From positions 1-64,000 of the IMG/VR virus record IMGVR_UViG_3300043426_000266: a stretch of 64,000 nt of DNA; one strand, given 5' to 3'. The notes beneath the pieces are model-generated. The model was not told where the DNA came from, made no database searches, and worked only from the letters and a program-made list of their open reading frames with translations. This document shows, piece by piece, positions 1 to 64,000 of this stretch (positions within the stretch are counted from its first letter, which is position 1; the number at the start of each line of letters is the position of its first letter). Made by a program: the position numbers and the translations under genes.

Positions 1-67
1 TGAGCTAATTGTCTTACAAGACACCCCCCCCCCCCCTAACTAAGATCTTAAAATTGAGGGTTTTTAA

Positions 68-1828
68 ATGCCTAGTATATTTGCAAATGCAATGGAAGAT
101 TCAGATGTTATGAATGAATTCCAAAGTGTGATTGAACCAGAAACACTAGCCGAAGCTTCTTCAGCTGCAGCTGAAGAATTTCAAGAGATTGAATCCACTG
201 GTAAAACAGTTGACGATTTGGTTGAAGGTCAATCTAAAATGATGGATGTGCAAGCTGAGGTTGAATATGCTTTAGAACATGGTGGTTTAACTTCACAAGC
301 GCAGCGCATGTTAAAAAAATCTTTAACTCACATCGTTGGTAAAAACATTACAAATAAACGTTTACCTGCTTTAGAAAACTTTGAAGGAAACAACCGAGTT
401 TACTCAACCGTAATTGCTTTAGAAGGTATCATGCAAACGGTTAAAGACTTTTGGACTGCAATTAAGAATCAAGCAGTACAATTTTGGAATAAAACAAAGA
501 GTTGGTATATCAAAACTTTTGACGTTGCGAATAAAATCATTGCGCGCGCAAAGAAAGTTAATGAACGCTCTAGCTCAATTTCAGCTTCCGCTAAGGAGAA
601 CTCTTTTGAATTTTCTGGCGCAAAGTTACTTGCAGTGAATTACCAAACCAAAGATCCACAAGTTTGTATTAATGGGTACGAGGCTTTAAACGTGGTCGTC
701 GTCGGGGCGGTTGAAAATCTATCGAAAGAAAACTCTTCAACTAAAGCTGATAAAATGTTAGAAGATTTCAGAAGCCTCTTAACATCAAGCCGAACCAATG
801 CAACAAAACAATACAAGTCAGGTCAAGACGTCGGTGCCTTATTTGCCAAATCATTAAACGAATGGTATACATCATCACTTCAAGAAAATCCATTTAAACC
901 TGATATTACCGAAATGGAAAATGACCCTGCATTAAAAACCAAATTAAATGGCGGAGATGAGCGTGTTGAAGTTCGTCGTGGTGCGAATTTGCCAGGTAAC
1001 CGCACAATCTTCAAAACTTCAATTGATTTTGGTAAGAATCCTAATACTGACCCAATTGAATTATTAAAAGCAAACCGCCCTGTAATCTCTGACACATTGG
1101 CTAAGCCAAAAGAGTTAGAAGAAACTGCGGACGTTAAAACTTTAAACGTTGGACAGATTGGAAAGATTGCGGAAGTTGCTGAGAGTCTGGGTGAAACGAT
1201 CCTTAAATATAAAACTGAATTTGAGTCACGTGATCGTTTCTTTAATAACATGATGAAAGGGCTTGATCAAATTGTTAAAGAATTGGACGGTAAAGATATT
1301 GCAACTGAATCATTCGAAGGTTTTGCGATGGAGGCTAGCGGTAAAGTAGGAAACGGGATGCCAAAACCAAATGCCAGACCAAAAACTAATAACCGCAACC
1401 AACCACGCCCTAAACCACAACCACAACCACAACCACAACCGCAGACACAACCCAACCCTACTCCAACGGCAGGGTCAGCCAACACCACACAAGCACAAGC
1501 ACAAGCACAACCACAGCCAGGCCAAAACCCGGCAGGTGCTAGTGGCGGTGGTAGTCAACCTCCTGCGGTAATTAATAACCCTGGTACTAACGCCCCTGAT
1601 GATGAACCAGAACAACACAACGCAGCAGCTACGCAAACTGCTGAAGAAGCTGAAAGTATTAAAGCGCAAAATGAAGTAGACAAATACTTCCGTCGTTTAG
1701 CTTCTACTTTAGCTGGTTTGTTTCGTCGAGACATGTCTTACCAAGGCCAACTTATCACGATGGGTATTAAATCATCCAACGTCTATTTAACTTACGCTGA
1801 GCAGAGTTTAGCTCAATATGGTGTTTAA
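68..1828 (+). CDS. phiKZ-like internal head (ejection) protein, paralog 1
   Basis: Acidic propeptide-like N-terminus, PALEN/IALEG protease-type sites, then a K..W..I...W.KTKSWY.K block shared with the next two paralogs. Contains an internal P/Q-rich insert. Confidence 0.7.
   Translation: MPSIFANAMEDSDVMNEFQSVIEPETLAEASSAAAEEFQEIESTGKTVDDLVEGQSKMMDVQAEVEYALEHGGLTSQAQRMLKKSLTHIVGKNITNKRLPALENFEGNNRVYSTVIALEGIMQTVKDFWTAIKNQAVQFWNKTKSWYIKTFDVANKIIARAKKVNERSSSISASAKENSFEFSGAKLLAVNYQTKDPQVCINGYEALNVVVVGAVENLSKENSSTKADKMLEDFRSLLTSSRTNATKQYKSGQDVGALFAKSLNEWYTSSLQENPFKPDITEMENDPALKTKLNGGDERVEVRRGANLPGNRTIFKTSIDFGKNPNTDPIELLKANRPVISDTLAKPKELEETADVKTLNVGQIGKIAEVAESLGETILKYKTEFESRDRFFNNMMKGLDQIVKELDGKDIATESFEGFAMEASGKVGNGMPKPNARPKTNNRNQPRPKPQPQPQPQPQTQPNPTPTAGSANTTQAQAQAQPQPGQNPAGASGGGSQPPAVINNPGTNAPDDEPEQHNAAATQTAEEAESIKAQNEVDKYFRRLASTLAGLFRRDMSYQGQLITMGIKSSNVYLTYAEQSLAQYGV
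1412..1518 (+). repeat. Low-complexity (CCACAA)n and (GCACAA)n hexamer runs encoding PQ and AQ repeats
   Basis: Seen directly; translates as PQPQPQPQPQ and QAQAQAQ. Confidence 0.9.
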
Positions 1829-1996
1829 ATGATTAAAAATATAGCAAAGTTCTTTAGAGGGCTATTTTGTGAACATGAATGGCAACTTATTGAAACATTA
1901 GATACGCCGGAACATTTAAAAACCTTAACTGTGATGGATTGGTATACCTGTGTGAGTAAGTGTAGTCGTTGTGGTAAACGTAAAGAACATAATTAA
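1829..1996 (+). CDS. 55-aa putative zinc-ribbon microprotein (not in ORF track)
   Basis: MIKNIAKFFRGLFCEHEW...KCSRCGKRKEHN; starts immediately after the upstream stop (TAAATG) and ends just before a terminator. Confidence 0.55.
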   Translation: MIKNIAKFFRGLFCEHEWQLIETLDTPEHLKTLTVMDWYTCVSKCSRCGKRKEHN

Positions 1997-1999
1997 ATA

Positions 2000-2023
2000 A
2001 TAGCGTCCCCTAGGGGACGCTAT
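2000..2023. terminator. Perfect 24-bp palindromic terminator
   Basis: ATAGCGTCCCCTAGGGGACGCTAT, downstream of 1996. Confidence 0.8.
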
Positions 2024-2070
2024 ATTGCTTTTTATTAGTTTTCTTATTCAAACTGATTCCAAATAAAAAT

Positions 2071-2092
2071 AGATATATATTATTTACGTGAA
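2071..2092 (+). promoter_or_regulatory. Early-promoter-like motif
   Basis: AGATATATATTATTTACGTGAA; the core resembles the phiKZ early TATATTAC element; 9 related copies in the window. Confidence 0.75.
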
Positions 2093-2122
2093 CTAAACCT
2101 TCTTTATCAATAGGATTTAATT

Positions 2123-2377
2123 ATGAATACTTTAGAATCTTTGATACTTACTAACAAAGGTTGGAGCTATTTTTCTCACACATGTGGTCAGCTAGTTGTG
2201 CATATGATCGACAGTGTGAGCACTCATAAACTCACCAATGAATTAATAAACGCAGGTTTTGATAGTTACAATAATGCAAACCGCGTATTTGTGAAACTGG
2301 GACAACCTGATGAAGCAAAAGAGATGTATTTGAAAATTTATAAGCTGAATCACAACGACTGTTATAATCGTTGTTAA
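2123..2377 (+). CDS. Small hypothetical early protein (stand-alone cassette)
   Basis: AGGA RBS, own promoter motif and own terminator. Confidence 0.7.
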   Translation: MNTLESLILTNKGWSYFSHTCGQLVVHMIDSVSTHKLTNELINAGFDSYNNANRVFVKLGQPDEAKEMYLKIYKLNHNDCYNRC

Positions 2378-2381
2378 TTAA

Positions 2382-2408
2382 AAGGGACCTGGTCCCTTAT
2401 TTTTTTTT
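2382..2408 (+). terminator. Rho-independent terminator
   Basis: AAGGGACC-T-GGTCCCTT plus T tract. Confidence 0.7.
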
Positions 2409-2457
2409 GTTTTATTTATAAACTCATTTTATGACCTATATCCTGGAGTATAATAAA

Positions 2458-3945
2458 ATGGCCTTTGATTCAGCCTTTTCACAACACTGCGGTGTTTCTC
2501 AAATTGTAAACCCTCTAAATCTAGGGTATCACCACAATGATCAAGAAGTTTTAAATAATGTTGAAACATTTCGAACAATTGATCAAGACGGTCAGCGTTT
2601 TGATTTAATTTTAGAATCAAGCGACCACGCCACTGAAATGTCTAATTTCATGCAGGCTTCTGTTAAACAAGGTGACCCTTTATCTGATTCCATGTATAGA
2701 ATGCTTGGCATAGAGATGAAGGCGCTAACAAACAACACAGGAACTCCATTTGATGCATTACCTGTGTTGGAATCACTCGATGGTCAGATGAGTCGTCGAG
2801 ATCTAATGATCGCGATGGAAAACGTTGTTACCGAAGCAATCAAAGGAATGTGGGAAAAACTTCGTGACACATTCCTGGCGATTCATAAAAAAATTAAAGA
2901 CTGGTACATTAAAGCTTGGGATGGTTCAGTTCGTTTAAGTAAACAGGCGGAAGCGCTTAAAGCGAGAGCAGAACAATTAAATACTCCAGCTAAAGAACCT
3001 TCATTTGAAATGGGTGGAGTTAAATTATTAAGCATTGGTGGGCGAGTGCCTGAACCTACTAGCCTGATTCAAGGGCTGGGTAATATCTCAACTGTTACCA
3101 ATACCATCCTTGCCGGAACAGCTGAAGACTATAATAAAGTGTTTGAATACTTTAGACCAGCTCTAGATGAATTAATCGAACAGGCTAAAAAAATGAAAGG
3201 GTCCGACTCAACCCCTGGTGCGGATGGTAAAGCAAAAGTTGGTATGGGTGATGCCTTCGCAGGAATTGACCAGGCAAACACGACATCAGGTACCACAGTA
3301 TCTAATGCGGCAGGTGGTGAGTTTACCTCTAATGGTGACGTAAACAAACTCATTAAAAGTTTAAATGAATATTTTAATGGCTTCACCAAAATAACTGGCA
3401 TTGAAAAAATTATTCAGGACCAGCGTTGGGATAAAGAAGGTATTCAGGTTAAACGTTCTAACTTTGATTTGCCTGGTGGTTTTATGTTGGTTGCAACTTC
3501 ACCAGTTGATGTTCAAGGTTCACCTAAGGGCTTAACCATTGCTGAATATGCTGCTTTGAAATCTGCCTATACCTTCGCCGTTGCGTCGATAGACAATCCG
3601 GCAAAAGAAGTTGATGATAAGGGAACATTTAAAACCTTGAATCCAACTGAAATAATTAACATCTGTGATAATGTAATTAATCAGTGCAAAGTATTTCTAG
3701 CCTATAAATTACTCTATGAGGCAAGAGATCGAGTTACTGAAACGTTAGTTAAACAAATGGAACAACATGCGAGCTCAACCAACAATCTTGTTGGGGTCGG
3801 TTCAACTCATGTTAAAAACAGTATTCAAACCACAATGGCTTTAATTAAAAAGTTAAATGGTGGAGAAGCAGCTTGGTGTAAATACACAATGCAAGTTCTC
3901 AACAAGTCTATCAGCTATTGCAAAGCTTCTTTAGCTCAGTACTAA
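2458..3945 (+). CDS. phiKZ-like internal head protein, paralog 2
   Basis: Start moved from 2431 to 2458 (GGAG RBS; TATG at 2430 is the late motif). AME/TE-AIKGMWEKLRD...KIKDWY block shared with paralog 1. Confidence 0.7.
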   Translation: MAFDSAFSQHCGVSQIVNPLNLGYHHNDQEVLNNVETFRTIDQDGQRFDLILESSDHATEMSNFMQASVKQGDPLSDSMYRMLGIEMKALTNNTGTPFDALPVLESLDGQMSRRDLMIAMENVVTEAIKGMWEKLRDTFLAIHKKIKDWYIKAWDGSVRLSKQAEALKARAEQLNTPAKEPSFEMGGVKLLSIGGRVPEPTSLIQGLGNISTVTNTILAGTAEDYNKVFEYFRPALDELIEQAKKMKGSDSTPGADGKAKVGMGDAFAGIDQANTTSGTTVSNAAGGEFTSNGDVNKLIKSLNEYFNGFTKITGIEKIIQDQRWDKEGIQVKRSNFDLPGGFMLVATSPVDVQGSPKGLTIAEYAALKSAYTFAVASIDNPAKEVDDKGTFKTLNPTEIINICDNVINQCKVFLAYKLLYEARDRVTETLVKQMEQHASSTNNLVGVGSTHVKNSIQTTMALIKKLNGGEAAWCKYTMQVLNKSISYCKASLAQY

Positions 3946-3956
3946 GGATTATTAAG

Positions 3957-5267
3957 ATGTCTATTTTAGAAAACGTTTTAGAACAAACCCCAGAACCATT
4001 TGTTTCAACCCCTAGTATGGGTCAACTTCTTCAAGAAGCAGACACCATGTATTCTCGTGTTACTGCAGGCGCTGATCTTGTTTCTAAGATCGAAAACGTA
4101 ACGGAACACTTAGAAAACATTAATGCTGAAATCGCTCAAGAAGGTGGTTTGTCTGACCTTTCTCGAGCAATGATTTCAAGAACACATAAACTTCTCACCG
4201 GTGTTGATGTGATGGGTAGTCGTGTAACTGCCTTAGAGGCTGCTGATGCCGATTCTGAGTTTAAGGATGACGTAGTACAGCAAATTCAAAATAACACGTT
4301 AAACGAGTTCCTAGCCGCGTTAAAAGAGAAGTTTTACGATAGCTGGGGTGACACTAAATCCTGGTATGGTAAAATTGTTTCAATTCGTGAAACAATCATT
4401 AAGAAAAATGCGGATACGTTAGAACGAGCGACTAAAGTAACAGGGGATCCTAAAACTTTAGAGTTTCAATTTAAAGATAATATTGACATTGACAATAACG
4501 GTAAAGTTTCTTTCCAGGAACTCCTTACTGGTATTGAAGCAATGCTAGGTTATACTGAAAAACGATTAAATGTTAAAGTTGATAAAAACTTTGAAGATTT
4601 CATTGTAGGCTGTCAGCGTGTGGTTGATGGCTATCGCGCCAAGGGTGAAGCCGATTACTCTGAGTTATTAAAGTATAAAGAACTTTATAACCCGCCTCCA
4701 GAAGTTTTAACCTCTGAATTAGAAAACAAATCCGTTAAAGGACAAGTGAGTGATTCTGATTCTGCGAAGTTAATCCAAACTCGTCGTTTCCCAGGTGCAA
4801 GTTATGTCATTATTTCATCCCCTGGAACTGAAGTAAAAGCAACTCCGGTTTCATTCATTGAAGATACCTGGGTGAAACTATATACAGAGAAGTCTACGGA
4901 TGAAAAAGATAGTGTTCGAGTAAGAACATTCTATCCAAATCAAATTGTTCACTTATCAACTGAGTTAGCCGCTGGGTTAGATAGCTTAGGTTACTTTGAT
5001 AAGTCTTGGGAACGTCGTGATAAGTTCATGACAAAAGTCTTTGGTAGTTTAGATAAAACGATTTCTTTAATTGGAGAGAAATTGACTGACTCATCTAAAG
5101 ACAGTAAGACGGATGAAGAACTAAGAGCAATCACCCGCGTGATGATTAAAGCAATTCAATTGGATAACACATTTAATTCAATGCTTATTAATCACGTAAT
5201 TAAGATCACTGCTCAATGTGTTGACCTTAATAATGCTTGTTTACTTCAATACAACTCTGACGTGTAA
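3957..5267 (+). CDS. phiKZ-like internal head protein, paralog 3
   Basis: AAGGA RBS at 3944; TALE site then F..ALKEK...W..TKSWY block. Confidence 0.6.
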   Translation: MSILENVLEQTPEPFVSTPSMGQLLQEADTMYSRVTAGADLVSKIENVTEHLENINAEIAQEGGLSDLSRAMISRTHKLLTGVDVMGSRVTALEAADADSEFKDDVVQQIQNNTLNEFLAALKEKFYDSWGDTKSWYGKIVSIRETIIKKNADTLERATKVTGDPKTLEFQFKDNIDIDNNGKVSFQELLTGIEAMLGYTEKRLNVKVDKNFEDFIVGCQRVVDGYRAKGEADYSELLKYKELYNPPPEVLTSELENKSVKGQVSDSDSAKLIQTRRFPGASYVIISSPGTEVKATPVSFIEDTWVKLYTEKSTDEKDSVRVRTFYPNQIVHLSTELAAGLDSLGYFDKSWERRDKFMTKVFGSLDKTISLIGEKLTDSSKDSKTDEELRAITRVMIKAIQLDNTFNSMLINHVIKITAQCVDLNNACLLQYNSDV

Positions 5268-5268
5268 A

Positions 5269-5294
5269 ATAAAGAGCCCCTAGGGGCTCTTTAT
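5269..5294. terminator. Perfect 26-bp palindromic bidirectional terminator
   Basis: ATAAAGAGCCCCTAGGGGCTCTTTAT between convergent genes. Confidence 0.85.
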
Positions 5295-5405
5295 CCTTAT
5301 GCGGACAATATAACTTATACCAGGTTCTCACCCCGAGGGCAGGTACCCCATACAGGGTAACTTTTTATCGCCTTATTACTTCTTGAAAAAGGTGGTTGTA
5401 TAAAT

Positions 5406-6287
5406 TTATTCCCCCGTATTGTACATAGTACCACAACTATGGATTGTGCGAGCACCTCCAAATTGTTGCTGAACATAATCAAACCATGTTGATTTATCAC
5501 TTGGTTCATCTTCCAAGCTAAAGGCATTCATTGGAACTAATTTAAGATTGATGCTGTGACGTTCAAACGCGTAATTTTCCTCAGGTTGCGTACCTGCACC
5601 ATAACCAGTAATTCGAATTTCTGTTCCCGGATTTAATATATCTTGAAAATCTAATCTTGGGGAATAAGTAAAATAGTCCCGCATATACAGTTGACGCATT
5701 AAATCGAAACCACTATATAAGAAAAGTTCCGTAACAATTTTTTCCGCAGAAGCATTAGCTTCAAAGAATATACGATCCTTTTGAACTTCCTCCCCGTCGA
5801 TTTCAAGAATGAAACTAAGTACTGAGCGATCTGTATTGAGGTTATTCAAGTTATTGGCTGACGGTATCCACCGTAACTCAGTTGGCATACACTCTTCAGC
5901 ATCACGATTATAATAACCTAAAGATTGATCTAGGGCTAGAACTTGACCAGATGAATAAATGATATCATCCTCAGTAAAATCAAATCCTAGGCTATTTAAC
6001 TCTTCGATAAGATCAAGAGTGTTATTACTTCCAAACTCTACATTCTCTAGGATCTCAGCAATATCTAAACGATTGTAGAATTGAATACGTTTTTCATAAC
6101 GTTCTTGTTCAGGTACGTTACTCCCTTTATCAATCTGTAGAGTAATTTTAGTATTATGTACTTTACCGTTATAAGGTTCAACAGATAATACTTCAGTTGC
6201 TTTACTACAACTCTTTGCAATGTCTTGTAAAGATTTATTGTGGGAATTAGTATTCTTTAGGTTACGTCTTAATTGAGGTAATAACAT
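5406..6287 (-). CDS. Putative virion structural protein, MLP.LR/YNRLD/SLGY paralog family
   Basis: Shares N-terminal motifs with 61358-62146 and 41653-42447; TATG motif 26 nt upstream on the minus strand. Confidence 0.6.
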   Translation of the reverse strand: MLLPQLRRNLKNTNSHNKSLQDIAKSCSKATEVLSVEPYNGKVHNTKITLQIDKGSNVPEQERYEKRIQFYNRLDIAEILENVEFGSNNTLDLIEELNSLGFDFTEDDIIYSSGQVLALDQSLGYYNRDAEECMPTELRWIPSANNLNNLNTDRSVLSFILEIDGEEVQKDRIFFEANASAEKIVTELFLYSGFDLMRQLYMRDYFTYSPRLDFQDILNPGTEIRITGYGAGTQPEENYAFERHSINLKLVPMNAFSLEDEPSDKSTWFDYVQQQFGGARTIHSCGTMYNTGE

Positions 6288-6399
6288 GAGTTTAGTCTCT
6301 TATCGTCTTCATAACAATGGGACTGAGGATTAGGGGTATTTATGAGTCCTATTGGAAATGAGGAGGTGTGTTTTCTCATCCTTGAAAAGGTAATTAGAT

Positions 6400-6669
6400 A
6401 TGCTACCGAGTATAAGAACCAGGTTGAATAATCCAGGAAATACCAGCGAAGCATTCAGACGATTGCTGAATTTGACTTATCCTGGAGTACAAATTGAATC
6501 CATCAGTGTGGTGGAAAATGGTATTCATAATACCAAACTTATCTTAGCATTGTGGCAATGTCAGTCCGATTATAAAACACTACCCGTTTAACACTATCAG
6601 GCAATGCTAAGATCCGACATGATCAATGGTCGAGAGATTAATGAAATAATCAATAACATTAAACATTGA
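6400..6669 (+). pseudogene. Truncated remnant of the same paralog family
   Basis: MLPSIRTRL...HNTKLIL matches MLPQLRRNL...HNTKITL; stops at 6591; weak similarity resumes in another frame. Confidence 0.4.
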
Positions 6670-6694
6670 GTTAATCAATGATTAATAATTAAAT

Positions 6695-6720
6695 AGTTAG
6701 AGTCCCTAAGGACTCTAACT
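6695..6720. terminator. Hairpin terminator
   Basis: AGTTAGAGTCC-CTAA-GGACTCTAACT plus T-rich tail. Confidence 0.75.
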
Positions 6721-6945
6721 TTCTTTATTTTTAAAAGTATAAAAATACGAAATCTCTACATTTATGCGTAAGCATATACCCCTGATAAGTTTATGCAGCT
6801 TAAATAACTTACGGAGTATAATACGATAGTATAACCAATTACTATTCATTGGGGATACGAAGTAAATCCCCAATATTACTCACCAAAAATACCTAATAAA
6901 CTACAATGGGTATTTCGTATCAATTTACCATTTAGAGAAATCAAC

Positions 6946-7299
6946 ATGCTAAACTTAATTTCACTCATTCTGATCACCATACTTTCGACCTATATTAGCT
7001 GGGTATCTGCATGTTCAGGGGTAACCAATAAAAAGACATTAACAACGGCATTTACGATTTACCCAATCGTCTTTGCAGCGGGGAATTTATATCTAGCCGT
7101 ACTTGTTAGCGGTAACTCAACCCTAGTTGGCACATTCCCACTTCTATTCGGATTGTTCATTGGGTGGCTAGTTCTTATTGATTTCGTATTAACCAAACGT
7201 ACTTATTCAGACAATATCAGTTGGAGTCCAGCTCGTAAGTTAGCATGGGTGAATTTATTGGTTATTGTTTCTATTCCTTTTCGCCTTTATTTAAAATAA
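6946..7299 (+). CDS. Small multi-pass membrane protein
   Basis: 117 aa with 3-4 hydrophobic stretches. Confidence 0.7.
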   Translation: MLNLISLILITILSTYISWVSACSGVTNKKTLTTAFTIYPIVFAAGNLYLAVLVSGNSTLVGTFPLLFGLFIGWLVLIDFVLTKRTYSDNISWSPARKLAWVNLLVIVSIPFRLYLK

Positions 7300-7302
7300 A
7301 AT

Positions 7303-7324
7303 AGATATATATTATTTACGTGAA
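7303..7324 (+). promoter_or_regulatory. Early-promoter-like motif
   Basis: Identical to the 22-mer at 2071. Confidence 0.75.
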
Positions 7325-7325
7325 T

Positions 7326-7351
7326 GAAAGCAATAGAATTCTATTGCTTTC
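7326..7351. promoter_or_regulatory. Perfect 26-bp palindrome directly after the promoter motif
   Basis: GAAAGCAATAGAATTCTATTGCTTTC. Confidence 0.55.
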
Positions 7352-7379
7352 TTAACCTTTATATTCAAGGTAAAACAGC

Positions 7380-8006
7380 ATGATTAAATTAGTTGCTAAT
7401 TTAGACAAAGCGGAATATCTTTCAATCCCCAACCGAAGAAGCGTAATCAATGAATTCTGGCGCTACGAGTTTCTACAAGTAGACCGACGTGGCGATCGTA
7501 AGGTCATTAGTATCTCAATGGATATCTACGACCTGGTAAGTAGCCGTAGAGGTTTAGAGCTCGCCTCTGGCTTAAAAACAAAAATTAAGCGGCGTAATCA
7601 ACACCAACTCGAAGTTTTAATTGCCGAACAGAGTTACACCCTTTCTTATTTTCATAATAAGGCCGATCAGGCTTTAGAAGGTAATCCTCAAGCAATCAAA
7701 TTTATCTTTGATGAGTTCTTTAAAAAGTTGACAAAGGAAGGTTGGGTTGGAGAAATGGTTGATTTAATCGACGCTATTTTCTACAGCAATATCAAAGGCG
7801 AAACTTACACGTTTATTGAACAACGATTCACAGAACTAGAACATACCGAAAACCCGCTACTTGAATACCCTCCAACATTCACGGTGTTTGAAATTCTACA
7901 AAAACACGTTAACTTTGACTTAGTCACAACGTTCAAAAATGTTTTATTAAGTCATCAAAAACTTAACAATACATTTACAATGATAGGCAATTCACAACCA
8001 GCATAG
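7380..8006 (+). CDS. Hypothetical protein
   Basis: 208-aa ORF with AAGG RBS, behind an early motif. Confidence 0.75.
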   Translation: MIKLVANLDKAEYLSIPNRRSVINEFWRYEFLQVDRRGDRKVISISMDIYDLVSSRRGLELASGLKTKIKRRNQHQLEVLIAEQSYTLSYFHNKADQALEGNPQAIKFIFDEFFKKLTKEGWVGEMVDLIDAIFYSNIKGETYTFIEQRFTELEHTENPLLEYPPTFTVFEILQKHVNFDLVTTFKNVLLSHQKLNNTFTMIGNSQPA

Positions 8007-8126
8007 ATTTTAAGATGAGTTCTTTAAAATTAAGTTTCAAGTTTCCACAACCATTGAGTAAACAATCAACGCAATGAATGGCACCAGCCGTAACTACAAA
8101 CCCTTATTATCAAGAGTATAAATAAC

Positions 8127-9353
8127 ATGAAAGATTTAGTATTTTATCACGCGCACTGTATGGACGGTACTGGTGCAGCTGCAGCTTATCTACACGCCCA
8201 CAATGAGTGCATCTGCTGCTACGAAGAACTCACATTTAAAGACATTCGATATACTGATATCGAAAGTTTAGAAAAGTTTAAAGAATACCTGAATAAAAAG
8301 ACAAACGTCATTGTTGTTGACGCATCGAATATAGAATTAGTAGACCATCCGTATATAACGTCTACTCCATTGACTGAACCACAAATGGTAACTTTCTTAG
8401 ATTTCTGCCCGACCGCTGAAATTCTTAGTTGGTTGCTTGCTGAAGGTCATACCGTTCTGATTTTAGACCATCATCAAACTGGTCGTGAAATGATGGAGAA
8501 GTTTTTAATTGATAATATGCTCCAAAACCTTTCTCGTTTACATTTCGCTTTTGGTGACCAATCGATTAGTGGTTCAGGTTTAGCCTATGTGTTAGGTGTA
8601 TGCACGCATGATGCCTTTGCTTATCCAAGTCGAGGTATTCGTCTTAATACCTACCATCTTCCACTGGCTAACAGTGAAGGTTTTAAAATCTGGAATAACC
8701 TGGCACATACCAAGAGTAGCGTATCAGAAATGGATCCAATATTTGAACTTCTTCGCGTTCGTGACGTCTGGGATATGTCAGATCCTCAGAAGAAAAAAGA
8801 TGCTGACAGTCTAAACGCTTACTTATTCCATAATGAGTTAACAGAATTGACAGCGTTCTACGATTGGTGGACAAACCCATTCCATGCGGATGATATTGTT
8901 GCTGAAGGTAACTTGATCTGTGAAGTTTTTGAGAAACAAATCAAAGATGTTATTGAGCAGGCCTATCAAGTCGAAATTGAAATAGGAGATCAACGTAAAC
9001 TCCAAATATGTATCGCTAGTTGCCCTAACGGGCAAGCGTCGTTAATGGGTGAGCTATGGGCTCAAAAGTGGAAAGACACAGAACATCCAACCATCTGCAT
9101 TTCTATGTTTACTAATTACAAAACCAATCGTGTAGGTTTTGGAATGCGTTCTAACAAACACATTGATTGTAAACCTCTAGCAGAAGCTTTAGGTGGTGGT
9201 GGACATTTCAAAGCTTGCGGTGGGGATTTGTCTAACCTTGGAGTTCCATCGGGTGAGGAAAGCGTGGATTTTGATTTTCTAGTAAGACCAGGTAAGTTTA
9301 CGGAGGATTTTCGAAATAAACTTTTACAGGTAGTCAGAACGATCTACAAGTAA
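8127..9353 (+). CDS. DHH/DHHA1 phosphoesterase (NrnB-like)
   Basis: YHAHCMDG, FLDF, ILDHH, SGSGL, RDVW and C-terminal GGGGHFKACG motifs. Confidence 0.85.
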   Translation: MKDLVFYHAHCMDGTGAAAAYLHAHNECICCYEELTFKDIRYTDIESLEKFKEYLNKKTNVIVVDASNIELVDHPYITSTPLTEPQMVTFLDFCPTAEILSWLLAEGHTVLILDHHQTGREMMEKFLIDNMLQNLSRLHFAFGDQSISGSGLAYVLGVCTHDAFAYPSRGIRLNTYHLPLANSEGFKIWNNLAHTKSSVSEMDPIFELLRVRDVWDMSDPQKKKDADSLNAYLFHNELTELTAFYDWWTNPFHADDIVAEGNLICEVFEKQIKDVIEQAYQVEIEIGDQRKLQICIASCPNGQASLMGELWAQKWKDTEHPTICISMFTNYKTNRVGFGMRSNKHIDCKPLAEALGGGGHFKACGGDLSNLGVPSGEESVDFDFLVRPGKFTEDFRNKLLQVVRTIYK

Positions 9354-9378
9354 ACATTGCGCTATTTCTAACCAACCT

Positions 9379-9404
9379 AGAAGGGGGTATCACTACCCCT
9401 TTCT
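9379..9404 (+). terminator. Terminator
   Basis: AGAAGGGGGTA-TCAC-TACCCCTTTCT plus T tail. Confidence 0.7.
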
Positions 9405-9445
9405 TTTATTCAACTTTAATTTTTCAACCTAGGCTAAATTACAAA

Positions 9446-9658
9446 ATGTCAAACTCAACTCACCATGAACGAATTCCATACAAACTAGACCTTACACTTA
9501 TAGATTTATCGGAGGTCGTATTTATGCAGGTTAAAACTGATGCACAGCAAGGTGCCTGGATTGATTTAGTCCTTAGAAATGGTGTTACAGTCAAGACTGA
9601 CCGCATGTCGATGTCACGTGCGTCAAATGTATTTAGTGGGATGGCAAAATCGATGTAG
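9446..9658 (+). CDS. Small hypothetical protein
   Basis: 70-aa ORF between two terminators. Confidence 0.55.
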   Translation: MSNSTHHERIPYKLDLTLIDLSEVVFMQVKTDAQQGAWIDLVLRNGVTVKTDRMSMSRASNVFSGMAKSM

Positions 9659-9685
9659 CCAAACATACCATCAATGCAAAATTCT

Positions 9686-9717
9686 AAAATAAAGAGGGGT
9701 TAGCCCCTCTTTATTTT
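9686..9717. terminator. Terminator
   Basis: 14-bp stem with TTAG loop and T tract. Confidence 0.8.
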
Positions 9718-9739
9718 TTTTTATAATTTAAACAATCGT

Positions 9740-10342
9740 ATGAGTTCAACAGGAGTTACGAGAATGCGTAATCAGAAACCATTTACAAAACAAAGAATCT
9801 TCGATAAAGCCCCAGGGGAAAGTGCAAATCCAGTTAAGCGTGTAAAAAGCTTGATTGAGAAAACACTTCGATCACATTTAGGTAATGGTTGGACATATCT
9901 TAATCAAAGCTATGATGCGGATGGATTATTAAATTCCATTTCAGAAACTCAAATAACCCTTGAACAAACGATTAAAACTAAATCTTATTTTTATTTTAAA
10001 ACCACGACTGGTGTACTGGTTGAATCGATAACTGAATTATTTAAAACATCAGTGATTGGCGAGTCATTTAAAATACATATTTGTGCTAAAGAAGGTATCC
10101 AAACTCGTGCTGGACAACAAAGCTTAGAAAAAACTTATTTTATTGTAAATTTTACAAAAACCGAAACTAACAATTATAAAGTAACTTCGGTATGGGACGC
10201 GCAGCGCTCCCCGGTGAAGTTTGAACCATCGGTTGTATCTAAATTCGTTAAAGAGGTTTTCATCCCTACAAACGAACATAGATTAGATTCAGAAGACCTT
10301 AGACTAATAGCAGACGCTGTGAGATTCTGGCACACATTATAA
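9740..10342 (+). CDS. Hypothetical protein
   Basis: 200-aa ORF; the start may be the second ATG (MRNQK, AGGAG RBS). Confidence 0.7.
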   Translation: MSSTGVTRMRNQKPFTKQRIFDKAPGESANPVKRVKSLIEKTLRSHLGNGWTYLNQSYDADGLLNSISETQITLEQTIKTKSYFYFKTTTGVLVESITELFKTSVIGESFKIHICAKEGIQTRAGQQSLEKTYFIVNFTKTETNNYKVTSVWDAQRSPVKFEPSVVSKFVKEVFIPTNEHRLDSEDLRLIADAVRFWHTL

Positions 10343-10395
10343 TAAAAGGACAAGGGTGTAGGAGACCACTACACCTTAAAAGGGAGTGGCAAAAC

Positions 10396-10680
10396 GTGTA
10401 CACTAAAAATTTAATAACAAATCTTATTATCGATACGTTTGATGCAATGGATAAACCATTACCTTACACAATCGGCTTAGAGCTGGGGCTGAAACAAGGG
10501 GAATATTTCATTGGGTATTTACAAGAATGTGGGTTTATTGTTAAGCCTAGTATTATTGATATCTTGATGGAATTATGTTTTTCTTGGATCACAAGCGATC
10601 ATCTTGACTTTAATTTTATCAGAGAAAAATGTTATAGCGAATTTGTTGCTGGCGCGGTGAAATCTAAAAAATCGAAATAA
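10396..10680 (+). CDS. Hypothetical protein
   Basis: GTG start with GGGAG RBS; followed by a terminator. Confidence 0.55.
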   Translation: MYTKNLITNLIIDTFDAMDKPLPYTIGLELGLKQGEYFIGYLQECGFIVKPSIIDILMELCFSWITSDHLDFNFIREKCYSEFVAGAVKSKKSK

Positions 10681-10684
10681 AAGT

Positions 10685-10706
10685 AGAAGGGGCAATTGCC
10701 CCTTCT
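10685..10706. terminator. Perfect 22-bp palindromic terminator
   Basis: AGAAGGGGCAATTGCCCCTTCT. Confidence 0.8.
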
Positions 10707-10903
10707 CTTTAATATGCATTTGCTTAGTCGTCGGAGACAGCTAATCTAGCGGTACATTTAAACCATATTAATACTGTGAAAAAGAGAATGGGGTGGCCTG
10801 CTGTGCCCCCACCCCATTCTATAAATAAGGAATCACTCTTATGGCAATGATTCCTTCGAGGCTACATGTCAATAACCCATATTAATATATTGCATTTGAG
10901 AAG

Positions 10904-10912
10904 TTTTTATGA
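10904..10912 (+). promoter_or_regulatory. Late-promoter-like TTTTTATGA
   Basis: TATG 27 nt before the 10935 start; the same spacing occurs at several late genes. Confidence 0.6.
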
Positions 10913-10934
10913 CTAGAGAATTAAGGATAAGAAA

Positions 10935-12593
10935 ATGCCACAGTTTATTCTAAGCATTCCAGATGCAGAGGAAACTATTTCCTCATCAATCATTTATGGT
11001 GTGGTAACTCGTATTCTAAGAACTTTAAAGTTCTATAGAAGTGAAGACATCAACATGGTATTTTTGAGTAACTCAAACTCAACCTATGTAAAGGGATCGG
11101 ATATAGATACGCTTAGACAAGACCGTTCTCAGAATCGTCTACCAAATGACGCAAAGATCATGATTGAGGTTGATGAACGTTATAACGAAAACATGTCTCG
11201 TTCTACTGCGATTCGTGAAGGTAGCGAACAAGCAATCTTCAGATGTGACAAAACAAAAACGGTTATGCATCCTGGCTACCAGCAAATGATTTCCACAGTG
11301 AATCTAAGTCTTAAGTTTACAAATCGACATGCGGCAGAATCATTTCGACGTAAAGCGCGCGCTGCAGCAGTACAATCAGTAGACGGGATAAAGATTCAAA
11401 GCAAATATAACTACATCATTCCTTATGCATTTTTAAATGTATTAGAACATATCTATACTTTGATGGAAGCAAAACATGGTTACGGTATAACACTTGGTGA
11501 TTGGATTAGAGCGTCTTTTACCAACACGCTAACAACATTAGCCAATCAATCAGGCGGACAAACTGTACTTGCAATCGCGGAGCAACAGCAGGGTGTGCTG
11601 GTTTTATTTCAGGACTTTGATGATACGCCTAAGAAAGAGAAAGAGGGGGATCAAGATCATTGGTCAGTGGATTTAGGCTTTGAACTTTACTACGATCGTC
11701 CAGATACAATGCGTCTTTCTTTTCAACACATCATCAACAATCAAGTTATCCATCAGGATTATTTAAATCGTTTCAAGGTGCGACAACAAGAATACCTAGA
11801 AGCTAAAACAAACATTGCGTTATACGGTGCTGTTCAAGTAGGCGATCTACCCCCAAGTAAAAATTACTTATCAGGCGCGTCATCGCCAGTATTTGACGAC
11901 TGGTTACCTTCAATCTTTACTCAGTGGTTTCCCGACATTCTTCGAGTGATGCTTTTGGTGGATGAAGTTGATGTTCGTAACGTCATCAATTTAGAAGATA
12001 TCGCTGATTGGGAATTCGGAACAGCAACGCTGAATTGGTTAAAAGCAACTTATTCAACCATCGGTAAGAAATGGTTTAATATTTTTTATATCCAATTATG
12101 GGAATGGGATGTAAAACGAAGTAGTGATTTAATTACGATGGATGCTGATTTAAATATTCGTTTCTCAGAAGACTTGGATCCCCGTAAGAATTATCACTTA
12201 ACTATTGGTATCTGCGTTAACCCAACGTTACTTGATCAAAGTGTATGGGATTTACTTCAAGAGCACCCCGACTTTCTACAAGAGTATTTGGATATTATTA
12301 GTCCAGACTTAAAAGGTTGGACGTATAATCAGATCATCAACTATTGGCAGAACTGGGGTTCAACTGAATTAACCCCTTGGGATCCAGGGAACCCATTCGG
12401 CTACAACCCAGGGGATCCAGGGAACCCAGGCGGCTACAACCCAGGGTGGGGTACCTCTATCCCTCCAAGAGTCATTTCTGATTTACAAGAGTACTTAGAT
12501 GAATGGTATCGAATTCATGGGTTAAAGAAAATGACAATGAAAACAGTAATGTTCTCTGATGTACACGCGAAGAAAATAAATAGGAGAGTTTAA
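10935..12593 (+). CDS. Virion structural protein (first of a four-gene phiKZ-like baseplate cluster)
   Basis: Tightly coupled operon 10935-16038, late motif upstream, recalled phiKZ gp98-101 synteny. Confidence 0.55.
   Translation: MPQFILSIPDAEETISSSIIYGVVTRILRTLKFYRSEDINMVFLSNSNSTYVKGSDIDTLRQDRSQNRLPNDAKIMIEVDERYNENMSRSTAIREGSEQAIFRCDKTKTVMHPGYQQMISTVNLSLKFTNRHAAESFRRKARAAAVQSVDGIKIQSKYNYIIPYAFLNVLEHIYTLMEAKHGYGITLGDWIRASFTNTLTTLANQSGGQTVLAIAEQQQGVLVLFQDFDDTPKKEKEGDQDHWSVDLGFELYYDRPDTMRLSFQHIINNQVIHQDYLNRFKVRQQEYLEAKTNIALYGAVQVGDLPPSKNYLSGASSPVFDDWLPSIFTQWFPDILRVMLLVDEVDVRNVINLEDIADWEFGTATLNWLKATYSTIGKKWFNIFYIQLWEWDVKRSSDLITMDADLNIRFSEDLDPRKNYHLTIGICVNPTLLDQSVWDLLQEHPDFLQEYLDIISPDLKGWTYNQIINYWQNWGSTELTPWDPGNPFGYNPGDPGNPGGYNPGWGTSIPPRVISDLQEYLDEWYRIHGLKKMTMKTVMFSDVHAKKINRRV
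12379..12444 (+). repeat. Tandem 33-bp duplication (DPGNP.GYNPG x2)
   Basis: GGGATCCAGGGAACCCA(TT/GG)CGGCTACAACCCAG twice, 2 mismatches. Confidence 0.9.
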
Positions 12594-14096
12594 ATGCCAG
12601 GTTTTGAGTATCCACAGTTGGTGGTTGAACCACCTGCTGTAACCGTTGCGGTTTCTGATAAAGAATATAAACACAGTATTGTAGACACTAAAGAGACTCC
12701 ATTAAATTCCCTAGTAACGCATATCGAAGGTTCTAGTCGTATCGTTGATTACTATTCTCAAGTTTTATCATCAGGGGAAGAGCCACAGACCTACAGTACG
12801 GATTTGTTACCTCATCTTCAGCAATACAAACTTATTAAAGACTTAGAAATTAAACAACAAAACTTTGATTATGATTTTGATTCTGAAATGAATCAAGTCA
12901 ATGGTCAAGGAACTGCAATCATTTACCCACCATTAATGCCAAATATGGGTGATGTGTTTATCGCTGATATTGGTAATGGTAAAGCGGGAATGTTTAACGT
13001 TGTAGATACACCAAAAAAATTATCCATCTTTAAACAAGCGTGTTATGAAATTAATTTTACACTATTGTTTTTGATAGAGACTCAAGGTCAAGTTGATTTA
13101 ATTAGTACTAAAGTTGTTGAGACTTATAACTTCGTTAAAGACTTCATCCTCTATGGGCAGAATCCAATTCTTGTAAATTCTGAATTTAATTTACTTAATG
13201 ATTCTGATCGTATTTTGGCAGAAAGCATAGAGGATTTTATTTCAGAATTTTACTCTCGAGAATTAACAACATTAGTTCCACCTGGTTATACTAAACCAAC
13301 ATATGACCCATTTGCAGTAAAAGCTTTTGTTGAAGTAGTAGAAACTTCGACAAATCTAAGAGCGGGTCAGATTAAATTAAAGAATACGGATGAGCTTAAA
13401 CTCTTTTGGCATGACTCTATCTGGAATGCTTTAATTAACCCATCTCTTAATCAAAATCGATTAATGTGGACAAGAGCCTCCCCGATTAATGTAACTGCGT
13501 ATAACATGCATCCTAGAATCAACTCAATTCGCTTTTCAGGTTTTGATATGGTTTTACGCCCTTTGGATAAGTTAAATAATGTAGACACGTATTACAAGCT
13601 TAATGAGGGTGGTCAGAGTGGTTATTATGGCTGGTATGCTGGAGCGGTAAATCCAATTACTGCAAGCGGAACTTCTGGTTCGGGTGGTCGCAGTTTGGGT
13701 CGTGCTTGTTGGTGTCGTGTACAGAACTATTATCACGCACATCATTTACATCTGCATCCATGGGATCCGATGAATCATTTAGCACATATCGAGCAATATC
13801 AGCACACATGTCACGACCCAGATTGCCCATGCGTATGCCATACACCATTACCGACTGATCCAGATACTGTTACGAATGAAAATAGTTACATCTTTACGCC
13901 AGAATTTTGGTCGGGAGTAATTTCAAGCACAAATGGTTTTGAACAAGTCGTTAAAAAACATTTAGCAATGGAGAAGGTTGATGCGGGTATTATCAATCAA
14001 CTGCTACTTCAACGTAATACTTGGACGCCTAAAGAACGTTTCTATCGAATGCTCGTTTTAATTATTATTCTTATCGGTGCAATTAGGAGTATGTGA
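12594..14096 (+). CDS. Virion structural protein with a His/Cys-rich segment
   Basis: Operon position; GDVFIADIG strand motif typical of phage structural beta-barrel proteins. Confidence 0.55.
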   Translation: MPGFEYPQLVVEPPAVTVAVSDKEYKHSIVDTKETPLNSLVTHIEGSSRIVDYYSQVLSSGEEPQTYSTDLLPHLQQYKLIKDLEIKQQNFDYDFDSEMNQVNGQGTAIIYPPLMPNMGDVFIADIGNGKAGMFNVVDTPKKLSIFKQACYEINFTLLFLIETQGQVDLISTKVVETYNFVKDFILYGQNPILVNSEFNLLNDSDRILAESIEDFISEFYSRELTTLVPPGYTKPTYDPFAVKAFVEVVETSTNLRAGQIKLKNTDELKLFWHDSIWNALINPSLNQNRLMWTRASPINVTAYNMHPRINSIRFSGFDMVLRPLDKLNNVDTYYKLNEGGQSGYYGWYAGAVNPITASGTSGSGGRSLGRACWCRVQNYYHAHHLHLHPWDPMNHLAHIEQYQHTCHDPDCPCVCHTPLPTDPDTVTNENSYIFTPEFWSGVISSTNGFEQVVKKHLAMEKVDAGIINQLLLQRNTWTPKERFYRMLVLIIILIGAIRSM

Positions 14097-14680
14097 TGTC
14101 TCTTGAAATCCCTGACCGTCCTGATGATGGTTCTGCTTCTAAAAGGGTATTCCATAAACTGTATCGAATTAAAGCCCCGTACGCGCTTACAATGTCAAAA
14201 GCTGAAGTTGAAATGTATGGTCAACGCGTATCTGGAATAAAGGATCTAGATCGCTACGCCGCAAATCAAATGACAACCGGTCGTTGTACAACCGTGAAAA
14301 TGGCGGAAATTATTAGTAATGGCGGTACGATTATTTTTTGCAATAAGTTTGATGTAAAGGATTGTTACGCTGATCTATATCAACATATTGTAAACTGGGA
14401 ATATCTACTTGCTACCCGTTACAACATCAACTCTCCACCTAAGGAGGATCTTTTAGTTTTAAAAGAATTATTAGATTCTCTTGAAACCTTTAACGGGGTA
14501 TTGGATCGTGATGACCATGGTGTAAACCCGATGGGTAAACTAAGTGTGCTTAATAATCGTAACTTTAATCGTAAAGGTTTCTCTGAACGAGTACGAGTAG
14601 ATCCTAATCACCAGACAAGTGAAATTAAAGTGGTTAATATCGAATCCTGGGAAGACTTAGCAAGAACCAATAGGAGTTAA
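14093..14680 (+). CDS. Conserved hypothetical/structural protein
   Basis: ATGA overlap with the upstream stop. Confidence 0.6.
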   Translation: MMSLEIPDRPDDGSASKRVFHKLYRIKAPYALTMSKAEVEMYGQRVSGIKDLDRYAANQMTTGRCTTVKMAEIISNGGTIIFCNKFDVKDCYADLYQHIVNWEYLLATRYNINSPPKEDLLVLKELLDSLETFNGVLDRDDHGVNPMGKLSVLNNRNFNRKGFSERVRVDPNHQTSEIKVVNIESWEDLARTNRS

Positions 14681-14682
14681 CC

Positions 14683-16038
14683 GTGTTAGATAATATTCCT
14701 TTTCGATACGAAGTCCTAGAGGTAATGAACAAAGGTAAACTTTCTGCGCAGAATTTCATTGAAACCACCATCACTGGAGGAAAGTCTACAGTTAGACCGA
14801 TGGCTGTAATTCAGATGAGTCGGTATCGGGACTATATTGAAAACTTTGCACAACTGTTTACCATCACCATCATTACAACCCTAAAGGAATACGAGGAGCT
14901 TATCCTAGCAGATACCAGTGCATTAAAGATGACGATTCGTCTTTATGAAGTGGGTAAAAACTCTGCAATGGGTTCACAGTACTTTGTAAATCCAATTGAG
15001 TTTACCTATAAGGCAAAGATCATTGATATTGCTTCTGACCAGATAGCTCAAAACAATCCAATGATGAATAACCCTCAGATGGGAACTCTAACCATTAAAC
15101 AATTTTCTTTACAGTTACTTGAGCCTGGGTTTGAGTCTGTGAGTATTAAAACCGTAGGTGGCGGGTTTAGTGATATTAGCGGTGTTGAGCTAATGAAAAT
15201 CCTATTAACACGTTATTCAACAGATGATGAGATTGACGTTGCTACCTCTGTGAAAGGTGTTGATGTTGCGCCTGGTTATAATGAAGATAAAAATGTACAG
15301 ATTGTGCTTGACCACATGACACCGTTGGTTAAAGCAATCACGAAGGTAGACGAAAATTCAGGCGGGACTTATCCAACTGGATTTAGTTATTTTTTACAAA
15401 GTAACCTTTGGTATATTTTTCCACCGTACGATCTTACTTTGTTTGATAAAGCAACTCGAACAATTACGGTAGTGAACCTCCCTAAAGATCGCTTACCAAC
15501 GATTGAAAAAACATATTTCAATAGTGATACAAAATTGATTGTGTTATCTACCAGGGATGCAACTTACATTGACCAGCGAGAAGCCAATACATTTAATGAA
15601 GGATCGTCTATTCGTTTTATGGATGCGAATCGTTTGATGGATGGGTTTGGTGAAATTAAAGATAATAAGTTTATGGTGAATGCTTCTTTAAACATAAACG
15701 AGGTGTCTTTAGATGCGCGTAAGGACGGGGCAAATATTCTCCGTCCAACAACAACTCGTATCACGTCTAACAAGAATACTGAATTAAGTAAACTCGCCAA
15801 AAAGAAAGGTTTCTATATTCAGTTAACTTGGGAGAATTCTGACGATAGTTTATTGTTTCCTGGAATGCCGGCTAAAGTTCTTTACTTAAAGGACAATAAA
15901 CCTGCCTCTGCTACTGGAACACTAATTGAATCAGAAACGATTTGGACTCCAGCAGAGAAGAATTTCAAAGCAACAAAATTGATGCGAACAACCGCATTGA
16001 CTTTCTTTGTTGGTGATGAGAAATATGTAAGTTCGTAA
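14683..16038 (+). CDS. Virion structural protein, possibly baseplate-hub-like
   Basis: GTG start with GGAG RBS; last gene of the cluster; the hub assignment is inference. Confidence 0.5.
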   Translation: MLDNIPFRYEVLEVMNKGKLSAQNFIETTITGGKSTVRPMAVIQMSRYRDYIENFAQLFTITIITTLKEYEELILADTSALKMTIRLYEVGKNSAMGSQYFVNPIEFTYKAKIIDIASDQIAQNNPMMNNPQMGTLTIKQFSLQLLEPGFESVSIKTVGGGFSDISGVELMKILLTRYSTDDEIDVATSVKGVDVAPGYNEDKNVQIVLDHMTPLVKAITKVDENSGGTYPTGFSYFLQSNLWYIFPPYDLTLFDKATRTITVVNLPKDRLPTIEKTYFNSDTKLIVLSTRDATYIDQREANTFNEGSSIRFMDANRLMDGFGEIKDNKFMVNASLNINEVSLDARKDGANILRPTTTRITSNKNTELSKLAKKKGFYIQLTWENSDDSLLFPGMPAKVLYLKDNKPASATGTLIESETIWTPAEKNFKATKLMRTTALTFFVGDEKYVSS

Positions 16039-16041
16039 TAA

Positions 16042-16069
16042 AATAAAGAGGGCTGATGCCCTCTTTATT
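16042..16069. terminator. Terminator
   Basis: AATAAAGAGGGC-TGAT-GCCCTCTTTATT. Confidence 0.8.
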
Positions 16070-16149
16070 CTTTATGTGTAAAATAATTTAAAATACATAA
16101 TTTTGAAAAGGGTTGATTTAAACCAGTTAAGTTGATTCCAAATATTTTC

Positions 16150-16171
16150 AAATACATATTACCTACATGAA
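16150..16171 (+). promoter_or_regulatory. Early-promoter-like motif (variant)
   Basis: AAATACATATTACCTACATGAA. Confidence 0.65.
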
Positions 16172-16222
16172 CAAGGCACAATAGTCTTTTCACTAACTTT
16201 TATTATCAGAGAGTATTTTATC

Positions 16223-16642
16223 ATGGCTAAAACTATTGAATTAAACGGAACGATAATTACCCCTAATGGCGCGTGCTACAGCGCGCGTATGGAAATTGGA
16301 TCAGAAAATACAATGGGGGTGCATTTCAGTACGCACACCATCACCGGGTTGGGCGAACGCGTGCGAGCTACCGAAACCATGTTGGACGTACTGGCCGAGC
16401 AATGGGGTAAGTACAATCCAAACTCCACCGATGTCGGTTATCTACCGACAGCAACTGACGGAACTCCTGTCGGGGGGTTATTTTGGTACGAAGGGTTAGA
16501 AAACAATCCTGATAAATGGACGAGATGCCATTCACTTTATCAGCTGTCAGGGGATATGCGTCCTGAGTTAGCCAAACGGCTAACTAAGAAATATCCAGAC
16601 GGTTGGAAATTTGGATACCATTCCAGCAAAACGTTTGCTTAA
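16223..16642 (+). CDS. Hypothetical early protein with elevated GC
   Basis: 139 aa; about 54% GC hand-counted over 16261-16440. Confidence 0.75.
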   Translation: MAKTIELNGTIITPNGACYSARMEIGSENTMGVHFSTHTITGLGERVRATETMLDVLAEQWGKYNPNSTDVGYLPTATDGTPVGGLFWYEGLENNPDKWTRCHSLYQLSGDMRPELAKRLTKKYPDGWKFGYHSSKTFA

Positions 16643-16757
16643 TCAAGCAAACGTTTTATAAAAAATAATATACTCTTCTATCGGGTGTGTTATTTTTTTT
16701 TTATTTTTATACAGACTTTTCTATTATTAAGAGTTTAATTAATAGGAAATATAAGAT

Positions 16758-17765
16758 ATGGAAACATTAAACACAGGTAAACCGCAGGACCTCTTTAATC
16801 TAGTGGAAACTATTAGCCAACTAAAAGTTCCTAAGTTTAGAACAGAGATGGAAGAAGCTTTAGTCAAAGTTCTTCGTCAGATCACTTCTGAGGAATTTGC
16901 AAAAACAGTTATCTTATTAGGTGGTCGTCAGAGTGAGATTTCTTATCTAACGACATTGTATACCGAATCACAAAAACCAGCGCGTCCGATCGACGACGGT
17001 TTCTGGACATCTTTGAGAAAATCTGGAATCGCAAACAAACAAGCATCCGAACCATTAACTTTAAACACAGAGAGAATAAAAATGTCTCGCACACCAGGTA
17101 AATTCATTGTCATCGAAGGTGGTGACTTTTGTGGTAAAACAACTTTCGCGGCTCAGTTAGAGCGAGTTCTTTTATATCGGGGTCTAAGCCTCAATCAATT
17201 ACGTTTGCCTGGAGGCGATCCACAGGGCGAACAAATCCGTAAAGTATTAGTTGGTACTGAGTTGAATGCGCTCGCAAGAGCTTATCTATTCGCAGCTAAT
17301 CGCAGTCATCTTTCAGACCATGTGCTTAAGCCTTTGTTGAAACTTGGGCAAGGGTTTATTTGTACACGTTGGAAATGGTCATCTAACGTTTACCAGGGTT
17401 ACGATCGTCTTACTAATCAAATCGATCTATTAACTGATGTAGTTAATCCTGATTTGTATATTTTACTTGAATGCACAGATGAAGTAATGAAAATGGGTTT
17501 AGAAGCCAAAAAGAAACTAGGTGACCCGATTACAGGCGATGAAGTCGATTTAATGGATGAGGAAAACACCAAGAATTATTTAGAAATCAAAGAACGTTAT
17601 CAGCACGAGTACGATGTTCATGGTGGAGTTAAATTTAAGTTCATTTATAATGAAGGCCTATCCGTTCCAACTGATAAGGAATTTATCGAGAAGTTTAAAC
17701 CCGCGTTGGATTGGCTGGGGTATTTTGAACATCCTCAGGTGATAGACTTTCCAAATGAAACCTAG
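16758..17765 (+). CDS. tmk: Thymidylate kinase with N-terminal extension
   Basis: FIVIEGGDFCGKTT P-loop, ARAYLFAANR, TRW..SNVYQG, PDLYILL. Confidence 0.85.
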   Translation: METLNTGKPQDLFNLVETISQLKVPKFRTEMEEALVKVLRQITSEEFAKTVILLGGRQSEISYLTTLYTESQKPARPIDDGFWTSLRKSGIANKQASEPLTLNTERIKMSRTPGKFIVIEGGDFCGKTTFAAQLERVLLYRGLSLNQLRLPGGDPQGEQIRKVLVGTELNALARAYLFAANRSHLSDHVLKPLLKLGQGFICTRWKWSSNVYQGYDRLTNQIDLLTDVVNPDLYILLECTDEVMKMGLEAKKKLGDPITGDEVDLMDEENTKNYLEIKERYQHEYDVHGGVKFKFIYNEGLSVPTDKEFIEKFKPALDWLGYFEHPQVIDFPNET

Positions 17766-17867
17766 AACTAAGCCTTGTGGTTATTGTGAGAACTGTTCTA
17801 AGTATGGTGTATTACAAATTCATACACCATGTTTAACCCCTAAACCCAAAAAGAAGAAGAGCAAGTA

Positions 17868-18320
17868 ATGTTAGATTTTGAAAACGAAATACAGATCCAT
17901 GTGAATCGTGATGGTAAACACTATGTTGGAGTAATCAAGGCAGGATACCATAATTGGGCAGAGAGTCTAGGTAGTCTTGAGCCTGGTGCGCGTGATCTCT
18001 GGGTGAGAATCACTGAGACTATTTTTGATGACATTGAAAAGATGAAATCTCAATCCGTCAGTTTTCCTCAGTTTGAAGAAACTGATATTAAATTACATCC
18101 TCTTAAAGATATTCTTACTAAGGATCATAAACTTTGTGGTAAGATGTTAAAATTCCTTGTTAAACAGGACATGTTAACCGGCAATAGTTTTGTGAGTACT
18201 TATAAGGGGTTTGAGGATGATTTTCTCAAAGAGGTCGAACTTAACCTTCGCTTGGTTTGGTCAGCGAAATTAGACTTAGTAGATCGTCGAAATCGTCTAA
18301 CTCATTTCCAAATTAAATAA
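17868..18320 (+). CDS. Hypothetical protein
   Basis: 150-aa ORF ending before a terminator. Confidence 0.7.
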   Translation: MLDFENEIQIHVNRDGKHYVGVIKAGYHNWAESLGSLEPGARDLWVRITETIFDDIEKMKSQSVSFPQFEETDIKLHPLKDILTKDHKLCGKMLKFLVKQDMLTGNSFVSTYKGFEDDFLKEVELNLRLVWSAKLDLVDRRNRLTHFQIK

Positions 18321-18326
18321 ATAATC

Positions 18327-18346
18327 AAGAGCCCCTAGGGGCTCTT
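18327..18346. terminator. Perfect 20-bp palindromic terminator
   Basis: AAGAGCCCCTAGGGGCTCTT. Confidence 0.8.
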
Positions 18347-18392
18347 TTGTTTTATATCGAATTTTTATGACTACAACCCTAGGAGGAATCCA

Positions 18393-18651
18393 ATGCTACC
18401 TGAACTAAGACATCGCATAAAGTTCAGTATAAAGATGAGAATACACTCGTTGCTACAATCGATTCAGTAAATGATGGTGTAATTGAATATACACTTATAG
18501 ATTAAAAAAGGGAGGGGGAATAAATATGTTTTTGATTACTGGAGGGTTAGGTAAGATTGGTACCATTCTTCGATCAAATCTTGAAGAGTTAATTGATGCT
18601 GATCCAACCTCGCTTGGTTATATGGGTGAGTTTACACCGGCTGAGGTTTAA
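18393..18651 (+). pseudogene. Fragmented remnant of the MLP.LR/SLGY paralog family
   Basis: AGGAGG RBS and MLPELRHRI, broken by a frameshift; a second piece (18526-18651) ends DPTSLGYMGEF; late TATG 27 nt upstream. Confidence 0.45.
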
Positions 18652-18664
18652 GTAAAACGTGCAT

Positions 18665-18692
18665 AAACGGTTGGGGCTAACCCCAACCGTTT
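18665..18692 (+). terminator. Hairpin, terminator-like
   Basis: AAACGGTTGGGG-CTAA-CCCCAACCGTTT. Confidence 0.65.
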
Positions 18693-18718
18693 TCTATTAT
18701 TTCAATTGGAGACGAGAT

Positions 18719-18827
18719 ATGTCTAAAATAACCGATTTAACCTCAGATACACTTATAGAGGGTAATGAGTTAGTCTACGTTGTTGATGGTGATGCTGACA
18801 AGAAAGTAACACTTAATCAAGTTAAAG
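18719..18827 (+). repeat. 109-bp direct repeat, copy 1
   Basis: 3 mismatches versus 21445-21553. Confidence 0.95.
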
Positions 18828-20866
18828 AATTTGCTTCTGCTGGGTCAGTTTCAGCTAATATTGTTAGTTATGTTCCTGCTGATAATGCTGTGGTTGTTCC
18901 AAAAGTAACTCCGGAAGTAATTAATGCTGAAACAGCCTGGGATGGGCAATATTTAAGCGGCAATGGTCCTCTTACGACTGTTATGGCAAACGGTGGTTCG
19001 GTACCTTACGCTATAGCAGGTATTAAATTTCCTATTCCAGCCGGTGGTACTTTAGACGTTGACTTTACCGAAATGGGTCTAGCAGATGATGACGTTGTTA
19101 TTTTCTCTTTACTAAAACAAGACACCACTGTTGCTCAGTTTATGGACGCTGTTATGTCTGGTCAAATTGAGATGGCTAACCTAGGAGCATTTGGTACTAA
19201 TATTTTTTCGGCTACTCCAACCGGATTTAATTTAGGTACTTTTTATCAAATCCCAGATGTAGAACCAGGCGTTTCAGTGAGGCAGAAGCCACTCCCTATT
19301 CTCGGTAAAATAACTTTATACTTTTATAGTTATATTGAATATGCAGCTATTGCCTACGGGGTTACGGTTGAAGAATTACTCGCGATGGAGCCTGAATTTG
19401 GCATGTCGGTATATGCTAACCTTAAAGTAATGATGAGTTTACCAGAAGGTGGTGTGTTCCCGGATGATTTGGAGATGCTTTTACCATATACCAATGAAAT
19501 TACCACTATGCATATATTGGTTGGTAGCGTTGATGGCACTATGCCGTATGAGTTATCAGTAGGGGAAAGATTTTCTTTAGATGCATCTACCACCACGCAT
19601 ATTTTACCAGCTGATATTAAAGATGGAACTTTTTTAAAAATAGAAGAGCCTTGTGTCTTATTGGGTAAATCTCTTAAAGCTGGTGATTACTTTTTAGTTC
19701 ACAGTAATTTAAGTGAAGGTATGGTGGTTAGATTACCAACAACAATTCCAATTGGGGAAACCCCAGCACCAGCTGGTAGATTTCTAGGTTTGAGTTACAG
19801 TTACCCAGAAAACCCAATAGAGGGCGATTGGTTTATTCAACCAGCGACATCTCCAGATTCAGTTAACTTTAACACTATGCTTGTTTTTAATGATGGTATT
19901 TGGAAAGTAACTGGTTATGTTCCACAATCACAGGGCAATGTAGATAGATTTGCAGGAATTACTTATAATTCTTCGACTAATAGAATAGAAAGCACCAGCG
20001 GCACGCCAGTAGCAGGTTGGCTTGGGGCTAGCTACTCTGCCCCTATACTTTATTCGTCAACAGAAAGAAGTATTTATTACCATCGCGGCGAATTAGCTTT
20101 AAAAGCCTCGGAGGGTGGCTCCTGGACTGATCTATTACGTAGCGCTGTAAACATAAATTATCTTAGCACCCAATATGACAATTACCCAGTTACTATGGGT
20201 TCTGTGAAAGCTGGTTTGCTTGGTGCTAAGGATTGGAGCAATATAACTAGTAAGCCAGATTATGTTATACGGCAACCCACCAACGTGTTTACAATTTTTG
20301 ATAAATATGAATACTATGCTGACCAGAGTGGCATCGCCGCACCATTTATTTTACGCGGCGCAGCTATCGAGCAGCCGCAGTGGGGTGGTGGGTTAATATA
20401 TGGACAAATGGTGCCAGGGTCGGCATTAGCTTTCTATACGTCTGGTACTGGGCTTAATGGTAAAATAGCTTCAATTGAGGTGGCTATAGATTCACACCCA
20501 GATACTAATACTTTTGTGATAAATTTTAAAAACTCAACCAACGATGTTGGAAATTTGGTTATTAATAAACCCAATCCTACTACCATAGCTTTTGGTAACA
20601 ACACCATTACAAATTCAATCTCTTTAACAAGTATAGCTAAATATAAAATATGTATAGAATTCGGTAATACCGAAACTGGTAGTGAAGCTGGTATTAAAGT
20701 TTATCTTATTTGTAGAGATGGGCTCAAGGATATTAAACACATTTTGTTTGATGAGGTCACTAATATTTCCTTCCAGTACCCTACCCCTAGTAGTTTCCAC
20801 ATATCGGCTAGTGCTGGTAATGTTGATAACATTAGAATACATTCTGTTAAGTATCAAGGATCTTAA
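18719..20866 (+). CDS. Accessory tail fibre / receptor-binding-like protein A
   Basis: Start moved from 18659 to 18719 (GGAG RBS). N-terminal fibre-anchor-like motif; followed by a chaperone-like gene. Confidence 0.55.
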   Translation: MSKITDLTSDTLIEGNELVYVVDGDADKKVTLNQVKEFASAGSVSANIVSYVPADNAVVVPKVTPEVINAETAWDGQYLSGNGPLTTVMANGGSVPYAIAGIKFPIPAGGTLDVDFTEMGLADDDVVIFSLLKQDTTVAQFMDAVMSGQIEMANLGAFGTNIFSATPTGFNLGTFYQIPDVEPGVSVRQKPLPILGKITLYFYSYIEYAAIAYGVTVEELLAMEPEFGMSVYANLKVMMSLPEGGVFPDDLEMLLPYTNEITTMHILVGSVDGTMPYELSVGERFSLDASTTTHILPADIKDGTFLKIEEPCVLLGKSLKAGDYFLVHSNLSEGMVVRLPTTIPIGETPAPAGRFLGLSYSYPENPIEGDWFIQPATSPDSVNFNTMLVFNDGIWKVTGYVPQSQGNVDRFAGITYNSSTNRIESTSGTPVAGWLGASYSAPILYSSTERSIYYHRGELALKASEGGSWTDLLRSAVNINYLSTQYDNYPVTMGSVKAGLLGAKDWSNITSKPDYVIRQPTNVFTIFDKYEYYADQSGIAAPFILRGAAIEQPQWGGGLIYGQMVPGSALAFYTSGTGLNGKIASIEVAIDSHPDTNTFVINFKNSTNDVGNLVINKPNPTTIAFGNNTITNSISLTSIAKYKICIEFGNTETGSEAGIKVYLICRDGLKDIKHILFDEVTNISFQYPTPSSFHISASAGNVDNIRIHSVKYQGS

Positions 20867-20868
20867 TT

Positions 20869-21330
20869 ATGAGTAATATATTTAATTTTAACCCCACTCC
20901 ATCGGTACCTTTAGATTTTAAAGGTAAACCAGTTAATCAAATTACGGTTGAGCTTTTAAAAGCAGGTTTCATTCCTTTTAAAAAGGGTGCTGATTTTGTT
21001 TTAATAGGTGGTGATGCGGCAGCAGCTCAACTTATCATTGATGCATATGAGGTTCCTTTACCTAATCTAACCCCTAGACAGTTTGATTTACTTCTAGGGT
21101 ATACCGGGTTATACGATGCTATCCCAGCGGCTTTAGATCACATCAAAACCATTGATAATGATCTATACCTTCATTGTCGTAGTCAGCTTGATAAAGCCGC
21201 CTTCTTCGAGTGGGTAAAGGCAATTGCACTTTATACCCAATTGAAACCCATTCTTATAGTAATCAATCCAGCTTTAGATTATACCGATGAACAGTTAAAA
21301 ACTCATTGGCTAAATGTCTACACAATGTAA
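20869..21330 (+). CDS. Tail fibre assembly chaperone-like protein A
   Basis: LPNLTPRQFDLLL..GL matches LKPLTRRQFKLTLL..GM of the main fibre chaperone. Confidence 0.6.
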   Translation: MSNIFNFNPTPSVPLDFKGKPVNQITVELLKAGFIPFKKGADFVLIGGDAAAAQLIIDAYEVPLPNLTPRQFDLLLGYTGLYDAIPAALDHIKTIDNDLYLHCRSQLDKAAFFEWVKAIALYTQLKPILIVINPALDYTDEQLKTHWLNVYTM

Positions 21331-21343
21331 AACCAGCATAACT

Positions 21344-21371
21344 AAATAGCGTCCCCTAGGGGACGCTATTT
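21344..21371. terminator. Perfect 28-bp palindromic terminator
   Basis: AAATAGCGTCCCCTAGGGGACGCTATTT; contains the whole 24-mer at 2000. Confidence 0.85.
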
Positions 21372-21444
21372 TTCTAGGGCTTTTGCCCCTTCTACTTTTA
21401 TTTCGCATTTAAGTATTTTTATGAAAATTATGTAGGATAAAGAT

Positions 21445-21553
21445 ATGTCTAAAGTAACCGATTTAACCTCAGATACACTTATAGAGGGTAATGAGTTAAT
21501 CTACGTTGTTGATGGTGATGCTGACAAGAAAGTAACACTTAATCAAATTAAAG
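21445..21553 (+). repeat. 109-bp direct repeat, copy 2
   Basis: See 18719-18827. Confidence 0.95.
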
Positions 21554-22536
21554 CCTTTACTGGTGGTGGGTCAGGTGGTAGCTCAGGTGGTGGAATCAAC
21601 GTTATTGAATATGACCCATCTTTGCATGAAGTTATAACCGATACAGTAGTTGGTACTGACTTTGAGCCGACAAGACCAAATATGGTTGACGACATACCTA
21701 CGTCTAGTTGGAATCCGACAACAGGCGCAATGGGTGTTGCAAACGCACCACAGACTGTAGCGTTACCAAACAACCAAGCTAGTTATGTTGGGTTGCGCGT
21801 GACCCGACCGTTGGTCGGTATGCGTGGTTCATTCACGATAGACGCTAGTTTGTGCGAAGATGCGTGGGGCTTTGCGTTGTTACGGTACCAACCTCTTGGT
21901 GGTTTCCCAATAGATTTGGGGTTATACCTAGCAAATCAACACTACAATACGGTGGAAGACCCAAGTTTAGCGCAGCCGAATACGTTTGGTACATTTTTAA
22001 AAGAAGATGATACTTACGAAAGACGATCTTGGGTTTCAGATATATTTACAGACGCGTATGGAGCAAGTAGGGACAGTTATTCGACTAAACCACAGGGCGT
22101 ATATACGTTCATTGTCGGCGGGATAGTAGATTTCTACATGGTAGCGGCGGGATTCACTTATGAACAAGCTGTAGATTTTTTCACAGACAATTTCCCTAAT
22201 GATGTTGAGTCAATACTGGCACGTACCATAGTGTTCAACGTAGAGCTTGGATTTGGACTAGAGTTGAAAGCCAACACACCATATTTACACTTCTTTATGA
22301 ACGCCTACCATAAAGCATCACAGACAGGTCTACACCTACTTAACCCGACATCACAACTCACTATCACTTATGATTTAGAAGAAGTTGGTAATGCACCACC
22401 TACGGAAGCAGTCGATGGAGATTTCCTACACCTACTTGGTAATGCAAAACTACTCGGTAAGGACTTAGCAAGTGGGGATTTTGTTCAGCTATACGATAAT
22501 AAAACCAAGTTTATTGTTCATAGCAATCAGCCATAG
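21445..22536 (+). CDS. Accessory tail fibre / receptor-binding-like protein B
   Basis: Same N-terminal 36 aa as protein A; Gly linker; ends with a module also found inside A; TATG 25 nt upstream. Confidence 0.55.
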   Translation: MSKVTDLTSDTLIEGNELIYVVDGDADKKVTLNQIKAFTGGGSGGSSGGGINVIEYDPSLHEVITDTVVGTDFEPTRPNMVDDIPTSSWNPTTGAMGVANAPQTVALPNNQASYVGLRVTRPLVGMRGSFTIDASLCEDAWGFALLRYQPLGGFPIDLGLYLANQHYNTVEDPSLAQPNTFGTFLKEDDTYERRSWVSDIFTDAYGASRDSYSTKPQGVYTFIVGGIVDFYMVAAGFTYEQAVDFFTDNFPNDVESILARTIVFNVELGFGLELKANTPYLHFFMNAYHKASQTGLHLLNPTSQLTITYDLEEVGNAPPTEAVDGDFLHLLGNAKLLGKDLASGDFVQLYDNKTKFIVHSNQP

Positions 22537-22545
22537 GAGTAACTC

Positions 22546-22968
22546 ATGCTTAATATTTATGGTTTAGATCAGCAACAAGTAGTAAATGAGTTGCTTAAAA
22601 ACAAGATTCTTGCAGCAGTTCATAATAATCAAATTATCATTATGAACGGCAAGGTAGAACAAGCACAGTCTGTCATTGGTCGTATGTACTACAGTATGCC
22701 AAATCTACTTCCTACACAGTTTTATTTCTTGCTTGCTAAGAGTGGACTTGATACTGCAATCGATGCGTTGCTTACTTCGTTGCAAAGTGAAGATTTAGAT
22801 AAGTATGCAACTTACAAAGCTTACTTAAATGGTGCTCGTTTTTACGAGTTTGATAAAGCAATTGCAATGCTTACTCAAGCAGGGCCGATTATTGCGCAAG
22901 CATATCCTGGTTTAGATTTATCTATTCCTACCTTAAAATCACTGTGGTTACAAGCTGCGAAGTTTTAA
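22546..22968 (+). CDS. Tail fibre assembly chaperone-like protein B
   Basis: MPNLLPTQFYFLL..SGL and A.FYEF..A..M align with chaperone A. Confidence 0.6.
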   Translation: MLNIYGLDQQQVVNELLKNKILAAVHNNQIIIMNGKVEQAQSVIGRMYYSMPNLLPTQFYFLLAKSGLDTAIDALLTSLQSEDLDKYATYKAYLNGARFYEFDKAIAMLTQAGPIIAQAYPGLDLSIPTLKSLWLQAAKF

Positions 22969-22972
22969 CATA

Positions 22973-23006
22973 AAGTTAATGCTCCCCAATTGGGGAGCAT
23001 TAACTT
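22973..23006. terminator. Perfect 34-bp palindromic bidirectional terminator
   Basis: AAGTTAATGCTCCCCAATTGGGGAGCATTAACTT between convergent genes. Confidence 0.85.
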
Positions 23007-23013
23007 GTTATTA

Positions 23014-24567
23014 TCAATTATCGAAAAATTCTTCACCACCAACATTAGAGATGTTACCCGTTAAACGATTTGTAAAACGAGGTTTACCTCCAACATCCCA
23101 ACGACAGAATCCAATCTTAGATGTTAAGTAAACACAGAACTTCATGATCTCATCAGGTTGATTACCCGGTTTACGATGTTTACCGCGTTGCCAAGTAATA
23201 TACTTCTTATCTCCAACTGTTACAAACGCTTGATAGATTTCCATATCCACTTCATTGTGCACGGTACGACAGTCTAGATAATAACCTAGTTCGCGTACAG
23301 CTTTAACTAGGAACTGTTCACCCTCACGTAGTTTGGTTTGGGCGTCGGAAGACATCTGCCAAGCAGTCATCAAAGCATACTTGTGTTTTAGAGCATGAGC
23401 TTGCAAACGTTTCATTAGATCACGTTTATCAGAGCCTGAGCCTGAACTTGCGATACATCCTTTTGTTGACATACGACCCGCATAGTCTAAAGATACGAAA
23501 TGAACTTCATATCCCATGTCTTCATACTTTTTAATAGTATCAAAGTATTCATCAACACCAAATGTAGATGCATCATGCTGCTCAATAAAACCATGGATTT
23601 TATCTTTACCAGATAACTTACCTTCCATGTATGCTGCATATTCATCTAAATCGTTATCAGTCATCCCGATAATTGAAAACTCTTTACCCGTCTCTTGCTC
23701 TTTATAGTATTTTAAAAGCTGTTGAGTATCTCCGAGGTAATTGTTCTCAATGGTGATGTGGATCGCACAAGCTTTACGTTGCTCTTCCGGCATCTTCTTA
23801 GAACGTTCTAGGATATAAGTTGGTTTGTTAAACTCAATCGCCTCAGCAAATGCGTTCATTAGACGACCAGACTTGTATGAATGACCCATAGCTGAGATCA
23901 GTACAGTCTCACCACGACGTTGACCTTGATGGTCTCCAAAGAGGTTATTCCAACCTTGTAATCCAAAAGTTAAAATACCATCTAAAGAATACTCTACCAT
24001 CCCTGCAGCAAGTGTACGGCGAATGTCAGCTTTAGATGTAAAGTCTACTGAGCCAATATAGGCTGCATTAATAGCACCCCCACGAATTGTTCGTTGGGTC
24101 ATTTCTGATAACTCAGAAAGAATCGTGGTTTCTTTTTCGGCACCTAATTCAGTCATACGGTAAGCAAATCGAGCATTATCCATATGACTTAACATTTGCA
24201 ATTTATTCTTGTACAAACTACATGTTGTTTTCAATCCCTTTAAACGTTTATAAAGAGATTTTTCATCAGTTGTTTCAATCACACTTTGAATTGATTTTAA
24301 AGTATCATCTTCACTTTTCAATTTTAATTTCAATTGAGCATCAAGAAGACTTCGGTCATAATCCTTAATGTTGAGTTGCCAATTGATAATACTCTTTAAT
24401 TCAGTAAGGACATCTGAACCAACATCTAGATTAAGAGATTTTTGAGACTTCGTAACGTCTAGGGTTTCTTTTGCAATTTGTGCTGCAGATTCAAATTCGC
24501 TCGCACTTACACTGTTACTTAAATAAAGTAAGGCGATACAGCTTGTTAGAAAATGTTTAATATCCAT
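23014..24567 (-). CDS. dnaB: DnaB-like replicative helicase
   Basis: Variant Walker A (LISAMGHSYKSG), FVSLDY Walker B, TAWQMS, RGKHR; divergent from the gene preceding the capsid gene, as in phiKZ. Start trimmed to MDIKHF. Confidence 0.8.
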   Translation of the reverse strand: MDIKHFLTSCIALLYLSNSVSASEFESAAQIAKETLDVTKSQKSLNLDVGSDVLTELKSIINWQLNIKDYDRSLLDAQLKLKLKSEDDTLKSIQSVIETTDEKSLYKRLKGLKTTCSLYKNKLQMLSHMDNARFAYRMTELGAEKETTILSELSEMTQRTIRGGAINAAYIGSVDFTSKADIRRTLAAGMVEYSLDGILTFGLQGWNNLFGDHQGQRRGETVLISAMGHSYKSGRLMNAFAEAIEFNKPTYILERSKKMPEEQRKACAIHITIENNYLGDTQQLLKYYKEQETGKEFSIIGMTDNDLDEYAAYMEGKLSGKDKIHGFIEQHDASTFGVDEYFDTIKKYEDMGYEVHFVSLDYAGRMSTKGCIASSGSGSDKRDLMKRLQAHALKHKYALMTAWQMSSDAQTKLREGEQFLVKAVRELGYYLDCRTVHNEVDMEIYQAFVTVGDKKYITWQRGKHRKPGNQPDEIMKFCVYLTSKIGFCRWDVGGKPRFTNRLTGNISNVGGEEFFDN

Positions 24568-24598
24568 AACGGATCCATTAATGTAGTGAGGCGAAATT

Positions 24599-25195
24599 AT
24601 GACAGGAATATATCCAACGGGAGGTTTTACTAATGAAGTCGTTCCATCGGTAAATATCAAGGATACTTATTTTATTCCTAACTGGTTACAGGACGCATTA
24701 GACGCCAATAATGTAACTGCGGATATTCTGGGTGATTGCGAAAAGTTAAGTAGCATATTAACTGTTGAAGATGTTAAATTCTACAATTCGCAAATCAGTT
24801 TAATTAGACAAATCTCGTCGCGTATTGGGTTGGTTCAAGATCTAGAGCCACTATTTATATACCCACATCCAACCCCGGTGGTTGAATGTCCCGAACCAAC
24901 AAACCCATTATATGAAAATACAGTGTCTGTAATAGATGCGGTTTCTCCTTTTATTAGAGAGACTTCTGATGATGCAAATAAAAACGTATTATCGGCTTTG
25001 TATCTTATTTTAAACTTTTCATTGCAGCGAGATAAAGTGTTTGTATCTTTCGGCCTAGGTGATCAAAATACTGCTATTGACAAAAATCAACAAGCGTATG
25101 AAGATCTAGCCACATTTTTAATTCGTGAACAGGGGATTAAAGTAACAGCCAGCACTCAAGTGTTTAAAAAAATACTAGAATGTAGAAGAAGTTAA
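24599..25195 (+). CDS. Conserved protein upstream of the major capsid gene
   Basis: Position equivalent to phiKZ gp119 (recalled synteny); start uncertain. Confidence 0.6.
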   Translation: MTGIYPTGGFTNEVVPSVNIKDTYFIPNWLQDALDANNVTADILGDCEKLSSILTVEDVKFYNSQISLIRQISSRIGLVQDLEPLFIYPHPTPVVECPEPTNPLYENTVSVIDAVSPFIRETSDDANKNVLSALYLILNFSLQRDKVFVSFGLGDQNTAIDKNQQAYEDLATFLIREQGIKVTASTQVFKKILECRRS

Positions 25196-25260
25196 CTAAT
25201 AAATATGAGAGATACACTCAACAATACCTAGGTACCATCCAAAATAGTGGAGTTTTTAAC

Positions 25261-27537
25261 ATGTTAAAAGTAGGTAATCGTCAAGCCAATATTATTGGAC
25301 AAGTTTTAGCCAGCCTCACCGCTGATGCTCGTTCAGAAGGTTCTTTAGCCGCGATGTCTAATGCATCTGGTTTAACCACCCGTGGTATGATTGCATTAGA
25401 ATCAGCTGATGAAGCAACAACTCAACAAATCCGTACTGCATTTAAAACAAGTCGTGTTTCAATTGAAGCATTGATGAAAAAACATTATCAACTTGCATTA
25501 GAAAGTGAAGACGGTCAAACCATCGAAGGCAGTGAAGAAGCGGGTGTTCAAGACGGTCGCGAAGCGATGTTTACACAAGCGCAATTACAAGCTGGTGCAA
25601 TCACTGCTGCTGCATTAGAAAACCCTTCTGAATATGCTGCATATGCAACTAAAGTGAACGTTAGTGGTGCTGCAGATTCTGACCCATTGTCTTCTGGTGC
25701 TTTTACTTCTGAAGTGATTGGTGAGCAGGCATTGGCCCAAGAAGCATTCGACGCCGCTAACCTTCGTGAATTCGAAGCATTCTCAATGGTGTATAACGTT
25801 TTTGCTGCGCGCCAATCGCCTTTGCAAGAAATGTTCTATCCAACAATTGCAATGACCCCGGATCAAAACGGTGTTCAAATCTTTACTCGCGTACAGGTTT
25901 ACTTCAACAATGCTCGCCACAAAAATGATGGTACTATCGAAGGTTTTGATCGTATCCCTCTTTACCAGGCTGCAAATGATCCAACAATCTTGTTGAATGA
26001 AATCACTCGTGTTTATCCAGTTTATGACGATAGCGATGTTGCCGTAGCTGCAAACTTTGCTGACCCACTTGATGTTGCTCCAACAGCTGTTACTTTAGAT
26101 GGTTTAACGTTTGAAACTGCACCTTTGCGCGTTGGTATTGAGCAAGGTTTACTTGGTCTATCTCAAGCTTCAATCGCTGGTTTCACTGGTGATATGGGTT
26201 CAGAAGATCAAATTGCGAACGGTGCACGTATCCAAGACATCTTCATTAAAGTAACAAACTCAGCGGCTGCAACTTCAATCATCAAATTCAACCTTCGCAA
26301 CTTAGGACGTACTGCGTTCTTAGAAGCTCAAGAAGGTTTGGATATGGATGTTCTTTTGAACTTCGTTAACAAGCAAATGCCTTTAACTGGTCAAACAAAA
26401 GACGTTACTGGTGCTCCTGCTGCTGCATTAGCGTTGCTTCGTCAACCAGCGTATGAGAACCACATTGCACACTTCGGTATCAACGTTACTGCGAACTTAA
26501 ACTTAGAAACCGGTTTAGTTACAGTTAACCATGCAATTGGTCAAACTCAGAAATACACACTTCGTGTAAATGCTGATGGTAATGCTGTTCGTGAACAAGA
26601 TGCTGCGGTTACAACTGCAATTCGTAACTCTATTACGAAAATCGAATTGTTGTACTGGACTCCAGACATGAACCGTACGAACTACAACTTACGTCAACGT
26701 GGTCCGTTATGTGGTACACTTGAGAAGCATGAGCGTTTTATTATTCGCTTAAACGCTCCAGTTGCTGCAATGGCGCCTTTGACTGAAACTCGTACGACTT
26801 CTGACTTTGTTGCACCAATCACTGCAGTGCGTACTCGTAACGACAACAATGCAATCACTCACTTGTTCGCTAACCACGAAGCATTAATGGCGCATACTGC
26901 ATCTTACGACAATTCACTTCCACGTCCAGAAATTAAATCTCTTGGTCGTCATGTGATGAATCCATGGGCAGATCATATCGAAATCAACATGATGGATTTG
27001 ATTACTTCAACACGTAGTAAAAACGTTGCTGAAGATTTCCGTTATGCATTCGGTAACGTGTTCCGTGAAGCGATCTACCGCGGTCTTCGTAAATCACTTT
27101 ACGAATCTTCTTTACGTTTACAAACTGGTGTTGATGGTGCTAAACCTACAATCATTGTTGGTACTAACCCAGTACTTGCAAAACACTTGAACGTTAAAGA
27201 TACTGCTGGTTGGTTGGGTGAAGGTTTCCCTTACGACGTTGTGATTGAATCTCATGAAGATCGTCGTCTTGGTGGTTATGAAGATAACGTTCATGAAGTC
27301 TTTGTTGGTTTGTCAATCCCTGGTGCACAGTGGAGCCCACACACTAACGGTCACTTCTTGTATGTGCCTGAATTGGTCACTACAATTAACACTGTTCGTA
27401 ATGGTTCTAACCAACGTGAAATCATTGTAATGTCTCGTTGTGAACACGTCAACCTTTGCCCATGGGCATTGCGTTTCACATTGAGCGGTGTTACAGAGTC
27501 GTTCACTACCAAACTTCCAATTGCATTCACTTTCTAA
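25261..27537 (+). CDS. Major capsid protein
   Basis: 758 aa, highly biased codon usage, propeptide with ALE sites and AQE-AFD at residues 159-164; synteny helicase/capsid/RNAP beta. Confidence 0.85.
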   Translation: MLKVGNRQANIIGQVLASLTADARSEGSLAAMSNASGLTTRGMIALESADEATTQQIRTAFKTSRVSIEALMKKHYQLALESEDGQTIEGSEEAGVQDGREAMFTQAQLQAGAITAAALENPSEYAAYATKVNVSGAADSDPLSSGAFTSEVIGEQALAQEAFDAANLREFEAFSMVYNVFAARQSPLQEMFYPTIAMTPDQNGVQIFTRVQVYFNNARHKNDGTIEGFDRIPLYQAANDPTILLNEITRVYPVYDDSDVAVAANFADPLDVAPTAVTLDGLTFETAPLRVGIEQGLLGLSQASIAGFTGDMGSEDQIANGARIQDIFIKVTNSAAATSIIKFNLRNLGRTAFLEAQEGLDMDVLLNFVNKQMPLTGQTKDVTGAPAAALALLRQPAYENHIAHFGINVTANLNLETGLVTVNHAIGQTQKYTLRVNADGNAVREQDAAVTTAIRNSITKIELLYWTPDMNRTNYNLRQRGPLCGTLEKHERFIIRLNAPVAAMAPLTETRTTSDFVAPITAVRTRNDNNAITHLFANHEALMAHTASYDNSLPRPEIKSLGRHVMNPWADHIEINMMDLITSTRSKNVAEDFRYAFGNVFREAIYRGLRKSLYESSLRLQTGVDGAKPTIIVGTNPVLAKHLNVKDTAGWLGEGFPYDVVIESHEDRRLGGYEDNVHEVFVGLSIPGAQWSPHTNGHFLYVPELVTTINTVRNGSNQREIIVMSRCEHVNLCPWALRFTLSGVTESFTTKLPIAFTF

Positions 27538-27559
27538 TTTTAGAATTTGCTTACAGTTT

Positions 27560-27583
27560 AAGAGAGCCCCTAGGGGCTCTCTT
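27560..27583. terminator. Perfect 24-bp palindromic terminator
   Basis: AAGAGAGCCCCTAGGGGCTCTCTT. Confidence 0.85.
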
Positions 27584-27603
27584 TTTATGCGGCTAAATAA
27601 AAC

Positions 27604-27625
27604 GAATATATATTATTTACGTGAA
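27604..27625 (+). promoter_or_regulatory. Early-promoter-like motif
   Basis: GAATATATATTATTTACGTGAA. Confidence 0.75.
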
Positions 27626-27661
27626 ACAATTATTACTAGGAAATAAAGAAGGTGGTTTGTC

Positions 27662-27886
27662 ATGCAAAGTAGATTTGACTCACTAAAAGAAATAGGTCTC
27701 AGCACGCTTGTGGGTTTAATTGGTGCAATTATCATCACTCGACTAACATTTCATTTTGTCAGTGATTTGAATTATGCTTCATTAGTTGCGTGTGGACTCT
27801 GTACCGTATGGAGTATTGTGCGAGGCTATAACTTCAGACGTTATTTTGAAAGTAAGAGAGGAAAAGGAAATGAAAATAAAGTTTGA
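27662..27886 (+). CDS. Small two-TM membrane protein of a widespread phage family
   Basis: MQSR..SL.E....G...TVWSIVRGY.FRR.F pattern. Confidence 0.7.
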   Translation: MQSRFDSLKEIGLSTLVGLIGAIIITRLTFHFVSDLNYASLVACGLCTVWSIVRGYNFRRYFESKRGKGNENKV

Positions 27887-28226
27887 AGAAATCTATAACC
27901 ATATTGAAACTATCATTTGCACAGCAGATACCCCTTATTACGATAGTGATTTTGAAGGCACTAAAATCTTCTTAGGTGAAGGTGGTTCAAACTTCATTGT
28001 AACTGATGCGGATAAAGAAAAAGTTTCTGTTTTAGTAGACAACATCAGCGAAAACTACAAACAACATTGCGTAGCTGCTTTAAAACGTATCTCCCTTTCC
28101 TTTATGGAGCCTGACTTCATCTTTAAAGTAGATGAACAGAATGGTCGTGTGTTGATTAACGATAAAGGGACGCTACAACAGTACGATGATATTTATCAAT
28201 TCAATTGGTTCTATGGGTCGAGCTGA
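27870..28226 (+). CDS. Hypothetical protein
   Basis: Start moved to MKIKFEE (AAGGA RBS). Confidence 0.65.
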   Translation: MKIKFEEIYNHIETIICTADTPYYDSDFEGTKIFLGEGGSNFIVTDADKEKVSVLVDNISENYKQHCVAALKRISLSFMEPDFIFKVDEQNGRVLINDKGTLQQYDDIYQFNWFYGSS

Positions 28227-28241
28227 TCCATTGTACCCGCT

Positions 28242-28271
28242 AAAAGAAAGGGGTATATGCCCCTTTCTTTT
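28242..28271 (+). terminator. Terminator
   Basis: AAAAGAAAGGGG-TATATG-CCCCTTTCTTTT. Confidence 0.8.
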
Positions 28272-28294
28272 TTATGCCATTTGGAAAGAATTAT

Positions 28295-28316
28295 GGGTAT
28301 ATATTATTCTCATGAA
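28295..28316 (+). promoter_or_regulatory. Early-promoter-like motif (variant)
   Basis: GGGTATATATTATTCTCATGAA. Confidence 0.65.
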
Positions 28317-28340
28317 TCAATCCATTGAAGGAAATTAATC

Positions 28341-28388
28341 ATGCGTACTAAATCAAAAACCTTTAAATCAAATTGGTTATGTTGTTAG
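28341..28388 (+). CDS. 15-aa upstream ORF (MRTKSKTFKSNWLCC)
   Basis: GAAGGA RBS; its stop overlaps the AGGGG RBS of the next gene. Confidence 0.35.
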   Translation: MRTKSKTFKSNWLCC

Positions 28389-28398
28389 GGGTTTTACT

Positions 28399-29502
28399 TT
28401 GAAAAAAGACCCCAGCATTATTTCAACCTTAAACGAATCCATTAATCCACTTAAACAAGATCGTTTAAATCTTGACCTTAAAATCACCTTGGATTTTGAT
28501 AATCGTTTAGGGTTAGATATCGTCGTGTTAGATAGACGAGGGTTCGAATTTAGAATCCCGTCTAGAACAGTCTCCGGTCGTCGAAATATGGAGTTTGTTA
28601 TTTACGAAAACATTACGTTCAAAGATGATGTTAAATTAACGTTCTCAGAGAATGAAGCAGATCCGGATATCGTTGAATACCGAAAAAAGATTTTAGAGTC
28701 TCTACACCTAGATAGTACAGCATCTAGAAATAGTAGAAAAGCAATTGTTACTTCCACAATCAGTTACGAGGAGTTAAAAAATAACAAAGGTGGTGTTTAT
28801 ATTAAAGAGCATGACCTCGTTATTTACATCCCTGATCAGCACGGGTTTTTTATTCACCCAGCGACTGTAACCAAGATTGTTTCTGGACAATTCATTGATA
28901 ATAGTAAATTTAATGAAGATTTCCGTTTCCACGTTAGAATCAACGACCCGCATAATAAAATTGGTCCTAGATTCATGAATATCGGTGGAGAGATTTACGA
29001 AGTTCCAATTACAAGAGATTTATCTTTAATGGAAGGTGCTTTGATTTCTAGTTCGTCTAAATGCTCTGATTATAAGTTTGCAAATGTTCCGATGAGTTTA
29101 GAAGACTTCGACAAACGTTTAATTGCTTTTAAATCAAAAGAGGAAGCTGCTGAGCTAGGGAATGGTGCTGAGATTGAGAAGAACAAACTCGTAAAAGAGA
29201 TGAAATTCTTAGAGCGGGATTTGGCAATTGAGGATAAAGAACGTCAGAATGATTTAAATAAGTCTAAGCACGATTTACAAGTTGCCCAGAATGATTTAAA
29301 ACAATCTGAAATTAAGCACAAAAGTGATTTAGAAAGACTCACTCACATTCTTGAGTTAAAGGAGCATGAGTTAGAATTACAATCACTTAAACGTAAAACC
29401 TATTATGAGGAAAGAAGTTTAGACCGTAAAGATAGTTCAGAAATTATCAAATGGCTCCCTTTAGTTATTGGGGCTGGTATAGCAATATTTTTCAGAAGTT
29501 AA
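28399..29502 (+). CDS. Conserved protein with C-terminal coiled coil and membrane anchor
   Basis: TTG start; heptad-rich tail, then WLPLVIGAGIAIFF; sits before the RNAP beta gene. Confidence 0.7.
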   Translation: MKKDPSIISTLNESINPLKQDRLNLDLKITLDFDNRLGLDIVVLDRRGFEFRIPSRTVSGRRNMEFVIYENITFKDDVKLTFSENEADPDIVEYRKKILESLHLDSTASRNSRKAIVTSTISYEELKNNKGGVYIKEHDLVIYIPDQHGFFIHPATVTKIVSGQFIDNSKFNEDFRFHVRINDPHNKIGPRFMNIGGEIYEVPITRDLSLMEGALISSSSKCSDYKFANVPMSLEDFDKRLIAFKSKEEAAELGNGAEIEKNKLVKEMKFLERDLAIEDKERQNDLNKSKHDLQVAQNDLKQSEIKHKSDLERLTHILELKEHELELQSLKRKTYYEERSLDRKDSSEIIKWLPLVIGAGIAIFFRS

Positions 29503-29514
29503 AGGAGAAGGAAC

Positions 29515-31143
29515 GTGCCTAGTCAGTATAGAAATGCGGTATTTGCTCAAATGCCAGAATTTACCGCGGAGATTGCTGATGGTTATGCGGTAAGTCAACT
29601 TTCAGAAGAAGAAGTAATTGGTTACATTGATCGTGTGTGGCGCAACTGCGAAAAGAACTTCCCTAAAGAGTTAAAATATATCGGCCATCGTCGAATGCGT
29701 CCGCAGGAAGTTCATCGTTATTTCAGTGAAAAGAAAAACGATAAAAACAAAAAGTGGGATTTTGCAAGAACAGATGTTTATCTTGTAGAATACATTTTTG
29801 AATTTGCGGGACAGCGTTTACCACCGTACCCAATCTTCTTATCTTTCTGCGATTCTAACGCGGTTACACACATCAATGGAAAACAGTTCTATAATAAGCC
29901 GGTTGTTCGTGACTCTGTTTTACAAGTAACAAACAATCAGATCTTCCTCCAGTTCATGTCAACCCCTTGTACATTCTCTCGACTGTATTACATGATTCTA
30001 AAAGATGATGTATGGGAATCTGTATCCATTTATCATGGATGTTTTCACAATGTTCTTCGTACTGTACAACAGAAGAAGAACAAAGCAAACTCAGCAAGGA
30101 TTACGCTCAACGCGCATTATCTATTCATTAAATATGGTTTTACCCAAACCTTTGAAAAGTTTGCAAATATAGAAGTGAAATTAGGTACCCGGGACGAGTT
30201 AGAAGCAGAGGGTGTGATTGGTAAAGATTGGATTGTATATGCATCTCGTGGGACCACGCCATTTTGGATTGCTAAGAATGGTGCATATACACCGCATGAT
30301 ATCCGCATCGCAATTAAACGAGATGATTGGAGTGAGATTGTTGAGTCAATGATCACCTCAGCGATTTATGTTTTTGACTTATTCCCACAAGACGCGGTGA
30401 CTGAAAATATCAAAAATCCAACCTGGTGGAGTTTAATGCTTGGAAAGATTATCTTTGGTGAAGGTCATTTAGCATCGTCATTGATTGGAAAGATCACTGA
30501 GCACATTAAGGCAACAAACAACTATGTTGATGAAATGTCCGTTGAAGCTTTTGAGCAAAATGGTATTTTAGTTGAAAATATGTATGACTTCTTGTTTTAC
30601 CTAATTGGTAACTATGACCAAATTGTTTATGATCGTAGTGCTTCACCGTCATCATTACTTGGTAGACGATTAGCGATTAAGCAACATGTCTTATCTCCGA
30701 TTATGATCAATCTGATTACTGCAGCTTTCCAAATTGCAGATATTCGTCCAGATAAACTTTCCTATAAAAAGGTTCATGATATTCTGGTACGAATGTTAAA
30801 ACCAAAATTGATCTTTCAAAACAACCGAGGTAAACCTTTCTGTGTTTCTATTTCCTCTCCATGTGATGTTAAAATCTTTGGCACAACTTCTGAAGTTCTT
30901 CCACAAGACAACACCACGGGTAAGAAGAAACAACAAGACCGTTCAATTCTTCAAAACCCACGTTGGCGATTGGATTCTACATTTATGACAATTGGTGGTG
31001 CATTCGCGCAATCTAAAGGTGAGCCAGTTGGGGTTGATAAAATCAACCCATTTGCACAAATCACAAATCTAGGTGTTCTTGAGCATCAAGATGTTCTAAA
31101 AGATGTTGCTTCTCGCATCGACAAAACTTTACAAACCGAATAA
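29515..31143 (+). CDS. Non-virion RNA polymerase beta subunit, N-terminal part (phiKZ gp123-like)
   Basis: 542 aa; RPQE...D.YL..Y.F.F.G, I.G..F...PV..D motifs; conserved position after the capsid gene. Confidence 0.7.
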   Translation: MPSQYRNAVFAQMPEFTAEIADGYAVSQLSEEEVIGYIDRVWRNCEKNFPKELKYIGHRRMRPQEVHRYFSEKKNDKNKKWDFARTDVYLVEYIFEFAGQRLPPYPIFLSFCDSNAVTHINGKQFYNKPVVRDSVLQVTNNQIFLQFMSTPCTFSRLYYMILKDDVWESVSIYHGCFHNVLRTVQQKKNKANSARITLNAHYLFIKYGFTQTFEKFANIEVKLGTRDELEAEGVIGKDWIVYASRGTTPFWIAKNGAYTPHDIRIAIKRDDWSEIVESMITSAIYVFDLFPQDAVTENIKNPTWWSLMLGKIIFGEGHLASSLIGKITEHIKATNNYVDEMSVEAFEQNGILVENMYDFLFYLIGNYDQIVYDRSASPSSLLGRRLAIKQHVLSPIMINLITAAFQIADIRPDKLSYKKVHDILVRMLKPKLIFQNNRGKPFCVSISSPCDVKIFGTTSEVLPQDNTTGKKKQQDRSILQNPRWRLDSTFMTIGGAFAQSKGEPVGVDKINPFAQITNLGVLEHQDVLKDVASRIDKTLQTE

Positions 31144-31160
31144 ACTGGAGTTATCAAACC

Positions 31161-32861
31161 ATGAGTATTTATGAAGATTTATTTGAAACAGTACTTGACC
31201 AATTAGAGGCAATGGAAAAGACTGTACGTTCAGGCGAGATTGCCAACATTTGCGCAAGCCTAATGGCGCCTGCAAATGAAGAGATGGTTGATAAGATCAC
31301 CGGTGATTTATACGATTGCCAAGAAGCAGCTTATCAAGATATAGACGATCGTCGTTTAGATCGTGTCTTAAAGAGCCATGGGCGCATTATCGCTGAAGTA
31401 CTTGTAATGCACGCGTCCAAGGATCAGGGTGTGGACCGTGATTTAACAGATCGTGAGTTTGAACATTTTAGAGCATCTGTTGAAAACTATTTCAAGATAC
31501 TTGACGAAGGCAAGCGTCGAACTTCTCGTCGCGACCGAGATGACGATCGTGATAAACGTAGTAGTCGCCGCGGGGCTCGCAATAACGATACTGATCGTGC
31601 TCGTCGCCGTTCGCGTGATGCGTTCAGAGGGCATTCTGATCGTAACCAGTCTGATAAACGCGATACCGTGCAACGCGATTCTATTCGCGAGGAAAAACAA
31701 GTGGCTCAGGTAACCACAAGTAAAACCCTAAATGAAAATGAAATCATCACAAGTGATAATTTTTCATCATTGCCGAAGCACCTACTTGACTTACCGTTAT
31801 ATTACGTTGGTTTAGAAAAGCTGGCGTTTACTGGTGAAACAGTTACAGTGTTCGAATCAGGAGAGAACTTTAAAGTGAACTATGAAAAACATCGAACTGA
31901 TTTATACTTGACTCCAAATCGCGCGCCTATTAATGGCCCAAAAACTATTGAGGCGTTAGAAAAAGATTTACTTGAAGCTGCTCAGAAAACTGTAAAAGCG
32001 TTTACTGAAAAAGAGTATCTAGAGCCAGTGAAAGAAGGTGAGGATCCAAAACTAGAGATTACCACGAATAAGTATTCTCAACCTTCTCTAGTTTTAGAAG
32101 GGGTTTATGATTTAGGTCTACCGTTATATGGGTATGAGCCTACCGTTCGTAACTGTGTCGCTACTGCTTTGGGTAAAACTGATTTGTCTGATGGTGTTGT
32201 TGCGGCAGCTATTCAAAGTGTTCTAACAACAGTTTCAAATGATTTTATTACGGGTAGTGATTCAGGGATGCTTAAAGAGTATGAGAATTTCAAACTTCTT
32301 TGTGTATCGATGCGTTCATTCCCAAGTTTACCTAGCGTGAAAGGTGTGTTAGAAGCAGCGTATAACATTTTAGCGGTTGATGCATTCAGTGATCTTAACC
32401 GTCTACTGACCCAAGCAGTTTGCGATGCTATTACAGTGAGTACCAAAGTATCGGTAACAACCCCAGCATTACTAGTCGATTATGATGGTGTCATGGAATA
32501 TATTAGCCAAGTTGAAAAAGAAGAGCCGAGTATCGGTGTTGTTATCTCTGCTAACTTAGGTTTAACTATCCCAATGCTTGAATTCGTGGACAATGTTATT
32601 ACTGTTGTTCGTGGCTACATCTTCCTACCGTATAGTAAAAATGAATTGGTCTTTGGATCACCTCATCGTTACGCTACGGTTGACGAAACAAATAAGAAGG
32701 ATTTGTTTAATACGATTGATAAGTTGAGTGAAGCGTCTGTTGCTGAAATCGGTTACTTCCCGTATACAACTATCCTAACTGCAGATAATGCAGGTATTAT
32801 GGTCATGCCAAATAAAAGCTCTAACAAAAAGAAGAGCTTTTATTTAGTTAAAACAGTTTAA
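31161..32861 (+). CDS. Conserved hypothetical protein with an Arg/Asp-rich disordered segment
   Basis: 566 aa, GGAG RBS. Confidence 0.7.
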   Translation: MSIYEDLFETVLDQLEAMEKTVRSGEIANICASLMAPANEEMVDKITGDLYDCQEAAYQDIDDRRLDRVLKSHGRIIAEVLVMHASKDQGVDRDLTDREFEHFRASVENYFKILDEGKRRTSRRDRDDDRDKRSSRRGARNNDTDRARRRSRDAFRGHSDRNQSDKRDTVQRDSIREEKQVAQVTTSKTLNENEIITSDNFSSLPKHLLDLPLYYVGLEKLAFTGETVTVFESGENFKVNYEKHRTDLYLTPNRAPINGPKTIEALEKDLLEAAQKTVKAFTEKEYLEPVKEGEDPKLEITTNKYSQPSLVLEGVYDLGLPLYGYEPTVRNCVATALGKTDLSDGVVAAAIQSVLTTVSNDFITGSDSGMLKEYENFKLLCVSMRSFPSLPSVKGVLEAAYNILAVDAFSDLNRLLTQAVCDAITVSTKVSVTTPALLVDYDGVMEYISQVEKEEPSIGVVISANLGLTIPMLEFVDNVITVVRGYIFLPYSKNELVFGSPHRYATVDETNKKDLFNTIDKLSEASVAEIGYFPYTTILTADNAGIMVMPNKSSNKKKSFYLVKTV

Positions 32862-32891
32862 ATAAAAGGGAGCCTAGGCTCCCTTTTATTT
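32860..32891. terminator. Perfect 32-bp palindromic bidirectional terminator
   Basis: AAATAAAAGGGAGCCTAGGCTCCCTTTTATTT between convergent genes. Confidence 0.85.
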
Positions 32892-32896
32892 TTATG

Positions 32897-35740
32897 CTAT
32901 TTCTTTCTATTAGGTCGATGGTCAGCTGATTCAAAACCAAACTCACCGTCATCACCTCCACCAAACAAGTCTTCACCACCATCACCCTGTGGCTCAGCAG
33001 CAGGAGTTTCTTTTCCACCCCCTTCACCACCATCATCTGTTGATTCTGGTGCAGGTTCTGGAGTAGGCGAGCTTGTATCGTTATCACCACCTTCACTACC
33101 GGCAGAATTCATATCCCGTTCATTCAAATGTTCAATTTTTGCATCAGTGCTATAACGAATTTTAGACATTACTGCTTCATGTTCTAAAGCATAGTCAACG
33201 GTTCTTTTTACCAACGTCTCGGCTTCAGTTAAAGGATCCACTCGATCTTCTTGGTCTAGGTCGCCATACATGAAATTGAAATGGTCTGGAATCAAATTGT
33301 TATTTTGAAGAATACCACGCATGTACGATGATTTCCAAGAAGCTTTCAAGAACTCAAGTTTACCACCTACCTTTTCCCCAACCTCATCAGATGCAAACAT
33401 AGGATCATTAAAATGATATTCAATGACCTTGTCAATAAACTGCTCATGAGAGTCTAGGTTTTCCATTTGCGCTTTTAGTTTAGTTGTATCTGGTTTCGGT
33501 AAAGAAGTTTCGATGGATTCAATAAACTCCTCAATGAGATCCGCTGTAGACGTTTTAGTTTTGGTTAATGGACCATCGTTTGCTTTACGGGCTTTTTCAA
33601 CAACTCGAACTAATTCCTGAATAATGATTGCTGAGTTTAAAGAGAATGATTGAATGAACTTAGTTAAGTTCTTACAAAACATTTTCTGTTCAACTGTCGC
33701 TTGTTGTGCGCGAAGCATGTGTCCAGTAATATAAGTTTGAGCAAACTCAACTTCTTGACTCATATCAACAATCTCAGGAGATACCCCTGACAACATAATT
33801 AAACGACGGTTAATGCCATCCATGTAATCGTTGTCAATTAAAGCAGCTTCTCGATTTAGGTATTCAATATCAACTGAAGTTCCAGGGAAGTTACCATTGC
33901 CATTTTCATACATGAAATGAAAACCACTATTTAGAATATGGTTTAATTGATCTTGGGTATTAGATGAGGAAAATAAAGCATTCGCGTGTTGAGATCTAAC
34001 GATATGTTGTTGGATCTTTTCACTGGTATCAAAAGCATCTAACTCATCATCATCAAAAGCAATTGTCACTTTCTTATGTTGAATAGCATTATTGATCGCT
34101 GCCAATGCATTGGCAACCTGTACAGTTGACGCAATAACTGCCAAGTTTTTGTGTTTACTAAGTTTACTTTCCCCTAGACCGTATTCGTTATACTCAAATG
34201 CAATATAGGTTAAAAGCTCAGTTGGGATAATAAGAAATTGTGTCTGCATTCCCGCAAGAGAACGCTTCCACATCATCTCAGCAAAAACCCCAGTTAACTT
34301 AACATCCAATTCTAAACCTGAATATAAACCATTCTTTAAGCGTTCCTTTAAGTCGGCTTCCAAGAAGGAGTTAAATAAACGTTGAGAAGCATTTTGAACC
34401 ACACCTTGTCTAAGATTACTTAACCCATCGACAGAAGCATCCCCGAGCTGTGATAGCATCTGAGTACCCAAGATACCAGATGAAGTCTGTAAACCTAGAT
34501 CAACTGAATCAGGATGATATTCATCTTCCTCTGGTGCAGTCAGCGGGTTCCCTGCTGAATCCAATGGAATCACATACAGAAGATGATTCTCTGGCAAACC
34601 TGGAGGTGTGATTGGAACTGCTGAATCATAAGGGAGTTCGATAACAAGGGGGTGTCCAAAGTTATCGTAAATATCTCTGGACTTCACATTTACGACTTCA
34701 GTTAAACTAAAATGACGGTTAGGATAAACCAACTCACCACCATTTTCTAATTGTAAACGTTTTGAACTCGCGGGATTTTGTTTAGTTTCAGTATTACCAT
34801 CTTCCATTGCCGCTAAACGGTGAAGAGGGCTATATCGTTTTGCCACGCTGCGGCGAGCAGCGGCTTGAGTAATCAACGGTAGTTTAAACACCTCAACGTT
34901 ATCGTGAATGAAAACGTTTTCCAATGCTTGAATAATTTCACTACCTTTAATGTTTTCATTTGCTTTTAATTTACTTATTTCCTCATTACTAATAACGACA
35001 CGATTTGAGTACAAACCAGACTGATCATTATCGACAGATTCCATTTTTAATGTTTGAAAAACAGAACGTTTACTTGTACCTTTTAATTTACTATGACGGC
35101 CTGGGCCAAGAAGTCCAGTTGGTTTATAAAAATTGTTTTCAAAATGTGTATCGGAATCGTATGATTCAAGCGCTGTTTTCTTTTTACTTTTATCTGATTC
35201 ATTGATGATATCATCAATTTCAGTTAAAGGTACAATTGCTAAAGGGACTGCGCCTGCTAAAAATTTTGCTCGATAAATCCAGTTTTTTAAACGTTCATCA
35301 ATTTTATATTCTTCTTTTGCCCATTTCTTAATTACGTCAAGCATTTGAGACTTGATTGAATCCACTTCAATTGACACTGGACAAATAATGTTTAAGTCAG
35401 GTTCTGAAATATCATTGGGCGATAACAATCCAGCAATGTAGATGTCAATCCCCATGCAAAGCTCAGGAGAACTTTTTAAGATATTGCGTGCATCTCTAAC
35501 CGAATTAGATGCTGCTTTAAATATTTTAGAAATATCAGCATCTTCGGGAATTGGGCTACCATCCCTGGTTGTTCTACCTGCCTGTTGTTGAACATTGGGC
35601 TGAACAAGGTTATTCGCAATCCAAAGAAGATTTCGATCTGGTGAATTGGACGCTAAAGAAGAAAGTTTTTTATTGTCTTTCTCTGATAAGTAACTCGCAG
35701 CAGTTAACCCTAAACGGTTTTTAAATAATTTATCACTCAT
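32897..35740 (-). CDS. Portal protein (phiKZ gp129-like)
   Basis: About 947 aa from MSDKLF; ALE/AME sites; acidic Gly/Pro tail; divergent from a baseplate-like gene. Confidence 0.65.
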   Translation of the reverse strand: MSDKLFKNRLGLTAASYLSEKDNKKLSSLASNSPDRNLLWIANNLVQPNVQQQAGRTTRDGSPIPEDADISKIFKAASNSVRDARNILKSSPELCMGIDIYIAGLLSPNDISEPDLNIICPVSIEVDSIKSQMLDVIKKWAKEEYKIDERLKNWIYRAKFLAGAVPLAIVPLTEIDDIINESDKSKKKTALESYDSDTHFENNFYKPTGLLGPGRHSKLKGTSKRSVFQTLKMESVDNDQSGLYSNRVVISNEEISKLKANENIKGSEIIQALENVFIHDNVEVFKLPLITQAAARRSVAKRYSPLHRLAAMEDGNTETKQNPASSKRLQLENGGELVYPNRHFSLTEVVNVKSRDIYDNFGHPLVIELPYDSAVPITPPGLPENHLLYVIPLDSAGNPLTAPEEDEYHPDSVDLGLQTSSGILGTQMLSQLGDASVDGLSNLRQGVVQNASQRLFNSFLEADLKERLKNGLYSGLELDVKLTGVFAEMMWKRSLAGMQTQFLIIPTELLTYIAFEYNEYGLGESKLSKHKNLAVIASTVQVANALAAINNAIQHKKVTIAFDDDELDAFDTSEKIQQHIVRSQHANALFSSSNTQDQLNHILNSGFHFMYENGNGNFPGTSVDIEYLNREAALIDNDYMDGINRRLIMLSGVSPEIVDMSQEVEFAQTYITGHMLRAQQATVEQKMFCKNLTKFIQSFSLNSAIIIQELVRVVEKARKANDGPLTKTKTSTADLIEEFIESIETSLPKPDTTKLKAQMENLDSHEQFIDKVIEYHFNDPMFASDEVGEKVGGKLEFLKASWKSSYMRGILQNNNLIPDHFNFMYGDLDQEDRVDPLTEAETLVKRTVDYALEHEAVMSKIRYSTDAKIEHLNERDMNSAGSEGGDNDTSSPTPEPAPESTDDGGEGGGKETPAAEPQGDGGEDLFGGGDDGEFGFESADHRPNRKK

Positions 35741-35763
35741 TTGAATACTCCAGAGGGGGTAAT

Positions 35764-37989
35764 ATGTCTCAGAAACTTCTTGAAGTCTACAAGACTTCGA
35801 CAATCGCATTGGCGCACAGTGTTGTGGTAAATCACCCTCATGTTGGAATGTCGATCAACAAGATGCTAAAAGAAAAAAAGTATGGTGTCTATACCAATGA
35901 ACATAACCGTTCAACTTGGAAAATGTACTTAAATATGGCTGGGTTATATCATCAATATGATCATGATCAAATTCATAAAATTAACGTGGAGCTTGGTTTG
36001 GGTCTAACGGATCCAACAATTAATCGTTCTAAAATGATTATTCGAGTTGCAGGTGATAGCGGTCAACTTGAACGAGAGTTTACGGTTGAAAATATTTCGT
36101 CTGAAACAGCAGATGTAAGTATCTCTAAAGAGTATCAGCCTGGAAGTCGTGCATATAATGAATTGGTTGGTGTGTACTCTGAGTTTGAGAATTTAATTCA
36201 GGGAATTTTACATCCGATTCCATTGGACGTGTCGACGAACGCTGATGAGTATGAAGTACTCCATGCTGGTGGATATTATAAAACTCGTTTAGATACTTTG
36301 AGTTCTCAATATGCGTATATTAAAAGTCAACGTTTGGTTGATCAACAAGCAACGCTTATTGAAGATTGGGAAGAAAGTTTAGTTGGTGATATAAATCACT
36401 TCACTAAAAACTTCTTTAGGCAACATTATAATCCAGTCTACGGTGAGTTTAATGATTTATACGTAGCACAAAGTTTAGGGTTATATTATTTGAATCTTCC
36501 AACTTTGATTATGCAATTGCGTTTAAATAAAGTTAAAACAAGAGAGACACATTCAACACATGTTCAATTATACCTTGATTCATTTTCCGGGTTAGGGCAA
36601 TATATCAGCTATCTAACTCGTGATCAAGTCATGTTTTTATATCGTAATCTAGATTGGCTAATTGCCAACTTTGGTAAGCAAAAGACATTTGATATACTGT
36701 TAGATGTGTTAATTTATTCCCGACGCATCCCAGCAATCTTTTATAACAGCATTCATCGTTTAGAGAATATGCCTGGACAACTTGAACCAGATACGCGGTT
36801 TACAAAAGAGTATGGTTTGGTTCGACCAATTGGTGATGGTAAAACAACTTTAACACCAGAGGAAATGGTGGAGATGATTATTAATGTTGCAAAACATAAT
36901 AGTCAAAATGTTGACTACCAACTTTATCGAATAGAAGATTTGTCTTTAAAATCCAATAGCAATTGGGTTAAAACCAAACTTGTACATACCAAGTACACAG
37001 ATTGGGGGATGCAAGTAAACGGCAGTTACGAGGAGTTCTTATTTTGTAACTGGGTTTACTCTGCAATGAAAGGGGAGTTTACAGGGTTGGTAACGGTCTT
37101 TACGCCTTATACAAATAACAGTATTCAGCTAACCATTAAGAATGCTTTAATTATGTTCTTGTTTAGTTATGCTAAAGGTTATTTAGGTAAAAACCCAAAT
37201 CTAATCAAATCACTATATGTTCACAACATCCCTAAAACAATTGCTGAAATTGACGGTGGTGAGAATTTACGTGGCTATATTAGTGATTCACGTTTTACAG
37301 AACAAGAATATTTGTTTTTAAGAAGCAAGTCCCCAGATAGCCGCCGTTACAATTCAACTTCTCAATTTTTAGCAGAGATTGAACAGCAATGGCGCAACTA
37401 TGTTGAAAGAACCTATGCTGTATATAAAGGCGTAGGAATTCGCGCGAATGGGCAGATGGATATGGTCGCAGCTTTAATGTACCATAATGCTAAGATTGAT
37501 ATTGATCTTGGGATGTCTTATCAACAATGGTTGGCAAAATTTGGAATTCGCTCTGAAGGAGAAGAGGTTGAATACTACCAACTTCTTTGTAATAGTGTTT
37601 ATGAAGCAGTGTTATTTCCAGCGGGAACGAAAAAAGATCGAATGGAAAAAACCCATCGAGCTTTGATTAATATTCTTCGTTTCTTCTCGAGTTACTCTAT
37701 TCAGTTTATTACCGAAACAAACTCATCTGAAGTTGTGAATGTAGGTACACGTGATGTGCGTTTAGAACACATCTCAACAAGCTTTACTTCCAAAGATGAT
37801 ATTTTTATTGCAAGATACCCGACTTACTTTACAAAGGCGAAAGCTGTTCAGGAAAGTAGTTTCAACGGACATCAGTTTAGTTACTGGAGTAGCGATGAGC
37901 GGGATAATCATTTGACTCAAGAACAGCTAAGATACCTAATTCTAACTGAACAGAATGATGGAATCCTTATTAAAGGAGGAGACGTATGA
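35764..37989 (+). CDS. Virion structural protein, baseplate-wedge-like
   Basis: 741 aa, directly before the tail fibre; KYYLNMAG.YH-like motif (KMYLNMAGLYH). Confidence 0.55.
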   Translation: MSQKLLEVYKTSTIALAHSVVVNHPHVGMSINKMLKEKKYGVYTNEHNRSTWKMYLNMAGLYHQYDHDQIHKINVELGLGLTDPTINRSKMIIRVAGDSGQLEREFTVENISSETADVSISKEYQPGSRAYNELVGVYSEFENLIQGILHPIPLDVSTNADEYEVLHAGGYYKTRLDTLSSQYAYIKSQRLVDQQATLIEDWEESLVGDINHFTKNFFRQHYNPVYGEFNDLYVAQSLGLYYLNLPTLIMQLRLNKVKTRETHSTHVQLYLDSFSGLGQYISYLTRDQVMFLYRNLDWLIANFGKQKTFDILLDVLIYSRRIPAIFYNSIHRLENMPGQLEPDTRFTKEYGLVRPIGDGKTTLTPEEMVEMIINVAKHNSQNVDYQLYRIEDLSLKSNSNWVKTKLVHTKYTDWGMQVNGSYEEFLFCNWVYSAMKGEFTGLVTVFTPYTNNSIQLTIKNALIMFLFSYAKGYLGKNPNLIKSLYVHNIPKTIAEIDGGENLRGYISDSRFTEQEYLFLRSKSPDSRRYNSTSQFLAEIEQQWRNYVERTYAVYKGVGIRANGQMDMVAALMYHNAKIDIDLGMSYQQWLAKFGIRSEGEEVEYYQLLCNSVYEAVLFPAGTKKDRMEKTHRALINILRFFSSYSIQFITETNSSEVVNVGTRDVRLEHISTSFTSKDDIFIARYPTYFTKAKAVQESSFNGHQFSYWSSDERDNHLTQEQLRYLILTEQNDGILIKGGDV

Positions 37990-40900
37990 GTAATAAACCG
38001 ATATCAAGCCTGGAGGTTCGTACCCAAGACTTGACAGGCGCAGACCTGATGTTGATCTCCCAGTTTACTGCGGCTGGTTGGAGATCTGCACAAGTAACTT
38101 TAGAAGACTTTTTTACTGAAATGTTTCAGCCTGGTTCTTCTGCTGGGCAGATCATTGTGAACATGCAAGCTGAGATTAATCAGTTAGATTCACGAATGGA
38201 TATGCATGAGCATCCAGAGCTCAATACCGCTGATCCAAATTATGATCCACACTTTGGGTTCTTCTTACGGTTAGTAACCAAAGTTGCATCGAATTCAGGA
38301 TTAGTTGGTGATGGTCGAGCGGCAACACCACTGGCTTTAGATTACACTTATCTAAATACAGTTTATGCTCGTTCGAGTACAATTGTTGATAACCTTACAT
38401 CAACTTCTGCAACAACTCCATTGTCAGCAAATATGGGTCGAGAATTAAATGTTGCTAAAACCAATATTTCTGAAACTCGTCAAAACTTCGGTGAAAACAT
38501 TGTTTCGTTGATTGCAACAACGGGTTATAATTTCAACAATGCTTTGCCTGGTGATTACGTCTATCTAAATAAGCAAACCGCAACCGCAGCCAACTCACCA
38601 CCATTTGAGTACTCCACCACGTTTACTGAATGTTCGATTAATACCAGCGGTCAGCGTTTTCAGATTGCCCGAGATTATCAAACCGGACAATTTGCTGTGC
38701 GTGCGTTACAAAGTTCCACTTGGAGTGCCTGGCGTAAACAGTTGATGGAAGGTGATGTGGGTGGTGGCAGTACCGTAGGTTCTGCTGATAAATTGACCAC
38801 GCCGCGTCGTATTAACAACGTGTTTTTTGACGGTACTCAAGATATTACCATTTATACTGATAAATTGAGCACGCCGCGTCGTATTAACAACGTGTTTTTT
38901 GACGGTACTCAAGATATTACCATTTCTGCTGCTAAATTGACCACGCCGCGTCGTATTAACAATGTTTTATTCGATGGTACGCAGGACATTACCATTTCTG
39001 CTGATAAATTGAGCACGCCGCGTCGTATTAACAATGTTTTATTCGATGGTACGCAGGACATTACCATTTATGCTGATCTTCCTTATAAGGGCGCAATCTC
39101 ACCTTCTGTGATTGATGCTACTGTTACCCCAGGGTATTATGGCATCAGCAATAACCCAGAAGGTTTCTTTGAGGTAAGAGTTGTTAATGATTTAGTATTA
39201 CAATACTATCATACAACGTATTACGCCACACCCCAAGGAGAGGCTTACCCGACTCGACACCTAAGCCGGATGAAGAAAGGGGTGGATGCTTGGACTGCTT
39301 GGCAAAGTGTTGGTCCAAAAATTGAATTTGCTTCAACTGGTGGCGTGGGCGTAGTTCAGTTAAATAACAGTTTAACTTCAACTGCTACCGACCAAGCTCT
39401 AACCGCGGCAATGGGTAAAGTATTAAAAGATACGAAAGTTGACATTACTGCATTAAGAGATGCGTTTGGTAATCGCCCAATAGACTTGATTGTTCCTGCG
39501 GGTTATAACTATAACAACATCATGCCGGGTGAATTTGTTTTTCATAACGACTCAACCCTCGGTACCAATGTCGTTAACCCACCCCCATTCAACACCTGTT
39601 CTGTCTATTGCGAACGTAGCTATACTGGGGCGGGTGAACGTACCGTTACTGCGCGGGACTATGCAACAGGTCGAATTGCAACTCGCGGTCGTAATAACAA
39701 TAGCTGGAGTGCTTGGCAAACACATTTGGTTGCGGTAGATGTCGCAAATGCAATTACGACGCATAAAGCTGAAACAGACCCACATCCCCAGTATGTGACT
39801 ATTGCTGAATTGGCTGCATCAACTACAGATGGTTTAACTGAACACGTATTGGATTTAAGTACCGCTGGTTTTGATGCCAATACTTATTATCCAGTTACAG
39901 TTGCAATTGCGAACAAAGGTCGTTGTAGTTTTGAAATTGATACCCCTTTGTCGTATGCAGCTGCCCCTTGGTCAACCCATGCTGGTGGTACAATTTCTGT
40001 AATGGCGAAGTGGAGCGAGTACTCGGCCGCGTGGGGTGCGAATAATATTGATAGAACAATCGATGTTGCAGGGTTTGCGCACTGTGTTAATAGTCCTGTA
40101 ATTTCAATTACTCAATTAACGAACTCATCAACTGTTGTGTTCTTCTTACGCGGTAACACTAAATATCGCGTACGGATGACGAAAACATTGGTTCCAGTGA
40201 TTCGTACTGCGTCGTATAGTATTAGTAGTCAAACTGTTGCGCCTAAGGTATTTGATAATAGTGCACCAATCAGTATTATGAATGATAAGATTGGACAATC
40301 TCATTTAACTGACCCCGATCCTCATCCTCAGTATCTATTGGCTAGCACCGGCTCTACTCAGTATTATCCTAAAACTGGTGGTACAGTCACGGGTGATATT
40401 GTTGCCGGTACACCAGCTGCGCCTAGAGCTGTTTATGCCTACGGCAACATTACTTCTGAAAAAACAGTAACGGGTCTTGATATAGTTGCTATAAATTCCT
40501 TGAAGTCTGTGGGCCGGGTAGAGGCGCGGTATTTAACCTTGCAAAATGCGGTCTACCCTAGTAAATTACAAATTACTCCAGGTCTCAACACAGTATCCTA
40601 TTCCGTGGTCGACCTATCCCCTCTTGAACAGGGTGAGCACGTGTTTTGGAACCCAATTAGGTCTACTTGGGGGTATGGGGATCTTTTTAGCGAACAAGCG
40701 GTTGATCTTCGTTGGGATGTGTCGAATACAACCACGGTCATCGGTGAGGTGGTGGCGAGTTATGTTGTCTTTAACTCTAAAGTGGATTGGTATGATGGTT
40801 CAGAGCAGCGTAATGTAAGATACTGTCAAGTTTCTGTTGATTATATTTTGTGGAATAATCCAGGCGAAACTAGTTCTAAATTCGTTTTCCCTCTTACTTT

Positions 40901-41102
40901 TGCGCTACCGCCAATTATTGTGGCCACTCGAAAAACCTGGGATAAAGATAGCGCAGGAACGATGAATGATGCTGATGGAGGTGTGCTTGTTCAATTTGCT
41001 AATACTGCGTATTGTTACATTTCTTGCCAGGTATTCAATCCTAATTCACAAGGCGGGTTACGCGGCTTTACATTACAAATCTCTGGATGGGTGTATGCAT
41101 AA
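37986..41102 (+). CDS. Long tail fibre protein
   Basis: KL.TPRRINNV.FDGTQDITI x4, DPHPQY x2, LTSTS..LSA.MG fibre repeats, WSAW modules. Confidence 0.85.
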   Translation: MSNKPISSLEVRTQDLTGADLMLISQFTAAGWRSAQVTLEDFFTEMFQPGSSAGQIIVNMQAEINQLDSRMDMHEHPELNTADPNYDPHFGFFLRLVTKVASNSGLVGDGRAATPLALDYTYLNTVYARSSTIVDNLTSTSATTPLSANMGRELNVAKTNISETRQNFGENIVSLIATTGYNFNNALPGDYVYLNKQTATAANSPPFEYSTTFTECSINTSGQRFQIARDYQTGQFAVRALQSSTWSAWRKQLMEGDVGGGSTVGSADKLTTPRRINNVFFDGTQDITIYTDKLSTPRRINNVFFDGTQDITISAAKLTTPRRINNVLFDGTQDITISADKLSTPRRINNVLFDGTQDITIYADLPYKGAISPSVIDATVTPGYYGISNNPEGFFEVRVVNDLVLQYYHTTYYATPQGEAYPTRHLSRMKKGVDAWTAWQSVGPKIEFASTGGVGVVQLNNSLTSTATDQALTAAMGKVLKDTKVDITALRDAFGNRPIDLIVPAGYNYNNIMPGEFVFHNDSTLGTNVVNPPPFNTCSVYCERSYTGAGERTVTARDYATGRIATRGRNNNSWSAWQTHLVAVDVANAITTHKAETDPHPQYVTIAELAASTTDGLTEHVLDLSTAGFDANTYYPVTVAIANKGRCSFEIDTPLSYAAAPWSTHAGGTISVMAKWSEYSAAWGANNIDRTIDVAGFAHCVNSPVISITQLTNSSTVVFFLRGNTKYRVRMTKTLVPVIRTASYSISSQTVAPKVFDNSAPISIMNDKIGQSHLTDPDPHPQYLLASTGSTQYYPKTGGTVTGDIVAGTPAAPRAVYAYGNITSEKTVTGLDIVAINSLKSVGRVEARYLTLQNAVYPSKLQITPGLNTVSYSVVDLSPLEQGEHVFWNPIRSTWGYGDLFSEQAVDLRWDVSNTTTVIGEVVASYVVFNSKVDWYDGSEQRNVRYCQVSVDYILWNNPGETSSKFVFPLTFALPPIIVATRKTWDKDSAGTMNDADGGVLVQFANTAYCYISCQVFNPNSQGGLRGFTLQISGWVYA
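38784..39077 (+). repeat. Four tandem 72-bp units
   Basis: Units start at 38784, 38856, 38928 and 39000. Confidence 0.95.
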
Positions 41103-41590
41103 TGACGATTTATTTTAATCCCGAAAAACAAAGCTTCACCACCATGGAAGCAGCAAGTGAAAACCCTAACATGGTTGAAATAACAAATGAACAACATATA
41201 GAGCTTCTTGCTAAATTAAATCAAGGTTATTATGTTTTTCCTGATTTAACCCTATCAACTATTCGACCTTCTATTGAACATCATTGGATTGATGGTGCTT
41301 GGGTTGACCCGAGAACACCGGAGCAAAAAGAAGCGCAATATATGGCTTCTTTAAAACCGCTTACTCGTCGACAATTCAAGTTAACACTTCTCCATTATGG
41401 AATGTTGGAAACAATGGAAAGTCAAATTGCATCAATACCGGATGCTAATCTTCGTATTCAGCTCCAGATTGAGTACGCGGAATCAACAACATTCATGAGA
41501 ACTTCCCCATCAGTTGCCGCAATGGTTCAATCCTTAGGATTAACTACGAATCAGGTCAACCAGATGTGGGAGTACGGAATGAGTCAATAA
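41102..41590 (+). CDS. Tail fibre assembly chaperone
   Basis: TAATG coupling; MTIYF...EIT.EQH.ELL, then LKPLTRRQF..EY..ST.F.RTSP. Confidence 0.75.
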   Translation: MTIYFNPEKQSFTTMEAASENPNMVEITNEQHIELLAKLNQGYYVFPDLTLSTIRPSIEHHWIDGAWVDPRTPEQKEAQYMASLKPLTRRQFKLTLLHYGMLETMESQIASIPDANLRIQLQIEYAESTTFMRTSPSVAAMVQSLGLTTNQVNQMWEYGMSQ

Positions 41591-41652
41591 ATTAAAACGG
41601 AACCATTAATCTTATGAACAATGGTTCCAAACTCCATTTAGAGGTTAGCACA

Positions 41653-42447
41653 ATGAGACAGCAAATTACGGGTGAAAAGCTCGGACGATTAGATTATCTT
41701 TTTCAAAACCAATCAAATGCAAAACTTCTTTCTGACGCATTGATTACCAAATCAACCACAGGTGCAACTTTAACAAACGTTAAAGACGTTAGCCCAACAC
41801 ATTACGAATATCGTTTAAAACTTCCTGCTGATTCAACAGAAGGTTGGTTAAAAAAACGCGGGCTCCGCATCAGTAAAGAGTTTATTGAGGCGCATAATGC
41901 AGCAGCGCAAGAAGCTTGGGATGAGGCAGAAGCAAATGAAGAAAACCCACCACCGTTAGATTTCGATTCTAATGCAACCCGAATCCAGCAAGTAACTGAT
42001 TGGATTAAAGCGGGTTTTGAGAAATCCAATCTTCCAATTGACGTCGATAATGACAAAGTTGAGATAATCGCGTTAAGTGGTAAAGTTGACGAAGCTAATT
42101 TATTAGTTGAAATCCAAGAAGCAGGCTTAATCGCTGACCATGGTAAGAAACGTCAACAACGTATCAAACTTCCTCGTTTAGACATTGCGACTGTAACCGG
42201 TGGTAGCACACTAACTGTAACTGAATTGAACCATCATTTGATTCGTACTCAATTACTTGAAACTTTATCTGAAAATCTTCCAGAATTTAGTGAAGGTGAC
42301 GAAGTTTTAGTTCCTCGTTTATTTTTGGAAGACATCTTAATCCAGAATACCCACTATAAAGTGGGTGGGGTGTATACTGCAGTAATTTCAAATATAGCTT
42401 TGGATTATTATGGTGAATTTGAATTCATGGTTGTTGAGCTCGGCTAA
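41653..42447 (+). CDS. Putative virion structural protein, RLDIA/LDYYGE paralog family
   Basis: Start moved to MRQQ (GAGG RBS; TATG at 41613). Confidence 0.55.
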   Translation: MRQQITGEKLGRLDYLFQNQSNAKLLSDALITKSTTGATLTNVKDVSPTHYEYRLKLPADSTEGWLKKRGLRISKEFIEAHNAAAQEAWDEAEANEENPPPLDFDSNATRIQQVTDWIKAGFEKSNLPIDVDNDKVEIIALSGKVDEANLLVEIQEAGLIADHGKKRQQRIKLPRLDIATVTGGSTLTVTELNHHLIRTQLLETLSENLPEFSEGDEVLVPRLFLEDILIQNTHYKVGGVYTAVISNIALDYYGEFEFMVVELG

Positions 42448-42453
42448 GACATT

Positions 42454-42483
42454 TAACCAGAGTCCCATATGGGACTCTGGTTA
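42454..42483. terminator. Perfect 30-bp palindromic terminator
   Basis: TAACCAGAGTCCCATATGGGACTCTGGTTA. Confidence 0.8.
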
Positions 42484-42591
42484 TTAACGTCGTTTTTTAT
42501 GAATCCTTAAATATACAGTTGACAGAATAATTCATTCATCTATTAGAAAATAAACAGTCTAGTGGATTAATAGGATAGATAGGACTTAAGC

Positions 42592-43497
42592 ATGAAAACA
42601 GTTACGCGGTATGCCGCATTAAATCGACTACTCACTTGTTTAGCCTGGGGGTTAAACTTTGAGATTAAACCCAATAGTGTAATCACCGGGGTCTTAGCAG
42701 ATCCAAACTATGTGCCTGGGGTTCCAGCACCAGTGACTAGAGGGATGTATATTCCTGGGTCATTTAACCCAGCCATTGATACTCGCGCAATGCGTATTGG
42801 GGTAATTATGGTTGGGCGTGGAGGTCATGGTTTTGAGGTAGATAGTCAAAATGAAATCTCGCCAATTACATATCCACATAAATCATCTGATACGGGTTTG
42901 TTTGAACCAATTCCAATGATCGCACGGGAAGTTACTAGCGATTTAACTGGAGCAATGAAAACACTTTATCGTATTCGAACTGTTGCACAAATCAATGGTA
43001 CTTTTTATGCGTTTTATTTCGGTAAAAAGATTGATACAACTGAAATCGAAATTCAACAAATTTTAGAAACAATCAACGATGGTGTTGTAGTCAATACAGA
43101 ACCATACGAGCCAACCGCAAACGACCTTCGCCCAGAGAAGACTGAATTCGATGCAATTTCAGATGGTACATCACTCAGAACTTATGCAGGGTTAGTCATC
43201 GGGTTTACTGATGAAGAAGTAGTTGAAATGCAAAATGCTTGCGCTCTTTTATTTGGAAGTCCAGATAAAGCAGTTGTGTCTGAAATCGCTTACGTGTTTG
43301 GGGTAGATAAAGCGGTAACCGGCGTATACCCAACAACTGGAACTCAAACCCCAGAGTTACCGCCTGCAAACACATTCGAGTTCTCTGCACCACACATTGG
43401 TATTGTAGAATCAACTTATAAACCAGTTGAATTTGTTGGAGCCTTCCAAGATACGAAGAATATCGGTATCTCGGAACCCCTCTTTGGAATCCGATAA
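42592..43497 (+). CDS. Virion structural protein (phiKZ gp139-like)
   Basis: 301 aa; YPH...DTGLF..IP..R...DLT...YR.R motif; recalled synteny. Confidence 0.55.
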   Translation: MKTVTRYAALNRLLTCLAWGLNFEIKPNSVITGVLADPNYVPGVPAPVTRGMYIPGSFNPAIDTRAMRIGVIMVGRGGHGFEVDSQNEISPITYPHKSSDTGLFEPIPMIAREVTSDLTGAMKTLYRIRTVAQINGTFYAFYFGKKIDTTEIEIQQILETINDGVVVNTEPYEPTANDLRPEKTEFDAISDGTSLRTYAGLVIGFTDEEVVEMQNACALLFGSPDKAVVSEIAYVFGVDKAVTGVYPTTGTQTPELPPANTFEFSAPHIGIVESTYKPVEFVGAFQDTKNIGISEPLFGIR

Positions 43498-44095
43498 ACT
43501 TAGAATCATTGCCGTTGACCCGGGAGTTAATCTCGGGGTTGCGGTAATAGACTTTGACTACGATCTTAAAAAGTTAATCGTTCAAGATTGCTACACGCTT
43601 AATCTATCCAGGTATATTCCTGTCGACGAAGAACAGCCGGAAGTTTCAGTTGTTTTAAATCGACTTGCTGAACTTAAGCGTTTCTTGAAAAATTATCTCA
43701 AAGTCTGGTCACCTCAAATCGCTTGTCATGAAACCGCCTACGTTCCCCATCGAGGGGGAGGTGCTTCTATTTATTCTTTTGCTTCCTTGGTTGAAAATAT
43801 TATTTCAATTAAGTTTAGTTTTAGAGAAAGCGCTAAAGAGATGCCTATTTTTGCAATTAACCCCACGAGTGTTAAAATGTGTGTGGTGGGTGAAAAATCA
43901 TCTGATAAGAATGCGGTACTCAATGCATTAATTAAAGATGATCAGATAGACTTATCTAATGTTGATATAGAGAAACTAGACCAACATAGTGCTGATGCGA
44001 TTGGAATTGGGATTACGTGTATTCGGAATCATTTGACTTTAGAGCAAAATACAATTAGCTTTAGGCGGAGGATGAAAAGTGGGAGAAGAAAGTGA
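43427..44095 (+). CDS. ruvC: RuvC-like Holliday junction resolvase
   Basis: IIAVDPG..LGVA, IACHETAY, HSADAIGIG acidic catalytic motifs; start uncertain (possibly TTG at 43484). Confidence 0.8.
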   Translation: MNLLEPSKIRRISVSRNPSLESDKLRIIAVDPGVNLGVAVIDFDYDLKKLIVQDCYTLNLSRYIPVDEEQPEVSVVLNRLAELKRFLKNYLKVWSPQIACHETAYVPHRGGGASIYSFASLVENIISIKFSFRESAKEMPIFAINPTSVKMCVVGEKSSDKNAVLNALIKDDQIDLSNVDIEKLDQHSADAIGIGITCIRNHLTLEQNTISFRRRMKSGRRK

Positions 44096-44597
44096 TTTGG
44101 ATTTTAGTATCGAGAATCCAAAACAACATCTATGTTTAACTATTTTTGACGTTATTGGTTTTTTAAAAGATGTTAAACTTAATAATTTAAAAGATGAAGT
44201 AACATATGCAATCTTAGTAAACTACAATAGGCACTTAGAAGTTGAGTATCACATTGACGTTGAAATGGATGCTCAGGGCATCCGTCGAAAGTTCAACGAT
44301 TTACCCAACAATATGAAAGAGAAAATGACGAAGAAAGTAATCATCTACGATATGGATGCAAAATACTTTATTGAAGAATTATTTAATTTCATTGATGTTC
44401 AGCAAAGACACTACATTAAAGATGTTGGTAGAAATGGCGGTTGGTTAAATAGTGCCGGGATTACTTGTATTTTTATTGTTGTGACGATGTATATTATCTA
44501 TCATGCGAACCATTCTTATCGGGGCGCTAATGTTATCACAGTAGGTGATGACGTAATGAAAAGTCTTTTTGATTATTTATTCGCTTTAATCCAATAG
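44079..44597 (+). CDS. Hypothetical membrane protein
   Basis: Hydrophobic ITCIFIVVTMYIIY near the C-terminus. Confidence 0.65.
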   Translation: MGEESDLDFSIENPKQHLCLTIFDVIGFLKDVKLNNLKDEVTYAILVNYNRHLEVEYHIDVEMDAQGIRRKFNDLPNNMKEKMTKKVIIYDMDAKYFIEELFNFIDVQQRHYIKDVGRNGGWLNSAGITCIFIVVTMYIIYHANHSYRGANVITVGDDVMKSLFDYLFALIQ

Positions 44598-44618
44598 AGA
44601 GGGCTTGCCCTCTCTATT
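44593..44618. terminator. Terminator
   Basis: AATAGAGAGGGC-TT-GCCCTCTCTATT. Confidence 0.75.
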
Positions 44619-44667
44619 TCTTTTTATACGATTTAGTTTATTTTATGAGCTTAACGGAGATATCTCA

Positions 44668-46107
44668 ATGTCTGAAGATTTACAAAATATAAATTTATTA
44701 CCTGTAGCCAATCAACAAGATAACGTCTTTTCTGGTTCAGAGGGTGGGGATGCCGATACACCTTTATTGGTCTACCAAAGTAAAAAAGAAGTCGGTACGT
44801 ATATCGATCGTTTAAAGGCACTGCATACATCTTTAAAGAAAACTGACGCCCTACCTACGCAAATTATCTTTCCAGAACAAAACGAGCAAGCGCTTGAGCT
44901 TACCGCTAAATATGTCCACACCATTCGTTCACTAGTCGACTTACTGATGAAACATGGTTTAACAAAACAATTCGATTCTTATTCTTATCGTGTTGCACAT
45001 TTTCAGCATTTAAATGAGTGGTTGAATATTGTTGTACGGCTGCAATTCGCAACTGCTTTAAATGCAGTACGCAATACACTCAATGAAGCATTAGACGGTG
45101 ATGACCCATTTCAATGGGGTGTATTGGAGATTGATGATAAGGGTATCTATTCGATCGATGGTCAAGAACTAACATTTGGTGAAAAAGTTGATATCTTTAC
45201 AACCAGTGAAAAGGTTGTCAGTGGTGTGATCTTCGATTCACACGAAAGTTTAAATTGTAAAGCTTATGGTGAAGATACTCTACCTGTTGTTCACTATGAA
45301 ACGAGTGAATTAAAAAATCTCGATTACGACTCTATTCAAAAACGTTATGATTCAGCGATTTCTGAAAAAGAACATTTGTTGGGTGTAGACGCATGGTCAT
45401 TCTTTAATGTATTGCTTTACAAAAAACATTTACCTGAATCAAATCCAATTGAATTATGCAATAACTTATTATCAATGCAAGATCGTGACCCATCACTTAC
45501 TTCTTTTCAATATGAAAAAGATATTGAGCTCATTCGCGATTTAAACTTACCTTTTGGGGTTGAGCAGTTATTGGTTCCCGCGGTACAGTCGTATTTCTGT
45601 AAAAAGAAAGATCGACATGATGAGTTCATGGATTCAATTCGGTTAATGAAAACCAATGAAAAAGATTTTCGTAAAAAGGTAAAGGCTGGTGCGGGTGATG
45701 CTGTTCTTCTTGGGTTTGCTGACCTTCTTCAATATCTTGCCGGACAACGTAGTAAACTAGTTAAATTACGTCTTGTACTTGCTTCTGGAGAGGTCGTTGA
45801 TGCCGCAACAACTGATCGTCAATTTACCATGGAGAAGTTACACATTTTCAACCGCTACAATATCTCTCAGGTGTTGTTTACTGGAATAAAATTTAAAGCG
45901 AAAAAGAAAGGCAAGATTAAAGAAGACCATTTTGAGTTGACTGATCGAATGATCAAAGATACTGATGTTGTTGCAGTAATCATGAGTGAAGCGAAGTTTT
46001 ATTACTTTGATGAAACCGCAACAGAAGACAATGATCAACACTTTGCAATGTACATGAAATTGCGACGTGATTATAAAGCAATCGCTAAAATGGAGAAGGA
46101 GGCTTAA
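44668..46107 (+). CDS. Conserved hypothetical late protein
   Basis: Start moved to MSEDLQ (GGAG RBS; TATG 24 nt upstream). Confidence 0.7.
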   Translation: MSEDLQNINLLPVANQQDNVFSGSEGGDADTPLLVYQSKKEVGTYIDRLKALHTSLKKTDALPTQIIFPEQNEQALELTAKYVHTIRSLVDLLMKHGLTKQFDSYSYRVAHFQHLNEWLNIVVRLQFATALNAVRNTLNEALDGDDPFQWGVLEIDDKGIYSIDGQELTFGEKVDIFTTSEKVVSGVIFDSHESLNCKAYGEDTLPVVHYETSELKNLDYDSIQKRYDSAISEKEHLLGVDAWSFFNVLLYKKHLPESNPIELCNNLLSMQDRDPSLTSFQYEKDIELIRDLNLPFGVEQLLVPAVQSYFCKKKDRHDEFMDSIRLMKTNEKDFRKKVKAGAGDAVLLGFADLLQYLAGQRSKLVKLRLVLASGEVVDAATTDRQFTMEKLHIFNRYNISQVLFTGIKFKAKKKGKIKEDHFELTDRMIKDTDVVAVIMSEAKFYYFDETATEDNDQHFAMYMKLRRDYKAIAKMEKEA

Positions 46108-46117
46108 GCCTCCTTCT
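46094..46117. terminator. Perfect 24-bp palindrome centred on the stop codon
   Basis: AGAAGGAGGCTTAAGCCTCCTTCT plus TTT. Confidence 0.8.
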
Positions 46118-46145
46118 TTTTATGACGTAAACTAAGGATAAAGAA

Positions 46146-47012
46146 ATGAGTACGCAAGCTTCAAAATTCACATTCTTCTCCTTAGGGGAAGCAGCGGGGA
46201 ATTTAACCTTTGGGCAAAGAGAATTAAAAGTTATTCCAAAAGAGTCATTCTCTCAGTTAGATGGGGAGGTGACCGATGCAATGGCGGAGTTAGAAGCAGA
46301 AGGTGTTGATAAGGATGGAAATACTTATACCTCTAAGGTAGGTACTTCAAATAGTATAACCGCGACCTATTTATCCTTTGACCCTCATAAACCATTCCCG
46401 TCGCTCATCCGTCGAGGGGAGAAGGTAATTATTTATCGGTTAGCTGATACCGATAAGTACTACTGGCAACCTTTAGGTTTAGACGATACGACAAGACGAC
46501 GGGATATACTTGTTATTGCTGTTCCTAACTCTCCTAAAGAAAATGAGAATTCAAGAACACCAGAGACTGCGTATTACATTGAAGTCAATACGATTGATAA
46601 ACATATTAGTGTTCAAACCAATAAAAATGACGGTGAGCCGTTTGCCTACAGTATTCAGGTGAACACTAAAGAAGGTTTCTTTTCGGTTATGGATGATGCT
46701 GGTAATTTCATTCAACTGGTTTCTTCTGAGGATAGAATTACAACTCAAAACGCAACTGGGTCAGAAATAACAATTGAGAAAGGCAAAGGGCTGTGGAAGA
46801 CAAGTGAGTCTGTAACAATTGAAACGAAAACATTTACCGTTAAGGCCTCAAAAGCTGATTTCCAAACCCAGACATGGCAGATGAGCGGAAGCGCCTATAA
46901 TGTAAAAGCCTCTTCCGAGTTTACTGGTTCTTTGAAAAATAATGGGATTAATGTTGGTTCAACACACTACCACATCGGCAACTTAGGTCGTCCAACATCA
47001 AGTCCAATGTAG
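46146..47012 (+). CDS. Central spike / puncturing protein (phiKZ gp164-like)
   Basis: OB-fold-like N-terminus (RRGEKVII), beta-helix-like repeats, terminal THYHIG...TS.P iron-binding HxH motif; close to sbcC. Confidence 0.75.
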   Translation: MSTQASKFTFFSLGEAAGNLTFGQRELKVIPKESFSQLDGEVTDAMAELEAEGVDKDGNTYTSKVGTSNSITATYLSFDPHKPFPSLIRRGEKVIIYRLADTDKYYWQPLGLDDTTRRRDILVIAVPNSPKENENSRTPETAYYIEVNTIDKHISVQTNKNDGEPFAYSIQVNTKEGFFSVMDDAGNFIQLVSSEDRITTQNATGSEITIEKGKGLWKTSESVTIETKTFTVKASKADFQTQTWQMSGSAYNVKASSEFTGSLKNNGINVGSTHYHIGNLGRPTSSPM

Positions 47013-47020
47013 AGGTTAGT

Positions 47021-47995
47021 ATGGAAGTTAATGATTTTATTGGAATAAGCAAATTTCTAGGTTTTACAGGACCTATGATTGGTAAGAATAAAGTAATGTC
47101 AGGTGGCATCTACTTTCCAGATATGAGTAAGGTAGATAAATTTGATATTAAAGATTGGGGTGTAGTGTTTGATGCATCCATGGTAAAGTTGATCAATATC
47201 AACATGGGTTACAAATCAACTTCTTTACCTTCTACAAAAAACAGTATTGCCGTGGGAAACCTCACCAACCCAACTGGTGACTCAACCTTACAACTGGGTT
47301 GGTTTGATCATTACAACGTTTCATTTAACGGGTGGTACAAACGTGCTGATGAACGTGATATGTTGAATAAACAAACAATCACGTTAGGATTAGACTTCAT
47401 TTTAACACTAGATCCAATTAAATATACAGCAGCATATCGAGAAGAAGTTTTAGAAAATACACTTCCTTTTCCACATCCTGCAATGGAACCTGATGCGCCA
47501 AAACAAGAAGACTTTATTTCCAAGGATGCAAAAGGAAGGGATGTTCTTGATCAAGCTTCATGGGATGAGGCGGTAAACTCCTTTACTGAGAAAATGGCTG
47601 CCTATACTGAATATGAAACCAGCGTTCTTGACATTCACCAACAGCGTTTAGCGCAATATCCAGGAATAACAAATTCATCCCCTGCTCAACAAGTTACACA
47701 CTTCGGGTTTGTTGGTGAAGATGTAGAATCTAAAGCAAGTTCAATTGATTCGTCATTTCGTCCTTTATTAAAACACGATGAGTTTAATGGGTATGATGTT
47801 AATTATTTAGATTACAATCAACTCATCGCACCTTTGGTAAAAGCAGTTCAGGAGTTGCATGAAAAACACGTTATACTTGAACAAAAACATGATCAACTTA
47901 GAATAGAATTTGATGAATTAAAAGCAGACCACACCGCTAGAATAGAAACATTAGAAATAGATATGGCACTTGTAAAAACGACACTTGGATTATAA
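47021..47995 (+). CDS. Protein with a peptidase S74 intramolecular-chaperone-like domain, catalytic dyad absent
   Basis: ADERDM..LGLDFI..L.PIKY, HFGFVGEDV, LDYNQLIAPLVKAVQEL, then a coiled coil. Confidence 0.7.
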   Translation: MEVNDFIGISKFLGFTGPMIGKNKVMSGGIYFPDMSKVDKFDIKDWGVVFDASMVKLININMGYKSTSLPSTKNSIAVGNLTNPTGDSTLQLGWFDHYNVSFNGWYKRADERDMLNKQTITLGLDFILTLDPIKYTAAYREEVLENTLPFPHPAMEPDAPKQEDFISKDAKGRDVLDQASWDEAVNSFTEKMAAYTEYETSVLDIHQQRLAQYPGITNSSPAQQVTHFGFVGEDVESKASSIDSSFRPLLKHDEFNGYDVNYLDYNQLIAPLVKAVQELHEKHVILEQKHDQLRIEFDELKADHTARIETLEIDMALVKTTLGL

Positions 47996-48002
47996 TCCGC
48001 AT

Positions 48003-48030
48003 AAATAAAGGAGCCTAGGCTCCTTTATTT
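48003..48030. terminator. Perfect 28-bp palindromic bidirectional terminator
   Basis: AAATAAAGGAGCCTAGGCTCCTTTATTT. Confidence 0.85.
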
Positions 48031-48036
48031 GATATG

Positions 48037-48192
48037 CTAACCGTAGCACTGAATTACCTTATCCGCCAGTCTATTAAACAGTGGCAAAGAAATCCCATGT
48101 CGTTTACGAAATTCAATATTCTCTTTCGAATTTGGAACCAATTGCTGTTTAATATCCTTAGGATTCTTTTGACTTTTAACTGTTTGAGTCAT
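48037..48192 (-). CDS. 51-aa basic microprotein (not in ORF track)
   Basis: GGAGGT RBS; MTQTVKSQKNPKDIKQQLVPNSKENIEFRKRHGISLPLFNRLADKVIQCYG. Confidence 0.6.
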   Translation of the reverse strand: MTQTVKSQKNPKDIKQQLVPNSKENIEFRKRHGISLPLFNRLADKVIQCYG

Positions 48193-48276
48193 GTTCACCT
48201 CCGTTCAAATGATATAATGAGTTTGTTTATTTCTACATTCTTGAACGAAGTAAATTCGAACAAGACTGACTAAGTT

Positions 48277-50766
48277 ATGAATAAAGACATAAGAGCCATA
48301 GTAATGTTTATCAAGCGATTATTAGTGATTGGGTTTGAGAGAATATCTCATAACAATATAAAAAAATTAGAGGTCTTCTTTACAAATGCATTCCAACTCT
48401 TTCTTGGTACAAATGGAAGCGGCAAGTCATCATTACTTCAGCAACTCACCCCATACCCATCACATAAGGATGATTTCTCATCTGAGGGTTATCGGGAAAT
48501 TGAAATAGAATTTGGTGGGTCGACTTATATTTGTATAGATGATCATCGAATTGGTAAATTTTCAATGATTAAAGATGGTGAACTTATAAATGATAAATCA
48601 ACCGCGTCAGTGCAAAAAGGTTTAATCCTCCAAATTTTTGGATTAGATAAAACCTTGGTTGATATTCTTACTGATAAATTAGTCTTTACCGAAATGCAAC
48701 CAAGTCAACGTCGTGAAATTATCATGACGGCTTCTAAGATTGATATTGAGAAAGGTTTGGAATTTCTAGAATTTATTGGGGATAAAAATAACTATCTTAA
48801 ACAGTATTCAAAAAATCTAGCCAAGCGTTTAATTGATGAGGAGAAATCCCTCCCAACTGATTCTCATATCCAGGAGTTGAATCAACAACGTCAAAACATC
48901 TTAGATGATTTAAGTATCTTAGATACAATGGGCGTTCAACCTACCGTAACGCAAGATCAACAATTTCTACTTGATCGAATGGAAGAATTGAAAAGCAAAG
49001 CAAAATACAATGCAATGCGTTTCATGGAAACACCGGCGATCTTGTCAAGAGTTAAAGATGAAACTGATTCATTTGAAATTCGTTCTCGTTTAAAATATCA
49101 AGTTGAAACAATTGAAGGTTATCAAGAACAACTCATTCATGAAATTGAGATGATTGAAAATCACCTTGGATTAGATCGAAAAGAAGTTACGAATATTGAT
49201 GACTCAATTAAAGAAAAACAAACGCTTGAAAATGAGATTAAGAAAATTGAATTAGAGGGGGGAGAATTTCTTTATTTGGGTGATGGTTTTAAACAAGCAG
49301 TGAGTTCTTCGCAAACGCTTTACGAAGAATTAAGAACAATCTTTACTGAACTCGCAGATAATTCAAATGGTTATTTTAGTAAAGAGAAAAAACTTGCAAA
49401 CGTTGAGAAGATAATTTCAATCGGTAACCAAATCCATCTTTATAAAACATCCATTTATGAATTAGAACATGAGTTAAAGAAGCATGTTCAGGGTGAACAT
49501 ATTCATTGTCCAAAATGTAAGTATGATTTCATCCCTGGCGTCAGTGGTACGTTGTTTGATGCTGAAGAAAAACTCAAAACCAATCAAATACAACTTTCTA
49601 AATTAGAACGTTTATTGGAAGAAGAGAAAGTTTATCAAACTGAGATTAATCAGTTTCAAAACACCCTCTTGGAAATAGAGCGATTAAACCGCCACTATAC
49701 TCAGCATAGTCATCTTTTTGTAAAACTTAAAGCTTATGGATATAACTCAAACCCACCAAGTCACTGTTTGACCATTCTTTCAGATTGGTTTAAAGGGTGT
49801 GGTTTGACACTACGATATAATGAATTACATTTACGGTTAGCGGCTGTAACTGAATGTATTCGTGTTTATAAACTTGAGGATGCTCAGAAAAGAAAAGAGA
49901 AAGAAGATTTACTTGAGAAACACAATGATCAGTATAATAGTTACATTGATCAAAAACAAGTATTGAACGATAAGATTAAACAAATTGATCAGTATTTAAA
50001 GTATGTTAGTAATCTAAAGGAGTGGATTAAAGAAACTGAATCCTTATCTGTTGAAATGGATGAGGTGAAAATGCAATTACTCAATAACATGCAACATAAG
50101 TTTGTTGTGGAATCTAAAGCACAACTAAACAACGAACTTGCTTTAACTGATTCAGAATTAAATAAAGTTACTTACTCAATCCTTAATAGAAAAAACCTTG
50201 TTAAAGAAAAAGAAGAAGTTGATCTTAGTAAGGAGAATCTTGCAATTTGCATGGCTGAACTTTCACCAAAGACTGGGTTTTTAGGTGATGTTATGAATGA
50301 TTTTATTGGTGAGTTTATAGCAATGATGAACAACATCATTGCTTCAGTTTGGACTTATCCAATGGAGTTGTTGCCTTGTCGAAATAAAAAAGGGGATTTA
50401 GATTTTTATTTTCCTGTACAGATTCATAACTCAGACAAACCAAATGCAGATATTGCTGAAACATCTGGCGCACAGAGTAAGATTATTAACTTTGCTTTTA
50501 AATACCTCATGATGAAAACACACGGATTAGAAAACTATCCCATGTTTTTAGATGAGTTTACCAATGGAATGGATGAAGTACATATTGTAAGAATGATAAA
50601 ATTAGTTTACGACATGGTGGAAACGGAAATGTGCAGTCAACTATTTATGATCCTACATCAATCAAATCAATATGGTTCATTCTCACAAGCAGAGTGTCTC
50701 GTTGTTAACACAGACAATCTACAAACATTACCCGAACACTACAATGCTCATGCTAAATTTAATTAG
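48277..50766 (+). CDS. sbcC: SbcC/Rad50-like ATPase
   Basis: GTNGSGKSS Walker A, CPKC zinc hook, TSGAQ signature, MFLDE Walker B; the start may be 48304. Confidence 0.9.
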   Translation: MNKDIRAIVMFIKRLLVIGFERISHNNIKKLEVFFTNAFQLFLGTNGSGKSSLLQQLTPYPSHKDDFSSEGYREIEIEFGGSTYICIDDHRIGKFSMIKDGELINDKSTASVQKGLILQIFGLDKTLVDILTDKLVFTEMQPSQRREIIMTASKIDIEKGLEFLEFIGDKNNYLKQYSKNLAKRLIDEEKSLPTDSHIQELNQQRQNILDDLSILDTMGVQPTVTQDQQFLLDRMEELKSKAKYNAMRFMETPAILSRVKDETDSFEIRSRLKYQVETIEGYQEQLIHEIEMIENHLGLDRKEVTNIDDSIKEKQTLENEIKKIELEGGEFLYLGDGFKQAVSSSQTLYEELRTIFTELADNSNGYFSKEKKLANVEKIISIGNQIHLYKTSIYELEHELKKHVQGEHIHCPKCKYDFIPGVSGTLFDAEEKLKTNQIQLSKLERLLEEEKVYQTEINQFQNTLLEIERLNRHYTQHSHLFVKLKAYGYNSNPPSHCLTILSDWFKGCGLTLRYNELHLRLAAVTECIRVYKLEDAQKRKEKEDLLEKHNDQYNSYIDQKQVLNDKIKQIDQYLKYVSNLKEWIKETESLSVEMDEVKMQLLNNMQHKFVVESKAQLNNELALTDSELNKVTYSILNRKNLVKEKEEVDLSKENLAICMAELSPKTGFLGDVMNDFIGEFIAMMNNIIASVWTYPMELLPCRNKKGDLDFYFPVQIHNSDKPNADIAETSGAQSKIINFAFKYLMMKTHGLENYPMFLDEFTNGMDEVHIVRMIKLVYDMVETEMCSQLFMILHQSNQYGSFSQAECLVVNTDNLQTLPEHYNAHAKFN

Positions 50767-50786
50767 ATATATATTATTTACATGAA
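50765..50786 (+). promoter_or_regulatory. Early-promoter-like motif
   Basis: AGATATATATTATTTACATGAA. Confidence 0.75.
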
Positions 50787-50801
50787 CCAAGTGGAGCTAT
50801 T

Positions 50802-51563
50802 ATGGAAAACTTTTTTACTTTATCAATCTTTTGGATTGGTGTTTTTGTGATTGGACTCGTGCTCTTGTTTATTGGAGTAACCTGGTGCGTAGCATTAAAA
50901 CGTACCTCAATGATGTTTCGTTTAAAAGTCCTTGGTAAATACTTTATCTTCTTTCCGGAGGAGATTAGAGAGAATATTCGTCCAGGCATCCTCAGACGCT
51001 ATGTATCGCAGTATACGAAAGGTTTAACCCGAAACCTGATGAATGTTACCATCTCGACTTTTGAAGCCAATACGGGGCTTAAATCGCGTTTAAACCGCAA
51101 TGTATTAAATTACACATTTTACGCGAAAGGTTTAGAATACGACTTTCTGTTGAGTCTTTGTTTAATGCAAGTGAAATACCTCACTAACGGCGTTGGCGTA
51201 AACGAAGATACAATCGATGCTTGGTTACGAAGGCTGAACACCCTAATCTCAAATCGTTATATTACAAAAGCAATTTCTCAAGAAGCAAGAAACATGCTTC
51301 TGGCTGAATTGATTAAACGATTCATCGATCGAGCATTCCCTGATTTTCGATTTAAGAATGTCTTCTATACAGACTTTGTTCGAGATGTTCATATCATTGA
51401 AAAGATTGAACCTATCCTTGAACTTGCATTAGAGGATATCGAAGTAGAAAATCTTTTATTTAAGATGGAAATAAAATCAACTGTTTTATTTAATAAATCC
51501 ATTGCGCGTCACCGTATGTGGATTTATCAAAATGCCGTGTTGTGCCGTTGTTGGATAAAATAA
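50802..51563 (+). CDS. Hypothetical protein with N-terminal membrane anchor
   Basis: Hydrophobic residues 4-32; GGAG RBS. Confidence 0.7.
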   Translation: MENFFTLSIFWIGVFVIGLVLLFIGVTWCVALKRTSMMFRLKVLGKYFIFFPEEIRENIRPGILRRYVSQYTKGLTRNLMNVTISTFEANTGLKSRLNRNVLNYTFYAKGLEYDFLLSLCLMQVKYLTNGVGVNEDTIDAWLRRLNTLISNRYITKAISQEARNMLLAELIKRFIDRAFPDFRFKNVFYTDFVRDVHIIEKIEPILELALEDIEVENLLFKMEIKSTVLFNKSIARHRMWIYQNAVLCRCWIK

Positions 51564-51567
51564 ACCA

Positions 51568-51595
51568 AATTGGGTTATCGTAAGGTAACCCAATT
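51568..51595 (+). terminator. Hairpin with GTAA tetraloop
   Basis: AATTGGGTTATC-GTAA-GGTAACCCAATT. Confidence 0.6.
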
Positions 51596-51622
51596 CAACT
51601 ATGCAGATTAACGAGGTTTATC

Positions 51623-53689
51623 ATGGAAAAAGAAGGTGTTAAACTCACACCCCACGCAGCCAAAATACTGAATGCTAAACTCTATGAAGCATCCAATACT
51701 TATCATAATCATGGTAAGTCGAATCTATCTGATGAAGTTTATGATCAATTATTTCATCAATTAAAAGAATATGTGGAAACAACCGACTGGACAATTGTTA
51801 ACCCGATTGATTTCTTTGACCCGATTACAACTCGAGTAGGTGCACCAATATCTAGTAACTTACCGAAAATCAAACACGAGGAACAGTTGTTGTCCTTAAA
51901 GAATGTATTTTCAATTGCTGATATTAAGAATGAATTAAATCGCAGTAGAGTGATTATTCTTAACCCTAAGTTAGATGGGATTGCGATCTCATTAACTTAT
52001 CGCGATGGTAAATTGATACAAGCAGTTACACGTGGTGACGGTGAAGAGGGTGAAAACATTTTCCACACCGTTTCATTGATTCTAAGTATTCCTCGTCTTT
52101 TACCTTTTGAAGCGAATCTCAATGTTCGTGGTGAAATGGTAATAACCAAACACGCATTTAAAAAGATCAATGAATACCGCTTGGCTAACGGTGAGCCAGT
52201 ATACGCAAACTCACGCAATGCTGTATCAGGTATTCTTCGCATGTTGAACCCTGATATGGGGTTATTAAAGCACTTGAGTTTCTTTGCTTATAGCATCGCT
52301 GATTCGTTTATTGACCAAGACACACAGGAGTGGTTTATATCCAATGAATCTGAACCTGGGATAACCGTTGAAAATGTTTTGCGTCGACTACCTTTATTAG
52401 GTTTCTCAGTAAAACGTTTCAAAATTATTAAACCAGGTGATGAAGATAAAATCGAAACCTTTATTAACGATATGACTTTGTTGCGACCTGATTATGATAT
52501 CGACATTGATGGTATTGTTGCCCAATATAGTAGTTTTGAATTGCGTAAAGACATGGGCCATTCATCCAACTATCCTCATTACGCCGTTGCTTACAAATTC
52601 CCGGCTGAAACTGGAGTGGCAATCCTAGAGGGGGTAGAATGGCAAGTGGGTCGTACGGGTGTACTTACTCCAGTTGCGCATATTGATGGTGTTCGATTGG
52701 CAGGGGTTGAAATTACCTCGATCACTTTGCATAACTTTGCTGAGATTAAACGTCTTGGTTTAAAAATTAATGACTCGGTGGTGGTTTCAAGACAAGGGGA
52801 TGTTATTCCTAAAATCTTAAACAATATCATTGACCTTCGGGTTGATGGAGAATATTATCCGGAAATAAACCCCCCTCAAGAGTGTCCTGTATGTTCAGCA
52901 AAAACAACGATGTCTGATGATGGTACATTTATATACTGTCCAAATAGCATGAGTTGCGGCGGCCGTCTTAGAACGTCCATCGAACACTTTGCCTCTCGAG
53001 ATGCAATGGATATTCGTGGCTTGGGGTATGGGTATATTAAGTTCCTTGTGGAAGCCGGTCACTTAACCAAGATCTCTGACGTTTATAAATTGCATGAGTA
53101 TAAGGGGCGACTTTACCAATTAGATGGTTTTGGTAAATTGTCCATTGATAAACTACTCGACTCTATTGAAAAATCCAAGACAACTGATCTTCATCGATTT
53201 ATCTACGGGCTTGGAATTCCAATGGTGGGGTTGGGTACCTCTAAACTTATTTCAACGGCTTTTCGTTCACTTGAAGTAATTTCAAAAGTGAATGTTGAAT
53301 CTTACTTGGACATTGACGGGATTGGAGAAATCACTGCGAATGCAATTGTTGATTACTTTAGCGTTGAAGAAAACCAGGAAATTATTAGTGAGATGATTGC
53401 ATCAGGTGTTAACTTTCATCAGGTGAAATCGGCAGAGCTCTTACCGTTAAAAGGGCAGACATATGTTTTTACGGGGTCATTCAATTTACGCGGCCGTGAT
53501 CAATGGGAAAGACTTGCAGAAAGTTTAGGTGCTAAGATATCTGGATCAGTGTCTGCAAAAACAACTGCACTGGTACAAGGTATCGGTGGTGGCTCTAAAG
53601 CCGCTAAAGCTAATGCCTTAAATATTCCAATTTATCAAGAGGATTATTTTGCTAATTTACTCAATCCACACATTGGTAAAATTAACTAA
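51623..53689 (+). CDS. ligA: NAD+-dependent DNA ligase
   Basis: PKLDG adenylation motif, VRGE, NSRNAVSG, DGIV, AYKFP, WQVGRTG.LTPVA, CPVC zinc finger, HhH repeats, BRCT. Confidence 0.95.
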   Translation: MEKEGVKLTPHAAKILNAKLYEASNTYHNHGKSNLSDEVYDQLFHQLKEYVETTDWTIVNPIDFFDPITTRVGAPISSNLPKIKHEEQLLSLKNVFSIADIKNELNRSRVIILNPKLDGIAISLTYRDGKLIQAVTRGDGEEGENIFHTVSLILSIPRLLPFEANLNVRGEMVITKHAFKKINEYRLANGEPVYANSRNAVSGILRMLNPDMGLLKHLSFFAYSIADSFIDQDTQEWFISNESEPGITVENVLRRLPLLGFSVKRFKIIKPGDEDKIETFINDMTLLRPDYDIDIDGIVAQYSSFELRKDMGHSSNYPHYAVAYKFPAETGVAILEGVEWQVGRTGVLTPVAHIDGVRLAGVEITSITLHNFAEIKRLGLKINDSVVVSRQGDVIPKILNNIIDLRVDGEYYPEINPPQECPVCSAKTTMSDDGTFIYCPNSMSCGGRLRTSIEHFASRDAMDIRGLGYGYIKFLVEAGHLTKISDVYKLHEYKGRLYQLDGFGKLSIDKLLDSIEKSKTTDLHRFIYGLGIPMVGLGTSKLISTAFRSLEVISKVNVESYLDIDGIGEITANAIVDYFSVEENQEIISEMIASGVNFHQVKSAELLPLKGQTYVFTGSFNLRGRDQWERLAESLGAKISGSVSAKTTALVQGIGGGSKAAKANALNIPIYQEDYFANLLNPHIGKIN

Positions 53690-53740
53690 TCCAACTTATT
53701 TATTGAACTACTCAAAATACTTTTATTCGTCGGAGCTGAC

Positions 53741-54394
53741 ATGTACGATAATCTAAAACCCAAAACACTTCAGATAAAAGAAGCTAAAGAACTTATTGCG
53801 CTACATGCAAAAGGGGTTATTCGAATCATTCCACAGAAGTGTTGTGTGTTGCTTATTAAAGGACCAATGGATAATCCTTACATCATGAGTCTAGCTCGTC
53901 AGTATAAGGATTCTTCATGGGTTTATCCGAAACAAAATGAGGTCACCTTCAAGTTTCTATTAGACCCAAAAACTCGTGACCTATTTAAAGGTGTATGTAT
54001 CTTTACAGCGGATGAACTTCTCAAAACATTTGCGGGTAAGATCTATACGAGTGGATTAATACTCATTCCTCGTCGAGAGAAAGATCGAATGTTAAGAGGT
54101 CTCTATTTTGTGCGCACTGGAGATATTAACGTTTATCTTGAGTCTGAATTTGACGATGACAGTGTAAAGGATTTAATCACTAACATCGTACAACATGTAA
54201 AAACGGGTATCGATGAAGGTTTTAAAATCTGGTCTAAATCTGTCGATGCATCGACTGATCTAGTCGATGGTAAACACACTTGCTTTTTAAAAGAGGATAG
54301 ATATATTATTCACAATAACATCAGCGGTGCTGAGGTACTAGATACCGAGCATTTGTTTGATTTCCTATTCGCCATCTACACACTTCACGAGTAA
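53741..54394 (+). CDS. Hypothetical protein
   Basis: 217-aa ORF, GGAG RBS. Confidence 0.7.
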   Translation: MYDNLKPKTLQIKEAKELIALHAKGVIRIIPQKCCVLLIKGPMDNPYIMSLARQYKDSSWVYPKQNEVTFKFLLDPKTRDLFKGVCIFTADELLKTFAGKIYTSGLILIPRREKDRMLRGLYFVRTGDINVYLESEFDDDSVKDLITNIVQHVKTGIDEGFKIWSKSVDASTDLVDGKHTCFLKEDRYIIHNNISGAEVLDTEHLFDFLFAIYTLHE

Positions 54395-54398
54395 AAAG

Positions 54399-54423
54399 AA
54401 AGAGAGGGATTATCCCTCTCTTT
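54399..54423. terminator. Terminator
   Basis: AAAGAGAGGGAT-T-ATCCCTCTCTTT. Confidence 0.75.
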
Positions 54424-54444
54424 TCCTAACAGGACTTATCAGTT

Positions 54445-54825
54445 ATGAAAACACAAATCGACATTTATGACCGCGCAAATAAAACACTCATTGTACCAAG
54501 TTCAACTTGGCTCTATTATCGACAAGAGCGACACAATGATCCAAAAATAGTTGCTACATACTGGCCCTACAATATTAACCTCGCAACAGAATTAAAGATC
54601 TTACGTGATGCGATAGTAGGTGACGAACTTGCTAAAACCTCTGCGACTTATAATGCTGCTCTTGTTCGTTTTGGGTGGGTTGATAAGGGGCTCAATAGTT
54701 TACGTTGGATACCGCTAGCGGAGTTAGTTGAGGGTTACAAAAACAAAACTATCTCTAAAACAAATCGCACTAAGCTTTCTCACATCTGTCGTTTACTATT
54801 TATCTCACTTAAGGATATTAAATAA
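54445..54825 (+). CDS. Hypothetical protein
   Basis: 126 aa, AGGA RBS. Confidence 0.7.
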   Translation: MKTQIDIYDRANKTLIVPSSTWLYYRQERHNDPKIVATYWPYNINLATELKILRDAIVGDELAKTSATYNAALVRFGWVDKGLNSLRWIPLAELVEGYKNKTISKTNRTKLSHICRLLFISLKDIK

Positions 54826-55193
54826 TGGATGAGTATTACACTAATTTAAAACATTTCGTTATGGTGGAAGATGGGTTTTGTATTCGAGGGTCGATTCAAC
54901 TTATCCAATCTGATACGATACATTGGACAGAAGAACAACTTGATCAGCGACTTAAAGAATACACAGATGCTTTAGAACTCATTCTTAGTGACCCTGTATG
55001 TGTTAAGAAGTTATCTAACATGTTAAAAGCAATGGATAATCATGTTGACGAAATCACCGTCGAAGGAAGATTACCAAATGTGGTATCAACTGAAAATTTT
55101 ATTGTAAGTAATAAAAAGATTGAGTTATCGTTAATTCAATTTAGTTATTCGCGTTTTATTCGACGCATTAAGATTGATGCAATATACAATTGA
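54825..55193 (+). CDS. Hypothetical protein
   Basis: TAATG coupling. Confidence 0.7.
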   Translation: MDEYYTNLKHFVMVEDGFCIRGSIQLIQSDTIHWTEEQLDQRLKEYTDALELILSDPVCVKKLSNMLKAMDNHVDEITVEGRLPNVVSTENFIVSNKKIELSLIQFSYSRFIRRIKIDAIYN

Positions 55194-55207
55194 TCCCAAA
55201 TCATTTC

Positions 55208-55229
55208 AGATACATATTACCTACATGAG
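55208..55229 (+). promoter_or_regulatory. Early-promoter-like motif (variant)
   Basis: AGATACATATTACCTACATGAG; nearly identical to 16150. Confidence 0.65.
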
Positions 55230-55339
55230 CTAGATCATTTATTCATTTGACGATGTTTAACAGCTAGCTCATTCATTCTCATTTTCCACATTGAATTGTG
55301 GATAACTAATAGACAGTTGAATCTGTCAAGGAAACTATT

Positions 55340-55993
55340 ATGCGTAACATTACTAAACCTTTAGCTACTAAAACCCATTCGATGAACTTACAAAACGTTT
55401 GCGGGTATTTGAAGGATGTCATCGGTGAGTACGGTTTCGATGCTAAGACGAAAGACCTGTTTGATGTTATTCCTTATACAAATAAGGAAGCAATATTTAG
55501 CAAGACTTTAGTCACCATCAATTACCCTGGTGGAAATAACCCGAAAAGATGTATAGACGCTTTCAGCATAACCAAAGCTGGTGGTGTGTACTCACTATGT
55601 ATCTCGAAGGTAAATGGTGTCGAATACATTAATGCAAAAGTATCTGACCTCCATGATCGTGTAGAGGACGCTCTGCGCGCATTGGAAACTGATGGGTACA
55701 AAGAACAAAAAGAGACATCAGACATTAAGAATAAAAATCTAGAGCGTCTTCGCAATGCAATTAGCAAAGCAAGAACCGCTAAAGGGAAGCGAGCAGACGT
55801 GGGTGATGTAATTCGTCATCTTTATCCAAATCTGCGGATGAAAACTGGGCATCTGTTATTACCTATCCCTTGTAACTTCACGTTGAAATTTATAACCATT
55901 ATCGGTTGCATTATCGTTGAGGTAACTGATCGAAATGGCTATGTTCAACAAATTAAAAAGGTAGATGATCTACTCGTCATTATCGGAGAATAA
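55340..55993 (+). CDS. Hypothetical protein
   Basis: 217 aa, AAGGA RBS after a structured leader. Confidence 0.7.
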   Translation: MRNITKPLATKTHSMNLQNVCGYLKDVIGEYGFDAKTKDLFDVIPYTNKEAIFSKTLVTINYPGGNNPKRCIDAFSITKAGGVYSLCISKVNGVEYINAKVSDLHDRVEDALRALETDGYKEQKETSDIKNKNLERLRNAISKARTAKGKRADVGDVIRHLYPNLRMKTGHLLLPIPCNFTLKFITIIGCIIVEVTDRNGYVQQIKKVDDLLVIIGE

Positions 55994-55998
55994 ATCCG

Positions 55999-56079
55999 AT
56001 GTTCTTAAAACTCTTTGCAGTAGCGATCTTGTTACTCATCTACATTCTGTGGAAAGAGCATAAAGATCGTAACAAATAA
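55999..56079 (+). CDS. 26-aa single-pass membrane microprotein (not in ORF track)
   Basis: MFLKLFAVAILLLIYILWKEHKDRNK; GGAG upstream; terminator follows. Confidence 0.5.
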   Translation: MFLKLFAVAILLLIYILWKEHKDRNK

Positions 56080-56095
56080 AATAGCTATAATAATT

Positions 56096-56128
56096 TAAGG
56101 GACTTTGGTCCCTTATTTTTTTTTTTTT
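56096..56128 (+). terminator. Terminator with T13 tail
   Basis: TAAGGGAC-TTTG-GTCCCTTA plus poly-T. Confidence 0.8.
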
Positions 56129-56175
56129 ATTTTTTATTGAACAAAGTTATAAGTCTTTCATTAGCAAATAAAAAC

Positions 56176-56197
56176 AGATATATATTATTTACGTGAA
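56176..56197 (+). promoter_or_regulatory. Early-promoter-like motif
   Basis: Identical to the 22-mer at 2071. Confidence 0.75.
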
Positions 56198-56222
56198 CCC
56201 GTCACTATACAAGGAAATAAAC

Positions 56223-57074
56223 ATGTCAAACCCAGAACTAACTCTTGAATCAATTACTCTTGCTACCGGTGAAACATCAGTACCTCAAGAAATCGAACGT
56301 GAACGAGCATTTGCTGAAATAAAAGAAGATGCAGATGTACAGTTAGAAGAAACTCAATTCAATCAACCCGACATTGATGGCGCAGTTCTAGAGGAGCAAG
56401 AATATGGTGTCACTGTTATTAAAATGTCCCCTGCGATTGATTCTCACAAAGAAACATTAACAGATGTTCTTGATGTGATGATGATCAATGCCGCGGCAGG
56501 TAATAGTGCTTCAATTTCAGACATTGAAAAAGATTTACTTCGTCAAACCAAAATTGATTTAAGCGAATGCACAGAACTTCTTGAAGCAATTGTATTTGGT
56601 GATACCGTTGAGTTACAAGACGCTTTGTCAGATAAGCGTGTAACATTAAACGGTTTCGCAACGTTCTTACCTATCTCATTATCTAAGAACTTCAATATCA
56701 CCCGCGACATGTTGTTTACTCGTTTTGACAAAACGATTCACGATGCTGTTCGTACTAAAGAGAAATACGCGGCAATGGGTGTCGAAACTTATATTGTCGA
56801 ATCGACTGTTGGGGATAAAGTATTTTACGCCAACAAAGTCAGCAAAGATGTGACTGGCACTAATGATGAGTTTTTCCCTGCTGACAAGTTTGTAAAATCG
56901 ATCAATTACAAGAAAGAGAACTTCTCTCCAATCGATGGTTTGTTTGATCCGACTGATACAAATGCAGTAACAGCACGTTGGAATGTTCTTCGTTCAATGT
57001 TGGAAAAGTTCATTGACGATACGGATGCTAAAGTTGCTGAGTTACTTGATCCGCCTAAAAACGAAACTATTTAA
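56223..57074 (+). CDS. MazG-like / PRA-PH-like nucleoside triphosphate pyrophosphohydrolase
   Basis: SECTELLEA...DTVELQDALSD..V..NG helix pair and KY..MGVET...KFVKSINY tail. Start moved to MSNPEL because the track GTG lies inside the promoter motif. Confidence 0.65.
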   Translation: MSNPELTLESITLATGETSVPQEIERERAFAEIKEDADVQLEETQFNQPDIDGAVLEEQEYGVTVIKMSPAIDSHKETLTDVLDVMMINAAAGNSASISDIEKDLLRQTKIDLSECTELLEAIVFGDTVELQDALSDKRVTLNGFATFLPISLSKNFNITRDMLFTRFDKTIHDAVRTKEKYAAMGVETYIVESTVGDKVFYANKVSKDVTGTNDEFFPADKFVKSINYKKENFSPIDGLFDPTDTNAVTARWNVLRSMLEKFIDDTDAKVAELLDPPKNETI

Positions 57075-57081
57075 TAATTGA

Positions 57082-57107
57082 AAGAGGGAGGGATATCCCT
57101 CCCTCTT
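57082..57107. terminator. Perfect 26-bp palindromic terminator
   Basis: AAGAGGGAGGGATATCCCTCCCTCTT. Confidence 0.8.
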
Positions 57108-57124
57108 CTTTAACCGGAGTTATC

Positions 57125-57916
57125 ATGAATGTATTTGACTTTATCAAAGAAACTACAACTGATCATCGGCTCATCAAATCAATCGCTAAAGGAACAATTG
57201 CACTTAAGAGTCAACGGTTGAGCAACGGTTATAAACTCTACATGACACTGAATGAGGCCGAAGATGAATCTATGATTACCCCAGAAGAAGCGCGTACATT
57301 TCTGGGGGATGATTTTAACTTAAAAGCGTTTACTTTAAAAGACTCTATTTCTTCACAATTGGGATTATACGAAAAGTTTAAAGAAGACGCACCATTGTAT
57401 TTTCAACTTACGCATTTTATTAGTAATTTCTTTAATCTAACACCCATTGGTTTATTTAATAGAAACCTAGATCGTTTGGATGAATTTAAGTTTCGACACG
57501 AAGATTTAACCTTAGAGGCATTATTTAATACCAATTATCGAGTTATGGGGTCGCTTTATCCAACAAGTCCGGAATATCGTTTCTACGCAACAATGCCAAT
57601 TGTCTCAGAAATCTTCAGTGGTTGTCAAACACCATTTGAAGTATTGGCACTTGCTAATCGCGTTATGAAAGATACTCATATTCTTCATGTTAAATCAATC
57701 AAGAAAGGAAATGCCAAGTTTGAGTGGTATTTACCAGATAGTGAAGGCGAGCGACGCAAATTACTCAAACGTAAATCCACCGTTGACATTGGTGTTGGGG
57801 AGTACTTTTCTTTAAAAGATATTATCATTAAGTTTGGTAAATCTGCACCACAACATTCTTCTGTTCCAATTTATACAACTGACGTTCTTAATTCTTTATC
57901 GGAGTTAATGACATGA
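57125..57916 (+). CDS. Hypothetical protein
   Basis: 263 aa, GGAG RBS. Confidence 0.7.
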   Translation: MNVFDFIKETTTDHRLIKSIAKGTIALKSQRLSNGYKLYMTLNEAEDESMITPEEARTFLGDDFNLKAFTLKDSISSQLGLYEKFKEDAPLYFQLTHFISNFFNLTPIGLFNRNLDRLDEFKFRHEDLTLEALFNTNYRVMGSLYPTSPEYRFYATMPIVSEIFSGCQTPFEVLALANRVMKDTHILHVKSIKKGNAKFEWYLPDSEGERRKLLKRKSTVDIGVGEYFSLKDIIIKFGKSAPQHSSVPIYTTDVLNSLSELMT

Positions 57917-58650
57917 TTCAAATAGGACTTTCCTTATTAGATCAAGCTCATGTGGATATCGCTGCCCAAAATATTCAAAGGTTACTAGGTGATTTAAAAC
58001 TCTCTGATATAAGCTTTGAAGAATTTATGGTGGCCTCATTAGATCCAACGAACATTTGCAATCAGGTTATGGATTTAAATGTCTCTCAGATGGTTAATGA
58101 AAACGTGATTGTTAACTGGGATATCCCACATGAGAAAAGTATTCGTTATCTGATTGACTCAATCTCTATGCTCATTTATAACCGTTTGAGTAATAGTAAC
58201 TCGGGTGTTAGACGACTCTGGACAGAAGTTTTTCTTCTAGAAGCATTTAAATACCACCCTGCACAATTAGCAATAATTGCCGCGCCACATCACACACCTT
58301 ATTCGCTTATTGTTGGAGAACAGTATTCCTACTGGGAACCAATGGAAGAAGATACTTTCTTCATTGTAGATGAATCTGTAAACATTAATGACCTCGTAGA
58401 ACAGGAGGAAAACAAACAACTACAAGCTTTTGTTGAAATCTTTAACACATGGGAACCATTAGAACGTGAGCTTGTGGTGAGGATGTTAAACAAAGCTTTG
58501 CGGTGTAAAACACTTTTAGGGTTGCTCACAACCATCAGAGACTCTATATGTCTTAAATGGATGCAGGGTACCCTAAAACATAAGGTTGAATTCAAATCCC
58601 ATAATCTGGTGTTTGCAATTGCCTTTACAACCATCAAAAACATAATTTAG
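57913..58650 (+). CDS. Hypothetical protein
   Basis: ATGA overlap. Confidence 0.7.
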   Translation: MIQIGLSLLDQAHVDIAAQNIQRLLGDLKLSDISFEEFMVASLDPTNICNQVMDLNVSQMVNENVIVNWDIPHEKSIRYLIDSISMLIYNRLSNSNSGVRRLWTEVFLLEAFKYHPAQLAIIAAPHHTPYSLIVGEQYSYWEPMEEDTFFIVDESVNINDLVEQEENKQLQAFVEIFNTWEPLERELVVRMLNKALRCKTLLGLLTTIRDSICLKWMQGTLKHKVEFKSHNLVFAIAFTTIKNII

Positions 58651-58658
58651 GAGCTAAC

Positions 58659-59510
58659 ATGACTTCTCATATCGAAGTTGCTTTAGGTACGTTTCCCGAG
58701 CTCGTGGATGTATTCACAAACGAGTTATTGGGAAATGATATTAATCAGCAGCGTAAAGAAAAACTTATCAGTAAACTTGAAAAAATCAACATACCATGGG
58801 TAGTAATGACAAGCAATATTTACCTACCATCCGCAGGGACAAATTGCCAATATGACGACGAATGGGGTTCACCAAATATTGGAACTCCAAACCCTGTTAC
58901 AGACTACTTGAAAAAGCAATATCGTAAAGTTGGAATTAAAGATGGTACGTTGTTAGTTAGCGGGTTACTTGAAACGGTAAGTCAACTTGATGATGATACA
59001 AAAGTCTTCAAAACCGCTATCCATGTTTTTAGTCACTGGTGGGATTTACCTAGTCAGATTCTTCAACCTTGGCGGGTCTGCCGAATCCCAACGACTTATC
59101 TTCACTATAGAAATGTAGATGGGATTAATGTCGCTGGAATTGATAAATTAAATAGCCTTGCCGATTTAATTGAGCTTGCGAAACTCTATAAAACAGATAA
59201 AGCGGAAGGCATCGCCCAGCATGAAGCGGGTGTTTCTACTTACATTAAATCTCCAGCAATGCGCGCAATATGTAATGTGTTGAACCATATCACCCATGTT
59301 CGCCAATTCAATCGTTTTGCCAAATTCCTGGTGGGTGATGATTTTATTACTGAATTAAAAGATAGTTTACAAAAAAGCGAAATCAGCAAAGCTCAATTGG
59401 AAGAAGAGTTTGAATCCGTTTTGGATACCATTCATGCTGGATTATTTCATACTTCAGTTGATATTCGCCAATTCACTTACCTACGTCTCATTGATTTGTT
59501 GTTGGGATAG
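58659..59510 (+). CDS. Hypothetical protein
   Basis: AGGAG RBS. Confidence 0.7.
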   Translation: MTSHIEVALGTFPELVDVFTNELLGNDINQQRKEKLISKLEKINIPWVVMTSNIYLPSAGTNCQYDDEWGSPNIGTPNPVTDYLKKQYRKVGIKDGTLLVSGLLETVSQLDDDTKVFKTAIHVFSHWWDLPSQILQPWRVCRIPTTYLHYRNVDGINVAGIDKLNSLADLIELAKLYKTDKAEGIAQHEAGVSTYIKSPAMRAICNVLNHITHVRQFNRFAKFLVGDDFITELKDSLQKSEISKAQLEEEFESVLDTIHAGLFHTSVDIRQFTYLRLIDLLLG

Positions 59511-59519
59511 GAGATATTC

Positions 59520-60347
59520 ATGACTTATAGTATTAATGACCTTACCGTGCCTGAGGTAATTGTTTCCCATACCTGGGTCGATAAGACTGAGTTTAGTTTA
59601 CCTAACTATGCTTTTTGGCAAGCAATCACCAATATTTGTACGTCGTTCAACTCGAGTTTTCAAAATGTAGAAAACACGTATCGAGCACATACTGGTGTTA
59701 GTAAGGATACACCATTGATCTTTTTAAAATGGTTCGATGAGATTAGGTTTAGACGATTCCGGGATCGGGTTGCGGATTTATCCAATTTTCAACAGAAAGA
59801 TGATAATGTAGCAAATGCATATATTCAACTTACTATAGATATCTTTATGGATGATCTAACCGCCATTCAAAAGCTTTCTTTGCTATATGCATTGTATAAC
59901 GGGTACTATGGTCGATTGAATGGGTTTCGCCCGGTTTACAAAAGAGGCGGGATGATTGGTTTCACTCGATGCAATTCTGTGGGTTTAACGATCGAAGAGA
60001 TTAATGAAAAACTTGGAACCGCCGAGTTTATCAAAGATCATTCTGAGTTGTCTGGTTTATTTTCAACCTACAAAACAATGAGCCCAATCATTCAAAAGAA
60101 ACACCCGGAAGTAATTGAAGCAACAGATATTGTTTTAAGACAACTTTTAAATTGCAATGATATCCAAACTGGTTTCCAAGCAATCTTGGATTATCTTAAA
60201 ATCGTGACACCCCATCGTGCTGAACGTAAAAGTGACTCTATTGTCATGGTTTATAAGTTAGACTGTGATTGTCACCTGAATGATCCAAACATTGCAATTG
60301 CAATGATCAAACACTGTTTAGTTGAGTTATACAGTATATCTATCTAA
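59520..60347 (+). CDS. Hypothetical protein
   Basis: AGGAG RBS. Confidence 0.7.
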   Translation: MTYSINDLTVPEVIVSHTWVDKTEFSLPNYAFWQAITNICTSFNSSFQNVENTYRAHTGVSKDTPLIFLKWFDEIRFRRFRDRVADLSNFQQKDDNVANAYIQLTIDIFMDDLTAIQKLSLLYALYNGYYGRLNGFRPVYKRGGMIGFTRCNSVGLTIEEINEKLGTAEFIKDHSELSGLFSTYKTMSPIIQKKHPEVIEATDIVLRQLLNCNDIQTGFQAILDYLKIVTPHRAERKSDSIVMVYKLDCDCHLNDPNIAIAMIKHCLVELYSISI

Positions 60348-60353
60348 TTAATC

Positions 60354-60379
60354 TAAGGAGCTTCGGCTCCTTATTTTTT
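60354..60379 (+). terminator. UUCG-loop terminator
   Basis: TAAGGAGC-TTCG-GCTCCTTA plus T tail. Confidence 0.85.
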
Positions 60380-60391
60380 GTTCATGTTTTT

Positions 60392-60940
60392 ATGGTTATG
60401 AAATTGGAGTTAGACATGACAAATAGTAATGAATTAAAGTGGCTTGCACGATATAGAACTCTAGTTGGATTCTTGGTCAATCGTTTTGATAAAGTAAACC
60501 CTATTTTTATCAGCTATATAAATAAAGCATTTAAAGAATCTAAACTGCGGCCTATTTTAATTACCGTTGACTCTTCTTTGTCTGGTGCTCTTCTGGGTGG
60601 TGTGTTTACCTCAGTTGGGATGAGTGGGAAGATTCCGCGTACGTTCTATCGTATAAAAGACTGGCTAGACGCGGGGATTGTTATTAACTCAGCCGCATAT
60701 GGGTGCATTGCTGTTATTAAAACAGAGCAACTAGAATGTGTAGGTATTGTTGTTGGACAAACTTCAAAAGGGTTGATTAAAGTACTTGGTATTCATAGTG
60801 AAGGTGTCGTAAGTATCGAAGACTATAATTTAACGGACATCCTCGGTTATCGCTGGGTTGGAGAAACTAAGACTCCATCTTTATATCGTTACGACTTGCC
60901 TGTGCTAAAACCGGGTTCAATCAAAACTAAATTACCTTAA
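60392..60940 (+). CDS. TIGR02594-like (NlpC/P60-related) protein, catalytically degenerate
   Basis: AYGCIAV...VG.VVG...G...VLG....V.I..Y....ILGYRW...RYDLPVL pattern. Confidence 0.6.
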   Translation: MVMKLELDMTNSNELKWLARYRTLVGFLVNRFDKVNPIFISYINKAFKESKLRPILITVDSSLSGALLGGVFTSVGMSGKIPRTFYRIKDWLDAGIVINSAAYGCIAVIKTEQLECVGIVVGQTSKGLIKVLGIHSEGVVSIEDYNLTDILGYRWVGETKTPSLYRYDLPVLKPGSIKTKLP

Positions 60941-60941
60941 A

Positions 60942-60969
60942 TAAAAGAGAGGCGATCGCCTCTCTTTTA
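60942..60969. terminator. Perfect 28-bp palindromic terminator
   Basis: TAAAAGAGAGGCGATCGCCTCTCTTTTA. Confidence 0.85.
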
Positions 60970-60988
60970 AGTTATGCGCATATTTAAA

Positions 60989-61012
60989 AAGGAGGGGTGT
61001 TAACCCCTCCTT
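60989..61012 (-). terminator. Terminator for the minus-strand operon
   Basis: AAGGAGGGG-TGTTAA-CCCCTCCTT with an upstream A run. Confidence 0.7.
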
Positions 61013-61013
61013 A

Positions 61014-61352
61014 TCACTTTACATCATTATAAACTTCTTTTAACTTAGCAGCAATTCGCATTACCTTTTGAGTAAACGCCGCCTCATCTGGGATGATAAA
61101 ATAACGTTTAGTAATCTCCTCAAGTAAACGATGGAGTTTTACGTTACCTTTACATTTTTGCTGACTATATTCTTTTTCAATCTCATCCATGATAGATGCG
61201 ATCATATACAATAAACCTCGATCTCGAGTATCATCGATAGTAATTCGAATAACCTCATCTTGAATGATTTCTTTTACATCATCAGGCGTGTTTTCAATAT
61301 CATTACTAACTTTGACTATAACGTCGACGATATCCTTAATTTGGATATTCAT
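61014..61352 (-). CDS. Hypothetical protein
   Basis: 112 aa, last gene of the minus-strand operon. Confidence 0.65.
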   Translation of the reverse strand: MNIQIKDIVDVIVKVSNDIENTPDDVKEIIQDEVIRITIDDTRDRGLLYMIASIMDEIEKEYSQQKCKGNVKLHRLLEEITKRYFIIPDEAAFTQKVMRIAAKLKEVYNDVK

Positions 61353-61357
61353 AAGCG

Positions 61358-62146
61358 TTACGCCGCAGAGTGTTCAGTTACAATACAGCGAACAATAGTG
61401 TGTGAATCGTCTGGAGCAAACGTTGTAAGAGTAGTGAATTCTGTATTTAGACCAATTATAGGACCTGTTGGTAGAATTTCAGACCATTCGTCAGAAGTAT
61501 CTCCAATCCGCGGTAAGGTAAACTGAACACTCATATCTTCACCACCGCCTCTGGCATAGTCGAGCATACCCACATTTACAATTGTGTATTGGTAGATACC
61601 ATCAGCTGAGATGTGTTGGTAACCTTGAACAAAATGCAGTTGAGGTTGAGTAGGTGCTGTTAAGTTAATAAAACTGTTATTCAGCGCATCGCGAACATCA
61701 TCACACGATTGGTTTTTGTCAGCACCTAATAATGTTACTTTAAAATAATGACGAAGTGCACAACTACCTGCATCTACCTCACCTTCGTAATAACCAAGAG
61801 AGGTCTCCTTAACTTTTACTTGGAGACCGTCTAAGTAAACGTCATCTGTAGTTACATCGTGACCGTCGATGTTCATTAGTTCAATTACACGCGCTATACC
61901 ACCTTCATCACCCATATAGTTTCCTAAGGTGGGACGAAGGTCAACGCGATTATAAATTAATACTCGTTCTTCTTGAATTCCATTCTCTTCAATAATCGCT
62001 ACAGTTTTTGTATTATAAACATCATATTCCAACTCTTCAACCGAAATAACTTCAATTGCTTTAGCGGTTGGGGATAAGATATCTTTTAACCCCCGATTTT
62101 TTACTGCGTCAGTTTTAATACTGTGTCGTAATTGCGGCATCAACAT
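61358..62146 (-). CDS. Putative virion structural protein, MPQLR/YNRVD/SLGYY paralog family
   Basis: N-terminal half aligns by eye with 5406-6287. Confidence 0.6.
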   Translation of the reverse strand: MLMPQLRHSIKTDAVKNRGLKDILSPTAKAIEVISVEELEYDVYNTKTVAIIEENGIQEERVLIYNRVDLRPTLGNYMGDEGGIARVIELMNIDGHDVTTDDVYLDGLQVKVKETSLGYYEGEVDAGSCALRHYFKVTLLGADKNQSCDDVRDALNNSFINLTAPTQPQLHFVQGYQHISADGIYQYTIVNVGMLDYARGGGEDMSVQFTLPRIGDTSDEWSEILPTGPIIGLNTEFTTLTTFAPDDSHTIVRCIVTEHSAA

Positions 62147-62155
62147 ATCGTACTC

Positions 62156-62677
62156 CTAGTTTGAAAAAGCAACTACTGTAAAAGAGTAGTTACCATCTTG
62201 GTCAAGAACGGGTCTTTTTACAGTCATTTTTAAATTACCCTTTTCGGCAACTCGAATAGATGAATAATTTTCTTCATCAGCCGTCCAAAGGATAAATTTA
62301 AATTTATCCTTATACCACTCTAATGTCTGTAAAGCGATGCCTTGACCTCGAGCGTCTTCGCTCACGTAGATACCACTTAACCGATAATAATCGTTTAGCG
62401 GAGATAGCATGTTAATATCATATTCTTCAGGTGTAACTTTTCTAGGAAAGCTTAGTGCAACTAATTTGTTGTCTTCATTATAAACTTTTAAGAATCCTAA
62501 TAAATCAAAACCATTTTTATTTTTACTCTTGCTTGACTCATATAAACGATTACGAGTTTGCTCAATCGTATAAGATTTACCAATTGTTCTACCTTCATTA
62601 GTAAACGTAGTAGATAACGAATCATGGTACATCTTTACTACGTCTTCATCATATTCAAAATCAATTTTAAATTCCAT
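62156..62677 (-). CDS. GNAT-family acetyltransferase
   Basis: LSGIYVSEDARGQGIA acetyl-CoA motif A and N.SSIRVAEK.N motif B. Confidence 0.85.
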   Translation of the reverse strand: MEFKIDFEYDEDVVKMYHDSLSTTFTNEGRTIGKSYTIEQTRNRLYESSKSKNKNGFDLLGFLKVYNEDNKLVALSFPRKVTPEEYDINMLSPLNDYYRLSGIYVSEDARGQGIALQTLEWYKDKFKFILWTADEENYSSIRVAEKGNLKMTVKRPVLDQDGNYSFTVVAFSN

Positions 62678-62729
62678 TCACGATGCTCCAGCGAGTTCAT
62701 ATCTTAACGATTAATTTGTATTTAATTAC

Positions 62730-62751
62730 AGATATATATTATTTAAATGAG
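62730..62751 (+). promoter_or_regulatory. Early-promoter-like motif (variant)
   Basis: AGATATATATTATTTAAATGAG. Confidence 0.65.
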
Positions 62752-62779
62752 TACAACCCTTCTATTAAGGATTATCAGG

Positions 62780-63391
62780 ATGTCAACAAAACCGTCACTT
62801 ATCAAATTACGTTCAATTGAAACATTATTGGATACTATTCTAAGCGGGAATATTTATAAACAAGCAGTTATCCCTCTGCTTTATGGTGAAGTAACTGGGG
62901 TTAATGATTACACAATAACTGTTCAACATTTGAATAAAACATTTAAACTTCGTACTGATACTATTATTGGTACTGACATGGATAAATTCATTGAACTACT
63001 TCGGTCTCAAGTAGGTGCTTATGGCCGTGCCGGTGCAGATGTGTTTAAAGACCTAACCGACATCAATTCTTTAGAGCTTGCTTTGACGACTGAGAACACG
63101 TTTGCTCGTGGCGGCATTATCTGCACAAGTCGTAAGATTAGTAATGTAGGTGAAGACGGCACGCCAATGATCATGGAATACCGTTTAAATAGCAAGCTTG
63201 TTTTGGTGAATAAAGAAGTTGTGACGCGAGACCCTGACGAGATGTTTGTTTTCCTAGGTTCGTTAGCACGTCGATACTCAATCAACATGCAACGTCCAGA
63301 TGCAAACTGGCACAAAGATGAAGATGAACCAAAGAAAGAAGTTAAACTTAAATCAGGTAGTAACAGCACTCGCCTTACACTTTATGTGTGA
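62780..63391 (+). CDS. Hypothetical early protein
   Basis: Start moved to MSTKPS (AAGGA RBS; the track ATG lies inside the promoter motif). Confidence 0.7.
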   Translation: MSTKPSLIKLRSIETLLDTILSGNIYKQAVIPLLYGEVTGVNDYTITVQHLNKTFKLRTDTIIGTDMDKFIELLRSQVGAYGRAGADVFKDLTDINSLELALTTENTFARGGIICTSRKISNVGEDGTPMIMEYRLNSKLVLVNKEVVTRDPDEMFVFLGSLARRYSINMQRPDANWHKDEDEPKKEVKLKSGSNSTRLTLYV

Positions 63392-63465
63392 ATACGGTCG
63401 CCGCCTTGGCAGCGGCAATGGTCGCAGGTTCGGCAACTGAGGCCGCTACAGCTAAAGAATAATCC

Positions 63466-63487
63466 AGAGGGGGCAATTGCCCCCTCT
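63466..63487. terminator. Perfect 22-bp palindromic terminator
   Basis: AGAGGGGGCAATTGCCCCCTCT. Confidence 0.8.
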
Positions 63488-63520
63488 TTCTCAACTTTAT
63501 ATTATCAAAAGGTATTCGTT

Positions 63521-63940
63521 ATGCAATTCGATAGAATAGTTATGTTCCCAAGTATTCCTAAGAAAAAGAAAGTTAACCTCGAAACAACACGTTTTAAACG
63601 GGAAAGCAAAACCAACTATGGTGACCGTCACCCAAAACAAATTGCTAATATACTTGCATCACGTTTACATGGTGATATCCTTAATCAGTTATATAAAGGC
63701 GAAGACCCCATTACATGTGAACCTGTTGTGCTTGGTGGCTGTATATCACGGGATGGGTTATTAAATTCTTTGCCAAAGGATAGTTATCAACGTAATGCAA
63801 TGTCAGGATGCTCTTTATCGAAAGATAAATGGTTTCATCACTACGCTGCATATATTGATTTACCTCAAACAATTCATCGACCAGAACCTTTAGTCAAATC
63901 TTGCGGTATCAAACCAGTTGAGTTTAAATATGACATCTAA
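63521..63940 (+). CDS. Hypothetical protein
   Basis: 139 aa, AAGG RBS. Confidence 0.65.
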   Translation: MQFDRIVMFPSIPKKKKVNLETTRFKRESKTNYGDRHPKQIANILASRLHGDILNQLYKGEDPITCEPVVLGGCISRDGLLNSLPKDSYQRNAMSGCSLSKDKWFHHYAAYIDLPQTIHRPEPLVKSCGIKPVEFKYDI

Positions 63941-64000
63941 GACTTTAGAAAATCTAGCAGAACTAATCCCACCTATTTACGAGGTGGGGTTTAGTAGCTT
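63930..64000 (+). CDS. Partial ORF running off the window edge
   Basis: MTSKTLENLAELIPPIYEVGFSS..., overlapping the upstream stop. Confidence 0.4.
   Translation, partial: MTSKTLENLAELIPPIYEVGFSS

What the first reader, a model, noticed from the sequence alone, without database searches (positions are those of the whole stretch)
18719..22968. Tandem accessory fibre + chaperone cassettes with a shared plug-in anchor
Two gene pairs (715+153 aa and 363+140 aa) sit far from the main tail locus. Their first 109 bp differ at only 3 positions and then diverge abruptly. Both later share a module (DGTFLKI...LLGKSLKAGDYF versus DGDFLHL...LLGKDLASGDFV). B stops there, while A continues for ~380 aa in ATA-codon-rich sequence that looks foreign. 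The anchor resembles the N-terminus of the main fibre (ISSL...LTGADLMLI...QVTL), and both chaperones resemble the main fibre chaperone. Inference: interchangeable receptor-binding appendages compete for one docking site, and the 109-bp repeat allows recombinational deletion of cassette A or swapping of payloads, giving a host-range switch without an invertase or RT.
Basis: partly seen in the sequence, partly recalled or inferred. Interest (0 to 1): 0.7.

Follow-up and report, generated by a model that had tools for sequence, protein, structure and literature searches.

The report
Swappable tail-fibre cassettes in jumbo phage
A phiKZ-like jumbo phage, probably of Acinetobacter, carries two adjacent "lectin-headed fibre plus helper protein" gene pairs that start with the same 38-residue attachment peptide, in a genome island where related phages hold different pairs: a clear but not surprising case of modular host-recognition evolution.

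Summary
The sequence observation is real. A_fib (18719-20866, 715 aa) + A_chap (20869-21330, 153 aa) and B_fib (21445-22536, 363 aa) + B_chap (22546-22968, 140 aa) start with a direct repeat that has 3 mismatches in 109 coding bases. Identity ends at a Gly/Ser linker. The two fibres are homologous over the whole B length: a ConA-like lectin body plus a ~45-aa beta module. The small proteins are paralogues. Every gene of the small-protein family examined (14 of 14 loci) directly follows a gene carrying that module, including in Mu-like Acinetobacter prophage tail modules. Co-folding supports B_fib-B_chap binding (ipSAE 0.75; best control 0.00). The interval between thymidylate kinase and helicase is a hypervariable cassette island. 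A 97-99% identical relative lacks cassette B exactly (window 21377-23015). Relatives with 88% helicase identity carry other payloads on a homologous anchor. Three claims are not supported or only weakly: the anchor's likeness to the main-fibre N-terminus (p=0.22), the repeat-mediated deletion of A (not seen in contig-level data), and the chaperones' likeness to the main-fibre helper (E 0.014-0.03). Verdict: accessory receptor-binding cassettes exchanged by recombination at a shared anchor. This is a new variant of a known kind, of moderate interest. Virion location is inferred, not shown.

The parts
18327..18346 (.). Bidirectional terminator-like hairpin (CCCCTAGGGG core) closing the upstream gene
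   Evidence: same core at 21344-21371 (family D6)
18665..18692 (+). 12-bp-stem hairpin plus T run just upstream of the A_fib ribosome-binding site
18715..18848 (+). Anchor repeat, copy 1 (4 nt upstream plus A_fib codons 1-43)
18719..20866 (+). A_fib, 715 aa: anchor (aa 1-38), ConA-like body homologous to B (aa ~39-291), beta module (aa ~292-340), distal extension (aa 341-715)
19592..19738 (+). Beta module of A_fib (DGTFLKI...GDYF), internal to the protein
19739..20863 (+). A_fib distal extension, ATA-rich (44% of Ile codons). Language-model look-alikes are phage tail or tropism proteins (lead only)
20869..21330 (+). A_chap, 153 aa, member of the small partner family
21344..21371 (.). Hairpin (CCCCTAGGGG core) after A_chap. 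In the close relative it abuts the helicase stop codon
21377..23015 (+). Cassette B as an indel unit (1,639 bp), absent from relatives 97-99% identical in the flanks
21441..21574 (+). Anchor repeat, copy 2
21445..22536 (+). B_fib, 363 aa: anchor (aa 1-38), Gly/Ser linker (aa 39-50), ConA-like lectin/SPRY-type beta-sandwich with helical insert (aa ~50-318), beta module (aa 319-360)
22399..22524 (+). Beta module of B_fib (DGDFLHL...GDFVQLYDN), C-terminal
22546..22968 (+). B_chap, 140 aa. AF2 pLDDT 91. Small alpha-beta-beta-alpha N-domain plus helical C-domain
22973..23006 (.). 15-bp-stem hairpin between B_chap and the convergent helicase gene
23014..24567 (-). DnaB-like helicase (divDNAB), conserved right flank of the island. 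Its last ~12 nt carry 4 synonymous differences from the close relative
16758..17765 (+). Thymidylate kinase, conserved left flank of the island
37986..41102 (+). Main tail fibre (context only). Its N-terminus is not significantly like the anchor
41087..41590 (+). ORF after the main fibre (phrog_14311). Weak distant relative of A_chap and B_chap. Its homologues follow tail-fibre genes in Acinetobacter (pro)phages

Best explanation
The window is the first 64 kb of a 205-kb phiKZ-like (chimallivirus) record. The host is probably Acinetobacter.

Between the thymidylate-kinase and DnaB-like helicase genes lies a hypervariable island of accessory receptor-binding cassettes. Each cassette encodes two proteins.

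(1) An adhesin built from:
- a 38-aa N-terminal anchor;
- a flexible Gly/Ser linker;
- a ConA-like lectin body;
- a ~45-aa beta module;
- in A only, a 375-aa distal extension.

(2) A cognate 140-153-aa partner that binds the adhesin. It most likely acts as an assembly chaperone, or as a retained adaptor.

The two anchors are near-identical at the DNA level because of a recent duplication or gene conversion that ends at the linker. A and B should therefore attach to the same kind of virion site, which would give the particle two specificities or a mixture of them.

Cassettes are gained, lost and replaced among related phages by recombination. The anchor on one side, and the conserved 3' end of the partner gene and helicase gene on the other, are the likely homology arms.

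Shown: the repeat, the homologies, the strict gene pairing, the indel polymorphism, the payload diversity, and the predicted fold and interface.

Inferred: virion location, docking by the anchor, sugar binding, the chaperone role, and the recombination route.
For: Phage type: PhiKZ major capsid protein (E 4e-127) and divDNAB helicase.

Repeat and abrupt divergence.

Family structure of B_fib. It has 28 metagenomic homologues whose bodies are conserved from the GGGINVIEY motif to the C-terminus. Their N-termini are of at least 9 kinds, joined by Gly-rich linkers. Some members are fused to segments that hit tail-fibre or virion-structural PHROGs.

Fold: AF2 pLDDT 84. ConA-like lectin/SPRY fold, Foldseek probability 0.99, VIA Z 9-10.6 over 150-185 residues.

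A body homologous to B body.

Partner family:
- More than 137 members.
- In 14 of 14 loci the partner gene directly follows the only ORF with the beta module. No other ORF in the 205-kb genome or in the flanks has the module at E<0.01.
- In an Acinetobacter Mu-like prophage the pair closes the tail module, after Baseplate_J and a gp53-like gene. That fibre shares only the module with B_fib (E 5e-8).
- Fibre type and partner type co-vary: the A-type homologue P0151 is followed by a partner 42% identical to A_chap. The partner of P0029 is 67% identical to B_chap although the fibres are only 32% identical.

Co-fold of B_fib with B_chap: ipSAE 0.70, 0.75 and 0.75; best of 3 controls 0.00. The three runs agree in at least 92% of contacts; partner pLDDT at least 84. 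In calibration the pass mark was reached by 58 of 80 solved complexes and 2 of 110 mismatched pairs.

Island variation:
- Contigs 97-99% identical in the flanks join window 21376 directly to 23016, so B is absent.
- Relatives with 88% helicase identity carry, next to the helicase, an 895-aa fibre or other B-type bodies on a homologous anchor (z=6.6), each with a partner gene.
- Another relative (L021) also has two tandem cassettes.

Host: partner-family and main-helper homologues occur in Acinetobacter genomes and phages. GC is 38%. Samples are freshwater and wastewater.
Against: - There are no virion data.
- None of the four proteins hits any Pfam or PHROG family, and none matches GenBank phages.
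- The anchor is disordered in the monomer model (pLDDT about 30) and has no demonstrated docking partner.
- The anchor is not significantly like the main-fibre N-terminus.
- The partner has no solved-structure relative. Its links to DUF4376 and to Tfa-type chaperones are weak.
- The predicted interface lies on the lectin body (residues 195-271), not on the co-conserved beta module. The reason for the module-partner co-occurrence is therefore unexplained.
- The B body looks globular and possibly monomeric, unlike classic trimeric fibres.
- CheckV completeness of the record is about 70%.
Confidence: 0.62

Rival explanations
1. The 109-bp direct repeat serves as a recombination switch. It deletes cassette A (2,726 bp) or swaps payloads at useful frequency, toggling host range within a population.
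For: A 113-nt tract of 97% identity in direct orientation is a plausible recombination substrate. At 3 clustered sites the window's A anchor agrees with its B anchor against the relative's A anchor. One run's contig implies an A copy carrying B's base at 18728 (inference). Both hint at exchange between the copies.
Against: In the four runs holding the window form, A, B and the flanks have similar depth, and no contig shows the repeat-to-repeat joint. The only natural indel found removes B, with ends outside the repeats. The data are contigs only and cannot exclude rare events.
Confidence: 0.15
2. The proteins are not virion parts. They are lectin-like proteins made during infection for another purpose, such as blocking receptors, superinfection exclusion or binding the cell envelope. 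Each would have a binding partner or inhibitor. The shared N-terminus would be a targeting, oligomerisation or processing signal.
For: There is no structural-protein signature in A or B themselves. The island lies among replication and nucleotide-metabolism genes. The body is a globular lectin rather than a fibre. The anchor contains a G-x-E tripeptide of the kind cut by phiKZ-type head proteases; that rests on my own knowledge and is a chance-prone motif.
Against: Relatives of the same bodies are fused to tail-fibre segments. The module-plus-partner pair sits at the end of prophage tail modules. The main-fibre helper is a weak relative of the partners.
Confidence: 0.13
3. An evolutionary accident without functional meaning. 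Cassette B is a recent, possibly transient insertion whose N-terminus was overwritten by A's during the recombination that inserted it. One of the two genes may be redundant or not assembled.
For: B is missing from the closest relative. Divergence between the two anchors (2.7%) is about equal to the divergence between strains. ATA-rich codon usage suggests foreign origin or low expression.
Against: Both genes and both partner genes are intact. The same form is present at 100% identity in two samples. A sister phage also keeps two tandem cassettes. The three anchor differences are all conservative Ile/Val changes.
Confidence: 0.1

Closest known systems
Modular receptor-binding proteins with a conserved N-terminal anchor in multi-RBP phages (e.g. 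Klebsiella KP32-type and jumbo phages; PMC8262889, PMC6872550)
   Same: A short conserved N-terminal attachment module is followed by an abrupt switch to unrelated specificity domains. Several RBP genes lie side by side. Payloads are exchanged among relatives.
   Different: The payload here is a ConA-like lectin on a Gly-rich tether, not a beta-helix depolymerase. Each RBP has its own small partner gene. The host genome is a phiKZ-like nucleus-forming-type phage, and the island lies outside the tail locus.
Fibre plus cognate chaperone host-recognition module shared by unrelated Alteromonas phages (V22 gp26/gp27, A5 gp8/gp9; PMC10579305)
   Same: A fibre gene and its downstream chaperone move together between unrelated phage types. 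The chaperone is better conserved than the fibre. Lectin-like heads occur.
   Different: V22-type chaperones carry DUF4376, and ours do not pass that profile. The only links are a weak structural match and one fusion protein (P0102). Chaperone dependence has not been tested here.
Mu G-segment / P1 C-segment (Sc + Sv/U versus Sv'/U')
   Same: One constant N-terminal fibre part is combined with alternative C-terminal parts, each with its own assembly protein, giving alternative host ranges.
   Different: There is no invertase and no inverted repeats. Both full genes are present in tandem and are presumably co-expressed. The constant part is duplicated rather than shared.
Lambda Stf/Tfa, P2 H/G and T4 gp37/gp38 fibre-helper pairs
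   Same: The helper gene lies immediately downstream. The helper has a conserved half and a variable half. The pair sits at the end of the tail module in prophage relatives.
   Different: There is no sequence or clear fold relationship. The predicted contact is with the side of a globular lectin body, not with a trimeric fibre tip.

Membership tests
Known tail-fibre assembly chaperone families (Caudo_TAP, DUF4376 / V22 gp27 type) | Significant match to the family profile | tested here: not met
   No Pfam hit for A_chap or B_chap, nor for any of the 63 aligned members scanned. DUF4376 appears only as a separate N-terminal domain in the fusion protein P0102. The AFDB DUF4376 cluster matches at E 0.037 with TM about 0.35.
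Known tail-fibre assembly chaperone families (Caudo_TAP, DUF4376 / V22 gp27 type) | Gene directly downstream of its fibre gene, on the same strand, and co-inherited with it | tested here: met
   14 of 14 loci. Fibre type and partner type co-vary.
Known tail-fibre assembly chaperone families (Caudo_TAP, DUF4376 / V22 gp27 type) | Physical binding to the fibre | tested here: inconclusive
   Prediction only: ipSAE 0.75 against 0.00 for the best control.
Known tail-fibre assembly chaperone families (Caudo_TAP, DUF4376 / V22 gp27 type) | Fibre needs the helper to fold or to become active | not testable with these tools
   Needs co-expression experiments.
phrog_14311 (family of the ORF after the main fibre) | Significant profile match | tested here: inconclusive
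   A_chap E 0.02; B_chap no hit. The reverse HMM gives E 0.03. hhalign gives E 0.014.
ConA-like lectin/glucanase superfamily (legume lectin, SPRY, bacterial surface lectins) | Two-sheet jelly-roll fold covering the domain | tested here: met
   Foldseek E 2e-4, probability 0.99. VIA Z 9-10.6 with 150-185 residues aligned over model residues 62-317. The model is a prediction (pLDDT >90 in the body).
ConA-like lectin/glucanase superfamily (legume lectin, SPRY, bacterial surface lectins) | Carbohydrate- or metal-binding residues | not tested
   Sequence identity to lectins is 6-13%, and no site mapping was attempted.
Invertible fibre switches (Mu Gin / P1 Cin type) | Serine invertase gene and flanking inverted repeats | tested here: not met
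   No PF00239 match in the 205-kb record. The repeats are direct. The record may be incomplete.
Diversity-generating retroelements (Mtd type) | Reverse transcriptase with template and variable repeats | tested here: not met
   No PF00078 match. The only repeat covers the N-terminal anchor, not a C-terminal variable region.
Multi-RBP phages with a shared N-terminal anchor | Conserved N-terminal module followed by abrupt divergence, with different payloads on the same anchor in relatives | tested here: met
   Within the genome. Across relatives: the first 53-57 aa are 76-87% identical and then unrelated. The window's anchor (type 1) and the relatives' anchor (type 4) are homologous, z=6.6.
Multi-RBP phages with a shared N-terminal anchor | Anchor docks on the tail, baseplate or another RBP | not testable with these tools
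   No docking partner is identified. The anchor is disordered in the monomer model.

The most novel reading that the evidence does not exclude
Two connected readings remain open.

(1) The ~45-aa beta module and the 140-aa protein could form a portable, previously undescribed plug-and-partner unit that lets unrelated phages (chimalliviruses, Mu-like prophages and others) mount lectin heads. The partner would stay on the virion as an adaptor or cap rather than acting only as a folding chaperone.

(2) In this jumbo phage the duplicated anchor would make A and B compete for, or mix at, one site. Particles would then be mosaics, and anchor-to-anchor recombination would shift the mix in the population. 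That would be bet-hedging of host range without an invertase or a retroelement.
Probability: 0.2. Interest if true: 0.65.

Novelty: new variant of a known kind. Interest (0 to 1): 0.45.

Why it matters
Host recognition of phiKZ-like nucleus-forming phages is poorly mapped. This locus gives a concrete, testable candidate for accessory receptor-binding proteins, and for where they are exchanged in the genome.

It defines three uncharacterised families with no Pfam or PHROG model: a tethered ConA-like lectin body, a small beta module, and a partner protein that always travels with that module. It also links them to Acinetobacter prophage tail modules.

Nature supplies a near-isogenic pair of forms: the window carries cassette B, and a 97-99% identical relative lacks it. 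That pair is a ready-made comparison for what one cassette contributes to host range.

The principle itself, a conserved anchor with swappable payloads, is already well established for other phages.

Tried and rejected
- Nucleotide and protein searches of the four genes against GenBank phages found nothing.
- IMG/VR scans with the helicase, with the exact anchor sequence and with the partner profile found no close relative. The partner profile found only two prophage-like loci.
- Pfam and PHROG scans of the four proteins gave no hits.
- Testing the anchor against the main fibre: HMM search and Smith-Waterman with genome-wide and shuffle nulls. Both were negative, so the claim was rejected.
- Pairwise BLAST of the main-fibre helper against A_chap and B_chap was not significant. 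Only profile methods gave marginal values.
- Foldseek and VIA searches of solved structures with the partner model gave no meaningful match. The best were 42-residue ring-building-motif-like pieces at Z 5.7.
- Weak TnpV hits (7 of 63 members, best E 0.0017) and an AFDB hit named 'Transposase' were judged annotation noise.
- The read laying joint 20492 to 22022 (side 21 nt, depth about 7, two runs of one sample) was dismissed as a short chance or other-organism match, following the tool's own warning.
- My idea that the partner binds the beta module directly is not borne out by the 1:1 co-fold, whose interface is on residues 195-271 of B_fib. It stays open for oligomeric states.
- I first read the close relative as 'A only'. 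That was corrected: upstream of A it carries a 128-aa ORF homologous to the partner of a different cassette type.

Full report
CONTEXT

The window is the first 64 kb of a single 205,063-bp record with 38% GC. It encodes a PhiKZ-type major capsid protein (PF25620, E 4e-127) and a divergent DnaB-like helicase. It is therefore a phiKZ-like (chimallivirus) jumbo phage. The helicase is only 25-28% identical to those of GenBank relatives. CheckV rates the record about 70% complete.

THE OBSERVATION

Four same-strand ORFs are present:
- A_fib, 18719-20866, 715 aa. The mechanical ORF list starts at an upstream GTG; the ATG with a GGAG ribosome-binding site is at 18719.
- A_chap, 20869-21330, 153 aa.
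- B_fib, 21445-22536, 363 aa.
- B_chap, 22546-22968, 140 aa.

A direct repeat, 18715-18848 / 21441-21574 (134 nt, 93%), is the strongest repeat in the region. From the ATG, 109 nt differ at exactly three positions, all first-codon Ile/Val changes. Four bases upstream are also shared, and identity is lost within about 25 nt after that. The break falls where B has a Gly/Ser linker (TGGGSGGSSGGG).

The DG.FL...LLGK..GD module is shared (BLAST E about 0.01). A continues for 375 aa beyond it.

ATA makes up 44% of Ile codons in that extension, against 8.6% in the genome. It is also 30% in the rest of A, 56% in B_fib and 23% in A_chap. The bias therefore marks both cassettes, not the extension alone.

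The two small proteins are clear paralogues (35% identity, E 6e-20).

TWO RESEMBLANCE CLAIMS FARE WORSE

Anchor versus main fibre. The anchor was compared with the N-terminus of the bona fide main fibre (37986-41102; tail-fibre PHROGs and Phage_fiber_rpt). The Smith-Waterman score is 22, rank 55 of 205 N-termini in the genome, shuffle p=0.22. A profile built from anchor-like N-termini does not find the main fibre. The main fibre's N-terminus instead resembles that of a second, 1330-aa tail fibre elsewhere in the genome (z=6.1).

Small proteins versus the ORF after the main fibre (41087-41590). The link is weak but consistent:
- It is the best non-self hit of a 108-sequence family HMM in the genome, E 0.03.
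- hhalign gives E 0.014 over 78 columns.
- A_chap hits the same PHROG (phrog_14311) at E 0.02.

Homologues of that ORF lie directly after tail-fibre genes in a P2-like Acinetobacter prophage and in phage AJO2.

WHAT THE PROTEINS ARE

None of the four hits Pfam, PHROGs or GenBank phages.

B_fib has 28 metagenomic homologues. The alignment shows a body conserved from the GGGINVIEYDPS motif to the C-terminus. In front of it are at least nine unrelated N-terminal modules joined by Gly-rich linkers. Two members carry C-terminal extensions. Those extensions, and several N-terminal segments, hit tail-fibre or virion-structural PHROGs.

The AlphaFold model has mean pLDDT 84, above 90 in the body, with residues 1-48 disordered. 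It has two parts:
- A beta-sandwich with a helical insert (residues ~50-318). This matches the ConA-like superfamily: legume lectins, bacterial surface lectins and SPRY. Foldseek E 2e-4, probability 0.99; VIA Z 9-10.6 over 150-185 residues.
- A small five-strand module (residues 319-360).

A_fib is homologous to this whole body. HMMER links A 43-333 to a B-family member, and A 39-498 to four 785-817-aa proteins. hhalign gives E 1.4e-6. A therefore reads as anchor, lectin body, module, then extension. Language-model look-alikes of the extension are phage tropism and tail proteins; this is a lead only.

THE PARTNER PROTEIN

The partner family has more than 137 members, mostly 140 aa. The AF2 model (pLDDT 91) has a small alpha-beta-beta-alpha N-domain and a helical C-domain. 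It has no solved-structure relative. Its links to DUF4376 are weak (AFDB E 0.037; one fusion protein, P0102). DUF4376 is the signature of the experimentally validated V22/A5 tail-fibre chaperones (PMC10579305).

Gene pairing is strict. I examined 12 fetched loci plus the two window cassettes. In all 14 cases the partner gene is directly preceded by the only ORF that carries the beta module. The module HMM hits nothing else in the 205-kb genome or in the flanks at E<0.01. The module may be C-terminal or internal.

In an Acinetobacter Mu-like prophage the pair closes the tail module, after Mu gp45, gp46, Baseplate_J and a gp53-like gene. That fibre shares only the module with B_fib (E 5e-8).

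Fibre type and partner type co-vary.

Co-folding B_fib with B_chap gave ipSAE 0.70, 0.75 and 0.75, against 0.00 for the best of three controls. The runs agree in at least 92% of contacts, and partner pLDDT is at least 84. In calibration the pass mark was reached by 58 of 80 solved complexes and 2 of 110 mismatched pairs. The model supports binding but does not show it.

The predicted interface joins B_chap 13-35 to B_fib 195-271, which is the sheet edge and helical insert, not the beta module. Why module and partner always co-occur is therefore still unexplained.

VARIATION AMONG RELATIVES

The closest relative. Four Logan contigs from other runs are 97-99% identical to the window. They join window 21376 directly to 23016, so the 1,639-bp unit 21377-23015 is absent. 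That unit comprises 68 bp of upstream sequence, B_fib, B_chap and a hairpin. The indel ends are the hairpin after A_chap and the helicase stop codon, not the anchor repeats. The last 12 nt of the helicase gene carry four synonymous differences, including the stop codon. This suggests the right-hand crossover lay inside the helicase 3' end. Upstream of A the same relative carries a 128-aa ORF homologous to the partner of a different cassette type (E 2e-29), where the window has an unrelated 150-aa ORF.

More distant relatives (found through the helicase):
- At 88% helicase identity and 86-90% capsid-protein identity, one contig (L014) has next to the helicase an 895-aa fibre with the module plus a partner gene. 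Another (L015) has a different B-type body plus a partner gene.
- Contig L021 has two tandem cassettes between thymidylate kinase and helicase.
- Contig L020 has three fibre-like genes. The last is 63% identical to B_fib over its full length.
- Relatives at 72-75% helicase identity have no such genes at this position.

In the 88% group the fibres share an N-terminal 'type-4' anchor. Its first 53-57 residues are 76-87% identical and the proteins are then unrelated. That anchor is homologous to the window's anchor (z=6.6, p=3e-4).

The interval between thymidylate kinase and helicase is therefore a hypervariable cassette island. Payload exchange at a conserved anchor is documented across genomes.

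THE PROPOSED DELETION OF A

Four freshwater runs (two samples) hold the window form at 100% identity. Their k=31 contigs break exactly at the anchor repeat. Depths for A body / B body in the four runs are 18.9/19.7, 43.9/43.8, 15.7/19.1 and 40.8/46, similar to the flanks. No contig shows the 2,726-bp joint. These are contigs, which drop rare variants, so low-frequency recombinants are not excluded.

There are two hints of exchange between the copies:
- At three clustered synonymous sites the window's A anchor agrees with its B anchor against the relative's A anchor.
- One run's contigs imply an A copy carrying B's base at 18728 (my inference from contig ends).

No invertase or reverse transcriptase is detected in the record.

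HOST

The host is inferred, not shown. Cellular members of the partner family are in Acinetobacter genomes. Homologues of the main-fibre helper are in Acinetobacter (pro)phages. GC is 38%. The runs are freshwater and wastewater.

INTERPRETATION

The best reading is two accessory receptor-binding cassettes in a recombination-prone island.

- Each adhesin is a lectin head tethered to a short anchor. Each has a cognate partner that probably assists assembly.
- The near-identical anchors result from a recent duplication or conversion ending at the linker. They imply attachment to the same kind of site.
- Cassettes are gained, lost and replaced among relatives.
- Whether A and B compete, mix or occupy equivalent sites is untested. 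So is whether the partner leaves after assembly.

Rivals kept:
- A true repeat-driven switch (0.15).
- Non-virion lectins (0.13).
- A functionally neutral recent insertion (0.10).

COMPARISON WITH WHAT IS KNOWN

The design matches the anchor-plus-payload modularity of Klebsiella and other multi-RBP phages (PMC8262889, PMC6872550). It also matches the mobile fibre-chaperone modules of Alteromonas phages (PMC10579305). Conceptually it resembles the Mu and P1 constant/variable fibre switch, but without inversion.

It differs in four ways:
- its protein families, none of which has a curated model;
- the tethered ConA-like head;
- the strictly co-occurring beta module and partner;
- its location in a chimallivirus outside the tail locus.

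I rate it a new variant of a known kind, interest 0.45.

Noticed in passing
window 17868-18718 versus L005:1-640: The gene upstream of cassette A also differs between near-identical strains. The window has a 150-aa ORF with no relatives. The relative has a 128-aa ORF 44% identical to L021:4814-5194, the small gene following a different fibre type. There is also an 88-bp indel at 18509-18596.
   Followed up: partly
window 23016-23035: The last 12 nt of the helicase gene carry 4 synonymous differences from the 99%-identical relative, including the stop codon (TGA versus TAG). This is a local patch of divergence at the edge of the cassette-B indel.
   Followed up: partly
window 18327-18346 and 21344-21371: Hairpins with the palindromic core CCCCTAGGGG recur. 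Contigs from elsewhere in the same phage match just these 25 nt (loose ends and records of 7.6-7.7 kb). This points to a genome-wide terminator or regulatory hairpin family.
   Followed up: no
G000 C1 137252-141244 (-), locus L022:1253-5245: A second large tail-fibre protein (1330 aa, several tail-fibre PHROGs). Its N-terminus resembles that of the main fibre (z=6.1). It also gave a weak BLAST hit to the A_fib module region (E 0.005), which the module HMM did not confirm.
   Followed up: partly
L020:610-6274 and L021:3614-4801: In sister phages, three other island proteins (813, 1070 and 395 aa) share a different N-terminal domain of about 125 aa (30-36% identity). This is a second anchor type, used by tandem genes in the same island.
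   Followed up: partly
L001:13025-14329, L001:19419-21218, L003:14487-15782: Unrelated phages that carry B-type cassettes have intein-containing genes (including the terminase) and a TnsA-like endonuclease gene close to the cassette and the lysis genes.
   Followed up: no
window 41087-41590: The helper ORF after the main fibre overlaps the fibre gene by 16 nt. It is also ATA-rich (36% of Ile codons), like the accessory cassettes.
   Followed up: no
window 23014-24660 (-): The mechanical ORF for the helicase (548 aa, TTG start) overlaps the divergent 198-aa gene. Gene callers and relatives use the 517-aa start at 24567.
   Followed up: no
window 18728 (run X2): In one run the contig ending at 18744 has one differing base, and the shared repeat contig extends to the repeat's first base. 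This implies an A copy carrying B's G at this paralogue-discriminating site, while a second run of the same sample shows the window's A.
   Followed up: partly
whole record G000: CheckV completeness is about 70% and no terminal repeats were found, so the 205-kb record may be a fragment. Absence of genes such as an invertase or reverse transcriptase is therefore provisional.
   Followed up: no

What the first reader, a model, noticed from the sequence alone, without database searches (positions are those of the whole stretch)
47021..47995. Non-cleaving S74 chaperone domain beside the central spike gene
Intramolecular chaperones self-cleave using S-D-x-x-x-K. Here the equivalent positions read A-D-E-R-D-M (Ala109 at 47345, Met114 at 47360), so both dyad residues are lost while downstream motifs (LGLDFI, GF..EDV, YNQLIAPLVKAVQEL) and the coiled coil remain. 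The N-terminal part is only ~108 aa and there is an ~85-aa acidic insert. Inference: the domain is retained as a permanent trimerisation or structural element, or works in trans as a folding chaperone for the spike or fibres.
Basis: partly seen in the sequence, partly recalled or inferred. Interest (0 to 1): 0.6.

Follow-up and report, generated by a model that had tools for sequence, protein, structure and literature searches.

The report
Dyad-less chaperone domain kept in fibre
A giant phage related to phiKZ carries, right after its tail-spike gene, an optional 1-kb gene for a short fibre-like protein whose self-cleaving "intramolecular chaperone" domain has lost both catalytic residues, so it most likely stays attached as a permanent building block.

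Summary
ORF 47021-47995 (+) encodes 324 aa, and codons 47345-47362 read A-D-E-R-D-M. In 124 of 154 related domains these positions read S-D-x-R-D-K, and the Ser is position 1 of Pfam Peptidase_S74. Pfam itself does not call the domain. A profile search (2262 hits), an AlphaFold model (pLDDT 87.5) and four structure searches all place it in the intramolecular-chaperone fold.

Only the Ser and Lys are lost. R108, D110 and D113 are invariant in 154/154 domains. All 15 orthologues lack the dyad. Five of them are longer and carry a second, canonical S74 domain at their own C-terminus, so the first domain is an internal, retained module. Dyad state changed at least 3-5 times on the domain tree.

The gene follows the phiKZ gp164-type spike gene by 8-21 nt in all six informative loci. 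It is nevertheless dispensable. A contig with a 99 %-identical spike lacks exactly 46988-47991, and both forms occur in one wastewater run.

Best reading: an accessory, spike-linked short trimeric fibre with a non-cleaving pseudo-protease domain. A trans-chaperone role is less likely. Its place in the virion is unknown. It is a new variant of a known kind, of moderate interest.

The parts
46146..47012 (+). Central spike gene (288 aa), homologue of phiKZ gp164. It carries its own C-terminal NGINVGSTHYH apex motif (46941-46973).
   Evidence: PDB 6orj PHIKZ164 E=1.9e-41; phrog_3216 E=9e-66; H274 and H276 invariant in 35 homologues.
47012..47015 (+). GAGG ribosome-binding site, overlapping the spike stop codon and 5 nt before the ATG. 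The spike stop and the next start are 8 nt apart.
   Evidence: Read directly from the sequence. The same tight spacing (9-21 nt) is seen in five orthologous loci.
47021..47995 (+). Gene for the 324-aa fibre-like protein with a dyad-less S74-type intramolecular chaperone domain.
47021..47194 (+). Residues 1-58: conserved N-terminal region found only in orthologues. Presumed attachment domain (inferred).
   Evidence: Found only in the 15 orthologues. D5, F6, G17, G28, V38, D45, W46 and F50 are conserved. Model pLDDT 45-72.
47195..47344 (+). Residues 59-108: short beta-roll resembling a YadA head (NSIAVGN...LQLGW), the usual stalk in front of an intramolecular chaperone domain.
   Evidence: Foldseek 3s6l YadA-like head, prob 0.98 over 58 residues. 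YadA_head gives sub-threshold Pfam hits in orthologues. PDB profile hits to YadA/EibD heads.
47345..47362 (+). A109-D-E-R-D-M114, the degenerate S-D-x-x-x-K site. Both dyad residues are replaced.
47345..47440 (+). Residues 109-140: first half of the chaperone domain (Pfam S74 profile positions 1-32), including LGLDFI.
   Evidence: Canonical relatives match PF13884 positions 1-32 here. Alignment.
47441..47695 (+). Residues 141-225: acidic, proline-rich insert followed by a long helix (178-215). A trait of the subfamily.
   Evidence: Composition; insert lengths in relatives; pLDDT 84-97.
47696..47812 (+). Residues 226-264: second half of the chaperone domain (HFGFVGEDV ... GYDVNYLD).
   Evidence: A2 consensus HHGLIAQEV...GGxDV. 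PDB profile hits to 6f45 and 7dc3 lie over this part.
47813..47992 (+). Residues 265-324: one long helix with a heptad pattern (presumed trimeric coiled coil). It runs about 35 aa beyond the usual end of a canonical domain and ends in a conserved LGL.
   Evidence: Model helix 265-321, pLDDT 96-98; heptads; tail lengths; LGL end in the short orthologues.
46988..47991 (.). Presence/absence cassette of 1004 nt: the last 8 spike codons plus the whole fibre-like gene. In the gene-less form it is replaced by 24 nt.
   Evidence: Contig L017 (spike 99 % identical) matches the window up to 46987 and again from 47992. Run X7 holds the same joint as well as the gene-bearing form.
48007..48026 (.). Palindromic hairpin AAAGGAGCCTAGGCTCCTTT followed by a T-rich run. 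Probable two-way terminator, closing the spike-fibre unit and the converging small ORF 48198..48037.
   Evidence: dG -19.8 kcal/mol, z -5.65; sequence; second copy at 32866-32885 between converging genes.

Best explanation
The gene encodes an accessory, fibre-like structural protein of a phiKZ-like jumbo phage. It is co-transcribed with the central spike gene.

Its architecture is: a lineage-specific N-terminal region (1-58), a short beta-roll (59-108), an S74-type intramolecular chaperone domain (109-264) and a long coiled-coil helix (265-321).

The chaperone domain is a non-peptidase homologue. The nucleophile Ser and the general-base Lys have been replaced by Ala and Met. The invariant Arg/Asp residues around them, and the rest of the fold, are kept.

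Proposed mechanism, step by step:
- Shown: the domain is a homologue of the chaperone fold.
- Shown: the dyad is absent.
- Inferred from the family: the domain nucleates trimerisation from its C-terminal helices and clamps the preceding beta-roll.
- Inferred from S-to-A mutants of T5 pb1 and Bd3182: without Ser and Lys the peptide bond before residue 109 is not cut.
- Inferred from the orthologues that carry the domain in mid-protein: the domain therefore remains a permanent knob or joint of the mature trimer.

The gene is an optional cassette. It is always placed behind the spike gene when present, but absent from close relatives. This fits an add-on fibre (host-range or adsorption accessory) rather than an essential assembly factor. 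That last step is the least certain.
For: Homology and fold
- A profile of the protein finds 2262 proteins at E <= 1e-3.
- Canonical hits pass Pfam PF13884, with profile position 1 on the residue aligned to A109.
- AlphaFold2 with 149 sequences gives pLDDT 87.5 and pTM 0.76.
- An unbiased search of 48,161 PDB chains ranks MyRF ICA 7dc3 first (Z 7.2, 134 residues, 2.8 A) and T5 pb1 4uw8 second (Z 6.6). 3gud (Z 5.9) and 3gw6 (Z 5.7) also appear, among trivial coiled coils.
- BFVD gives 32 hits at E <= 1e-3, nearly all named S74 or intramolecular chaperone.
- The four nearest ESM Atlas clusters shown (one per set of Pfam families, out of the 30 nearest models) carry PF13884 in 99-100 % of their members.

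Selective loss of the dyad
- R108, D110 and D113 are invariant in 154/154 domains and R112 in 151/154. Ser and Lys are the residues missing.
- All 15 orthologues lack the dyad, with A/L/C/N/D/S at the first site and M/I/K at the second. They form one clade with 99 % support.

Retention
- P0010, P0011, P0013, P0014 and P0015 continue beyond this domain and end in a second domain that passes PF13884 with SDARLK, SDMRLK or SDARIK.
- P0031, an unrelated fibre, shows the same layout.
- Ser-to-Ala mutants fold and stay uncleaved (PMC4690869; PMC10769870).

Link to the spike
- The gene lies directly downstream of a gp164 homologue in the window and in L004, L005, L014, L015 and L016, although the flanks differ.
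- A terminator-like hairpin follows the gene.

Selection
- The gene is intact in contigs from four wastewater studies, with no indels. There are 5 synonymous and 5 non-synonymous differences, none at codons 109 or 114.
Against: - No experiment shows that the protein is uncleaved, trimeric or in the virion.
- Pfam does not call the domain.
- The complex prediction of the spike C-terminal part with the protein's N-terminal part gave no answer, so there is no support for a physical contact.
- The gene is absent from phages with 50-99 % identical spikes. It is therefore not needed for a viable particle, and could also be a non-structural accessory.
- No cultured phage has an orthologue of the N-terminal region, so no virion proteome can be consulted.
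- The short form has no recognisable receptor-binding tip.
Confidence: 0.6

Rival explanations
1. Trans-acting assembly chaperone. The protein is not part of the virion. It uses its chaperone-like domain to help the triple beta-helix of the neighbouring spike, or of the tail fibres, to fold, and then leaves.
For: - The gene sits 8 nt behind the spike gene in one transcription unit, and this pairing is kept in six loci.
- The parent family chaperones triple beta-helices (PMC3742443, PMC4690869).
- Separate chaperone genes downstream of fibre genes are known in other phages (PMC10579305, abstract).
- The cassette carries the last 8 spike codons with it.
Against: - Spikes that are 99 %, 72 % and 50-60 % identical exist in genomes without the gene.
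- The protein has its own beta-roll in the client position.
- Five orthologues are full fibres with their own terminal cleaving S74 domain.
- The record holds no other S74-like protein and no paralogue.
- The complex prediction gave no answer, which counts neither way.
Confidence: 0.12
2. Decaying remnant. The short form is what is left of a longer fibre (such as P0013 or P0014) after loss of the distal part. It has no function of its own and is on its way to deletion.
For: - There is a presence/absence polymorphism among near-identical genomes.
- The short form matches the predicted mature part of P0014.
- It has no recognisable receptor-binding tip.
- The differences among close variants are half non-synonymous.
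Against: - Short forms of 319-337 aa occur in at least six lineages that are only 36-43 % identical, and all keep an open frame and a conserved LGL end.
- About 20 columns are invariant across the 14 full-length rows aligned (query, P0001 and 12 orthologues).
- The gene is intact, without indels, in four independent studies.
- Five non-synonymous to five synonymous differences still means a ratio well below 1 per site (my estimate, not computed with a model).
Confidence: 0.1
3. The protein still cleaves itself, by a chemistry other than the Ser-Lys dyad, or at another bond.
For: - The residues flanking the site (R108, D110, R112, D113) are fully conserved.
- Some relatives have possible alternative nucleophiles: Cys in P0006 and in Aeromonas phage ACP1_0237, Asn in P0008, P0012 and LucasX.
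Against: - The residue at position 109 is Ala here and Leu in P0002, P0011 and P0014. None of these can act as a nucleophile.
- The same flanking residues are conserved in cleaving members, and in T5 pb1 they are described as part of the site geometry, not as nucleophiles (PMC4690869).
- S-to-A mutants do not cleave (PMC4690869, PMC10769870).
- In long orthologues, cleavage here would cut the fibre in two.
Confidence: 0.05

Closest known systems
C-terminal intramolecular chaperone domain of coliphage K1F endosialidase (PDB 3gw6), the founding member of Peptidase_S74
   Same: Same fold (Z 5.7, 123 residues aligned, model 88-292 to chain 889-1063). It follows a beta-helical stalk and ends in helices. 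It also carries a long extra loop inside the domain (T977-H1026, PMC3742443).
   Different: K1F has the Ser911-Lys916 dyad and releases the domain. Here the two residues are Ala and Met, the domain has a 35-aa longer coiled coil, and the part in front of it is only 108 aa.
Intramolecular chaperone of phage T5 L-shaped tail fibre pb1 (PDB 4uw8, S1264A mutant)
   Same: Z 6.6 over 116 residues. The crystallised S1264A protein is an engineered counterpart of this natural Ala variant: folded, trimeric and uncleaved (PMC4690869).
   Different: In T5 the uncleaved state is artificial and masks the receptor-binding tip. Here the uncleaved state appears to be the native, selected one.
ICA domain of the eukaryotic myelin regulatory factor MyRF (PDB 7dc3)
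   Same: Best structural match (Z 7.2, 134 of 147 residues, 2.8 A; Foldseek prob 1.0). MyRF also has the domain in mid-protein, with more sequence after it, like the long orthologues.
   Different: MyRF keeps Ser and Lys and must cleave to act (PMC3742443). It is a membrane-bound transcription factor, not a virion protein.
Xanthomonas jumbo phage proteins RTH11 WJJ55129 (430 aa) and LucasX LUCX_296 (428 aa)
   Same: Closest proteins in cultured phages (26-28 % identity over 64-65 % of the query; the top BFVD hit is a 428-aa protein). They have the same long insert and the same loss of the dyad: A-D-V-R-D-M in RTH11 and N-D-A-R-D-F in LucasX.
   Different: Their N-terminal halves are different, and they do not lie behind the spike gene. 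One is annotated as hypothetical and the other only as 'tail fiber domain-containing'.
phiKZ gp163.1 / 201phi2-1 gp248, the PAAR-type spike tip
   Same: It occupies the same genomic slot: the gene directly downstream of the gp164-type spike, on the same strand.
   Different: There is no sequence or fold relation. PF05488 gives no hit in the record. The window's spike has its own HxH apex. gp163.1 is a monomeric 88-aa cone, whereas this is a 324-aa fibre-like protein.
C-terminal 'fin' of the P22 tailspike
   Same: An auto-chaperone that is not cleaved off after folding, as stated in PMC4690869 and PMC3357383. It is a functional precedent for a retained chaperone.
   Different: It is an unrelated fold, not an S74 homologue.

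Membership tests
Pfam PF13884 Peptidase_S74 / MEROPS S74 (self-cleaving intramolecular chaperone) | Match to the PF13884 profile at or above the gathering score (22 bits) | tested here: not met
   No hit at E <= 1 on the protein and none in the 205-kb record. Orthologue P0016 (Ser kept) reaches 21.4 bits and P0012 reaches E = 0.05.
Pfam PF13884 Peptidase_S74 / MEROPS S74 | Demonstrable homology to bona fide members | tested here: met
   The profile search finds 2262 proteins. Canonical hits P0018, P0020, P0025 and P0033 pass PF13884 at 35-47 bits, with profile position 1 on the column of A109.
Pfam PF13884 Peptidase_S74 / MEROPS S74 | Fold of the intramolecular chaperone domain | tested here: met
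   7dc3 Z 7.2, 4uw8 Z 6.6, 3gud Z 5.9, 3gw6 Z 5.7. BFVD gives 32 hits at E <= 1e-3, nearly all named S74 or ICA. The four Atlas clusters shown carry PF13884 in 99-100 % of members. The Z values are middling. The case rests on all four solved families being retrieved together.
Pfam PF13884 Peptidase_S74 / MEROPS S74 | Nucleophile Ser at the cleavage site | tested here: not met
   Ala109 (GCT, 47345-47347), against Ser in 124 of 154 aligned domains.
Pfam PF13884 Peptidase_S74 / MEROPS S74 | General-base Lys five residues after the Ser | tested here: not met
   Met114 (ATG, 47360-47362).
Pfam PF13884 Peptidase_S74 / MEROPS S74 | Autoproteolytic release of the domain after trimerisation | not testable with these tools
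   Needs expression and SDS-PAGE or mass spectrometry. Non-cleavage is inferred from the S-to-A mutants in PMC4690869 and PMC10769870.
Pfam PF13884 Peptidase_S74 / MEROPS S74 | Domain at the extreme C-terminus, behind a trimeric beta-helical stalk | tested here: inconclusive
   A beta-roll precedes it. The domain is the last one in this protein, but it is extended: 45 aa follow the L279 position, against a median of 15 in canonical members. In five orthologues it is internal.
Pfam PF13884 Peptidase_S74 / MEROPS S74 | Homotrimer | not tested
The heptad pattern of helix 265-321 is compatible with a trimer.
PAAR / spike-tip proteins (PF05488; phiKZ gp163.1) | PAAR-motif fold capping the spike | tested here: not met
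   No PF05488 match in the record. The model is a fibre-like S74 fold. Only the genomic position is shared.

The most novel reading that the evidence does not exclude
In one clade of phiKZ-like jumbo phages, the slot behind the spike gene holds a swappable cassette for a trimeric fibre that docks on the spike complex. In phiKZ the same slot encodes the PAAR-type spike tip. The ex-protease domain of the fibre has become a permanent trimer clamp. Gain, loss or exchange of the cassette, which comes with the last codons of the spike, would then toggle adsorption or host range among otherwise identical phages. More broadly, dyad-less S74 domains would be a recurrent and so far undescribed class of internal 'knot' modules in phage fibres.
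Probability: 0.2. Interest if true: 0.65.

Novelty: new variant of a known kind. Interest (0 to 1): 0.5.

Why it matters
The S74 intramolecular chaperone is treated in the literature as a folding sensor that always cuts itself off. Its Ser and Lys are described as absolutely conserved or required (PMC3742443, PMC7824862).

Here a whole clade, and several other lineages, have dropped exactly these two residues and kept everything else. In some proteins the dyad-less copy sits next to a working copy. This is a natural experiment that separates the chaperone or trimerisation role from the protease role.

Three practical consequences follow.
- The domain can be reused as a stable structural module.
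- Annotation pipelines miss such copies (Pfam gives no hit) or may wrongly predict cleavage.
- For people who engineer receptor-binding proteins, it offers a naturally non-cleaving trimerisation cap.

The precise presence/absence polymorphism behind the spike gene also gives a ready pair of natural variants for testing what the protein does.

Tried and rejected
- **Pfam and PDB by sequence.** Pfam on the protein gave nothing useful. A PDB search with the single sequence gave only chance hits.
- **Phage nucleotide search.** megablast against 50,697 phage records found no match.
- **First fold.** The first AlphaFold run used 3 sequences and was unusable (pLDDT 41.6). It was replaced by the 149-sequence run.
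- **Foldseek against PDB.** It gave only weak E-values, best 0.016 for 7dc3, because of the insert and the long helix. The search that does not rely on Foldseek, and BFVD, were needed.
- **Complex prediction.** Spike residues 120-288 x3 with fibre residues 1-110 x3 gave 'no answer', ipSAE 0.00. This is no evidence either way. The partner's own fold was uncertain in that run.
- **PAAR-like spike tip.** Considered and rejected: no PAAR match and a different fold.
- **Paralogues in the genome.** None found.
- **ESM Atlas feature search with residues 1-108.** Only leads below 0.9.
- **Literature.** Five full-text searches found no paper describing natural S74 domains without the dyad. The library lacks most subscription journals, so this is not proof that none exists.
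- **RNA runs.** The 'RNA' runs that hold the gene are probably DNA by their records, so they say nothing about expression.

Full report
**What is there**

The window is the first 64 kb of a 205-kb viral record. Three results mark it as a phiKZ-like jumbo phage:
- a 758-aa major head protein (phrog_3231);
- a phiKZ-type polymerase subunit and virion proteins;
- a spike whose best solved relative is phiKZ gp164 (PDB 6orj, E = 1.9e-41).

ORF 47021-47995 (+) is real. It has an ATG start and a GAGG 5 nt upstream, and it begins 8 nt after the spike stop codon. A strong hairpin follows it (dG -19.8 kcal/mol, z -5.65), then a T-rich run. Spike and ORF therefore look like the end of one transcription unit.

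**The observation**

I built a profile from the protein and its two word-search relatives and searched 1.84 billion representatives. It found 2262 proteins at E <= 1e-3.

Aligning the best 150, plus three proteins of cultured phages, back to the profile gives an unambiguous register. The family reads QNRSDxRDKxDIxDTxLGLDFI and the query reads YKRADERDMLNKQTITLGLDFI. At the two positions, 124 of 154 domains have Ser and Lys. R108, D110 and D113 are invariant in all 154, and R112 in 151.

Canonical members (P0018, P0020, P0025, P0033) pass Pfam PF13884, with profile position 1 on that Ser. So A109 and M114 do stand where the catalytic dyad should be. The alignment does not place the dyad elsewhere.

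Pfam itself gives no hit on the query or anywhere in the record. Orthologues that keep the Ser only just miss the cut-off (P0016, 21.4 against 22 bits).

**Fold**

With a 149-sequence alignment, AlphaFold2 gives pLDDT 87.5 and pTM 0.76. The model has four parts:
- a poorly defined N-terminal region (1-58);
- a short beta-roll (59-108);
- the chaperone domain, with an inserted hairpin and helix;
- one long helix (265-321).

A search of 48,161 PDB representatives that does not rely on Foldseek ranks MyRF ICA first (7dc3, Z 7.2, 134 residues at 2.8 A) and T5 pb1 with its chaperone second (4uw8, Z 6.6). GA-1/phi29-type 3gud (Z 5.9) and K1F 3gw6 (Z 5.7) appear among otherwise trivial coiled-coil matches.

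These Z values are middling on their own. However, all four solved chaperone families are retrieved together. BFVD adds 32 hits at E <= 1e-3, almost all named S74 or 'intramolecular chaperone auto-processing'. The four ESM Atlas clusters listed, one per set of Pfam families out of the 30 nearest models, carry PF13884 in 99-100 % of their members. The beta-roll resembles YadA-type heads.

**The insert**

Residues 141-225 are indeed acidic (16 D/E, 6 K/R). Cleaving relatives carry inserts of 11-111 aa at the same point, and about 17 of them are as long as this one. Pfam splits their match into two stretches for that reason. K1F also has an extended loop inside its domain (PMC3742443). The insert is therefore a subfamily trait, not a sign of the non-cleaving state.

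What does go with loss of the dyad is a longer C-terminal helix. In the 22 dyad-less domains with the longest tails, this protein among them, 25-50 residues follow the L279 position, against a median of 15 in canonical domains. The remaining four dyad-less domains have 10-18.

**Orthologues show a retained domain**

Fifteen proteins share the N-terminal region as well, and all lack the dyad. They have A, L, C, N, D or S at the first site and M, I or once K at the second. They form one clade with 99 % support.

Five of them (P0010, P0011, P0013, P0014, P0015) are longer. After the coiled coil they continue into more fibre and end in a second domain that passes PF13884 with a canonical SDARLK, SDMRLK or SDARIK. 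In these proteins the first domain is internal. It cannot be a leaving group without cutting the fibre in two, while the working protease sits at the true C-terminus.

P0014 is telling. Its terminal S74 follows the coiled coil directly, and its predicted mature product (about 316 aa) has the length of the window protein. P0012 and P0016 instead end in about 150-aa domains without S74.

The family thus has a constant proximal part, which includes the dyad-less domain, and a variable distal tip. That is the usual design of phage fibres. An unrelated 859-aa protein (P0031) shows the same pair: an internal dyad-less domain plus a terminal canonical one.

On a tree of the 149 domains, built without the two dyad columns, dyad state needs at least 5 changes. 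Well-supported branches force 3 of them. Among cultured phages, Xanthomonas phages RTH11 (A-D-V-R-D-M) and LucasX (N-D-A-R-D-F) have lost the dyad too. Aeromonas phage ACP1 has Cys-Lys.

**Why non-cleavage is the likely outcome**

The literature describes Ser and Lys as the catalytic dyad, absolutely conserved in the ICA domains aligned (PMC3742443) and required for release (PMC7824862). Ser-to-Ala mutants of T5 pb1 (S1264A) and Bdellovibrio Bd3182 (S782A) fold, and the T5 mutant crystallised as a trimer, but both stay unprocessed (PMC4690869, PMC10769870).

The natural Ala109 (Leu in P0002, P0011 and P0014) offers no nucleophile. This step is an inference. It has not been measured.

**Genomic context**

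In phiKZ-type phage PA7 and in 201phi2-1, the gene directly after the spike gene encodes a small protein of about 88 aa. In 201phi2-1 it is annotated as a PAAR-motif protein. In phiKZ it is the monomeric spike tip gp163.1 (PMC13250141).

In the window's clade every spike ends in its own NG(I/V)NVGxTHxH motif, and no PAAR match exists in the record. When present, the fibre-like gene occupies that slot. It lies 8-21 nt behind a gp164 homologue in the window and in L004, L005, L014, L015 and L016, although the flanking genes differ.

Yet it is dispensable. Syntenic relatives with spikes 50-72 % identical go straight from the spike gene to a small converging ORF and then the SbcC-like gene.

Contig L017 comes from another sample and has a 99 %-identical spike. 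It matches the window up to 46987 and again from 47992, with 24 other bases in between. One wastewater run (X7) holds both forms. The indel of 1004 nt takes the last eight spike codons with it: RPTSSPM with the gene, NPTSPPQG without.

Contigs from four wastewater studies hold the gene intact. They show no indels and ten differences, five of them synonymous, none at codons 109 or 114.

**Interpretation**

The best-supported reading is an accessory, spike-linked, short trimeric fibre. Its S74-type domain is a non-peptidase homologue kept as a permanent trimerisation and structural module.

The trans-chaperone alternative is weakened in three ways:
- near-identical spikes do without the gene;
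- the protein has its own client-like beta-roll;
- some orthologues are complete fibres.

A decaying remnant is unlikely. The short form is kept in several lineages that are only 36-43 % identical, with about 20 invariant columns and a conserved LGL end.

Where the protein sits is unknown. A complex prediction of the spike C-terminal part with the protein's N-terminal part gave no answer, which counts neither way. No cultured phage has an orthologue of the N-terminal region.

**Novelty**

The domain family, its fold and its role are known. Five full-text searches found no description of the following, though the library is incomplete:
- natural, recurrent loss of exactly the dyad with retention of the domain;
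- the tandem layout of a dead internal copy and a live terminal copy;
- the placement of such a gene as an optional cassette in the spike-tip slot of phiKZ-like phages.

I rate it a new variant of a known kind, of moderate interest.

Noticed in passing
window 32866-32885 and 48007-48026: The palindrome GGAGCCTAGGCTCC, with A/T-rich flanks, occurs twice. Both copies lie between converging genes (0 expected by chance). In public contigs the depth jumps about 2- to 50-fold, depending on the run, exactly at 47966-48047, and many contigs break there. It is a repeated terminator-like element and forms the right-hand edge of the cassette.
   Followed up: partly
window 46941-47012; L014:428-1450: Spikes of this clade carry their own C-terminal NG(I/V)NVGxTHxH apex, whereas phiKZ uses the separate tip protein gp163.1. 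No PAAR match exists in the 205-kb record. In contig L014 the spike is split into a 259-aa ORF and a 74-aa ORF, and the 74-aa piece carries the apex. This may be a real split or a frameshift.
   Followed up: partly
window 46988-47012 versus L017:2190-2216: The cassette brings a different spike C-terminus with it (RPTSSPM with the gene, NPTSPPQG without). Five fibre-linked spikes end in (R/K)P(T/V)SxPx. This could be hitch-hiking at a recombination joint or a hint of a contact. The sample is too small to tell.
   Followed up: partly
window 47867-47932 (residues 283, 290, 304): Three histidines sit at core 'a' positions of the presumed trimeric coiled coil. H283 and H290 are kept in P0002 and P0008. 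They may form a metal-binding or pH-sensitive layer. This was not examined.
   Followed up: no
L002:832-3702 (Aeromonas phage ACP1_0237), P0006, P0047: Some relatives have Cys in place of the nucleophile Ser. ACP1_0237 reads C-D-A-R-D-K, a possible Cys-Lys version of the self-cleaving site at the end of a 957-aa fibre.
   Followed up: no
window 48037-48198 (-): A small ORF (53 aa) converges on the same hairpin. A 48-54-aa gene sits at the same place and on the same strand in relatives L009-L012 and L015, so it is probably a real gene of unknown function.
   Followed up: no
window 44593-44668: A strong terminator-like hairpin (11 pairs, 44593-44618) overlaps the listed TTG start (44605) of the 500-aa ORF upstream of the spike. 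The true start is more likely the ATG at 44665 (MSEDLQ...). This would be the start of the unit that ends after the fibre-like gene.
   Followed up: no
window 37986-41102 (+): A 1038-aa protein with several tail-fibre PHROG hits is the phage's obvious long fibre. It has no S74-like domain, so the protein studied here holds the only copy of the fold in the record.
   Followed up: partly

What the first reader, a model, noticed from the sequence alone, without database searches (positions are those of the whole stretch)
60392..60940. Catalytically dead TIGR02594-like cell-wall amidase homolog
From memory, the family pattern is PWC(A/G)AFVG...PAYGCIAV...GGGHV..VVG...VLGGNQ...GYRWP...YDLP. This protein keeps the scaffold, but WC is replaced by LS (Ser64, 60581), the catalytic His by Cys (Cys116, 60737), and GGNQ by GIHS. 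An intact ORF with all catalytic positions changed suggests repurposing, for example as a peptidoglycan-fragment binder, a lysis modulator or a dominant-negative inhibitor of host or competing-phage enzymes.
Basis: partly seen in the sequence, partly recalled or inferred. Interest (0 to 1): 0.6.

Follow-up and report, generated by a model that had tools for sequence, protein, structure and literature searches.

The report
Catalytically dead CHAP lysin homolog
An uncultivated giant (phiKZ-like) phage keeps, under purifying selection, a copy of a cell-wall-cutting endolysin in which every cutting residue has been replaced; it probably now binds rather than cuts, and such dead copies are already known in a few bacteria and phages.

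Summary
The ORF is a real relative of TIGR02594/CHAP cell-wall peptidases: NCBIfam E 1.8e-8, phmmer down to 5.5e-28 against canonical members, AF2 model pLDDT 89.8, NlpC/P60 fold Z 11.5.

Positions nearly invariant in 127 canonical members are all changed: W63-C64 to L-S, G115-H116 to E-C, G134-N135-Q136 to I-H-S. So are R111, H35, E29 and the C-terminal NEA.

This is a lineage, not a one-off. Four syntenic orthologues (43-55% identical) share Ser64 and Glu115 and lack the His. They form one clade (support 100) nested among Acinetobacter-phage endolysins. dN/dS is 0.08-0.35.

A swapped Cys116/His135 dyad is not conserved; orthologues carry K/D, K/H or R/D.

The true start is probably ATG 60416 (174 aa). 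The gene is a single-gene unit between hairpins, behind an invariant TTTTTATG that resembles phiKZ late promoters. The same motif precedes the phage's real endolysin candidate, an N-acetylmuramidase at 126.7 kb. A giant virion protein carries a VanY/M15 domain.

Best reading: a pseudoenzyme kept for a late, non-catalytic binding role. This is a new member of a known kind (RipD; phage 812 clip domain). The function is untested.

The parts
60354..60373 (+). Terminator hairpin (UUCG loop followed by a T-run) that ends the upstream five-gene unit
   Evidence: Terminator scan. Folds at -12.1 kcal/mol, z -4.3. Stem is invariant in all orthologous loci.
60387..60394 (+). Invariant TTTTTATG, a candidate phiKZ-type late promoter (TATG with the start site at G)
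   Evidence: Invariant in 5 loci while flanking bases vary. 22 copies on the + strand, 14 of them intergenic (p 1.5e-11), against 1-3 intergenic for permuted 8-mers. Also precedes baseplate gene 46146 and the muramidase gene at 126690. phiKZ late consensus from PMC4666361.
60392..60415 (+).
   Evidence: Orthologues lack them. Residues 1-8 have pLDDT below 50.
60406..60409 (+). Shine-Dalgarno GGAG, 6 nt before ATG 60416
   Evidence: Sequence. Invariant in the alignment of orthologous upstream regions.
60416..60940 (+). Probable true coding sequence: 174-aa CHAP/TIGR02594-fold protein without the catalytic triad
60578..60586 (+). L63-S64-G65, replacing the family's W-C-G (nucleophile Cys at the N-terminus of helix 64-74)
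60734..60739 (+). E115-C116, replacing the family's G-H (catalytic His at the start of strand 115-123). Glu115 is invariant in the dead clade.
60788..60799 (+). G133-I134-H135-S136, replacing the family's G-G-N-Q (third triad residue Asn135)
60942..60969 (+). 12-bp hairpin directly after the stop codon; probable terminator of the single-gene unit, with a weak T tract
   Evidence: Folds at -18.0 kcal/mol, z -6.1. Population variants fall in its loop and upper stem.

Best explanation
The gene encodes a pseudoenzyme. It is a free-standing CHAP (peptidase C51, TIGR02594 subfamily) domain that descends from a phage endolysin lineage. It has lost the Cys-His-Asn triad and most other conserved polar residues of the active-site region.

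A clade of uncultivated phiKZ-like jumbo phages from fresh water and wastewater nevertheless keeps it under purifying selection. It sits there as a separate single-gene unit that is probably transcribed late.

Two other proteins appear to cover cell-wall cleavage in this phage. One is a stand-alone N-acetylmuramidase, the probable endolysin. The other is a VanY/M15 peptidase domain inside a 2961-aa protein, which I take to be the virion entry lysin.

I infer that the dead domain works by binding, not cutting. My preferred mechanism is a late-made adaptor or structural module that binds a protein partner or the cell wall at the tail tip or during lysis. The inactive CHAP 'clip' domain of the Staphylococcus phage 812 baseplate weld protein and RipD of M. 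tuberculosis work this way.

Shown: homology, fold, loss of the conserved residues, one evolutionary origin, synteny, selection, and the presence of other lysins. Inferred: inactivity, late timing, and any binding role. For the kind of role, my rough split is virion or protein-binding 0.35, wall-binding lysis accessory 0.25, other non-catalytic role 0.4.
For: - Homology and fold: TIGR02594 E 1.8e-8; phmmer hits to canonical CHAP proteins down to 5.5e-28; AF2 pLDDT 89.8; NlpC/P60 and CHAP structures at Z 8-11.5, including non-catalytic RipD at Z 10.1; viral CHAP, TIGR02594 and tail-lysozyme models.
- Loss of function-defining residues: W63, C64, G115, H116, G134, N135 and Q136 are each 125-127/127 in canonical members and are replaced in all four lineages.
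- Of 59 positions at least 90% conserved in the family, 18 are lost in all four lineages, while Gly, Pro and aromatic scaffold positions are kept.
- Canonical members match Pfam CHAP end to end; none of the four dead ones gives any Pfam hit.
- One origin: the dead clade has SH-aLRT 100 on a stem of 1.1 substitutions per site. It is nested (support 97) with Acinetobacter phages At2 and Ab1-TPeters.
- The relatives are endolysins: the At2 homologue is followed by an Rz-like spanin, and phage SCUT-S4 has holin-endolysin-Rz-Rz1.
- Retention: the syntenic position is the same in every lineage for which flanks are held.
- Selection: dN/dS is 0.13-0.35 between lineages, with dS saturated, and 0.08-0.21 within one lineage, unsaturated. 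Natural variants in the window's lineage are 4 synonymous plus I119V, while the upstream gene differs by about 3%.
- Residues 116/135 are C/H, K/D, K/H and R/D, a polar or salt-bridge filler rather than a conserved dyad.
- Expression unit: conserved terminator, TTTTTATG, GGAG and ATG. Motif statistics are and the phiKZ late-promoter consensus.
- Other lysins: PF11860 muramidase at 123 bits, G000:126690-127418, also behind TTTTTATG. VanY domain at 26 bits in ORF 92511-101396.
- Precedents.
Against: - No activity, binding or expression data exist. All holders are DNA or ambiguous metagenomic libraries.
- Ser64 and Glu115 are invariant in the clade, so a re-tooled catalytic centre cannot be excluded.
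- Only four lineages are known, so site-wise selection tests have little power.
- Late timing rests on a short motif and on analogy with phiKZ.
- The genome record is only about 70% complete.
- Loss of pocket residues such as R111 and H35 argues against retention of canonical muropeptide binding, so the ligand is unknown.
Confidence: 0.7

Rival explanations
1. It is still a hydrolase with a re-tooled active site. Ser64 would replace Cys as nucleophile and be activated by clade-invariant Glu115, with residue 135 (His or Asp) or Lys/Arg116 assisting. That would give a Ser-Glu-Asp/His or Ser-Lys arrangement in a papain-like fold.
For: Ser64 and Glu115 are invariant in all four lineages, while the family has Cys and an invariant Gly there. 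Residue 135 is always His or Asp. The scaffold and basic pI (9.2-9.6, against a family median of 9.5) are retained.
Against: - No single dyad or triad is conserved: residue 116 is C/K/K/R and residue 135 is H/D/H/D.
- Other near-invariant polar residues around the site are lost (R111, H35, E29, R149, C-terminal NEA).
- Glu115 is the residue immediately before position 116 on the same strand, so its side chain would normally point away from residue 64. This is an inference from the secondary structure.
- The phage already has a muramidase and an M15 domain.
Confidence: 0.12
2. It is a specific antagonist or timer of cell-wall hydrolases. Examples would be a dominant-negative competitor of rival phage or host CHAP enzymes, or a modulator of the phage's own muramidase.
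For: It shares the TTTTTATG element with the muramidase gene. Descent from an endolysin would give it the right shape to compete for wall sites.
Against: It is not adjacent to holin, spanin or endolysin genes. The substrate-pocket residues are lost, which weakens competition for the substrate. There is no signal peptide or TM segment in the sequence. A co-fold with the muramidase gave no verdict, which is not evidence either way.
Confidence: 0.1
3. It is a decaying endolysin remnant with no function, made redundant by the muramidase and still open by chance.
For: The stem branch is long and the window's own terminal branch is the longest in the clade at 0.77. It is among the less conserved genes of its neighbourhood: 49% identity against 42-78% for neighbours.
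Against: The frame is open in four lineages that are 43-62% identical. dN/dS is 0.08-0.35. There are 4 synonymous to 1 conservative change in populations, and divergence is lower than in the neighbouring gene. Promoter-like motif, SD and start are conserved. 53 residues are invariant across the clade.
Confidence: 0.05

Closest known systems
Canonical TIGR02594 / CHAP (Pfam PF05257, peptidase C51) phage endolysins, e.g. Pseudomonas phage vB_PaeS_SCUT-S4 endolysin (AZF90070.1), Acinetobacter phage At2 XLQ30918.1, Ab1-TPeters XTJ53702.1
   Same: Same length class (about 170-180 aa, single domain) and same fold. Shared scaffold motifs are AYGC, VG.VVG, YRW and RY.LP.L. pI is basic. The window protein is 26-39% identical and nests phylogenetically inside this family.
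   Different: Canonical members keep WCG, GGGHV and GGNQ and match the CHAP HMM end to end. They sit in lysis cassettes with holin and/or spanin. The window protein has none of these features.
RipD (Rv1566c) of Mycobacterium tuberculosis, a non-catalytic NlpC/P60 domain (PDB 4jxb, 4lj1)
   Same: NlpC/P60-type fold with altered catalytic residues and no hydrolase activity; described as adapted to peptidoglycan binding. Structural match Z 10.1, rmsd 3.5 A over 115 residues.
   Different: RipD is a bacterial secreted protein of a different NlpC/P60 subfamily with a C-terminal repeat tail. There is no detectable sequence relationship. Whether the phage protein binds peptidoglycan is unknown.
Clip domain of the baseplate weld protein of Staphylococcus phage 812 (PMC13433997)
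   Same: A phage-encoded CHAP fold that lacks the catalytic Cys-His-Glu. [quoted passage not shown]
   Different: It is one domain of a larger baseplate protein in a Gram-positive Kayvirus and is seen in the virion by cryo-EM. The window protein is free-standing, lies outside the tail gene block, and its virion membership is untested.
Degenerate LytM factors EnvC and NlpD (from general knowledge, not tested here)
   Same: Cell-wall hydrolase folds that have lost catalytic residues and act through protein binding, by activating amidases.
   Different: Different fold (M23 metallopeptidase), bacterial and periplasmic. No evidence here for an activator role.

Membership tests
NCBIfam TIGR02594 | Whole-protein HMM score at or above the curated cut-off (70.55 bits) | tested here: not met
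   34.7 bits, E 1.8e-8; only profile positions 46-132 of 132 align.
NCBIfam TIGR02594 | Phylogenetic position inside the family | tested here: met
   The dead clade is nested with support 97 among canonical members.
CHAP domain (Pfam PF05257, peptidase C51) | Match to the Pfam model | tested here: not met
   No Pfam hit at E up to 10 for the window protein or at E up to 1 for its three orthologues. Canonical relatives match positions 2-81 of 81.
CHAP domain (Pfam PF05257, peptidase C51) | Nucleophile Cys at the N-terminus of the first core helix | tested here: not met
   Ser64 at the start of helix 64-74; the family has Cys in 126/127.
CHAP domain (Pfam PF05257, peptidase C51) | Catalytic His at the start of the central strand, plus a polar third residue on the next strand | tested here: not met
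   Cys116 where the family has His in 126/127; His135 where the family has Asn in 127/127.
CHAP domain (Pfam PF05257, peptidase C51) | Papain-like alpha+beta NlpC/P60/CHAP fold | tested here: met
   pLDDT 89.8. Z 11.5 to 4xcm_B, and 47 chains at Z 8 or more; all of those shown are NlpC/P60 or CHAP entries.
Non-catalytic NlpC/P60-CHAP pseudoenzymes (RipD, phage 812 clip domain) | Fold retained with catalytic residues replaced | tested here: met
Non-catalytic NlpC/P60-CHAP pseudoenzymes (RipD, phage 812 clip domain) | Maintained by selection rather than decaying | tested here: met
   dN/dS 0.08-0.35; four syntenic lineages.
Non-catalytic NlpC/P60-CHAP pseudoenzymes (RipD, phage 812 clip domain) | No peptidoglycan hydrolase activity | not testable with these tools
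   Needs a zymogram or muropeptide analysis.
Non-catalytic NlpC/P60-CHAP pseudoenzymes (RipD, phage 812 clip domain) | Binds peptidoglycan or a defined protein partner | not testable with these tools
   The one co-fold tried, with the muramidase, gave no verdict.
Phage endolysin (functional class) | Placement in a lysis cassette with holin and/or spanin | tested here: not met
   The neighbours have no lysis-family hits. The gene is flanked by hairpins and a convergent block.
phiKZ-type late gene | TATG motif at the transcript start, upstream of the gene | tested here: met
   Invariant TTTTTATG 22 nt before the ATG, enriched in intergenic DNA.
phiKZ-type late gene | Late transcript observed | not testable with these tools
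   No run on record as RNA; only contigs were laid.

The most novel reading that the evidence does not exclude
The clade-invariant Ser64 and Glu115, together with Asp or His at position 135, form a new catalytic centre. The protein would then be a CHAP-fold cell-wall hydrolase that has switched from Cys-His-Asn to a Ser-Glu-(Asp/His) mechanism, like that of sedolisins. It would be a previously undescribed catalytic type in the NlpC/P60-CHAP superfamily, not a dead enzyme.
Probability: 0.08. Interest if true: 0.75.

Novelty: new member of a known kind. Interest (0 to 1): 0.35.

Why it matters
Pseudoenzymes derived from cell-wall hydrolases are known, but few have been followed in phages. Here a complete, free-standing endolysin domain has been stripped of its catalytic and pocket residues. 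A jumbo-phage clade has then kept it for a long time, with its own probable late promoter, beside an intact muramidase and a virion peptidase.

It is a clean natural case for asking what a lysin fold is good for once it cannot cut: binding, adaptor or regulatory roles. It also warns against annotating such genes as 'endolysin' or 'tail lysozyme' from fold or PHROG matches alone.

The practical payoff is modest unless the protein turns out to have a new activity or a defined partner.

Tried and rejected
- Single-sequence AF2 fold: useless, pLDDT 33.6. Replaced by the alignment-based model.
- Sequence searches of the PDB with the 5- and 132-sequence profiles: no hit at E up to 1 and up to 10 respectively. 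The triad was therefore mapped from family invariants, the Pfam CHAP span and secondary structure, not from a solved homologue.
- Model coordinates are not exposed, so no distances between residues 64, 115, 116 and 135 could be measured.
- Swapped Cys116/His135 dyad: rejected as a conserved mechanism.
- Cys105 (the AYGC motif) as an alternative nucleophile: it is conserved in active and dead members alike. From strand topology I infer that it lies at the far end of the hairpin from the active site.
- Megablast of the locus against isolated phages: no match.
- IMG/VR scans with the protein and with the clade alignment: no further members.
- The JGI metagenome scan added only two loci of the P0003 lineage.
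- P0032, a 2974-aa hit of the big search: unrelated to this genome.
- Window against L006 dN/dS: only 3 differences, uninformative.
- Genome scans for SLT, PG_binding_1, Phage_lysozyme, GH19, M23, Amidase_2, CHAP, GH108 and NLPC_P60: nothing found.
- Complex prediction, dead CHAP against the muramidase: no verdict, score 0.00. This is no evidence for or against binding.
- Possible joint in run X6 that skips the gene: this is a divergent relative aligned only at conserved flanks, with the sequence in between unknown. It cannot be read as a deletion.

Full report
**1. What is there**

Window 60392..60940 (+) is an intact 182-codon ORF. The window is the first 64 kb of a 205,063-bp IMG/VR virus record, about 70% complete, with 38% GC.

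The phage is a distant phiKZ-like jumbo phage:
- A 741-aa virion protein matches Ralstonia RP12/RSF1 and Erwinia Deimos-Minion-type phages at about 26% identity.
- The window also holds a phiKZ-type major head protein, a virion structural protein and an RNA-polymerase-like subunit.
- It holds baseplate and tail-fibre genes, SbcC and an NAD-dependent ligase.

Near-identical DNA occurs in freshwater, wastewater and seawater metagenomes from 11 studies.

**2. Homology and fold**

Sequence evidence:
- NCBIfam TIGR02594 matches at E 1.8e-8. The score (34.7 bits) is below the cut-off of 70.55, and only the C-terminal two thirds of the profile align.
- Pfam gives nothing. PHROG 1259 matches at E 1.4e-6.
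- tblastn finds 95 phage records, many annotated as endolysins next to holins.
- The exhaustive phmmer search finds 44 representatives.
- A profile word search shows a family of more than 7,600 proteins, most of which carry Pfam CHAP.

Structural evidence:
- With a 132-sequence alignment the AF2 model is confident: pLDDT 89.8, pTM 0.87, with residues 1-8 disordered.
- It aligns to NlpC/P60 and CHAP structures with Z 8-11.5. These include MepS, LytE, RipA/B, LysK CHAP, Tse1 and the non-catalytic RipD at Z 10.1.
- It also matches viral CHAP, TIGR02594 and tail-lysozyme models, and the ESM Atlas look-up agrees.

**3. The substitutions**

Counts among 127 canonical members:

| Position | Canonical residue (count of 127) | Four dead-clade lineages |
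|---|---|---|
| 59 | D (124) | V/T/D/K |
| 63 | W (127) | L/I/I/I |
| 64 | C (126) | S (all four) |
| 111 | R (127) | T/T/C/K |
| 115 | G (126) | E (all four) |
| 116 | H (126) | C/K/K/R |
| 134 | G (126) | I/A/A/A |
| 135 | N (127) | H/D/H/D |
| 136 | Q (125) | S/Q/H/Q |

The first residue listed in each row is the window protein's.

- Residue 64 opens helix 64-74. Residue 116 is the second residue of strand 115-123. Residue 135 follows strand 129-134. This is the expected placement of a papain-like Cys-His-polar triad.
- Of the 59 positions at least 90% conserved in the family, the four lineages keep 20 in all, keep 21 in part and have lost 18. The lost ones include E29, H35, R111, R149 and the C-terminal S-x-N-E-A. 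The kept ones are mostly Gly, Pro and aromatic scaffold residues.
- Canonical members hit Pfam CHAP end to end; none of the four altered proteins does.

**4. A lineage, not an accident**

Besides a 99% identical copy (L006), three further lineages exist: P0047 (55% identical), P0003 (49%) and P0048 (43%). Two more loci belong to the P0003 lineage.

- All loci with flanks are syntenic: a 276-aa ORF lies upstream, and 113-aa and roughly 270-aa ORFs converge from downstream.
- The four lineages form one clade (SH-aLRT 100) on a long stem of 1.1 substitutions per site. The clade is nested with support 97 among canonical enzymes that include Acinetobacter phages At2 and Ab1-TPeters.
- The At2 gene is followed by an Rz-like spanin, so the ancestor was very probably an endolysin.

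**5. Selection**

- Between lineages, dN/dS is 0.13-0.35 with dS saturated, so these values are upper bounds.
- Within the P0003 lineage, where dS is 0.06-0.07, dN/dS is 0.08-0.21.
- In wastewater and seawater contigs of the window's own lineage, the gene carries four synonymous changes and one conservative change (I119V). The upstream gene differs at about 3% of sites.
- Neighbouring proteins are 42-78% identical between the two best-sampled lineages, against 49% for this one. It evolves fairly fast but is clearly constrained.
- 53 residues are invariant across the clade. Several of them are clade-specific: N44, D90, E115, T124, K130, E158, T159, S163, K180 and L181.

**6. Is a swapped active site plausible?**

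- The Cys116/His135 pair sits where His116 and Asn135 contact each other in active members. It is private to the window's lineage; the others have K/D, K/H and R/D. That pattern looks like a polar or salt-bridge filler.
- Ser64 and Glu115 are invariant, so a Ser-based mechanism cannot be excluded. However, no common general base exists, and the surrounding conserved polar residues are gone.
- I could not measure geometry because coordinates are not exposed.

**7. Expression unit**

- All orthologues begin at the ATG that aligns with 60416. A GGAG lies 6 nt upstream of it.
- The upstream region is more conserved than the coding sequence. It holds a terminator hairpin at 60354-60373 (-12.1 kcal/mol), a T-run, and then an invariant TTTTTATG at 60387-60394.
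- phiKZ late promoters are defined by TATG with transcription starting at the G (PMC4666361; PMC7598289).
- In this genome TTTTTATG occurs 22 times on the + strand, 14 of them in the 7% of DNA that is intergenic (p 1.5e-11). Permuted 8-mers give 1-3 intergenic copies.
- The motif precedes, at similar spacing, the baseplate gene at 46146, the ORFs at 10935 and 21445, and the muramidase gene.
- A different 20-nt AT-rich motif (AGATATATATTATTTACGTGAA-like) occurs 13-14 times against 1.7 expected, with no copy (at most one) on the - strand. It fits the description of jumbo-phage early promoters. Copies at 56181 and 62735 bracket the locus.
- The five ORFs from 56193 to 60347 therefore look like an early unit that ends at the hairpin. 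The target looks like a separate late unit closed by its own hairpin at 60942-60969 (-18.0 kcal/mol).
- All timing statements are inference. No RNA run is on record.

**8. Other lysins in the genome**

- Scans of the 205 kb found no SLT, PG_binding_1, T4/lambda-type lysozyme, GH19, M23, Amidase_2, GH108, NLPC_P60 or second CHAP.
- They did find a 242-aa N-acetylmuramidase (PF11860, 123 bits) at 126690-127418, which is the probable endolysin.
- They also found a VanY/M15 peptidase domain (26 bits, plus endolysin PHROGs) near the C-terminus of a 2961-aa ORF at 92511-101396. I infer that this is the virion entry lysin.
- Cell-wall cleavage therefore does not need the dead CHAP protein.

**9. Interpretation**

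The best-supported reading is a pseudoenzyme. An endolysin-derived CHAP domain has been relieved of catalysis and retained for a non-catalytic role, made late in infection.

Known parallels:
- RipD, a non-catalytic NlpC/P60 domain.

Because the pocket residues are lost along with the triad, I favour a protein-binding or altered-ligand role over a simple muropeptide trap. This is inference. A co-fold with the muramidase returned no verdict.

**10. Verdict**

- The specific function is unknown and testable.
- Novelty: a new member of a known kind. Interest is moderate to low (0.35).

Noticed in passing
window 2076, 7308, 27609, 50770, 56181, 62735 (+ strand; further copies beyond 64 kb): A roughly 20-nt AT-rich motif (AAATAAAA-n-AGATATATATTATTTAC[G/A]TGAA) occurs 13-14 times against 1.7 expected, with no copy (at most one) on the - strand, upstream of gene blocks. 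It fits the description of jumbo-phage early (virion RNA polymerase) promoters.
   Followed up: partly
window 10904, 18362, 21416, 46117, 60387; G000 126669, 145103: A recurring layout: terminator hairpin, T-run, TTTTTATG, about 20 nt, SD, ATG. It stands before the baseplate gene, the muramidase and other genes, and is a probable late-promoter class.
   Followed up: partly
G000:C1:126690-127418 (+), outside the window (L012:1294-2022): A 242-aa protein with a PF11860 N-acetylmuramidase domain (123 bits) and a roughly 65-aa N-terminal extension. It is the phage's probable endolysin.
   Followed up: partly
G000:C1:92511-101396 (+), outside the window (L011): A giant 2961-aa ORF with a VanY/M15 peptidase domain near its C-terminus and endolysin PHROG matches. 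It is probably a virion-borne cell-wall-digesting protein.
   Followed up: partly
Proteins P0004 (484 aa) and P0010, from the representative search; not in the window: In P0004, a canonical TIGR02594/CHAP lysin appears interrupted by a roughly 310-aa insert exactly at the catalytic Cys. Residues 1-55 form the N-terminal part, the insert begins with Cys56 and ends ...VVGN365, and Cys366-Gly-Ser-Phe resumes the CHAP domain. That is an intein-like signature, though no Pfam intein hit was found. P0010 (156 aa) looks like the 3' portion of a similar gene: it starts inside a matching insert tail and resumes at ...TGN|CG.
   Followed up: partly
window 60345-60390: In wastewater run X6 the hairpin AAGGAGCTTCGGCTCCTT plus its T-run is shared by several otherwise unrelated contigs (depth 30-56 against 5). 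It is a terminator cassette reused across loci or phages.
   Followed up: no
window 60284-61348: One 1.7-kb contig of run X6 aligns only to flanking pieces (60355-60379, 61000-61078, 61348-61400) at about 82-90% identity. It is a divergent relative whose content at the position of the gene could not be read.
   Followed up: no
window 58659-60347: The two genes just upstream (283 and 275 aa, no family hits) evolve fast. They are 50% and 42% identical between lineages. The second gene differs at about 3% of sites between natural populations; both differ about 4% from locus L006.
   Followed up: no
window 61014-62677 (- strand): A three-gene block runs convergent to the mostly + strand genome. 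It includes a GNAT-type acetyltransferase-like ORF (62156-62677), is conserved in the sister lineage, and has its own terminator hairpin at 60985-61016.
   Followed up: no
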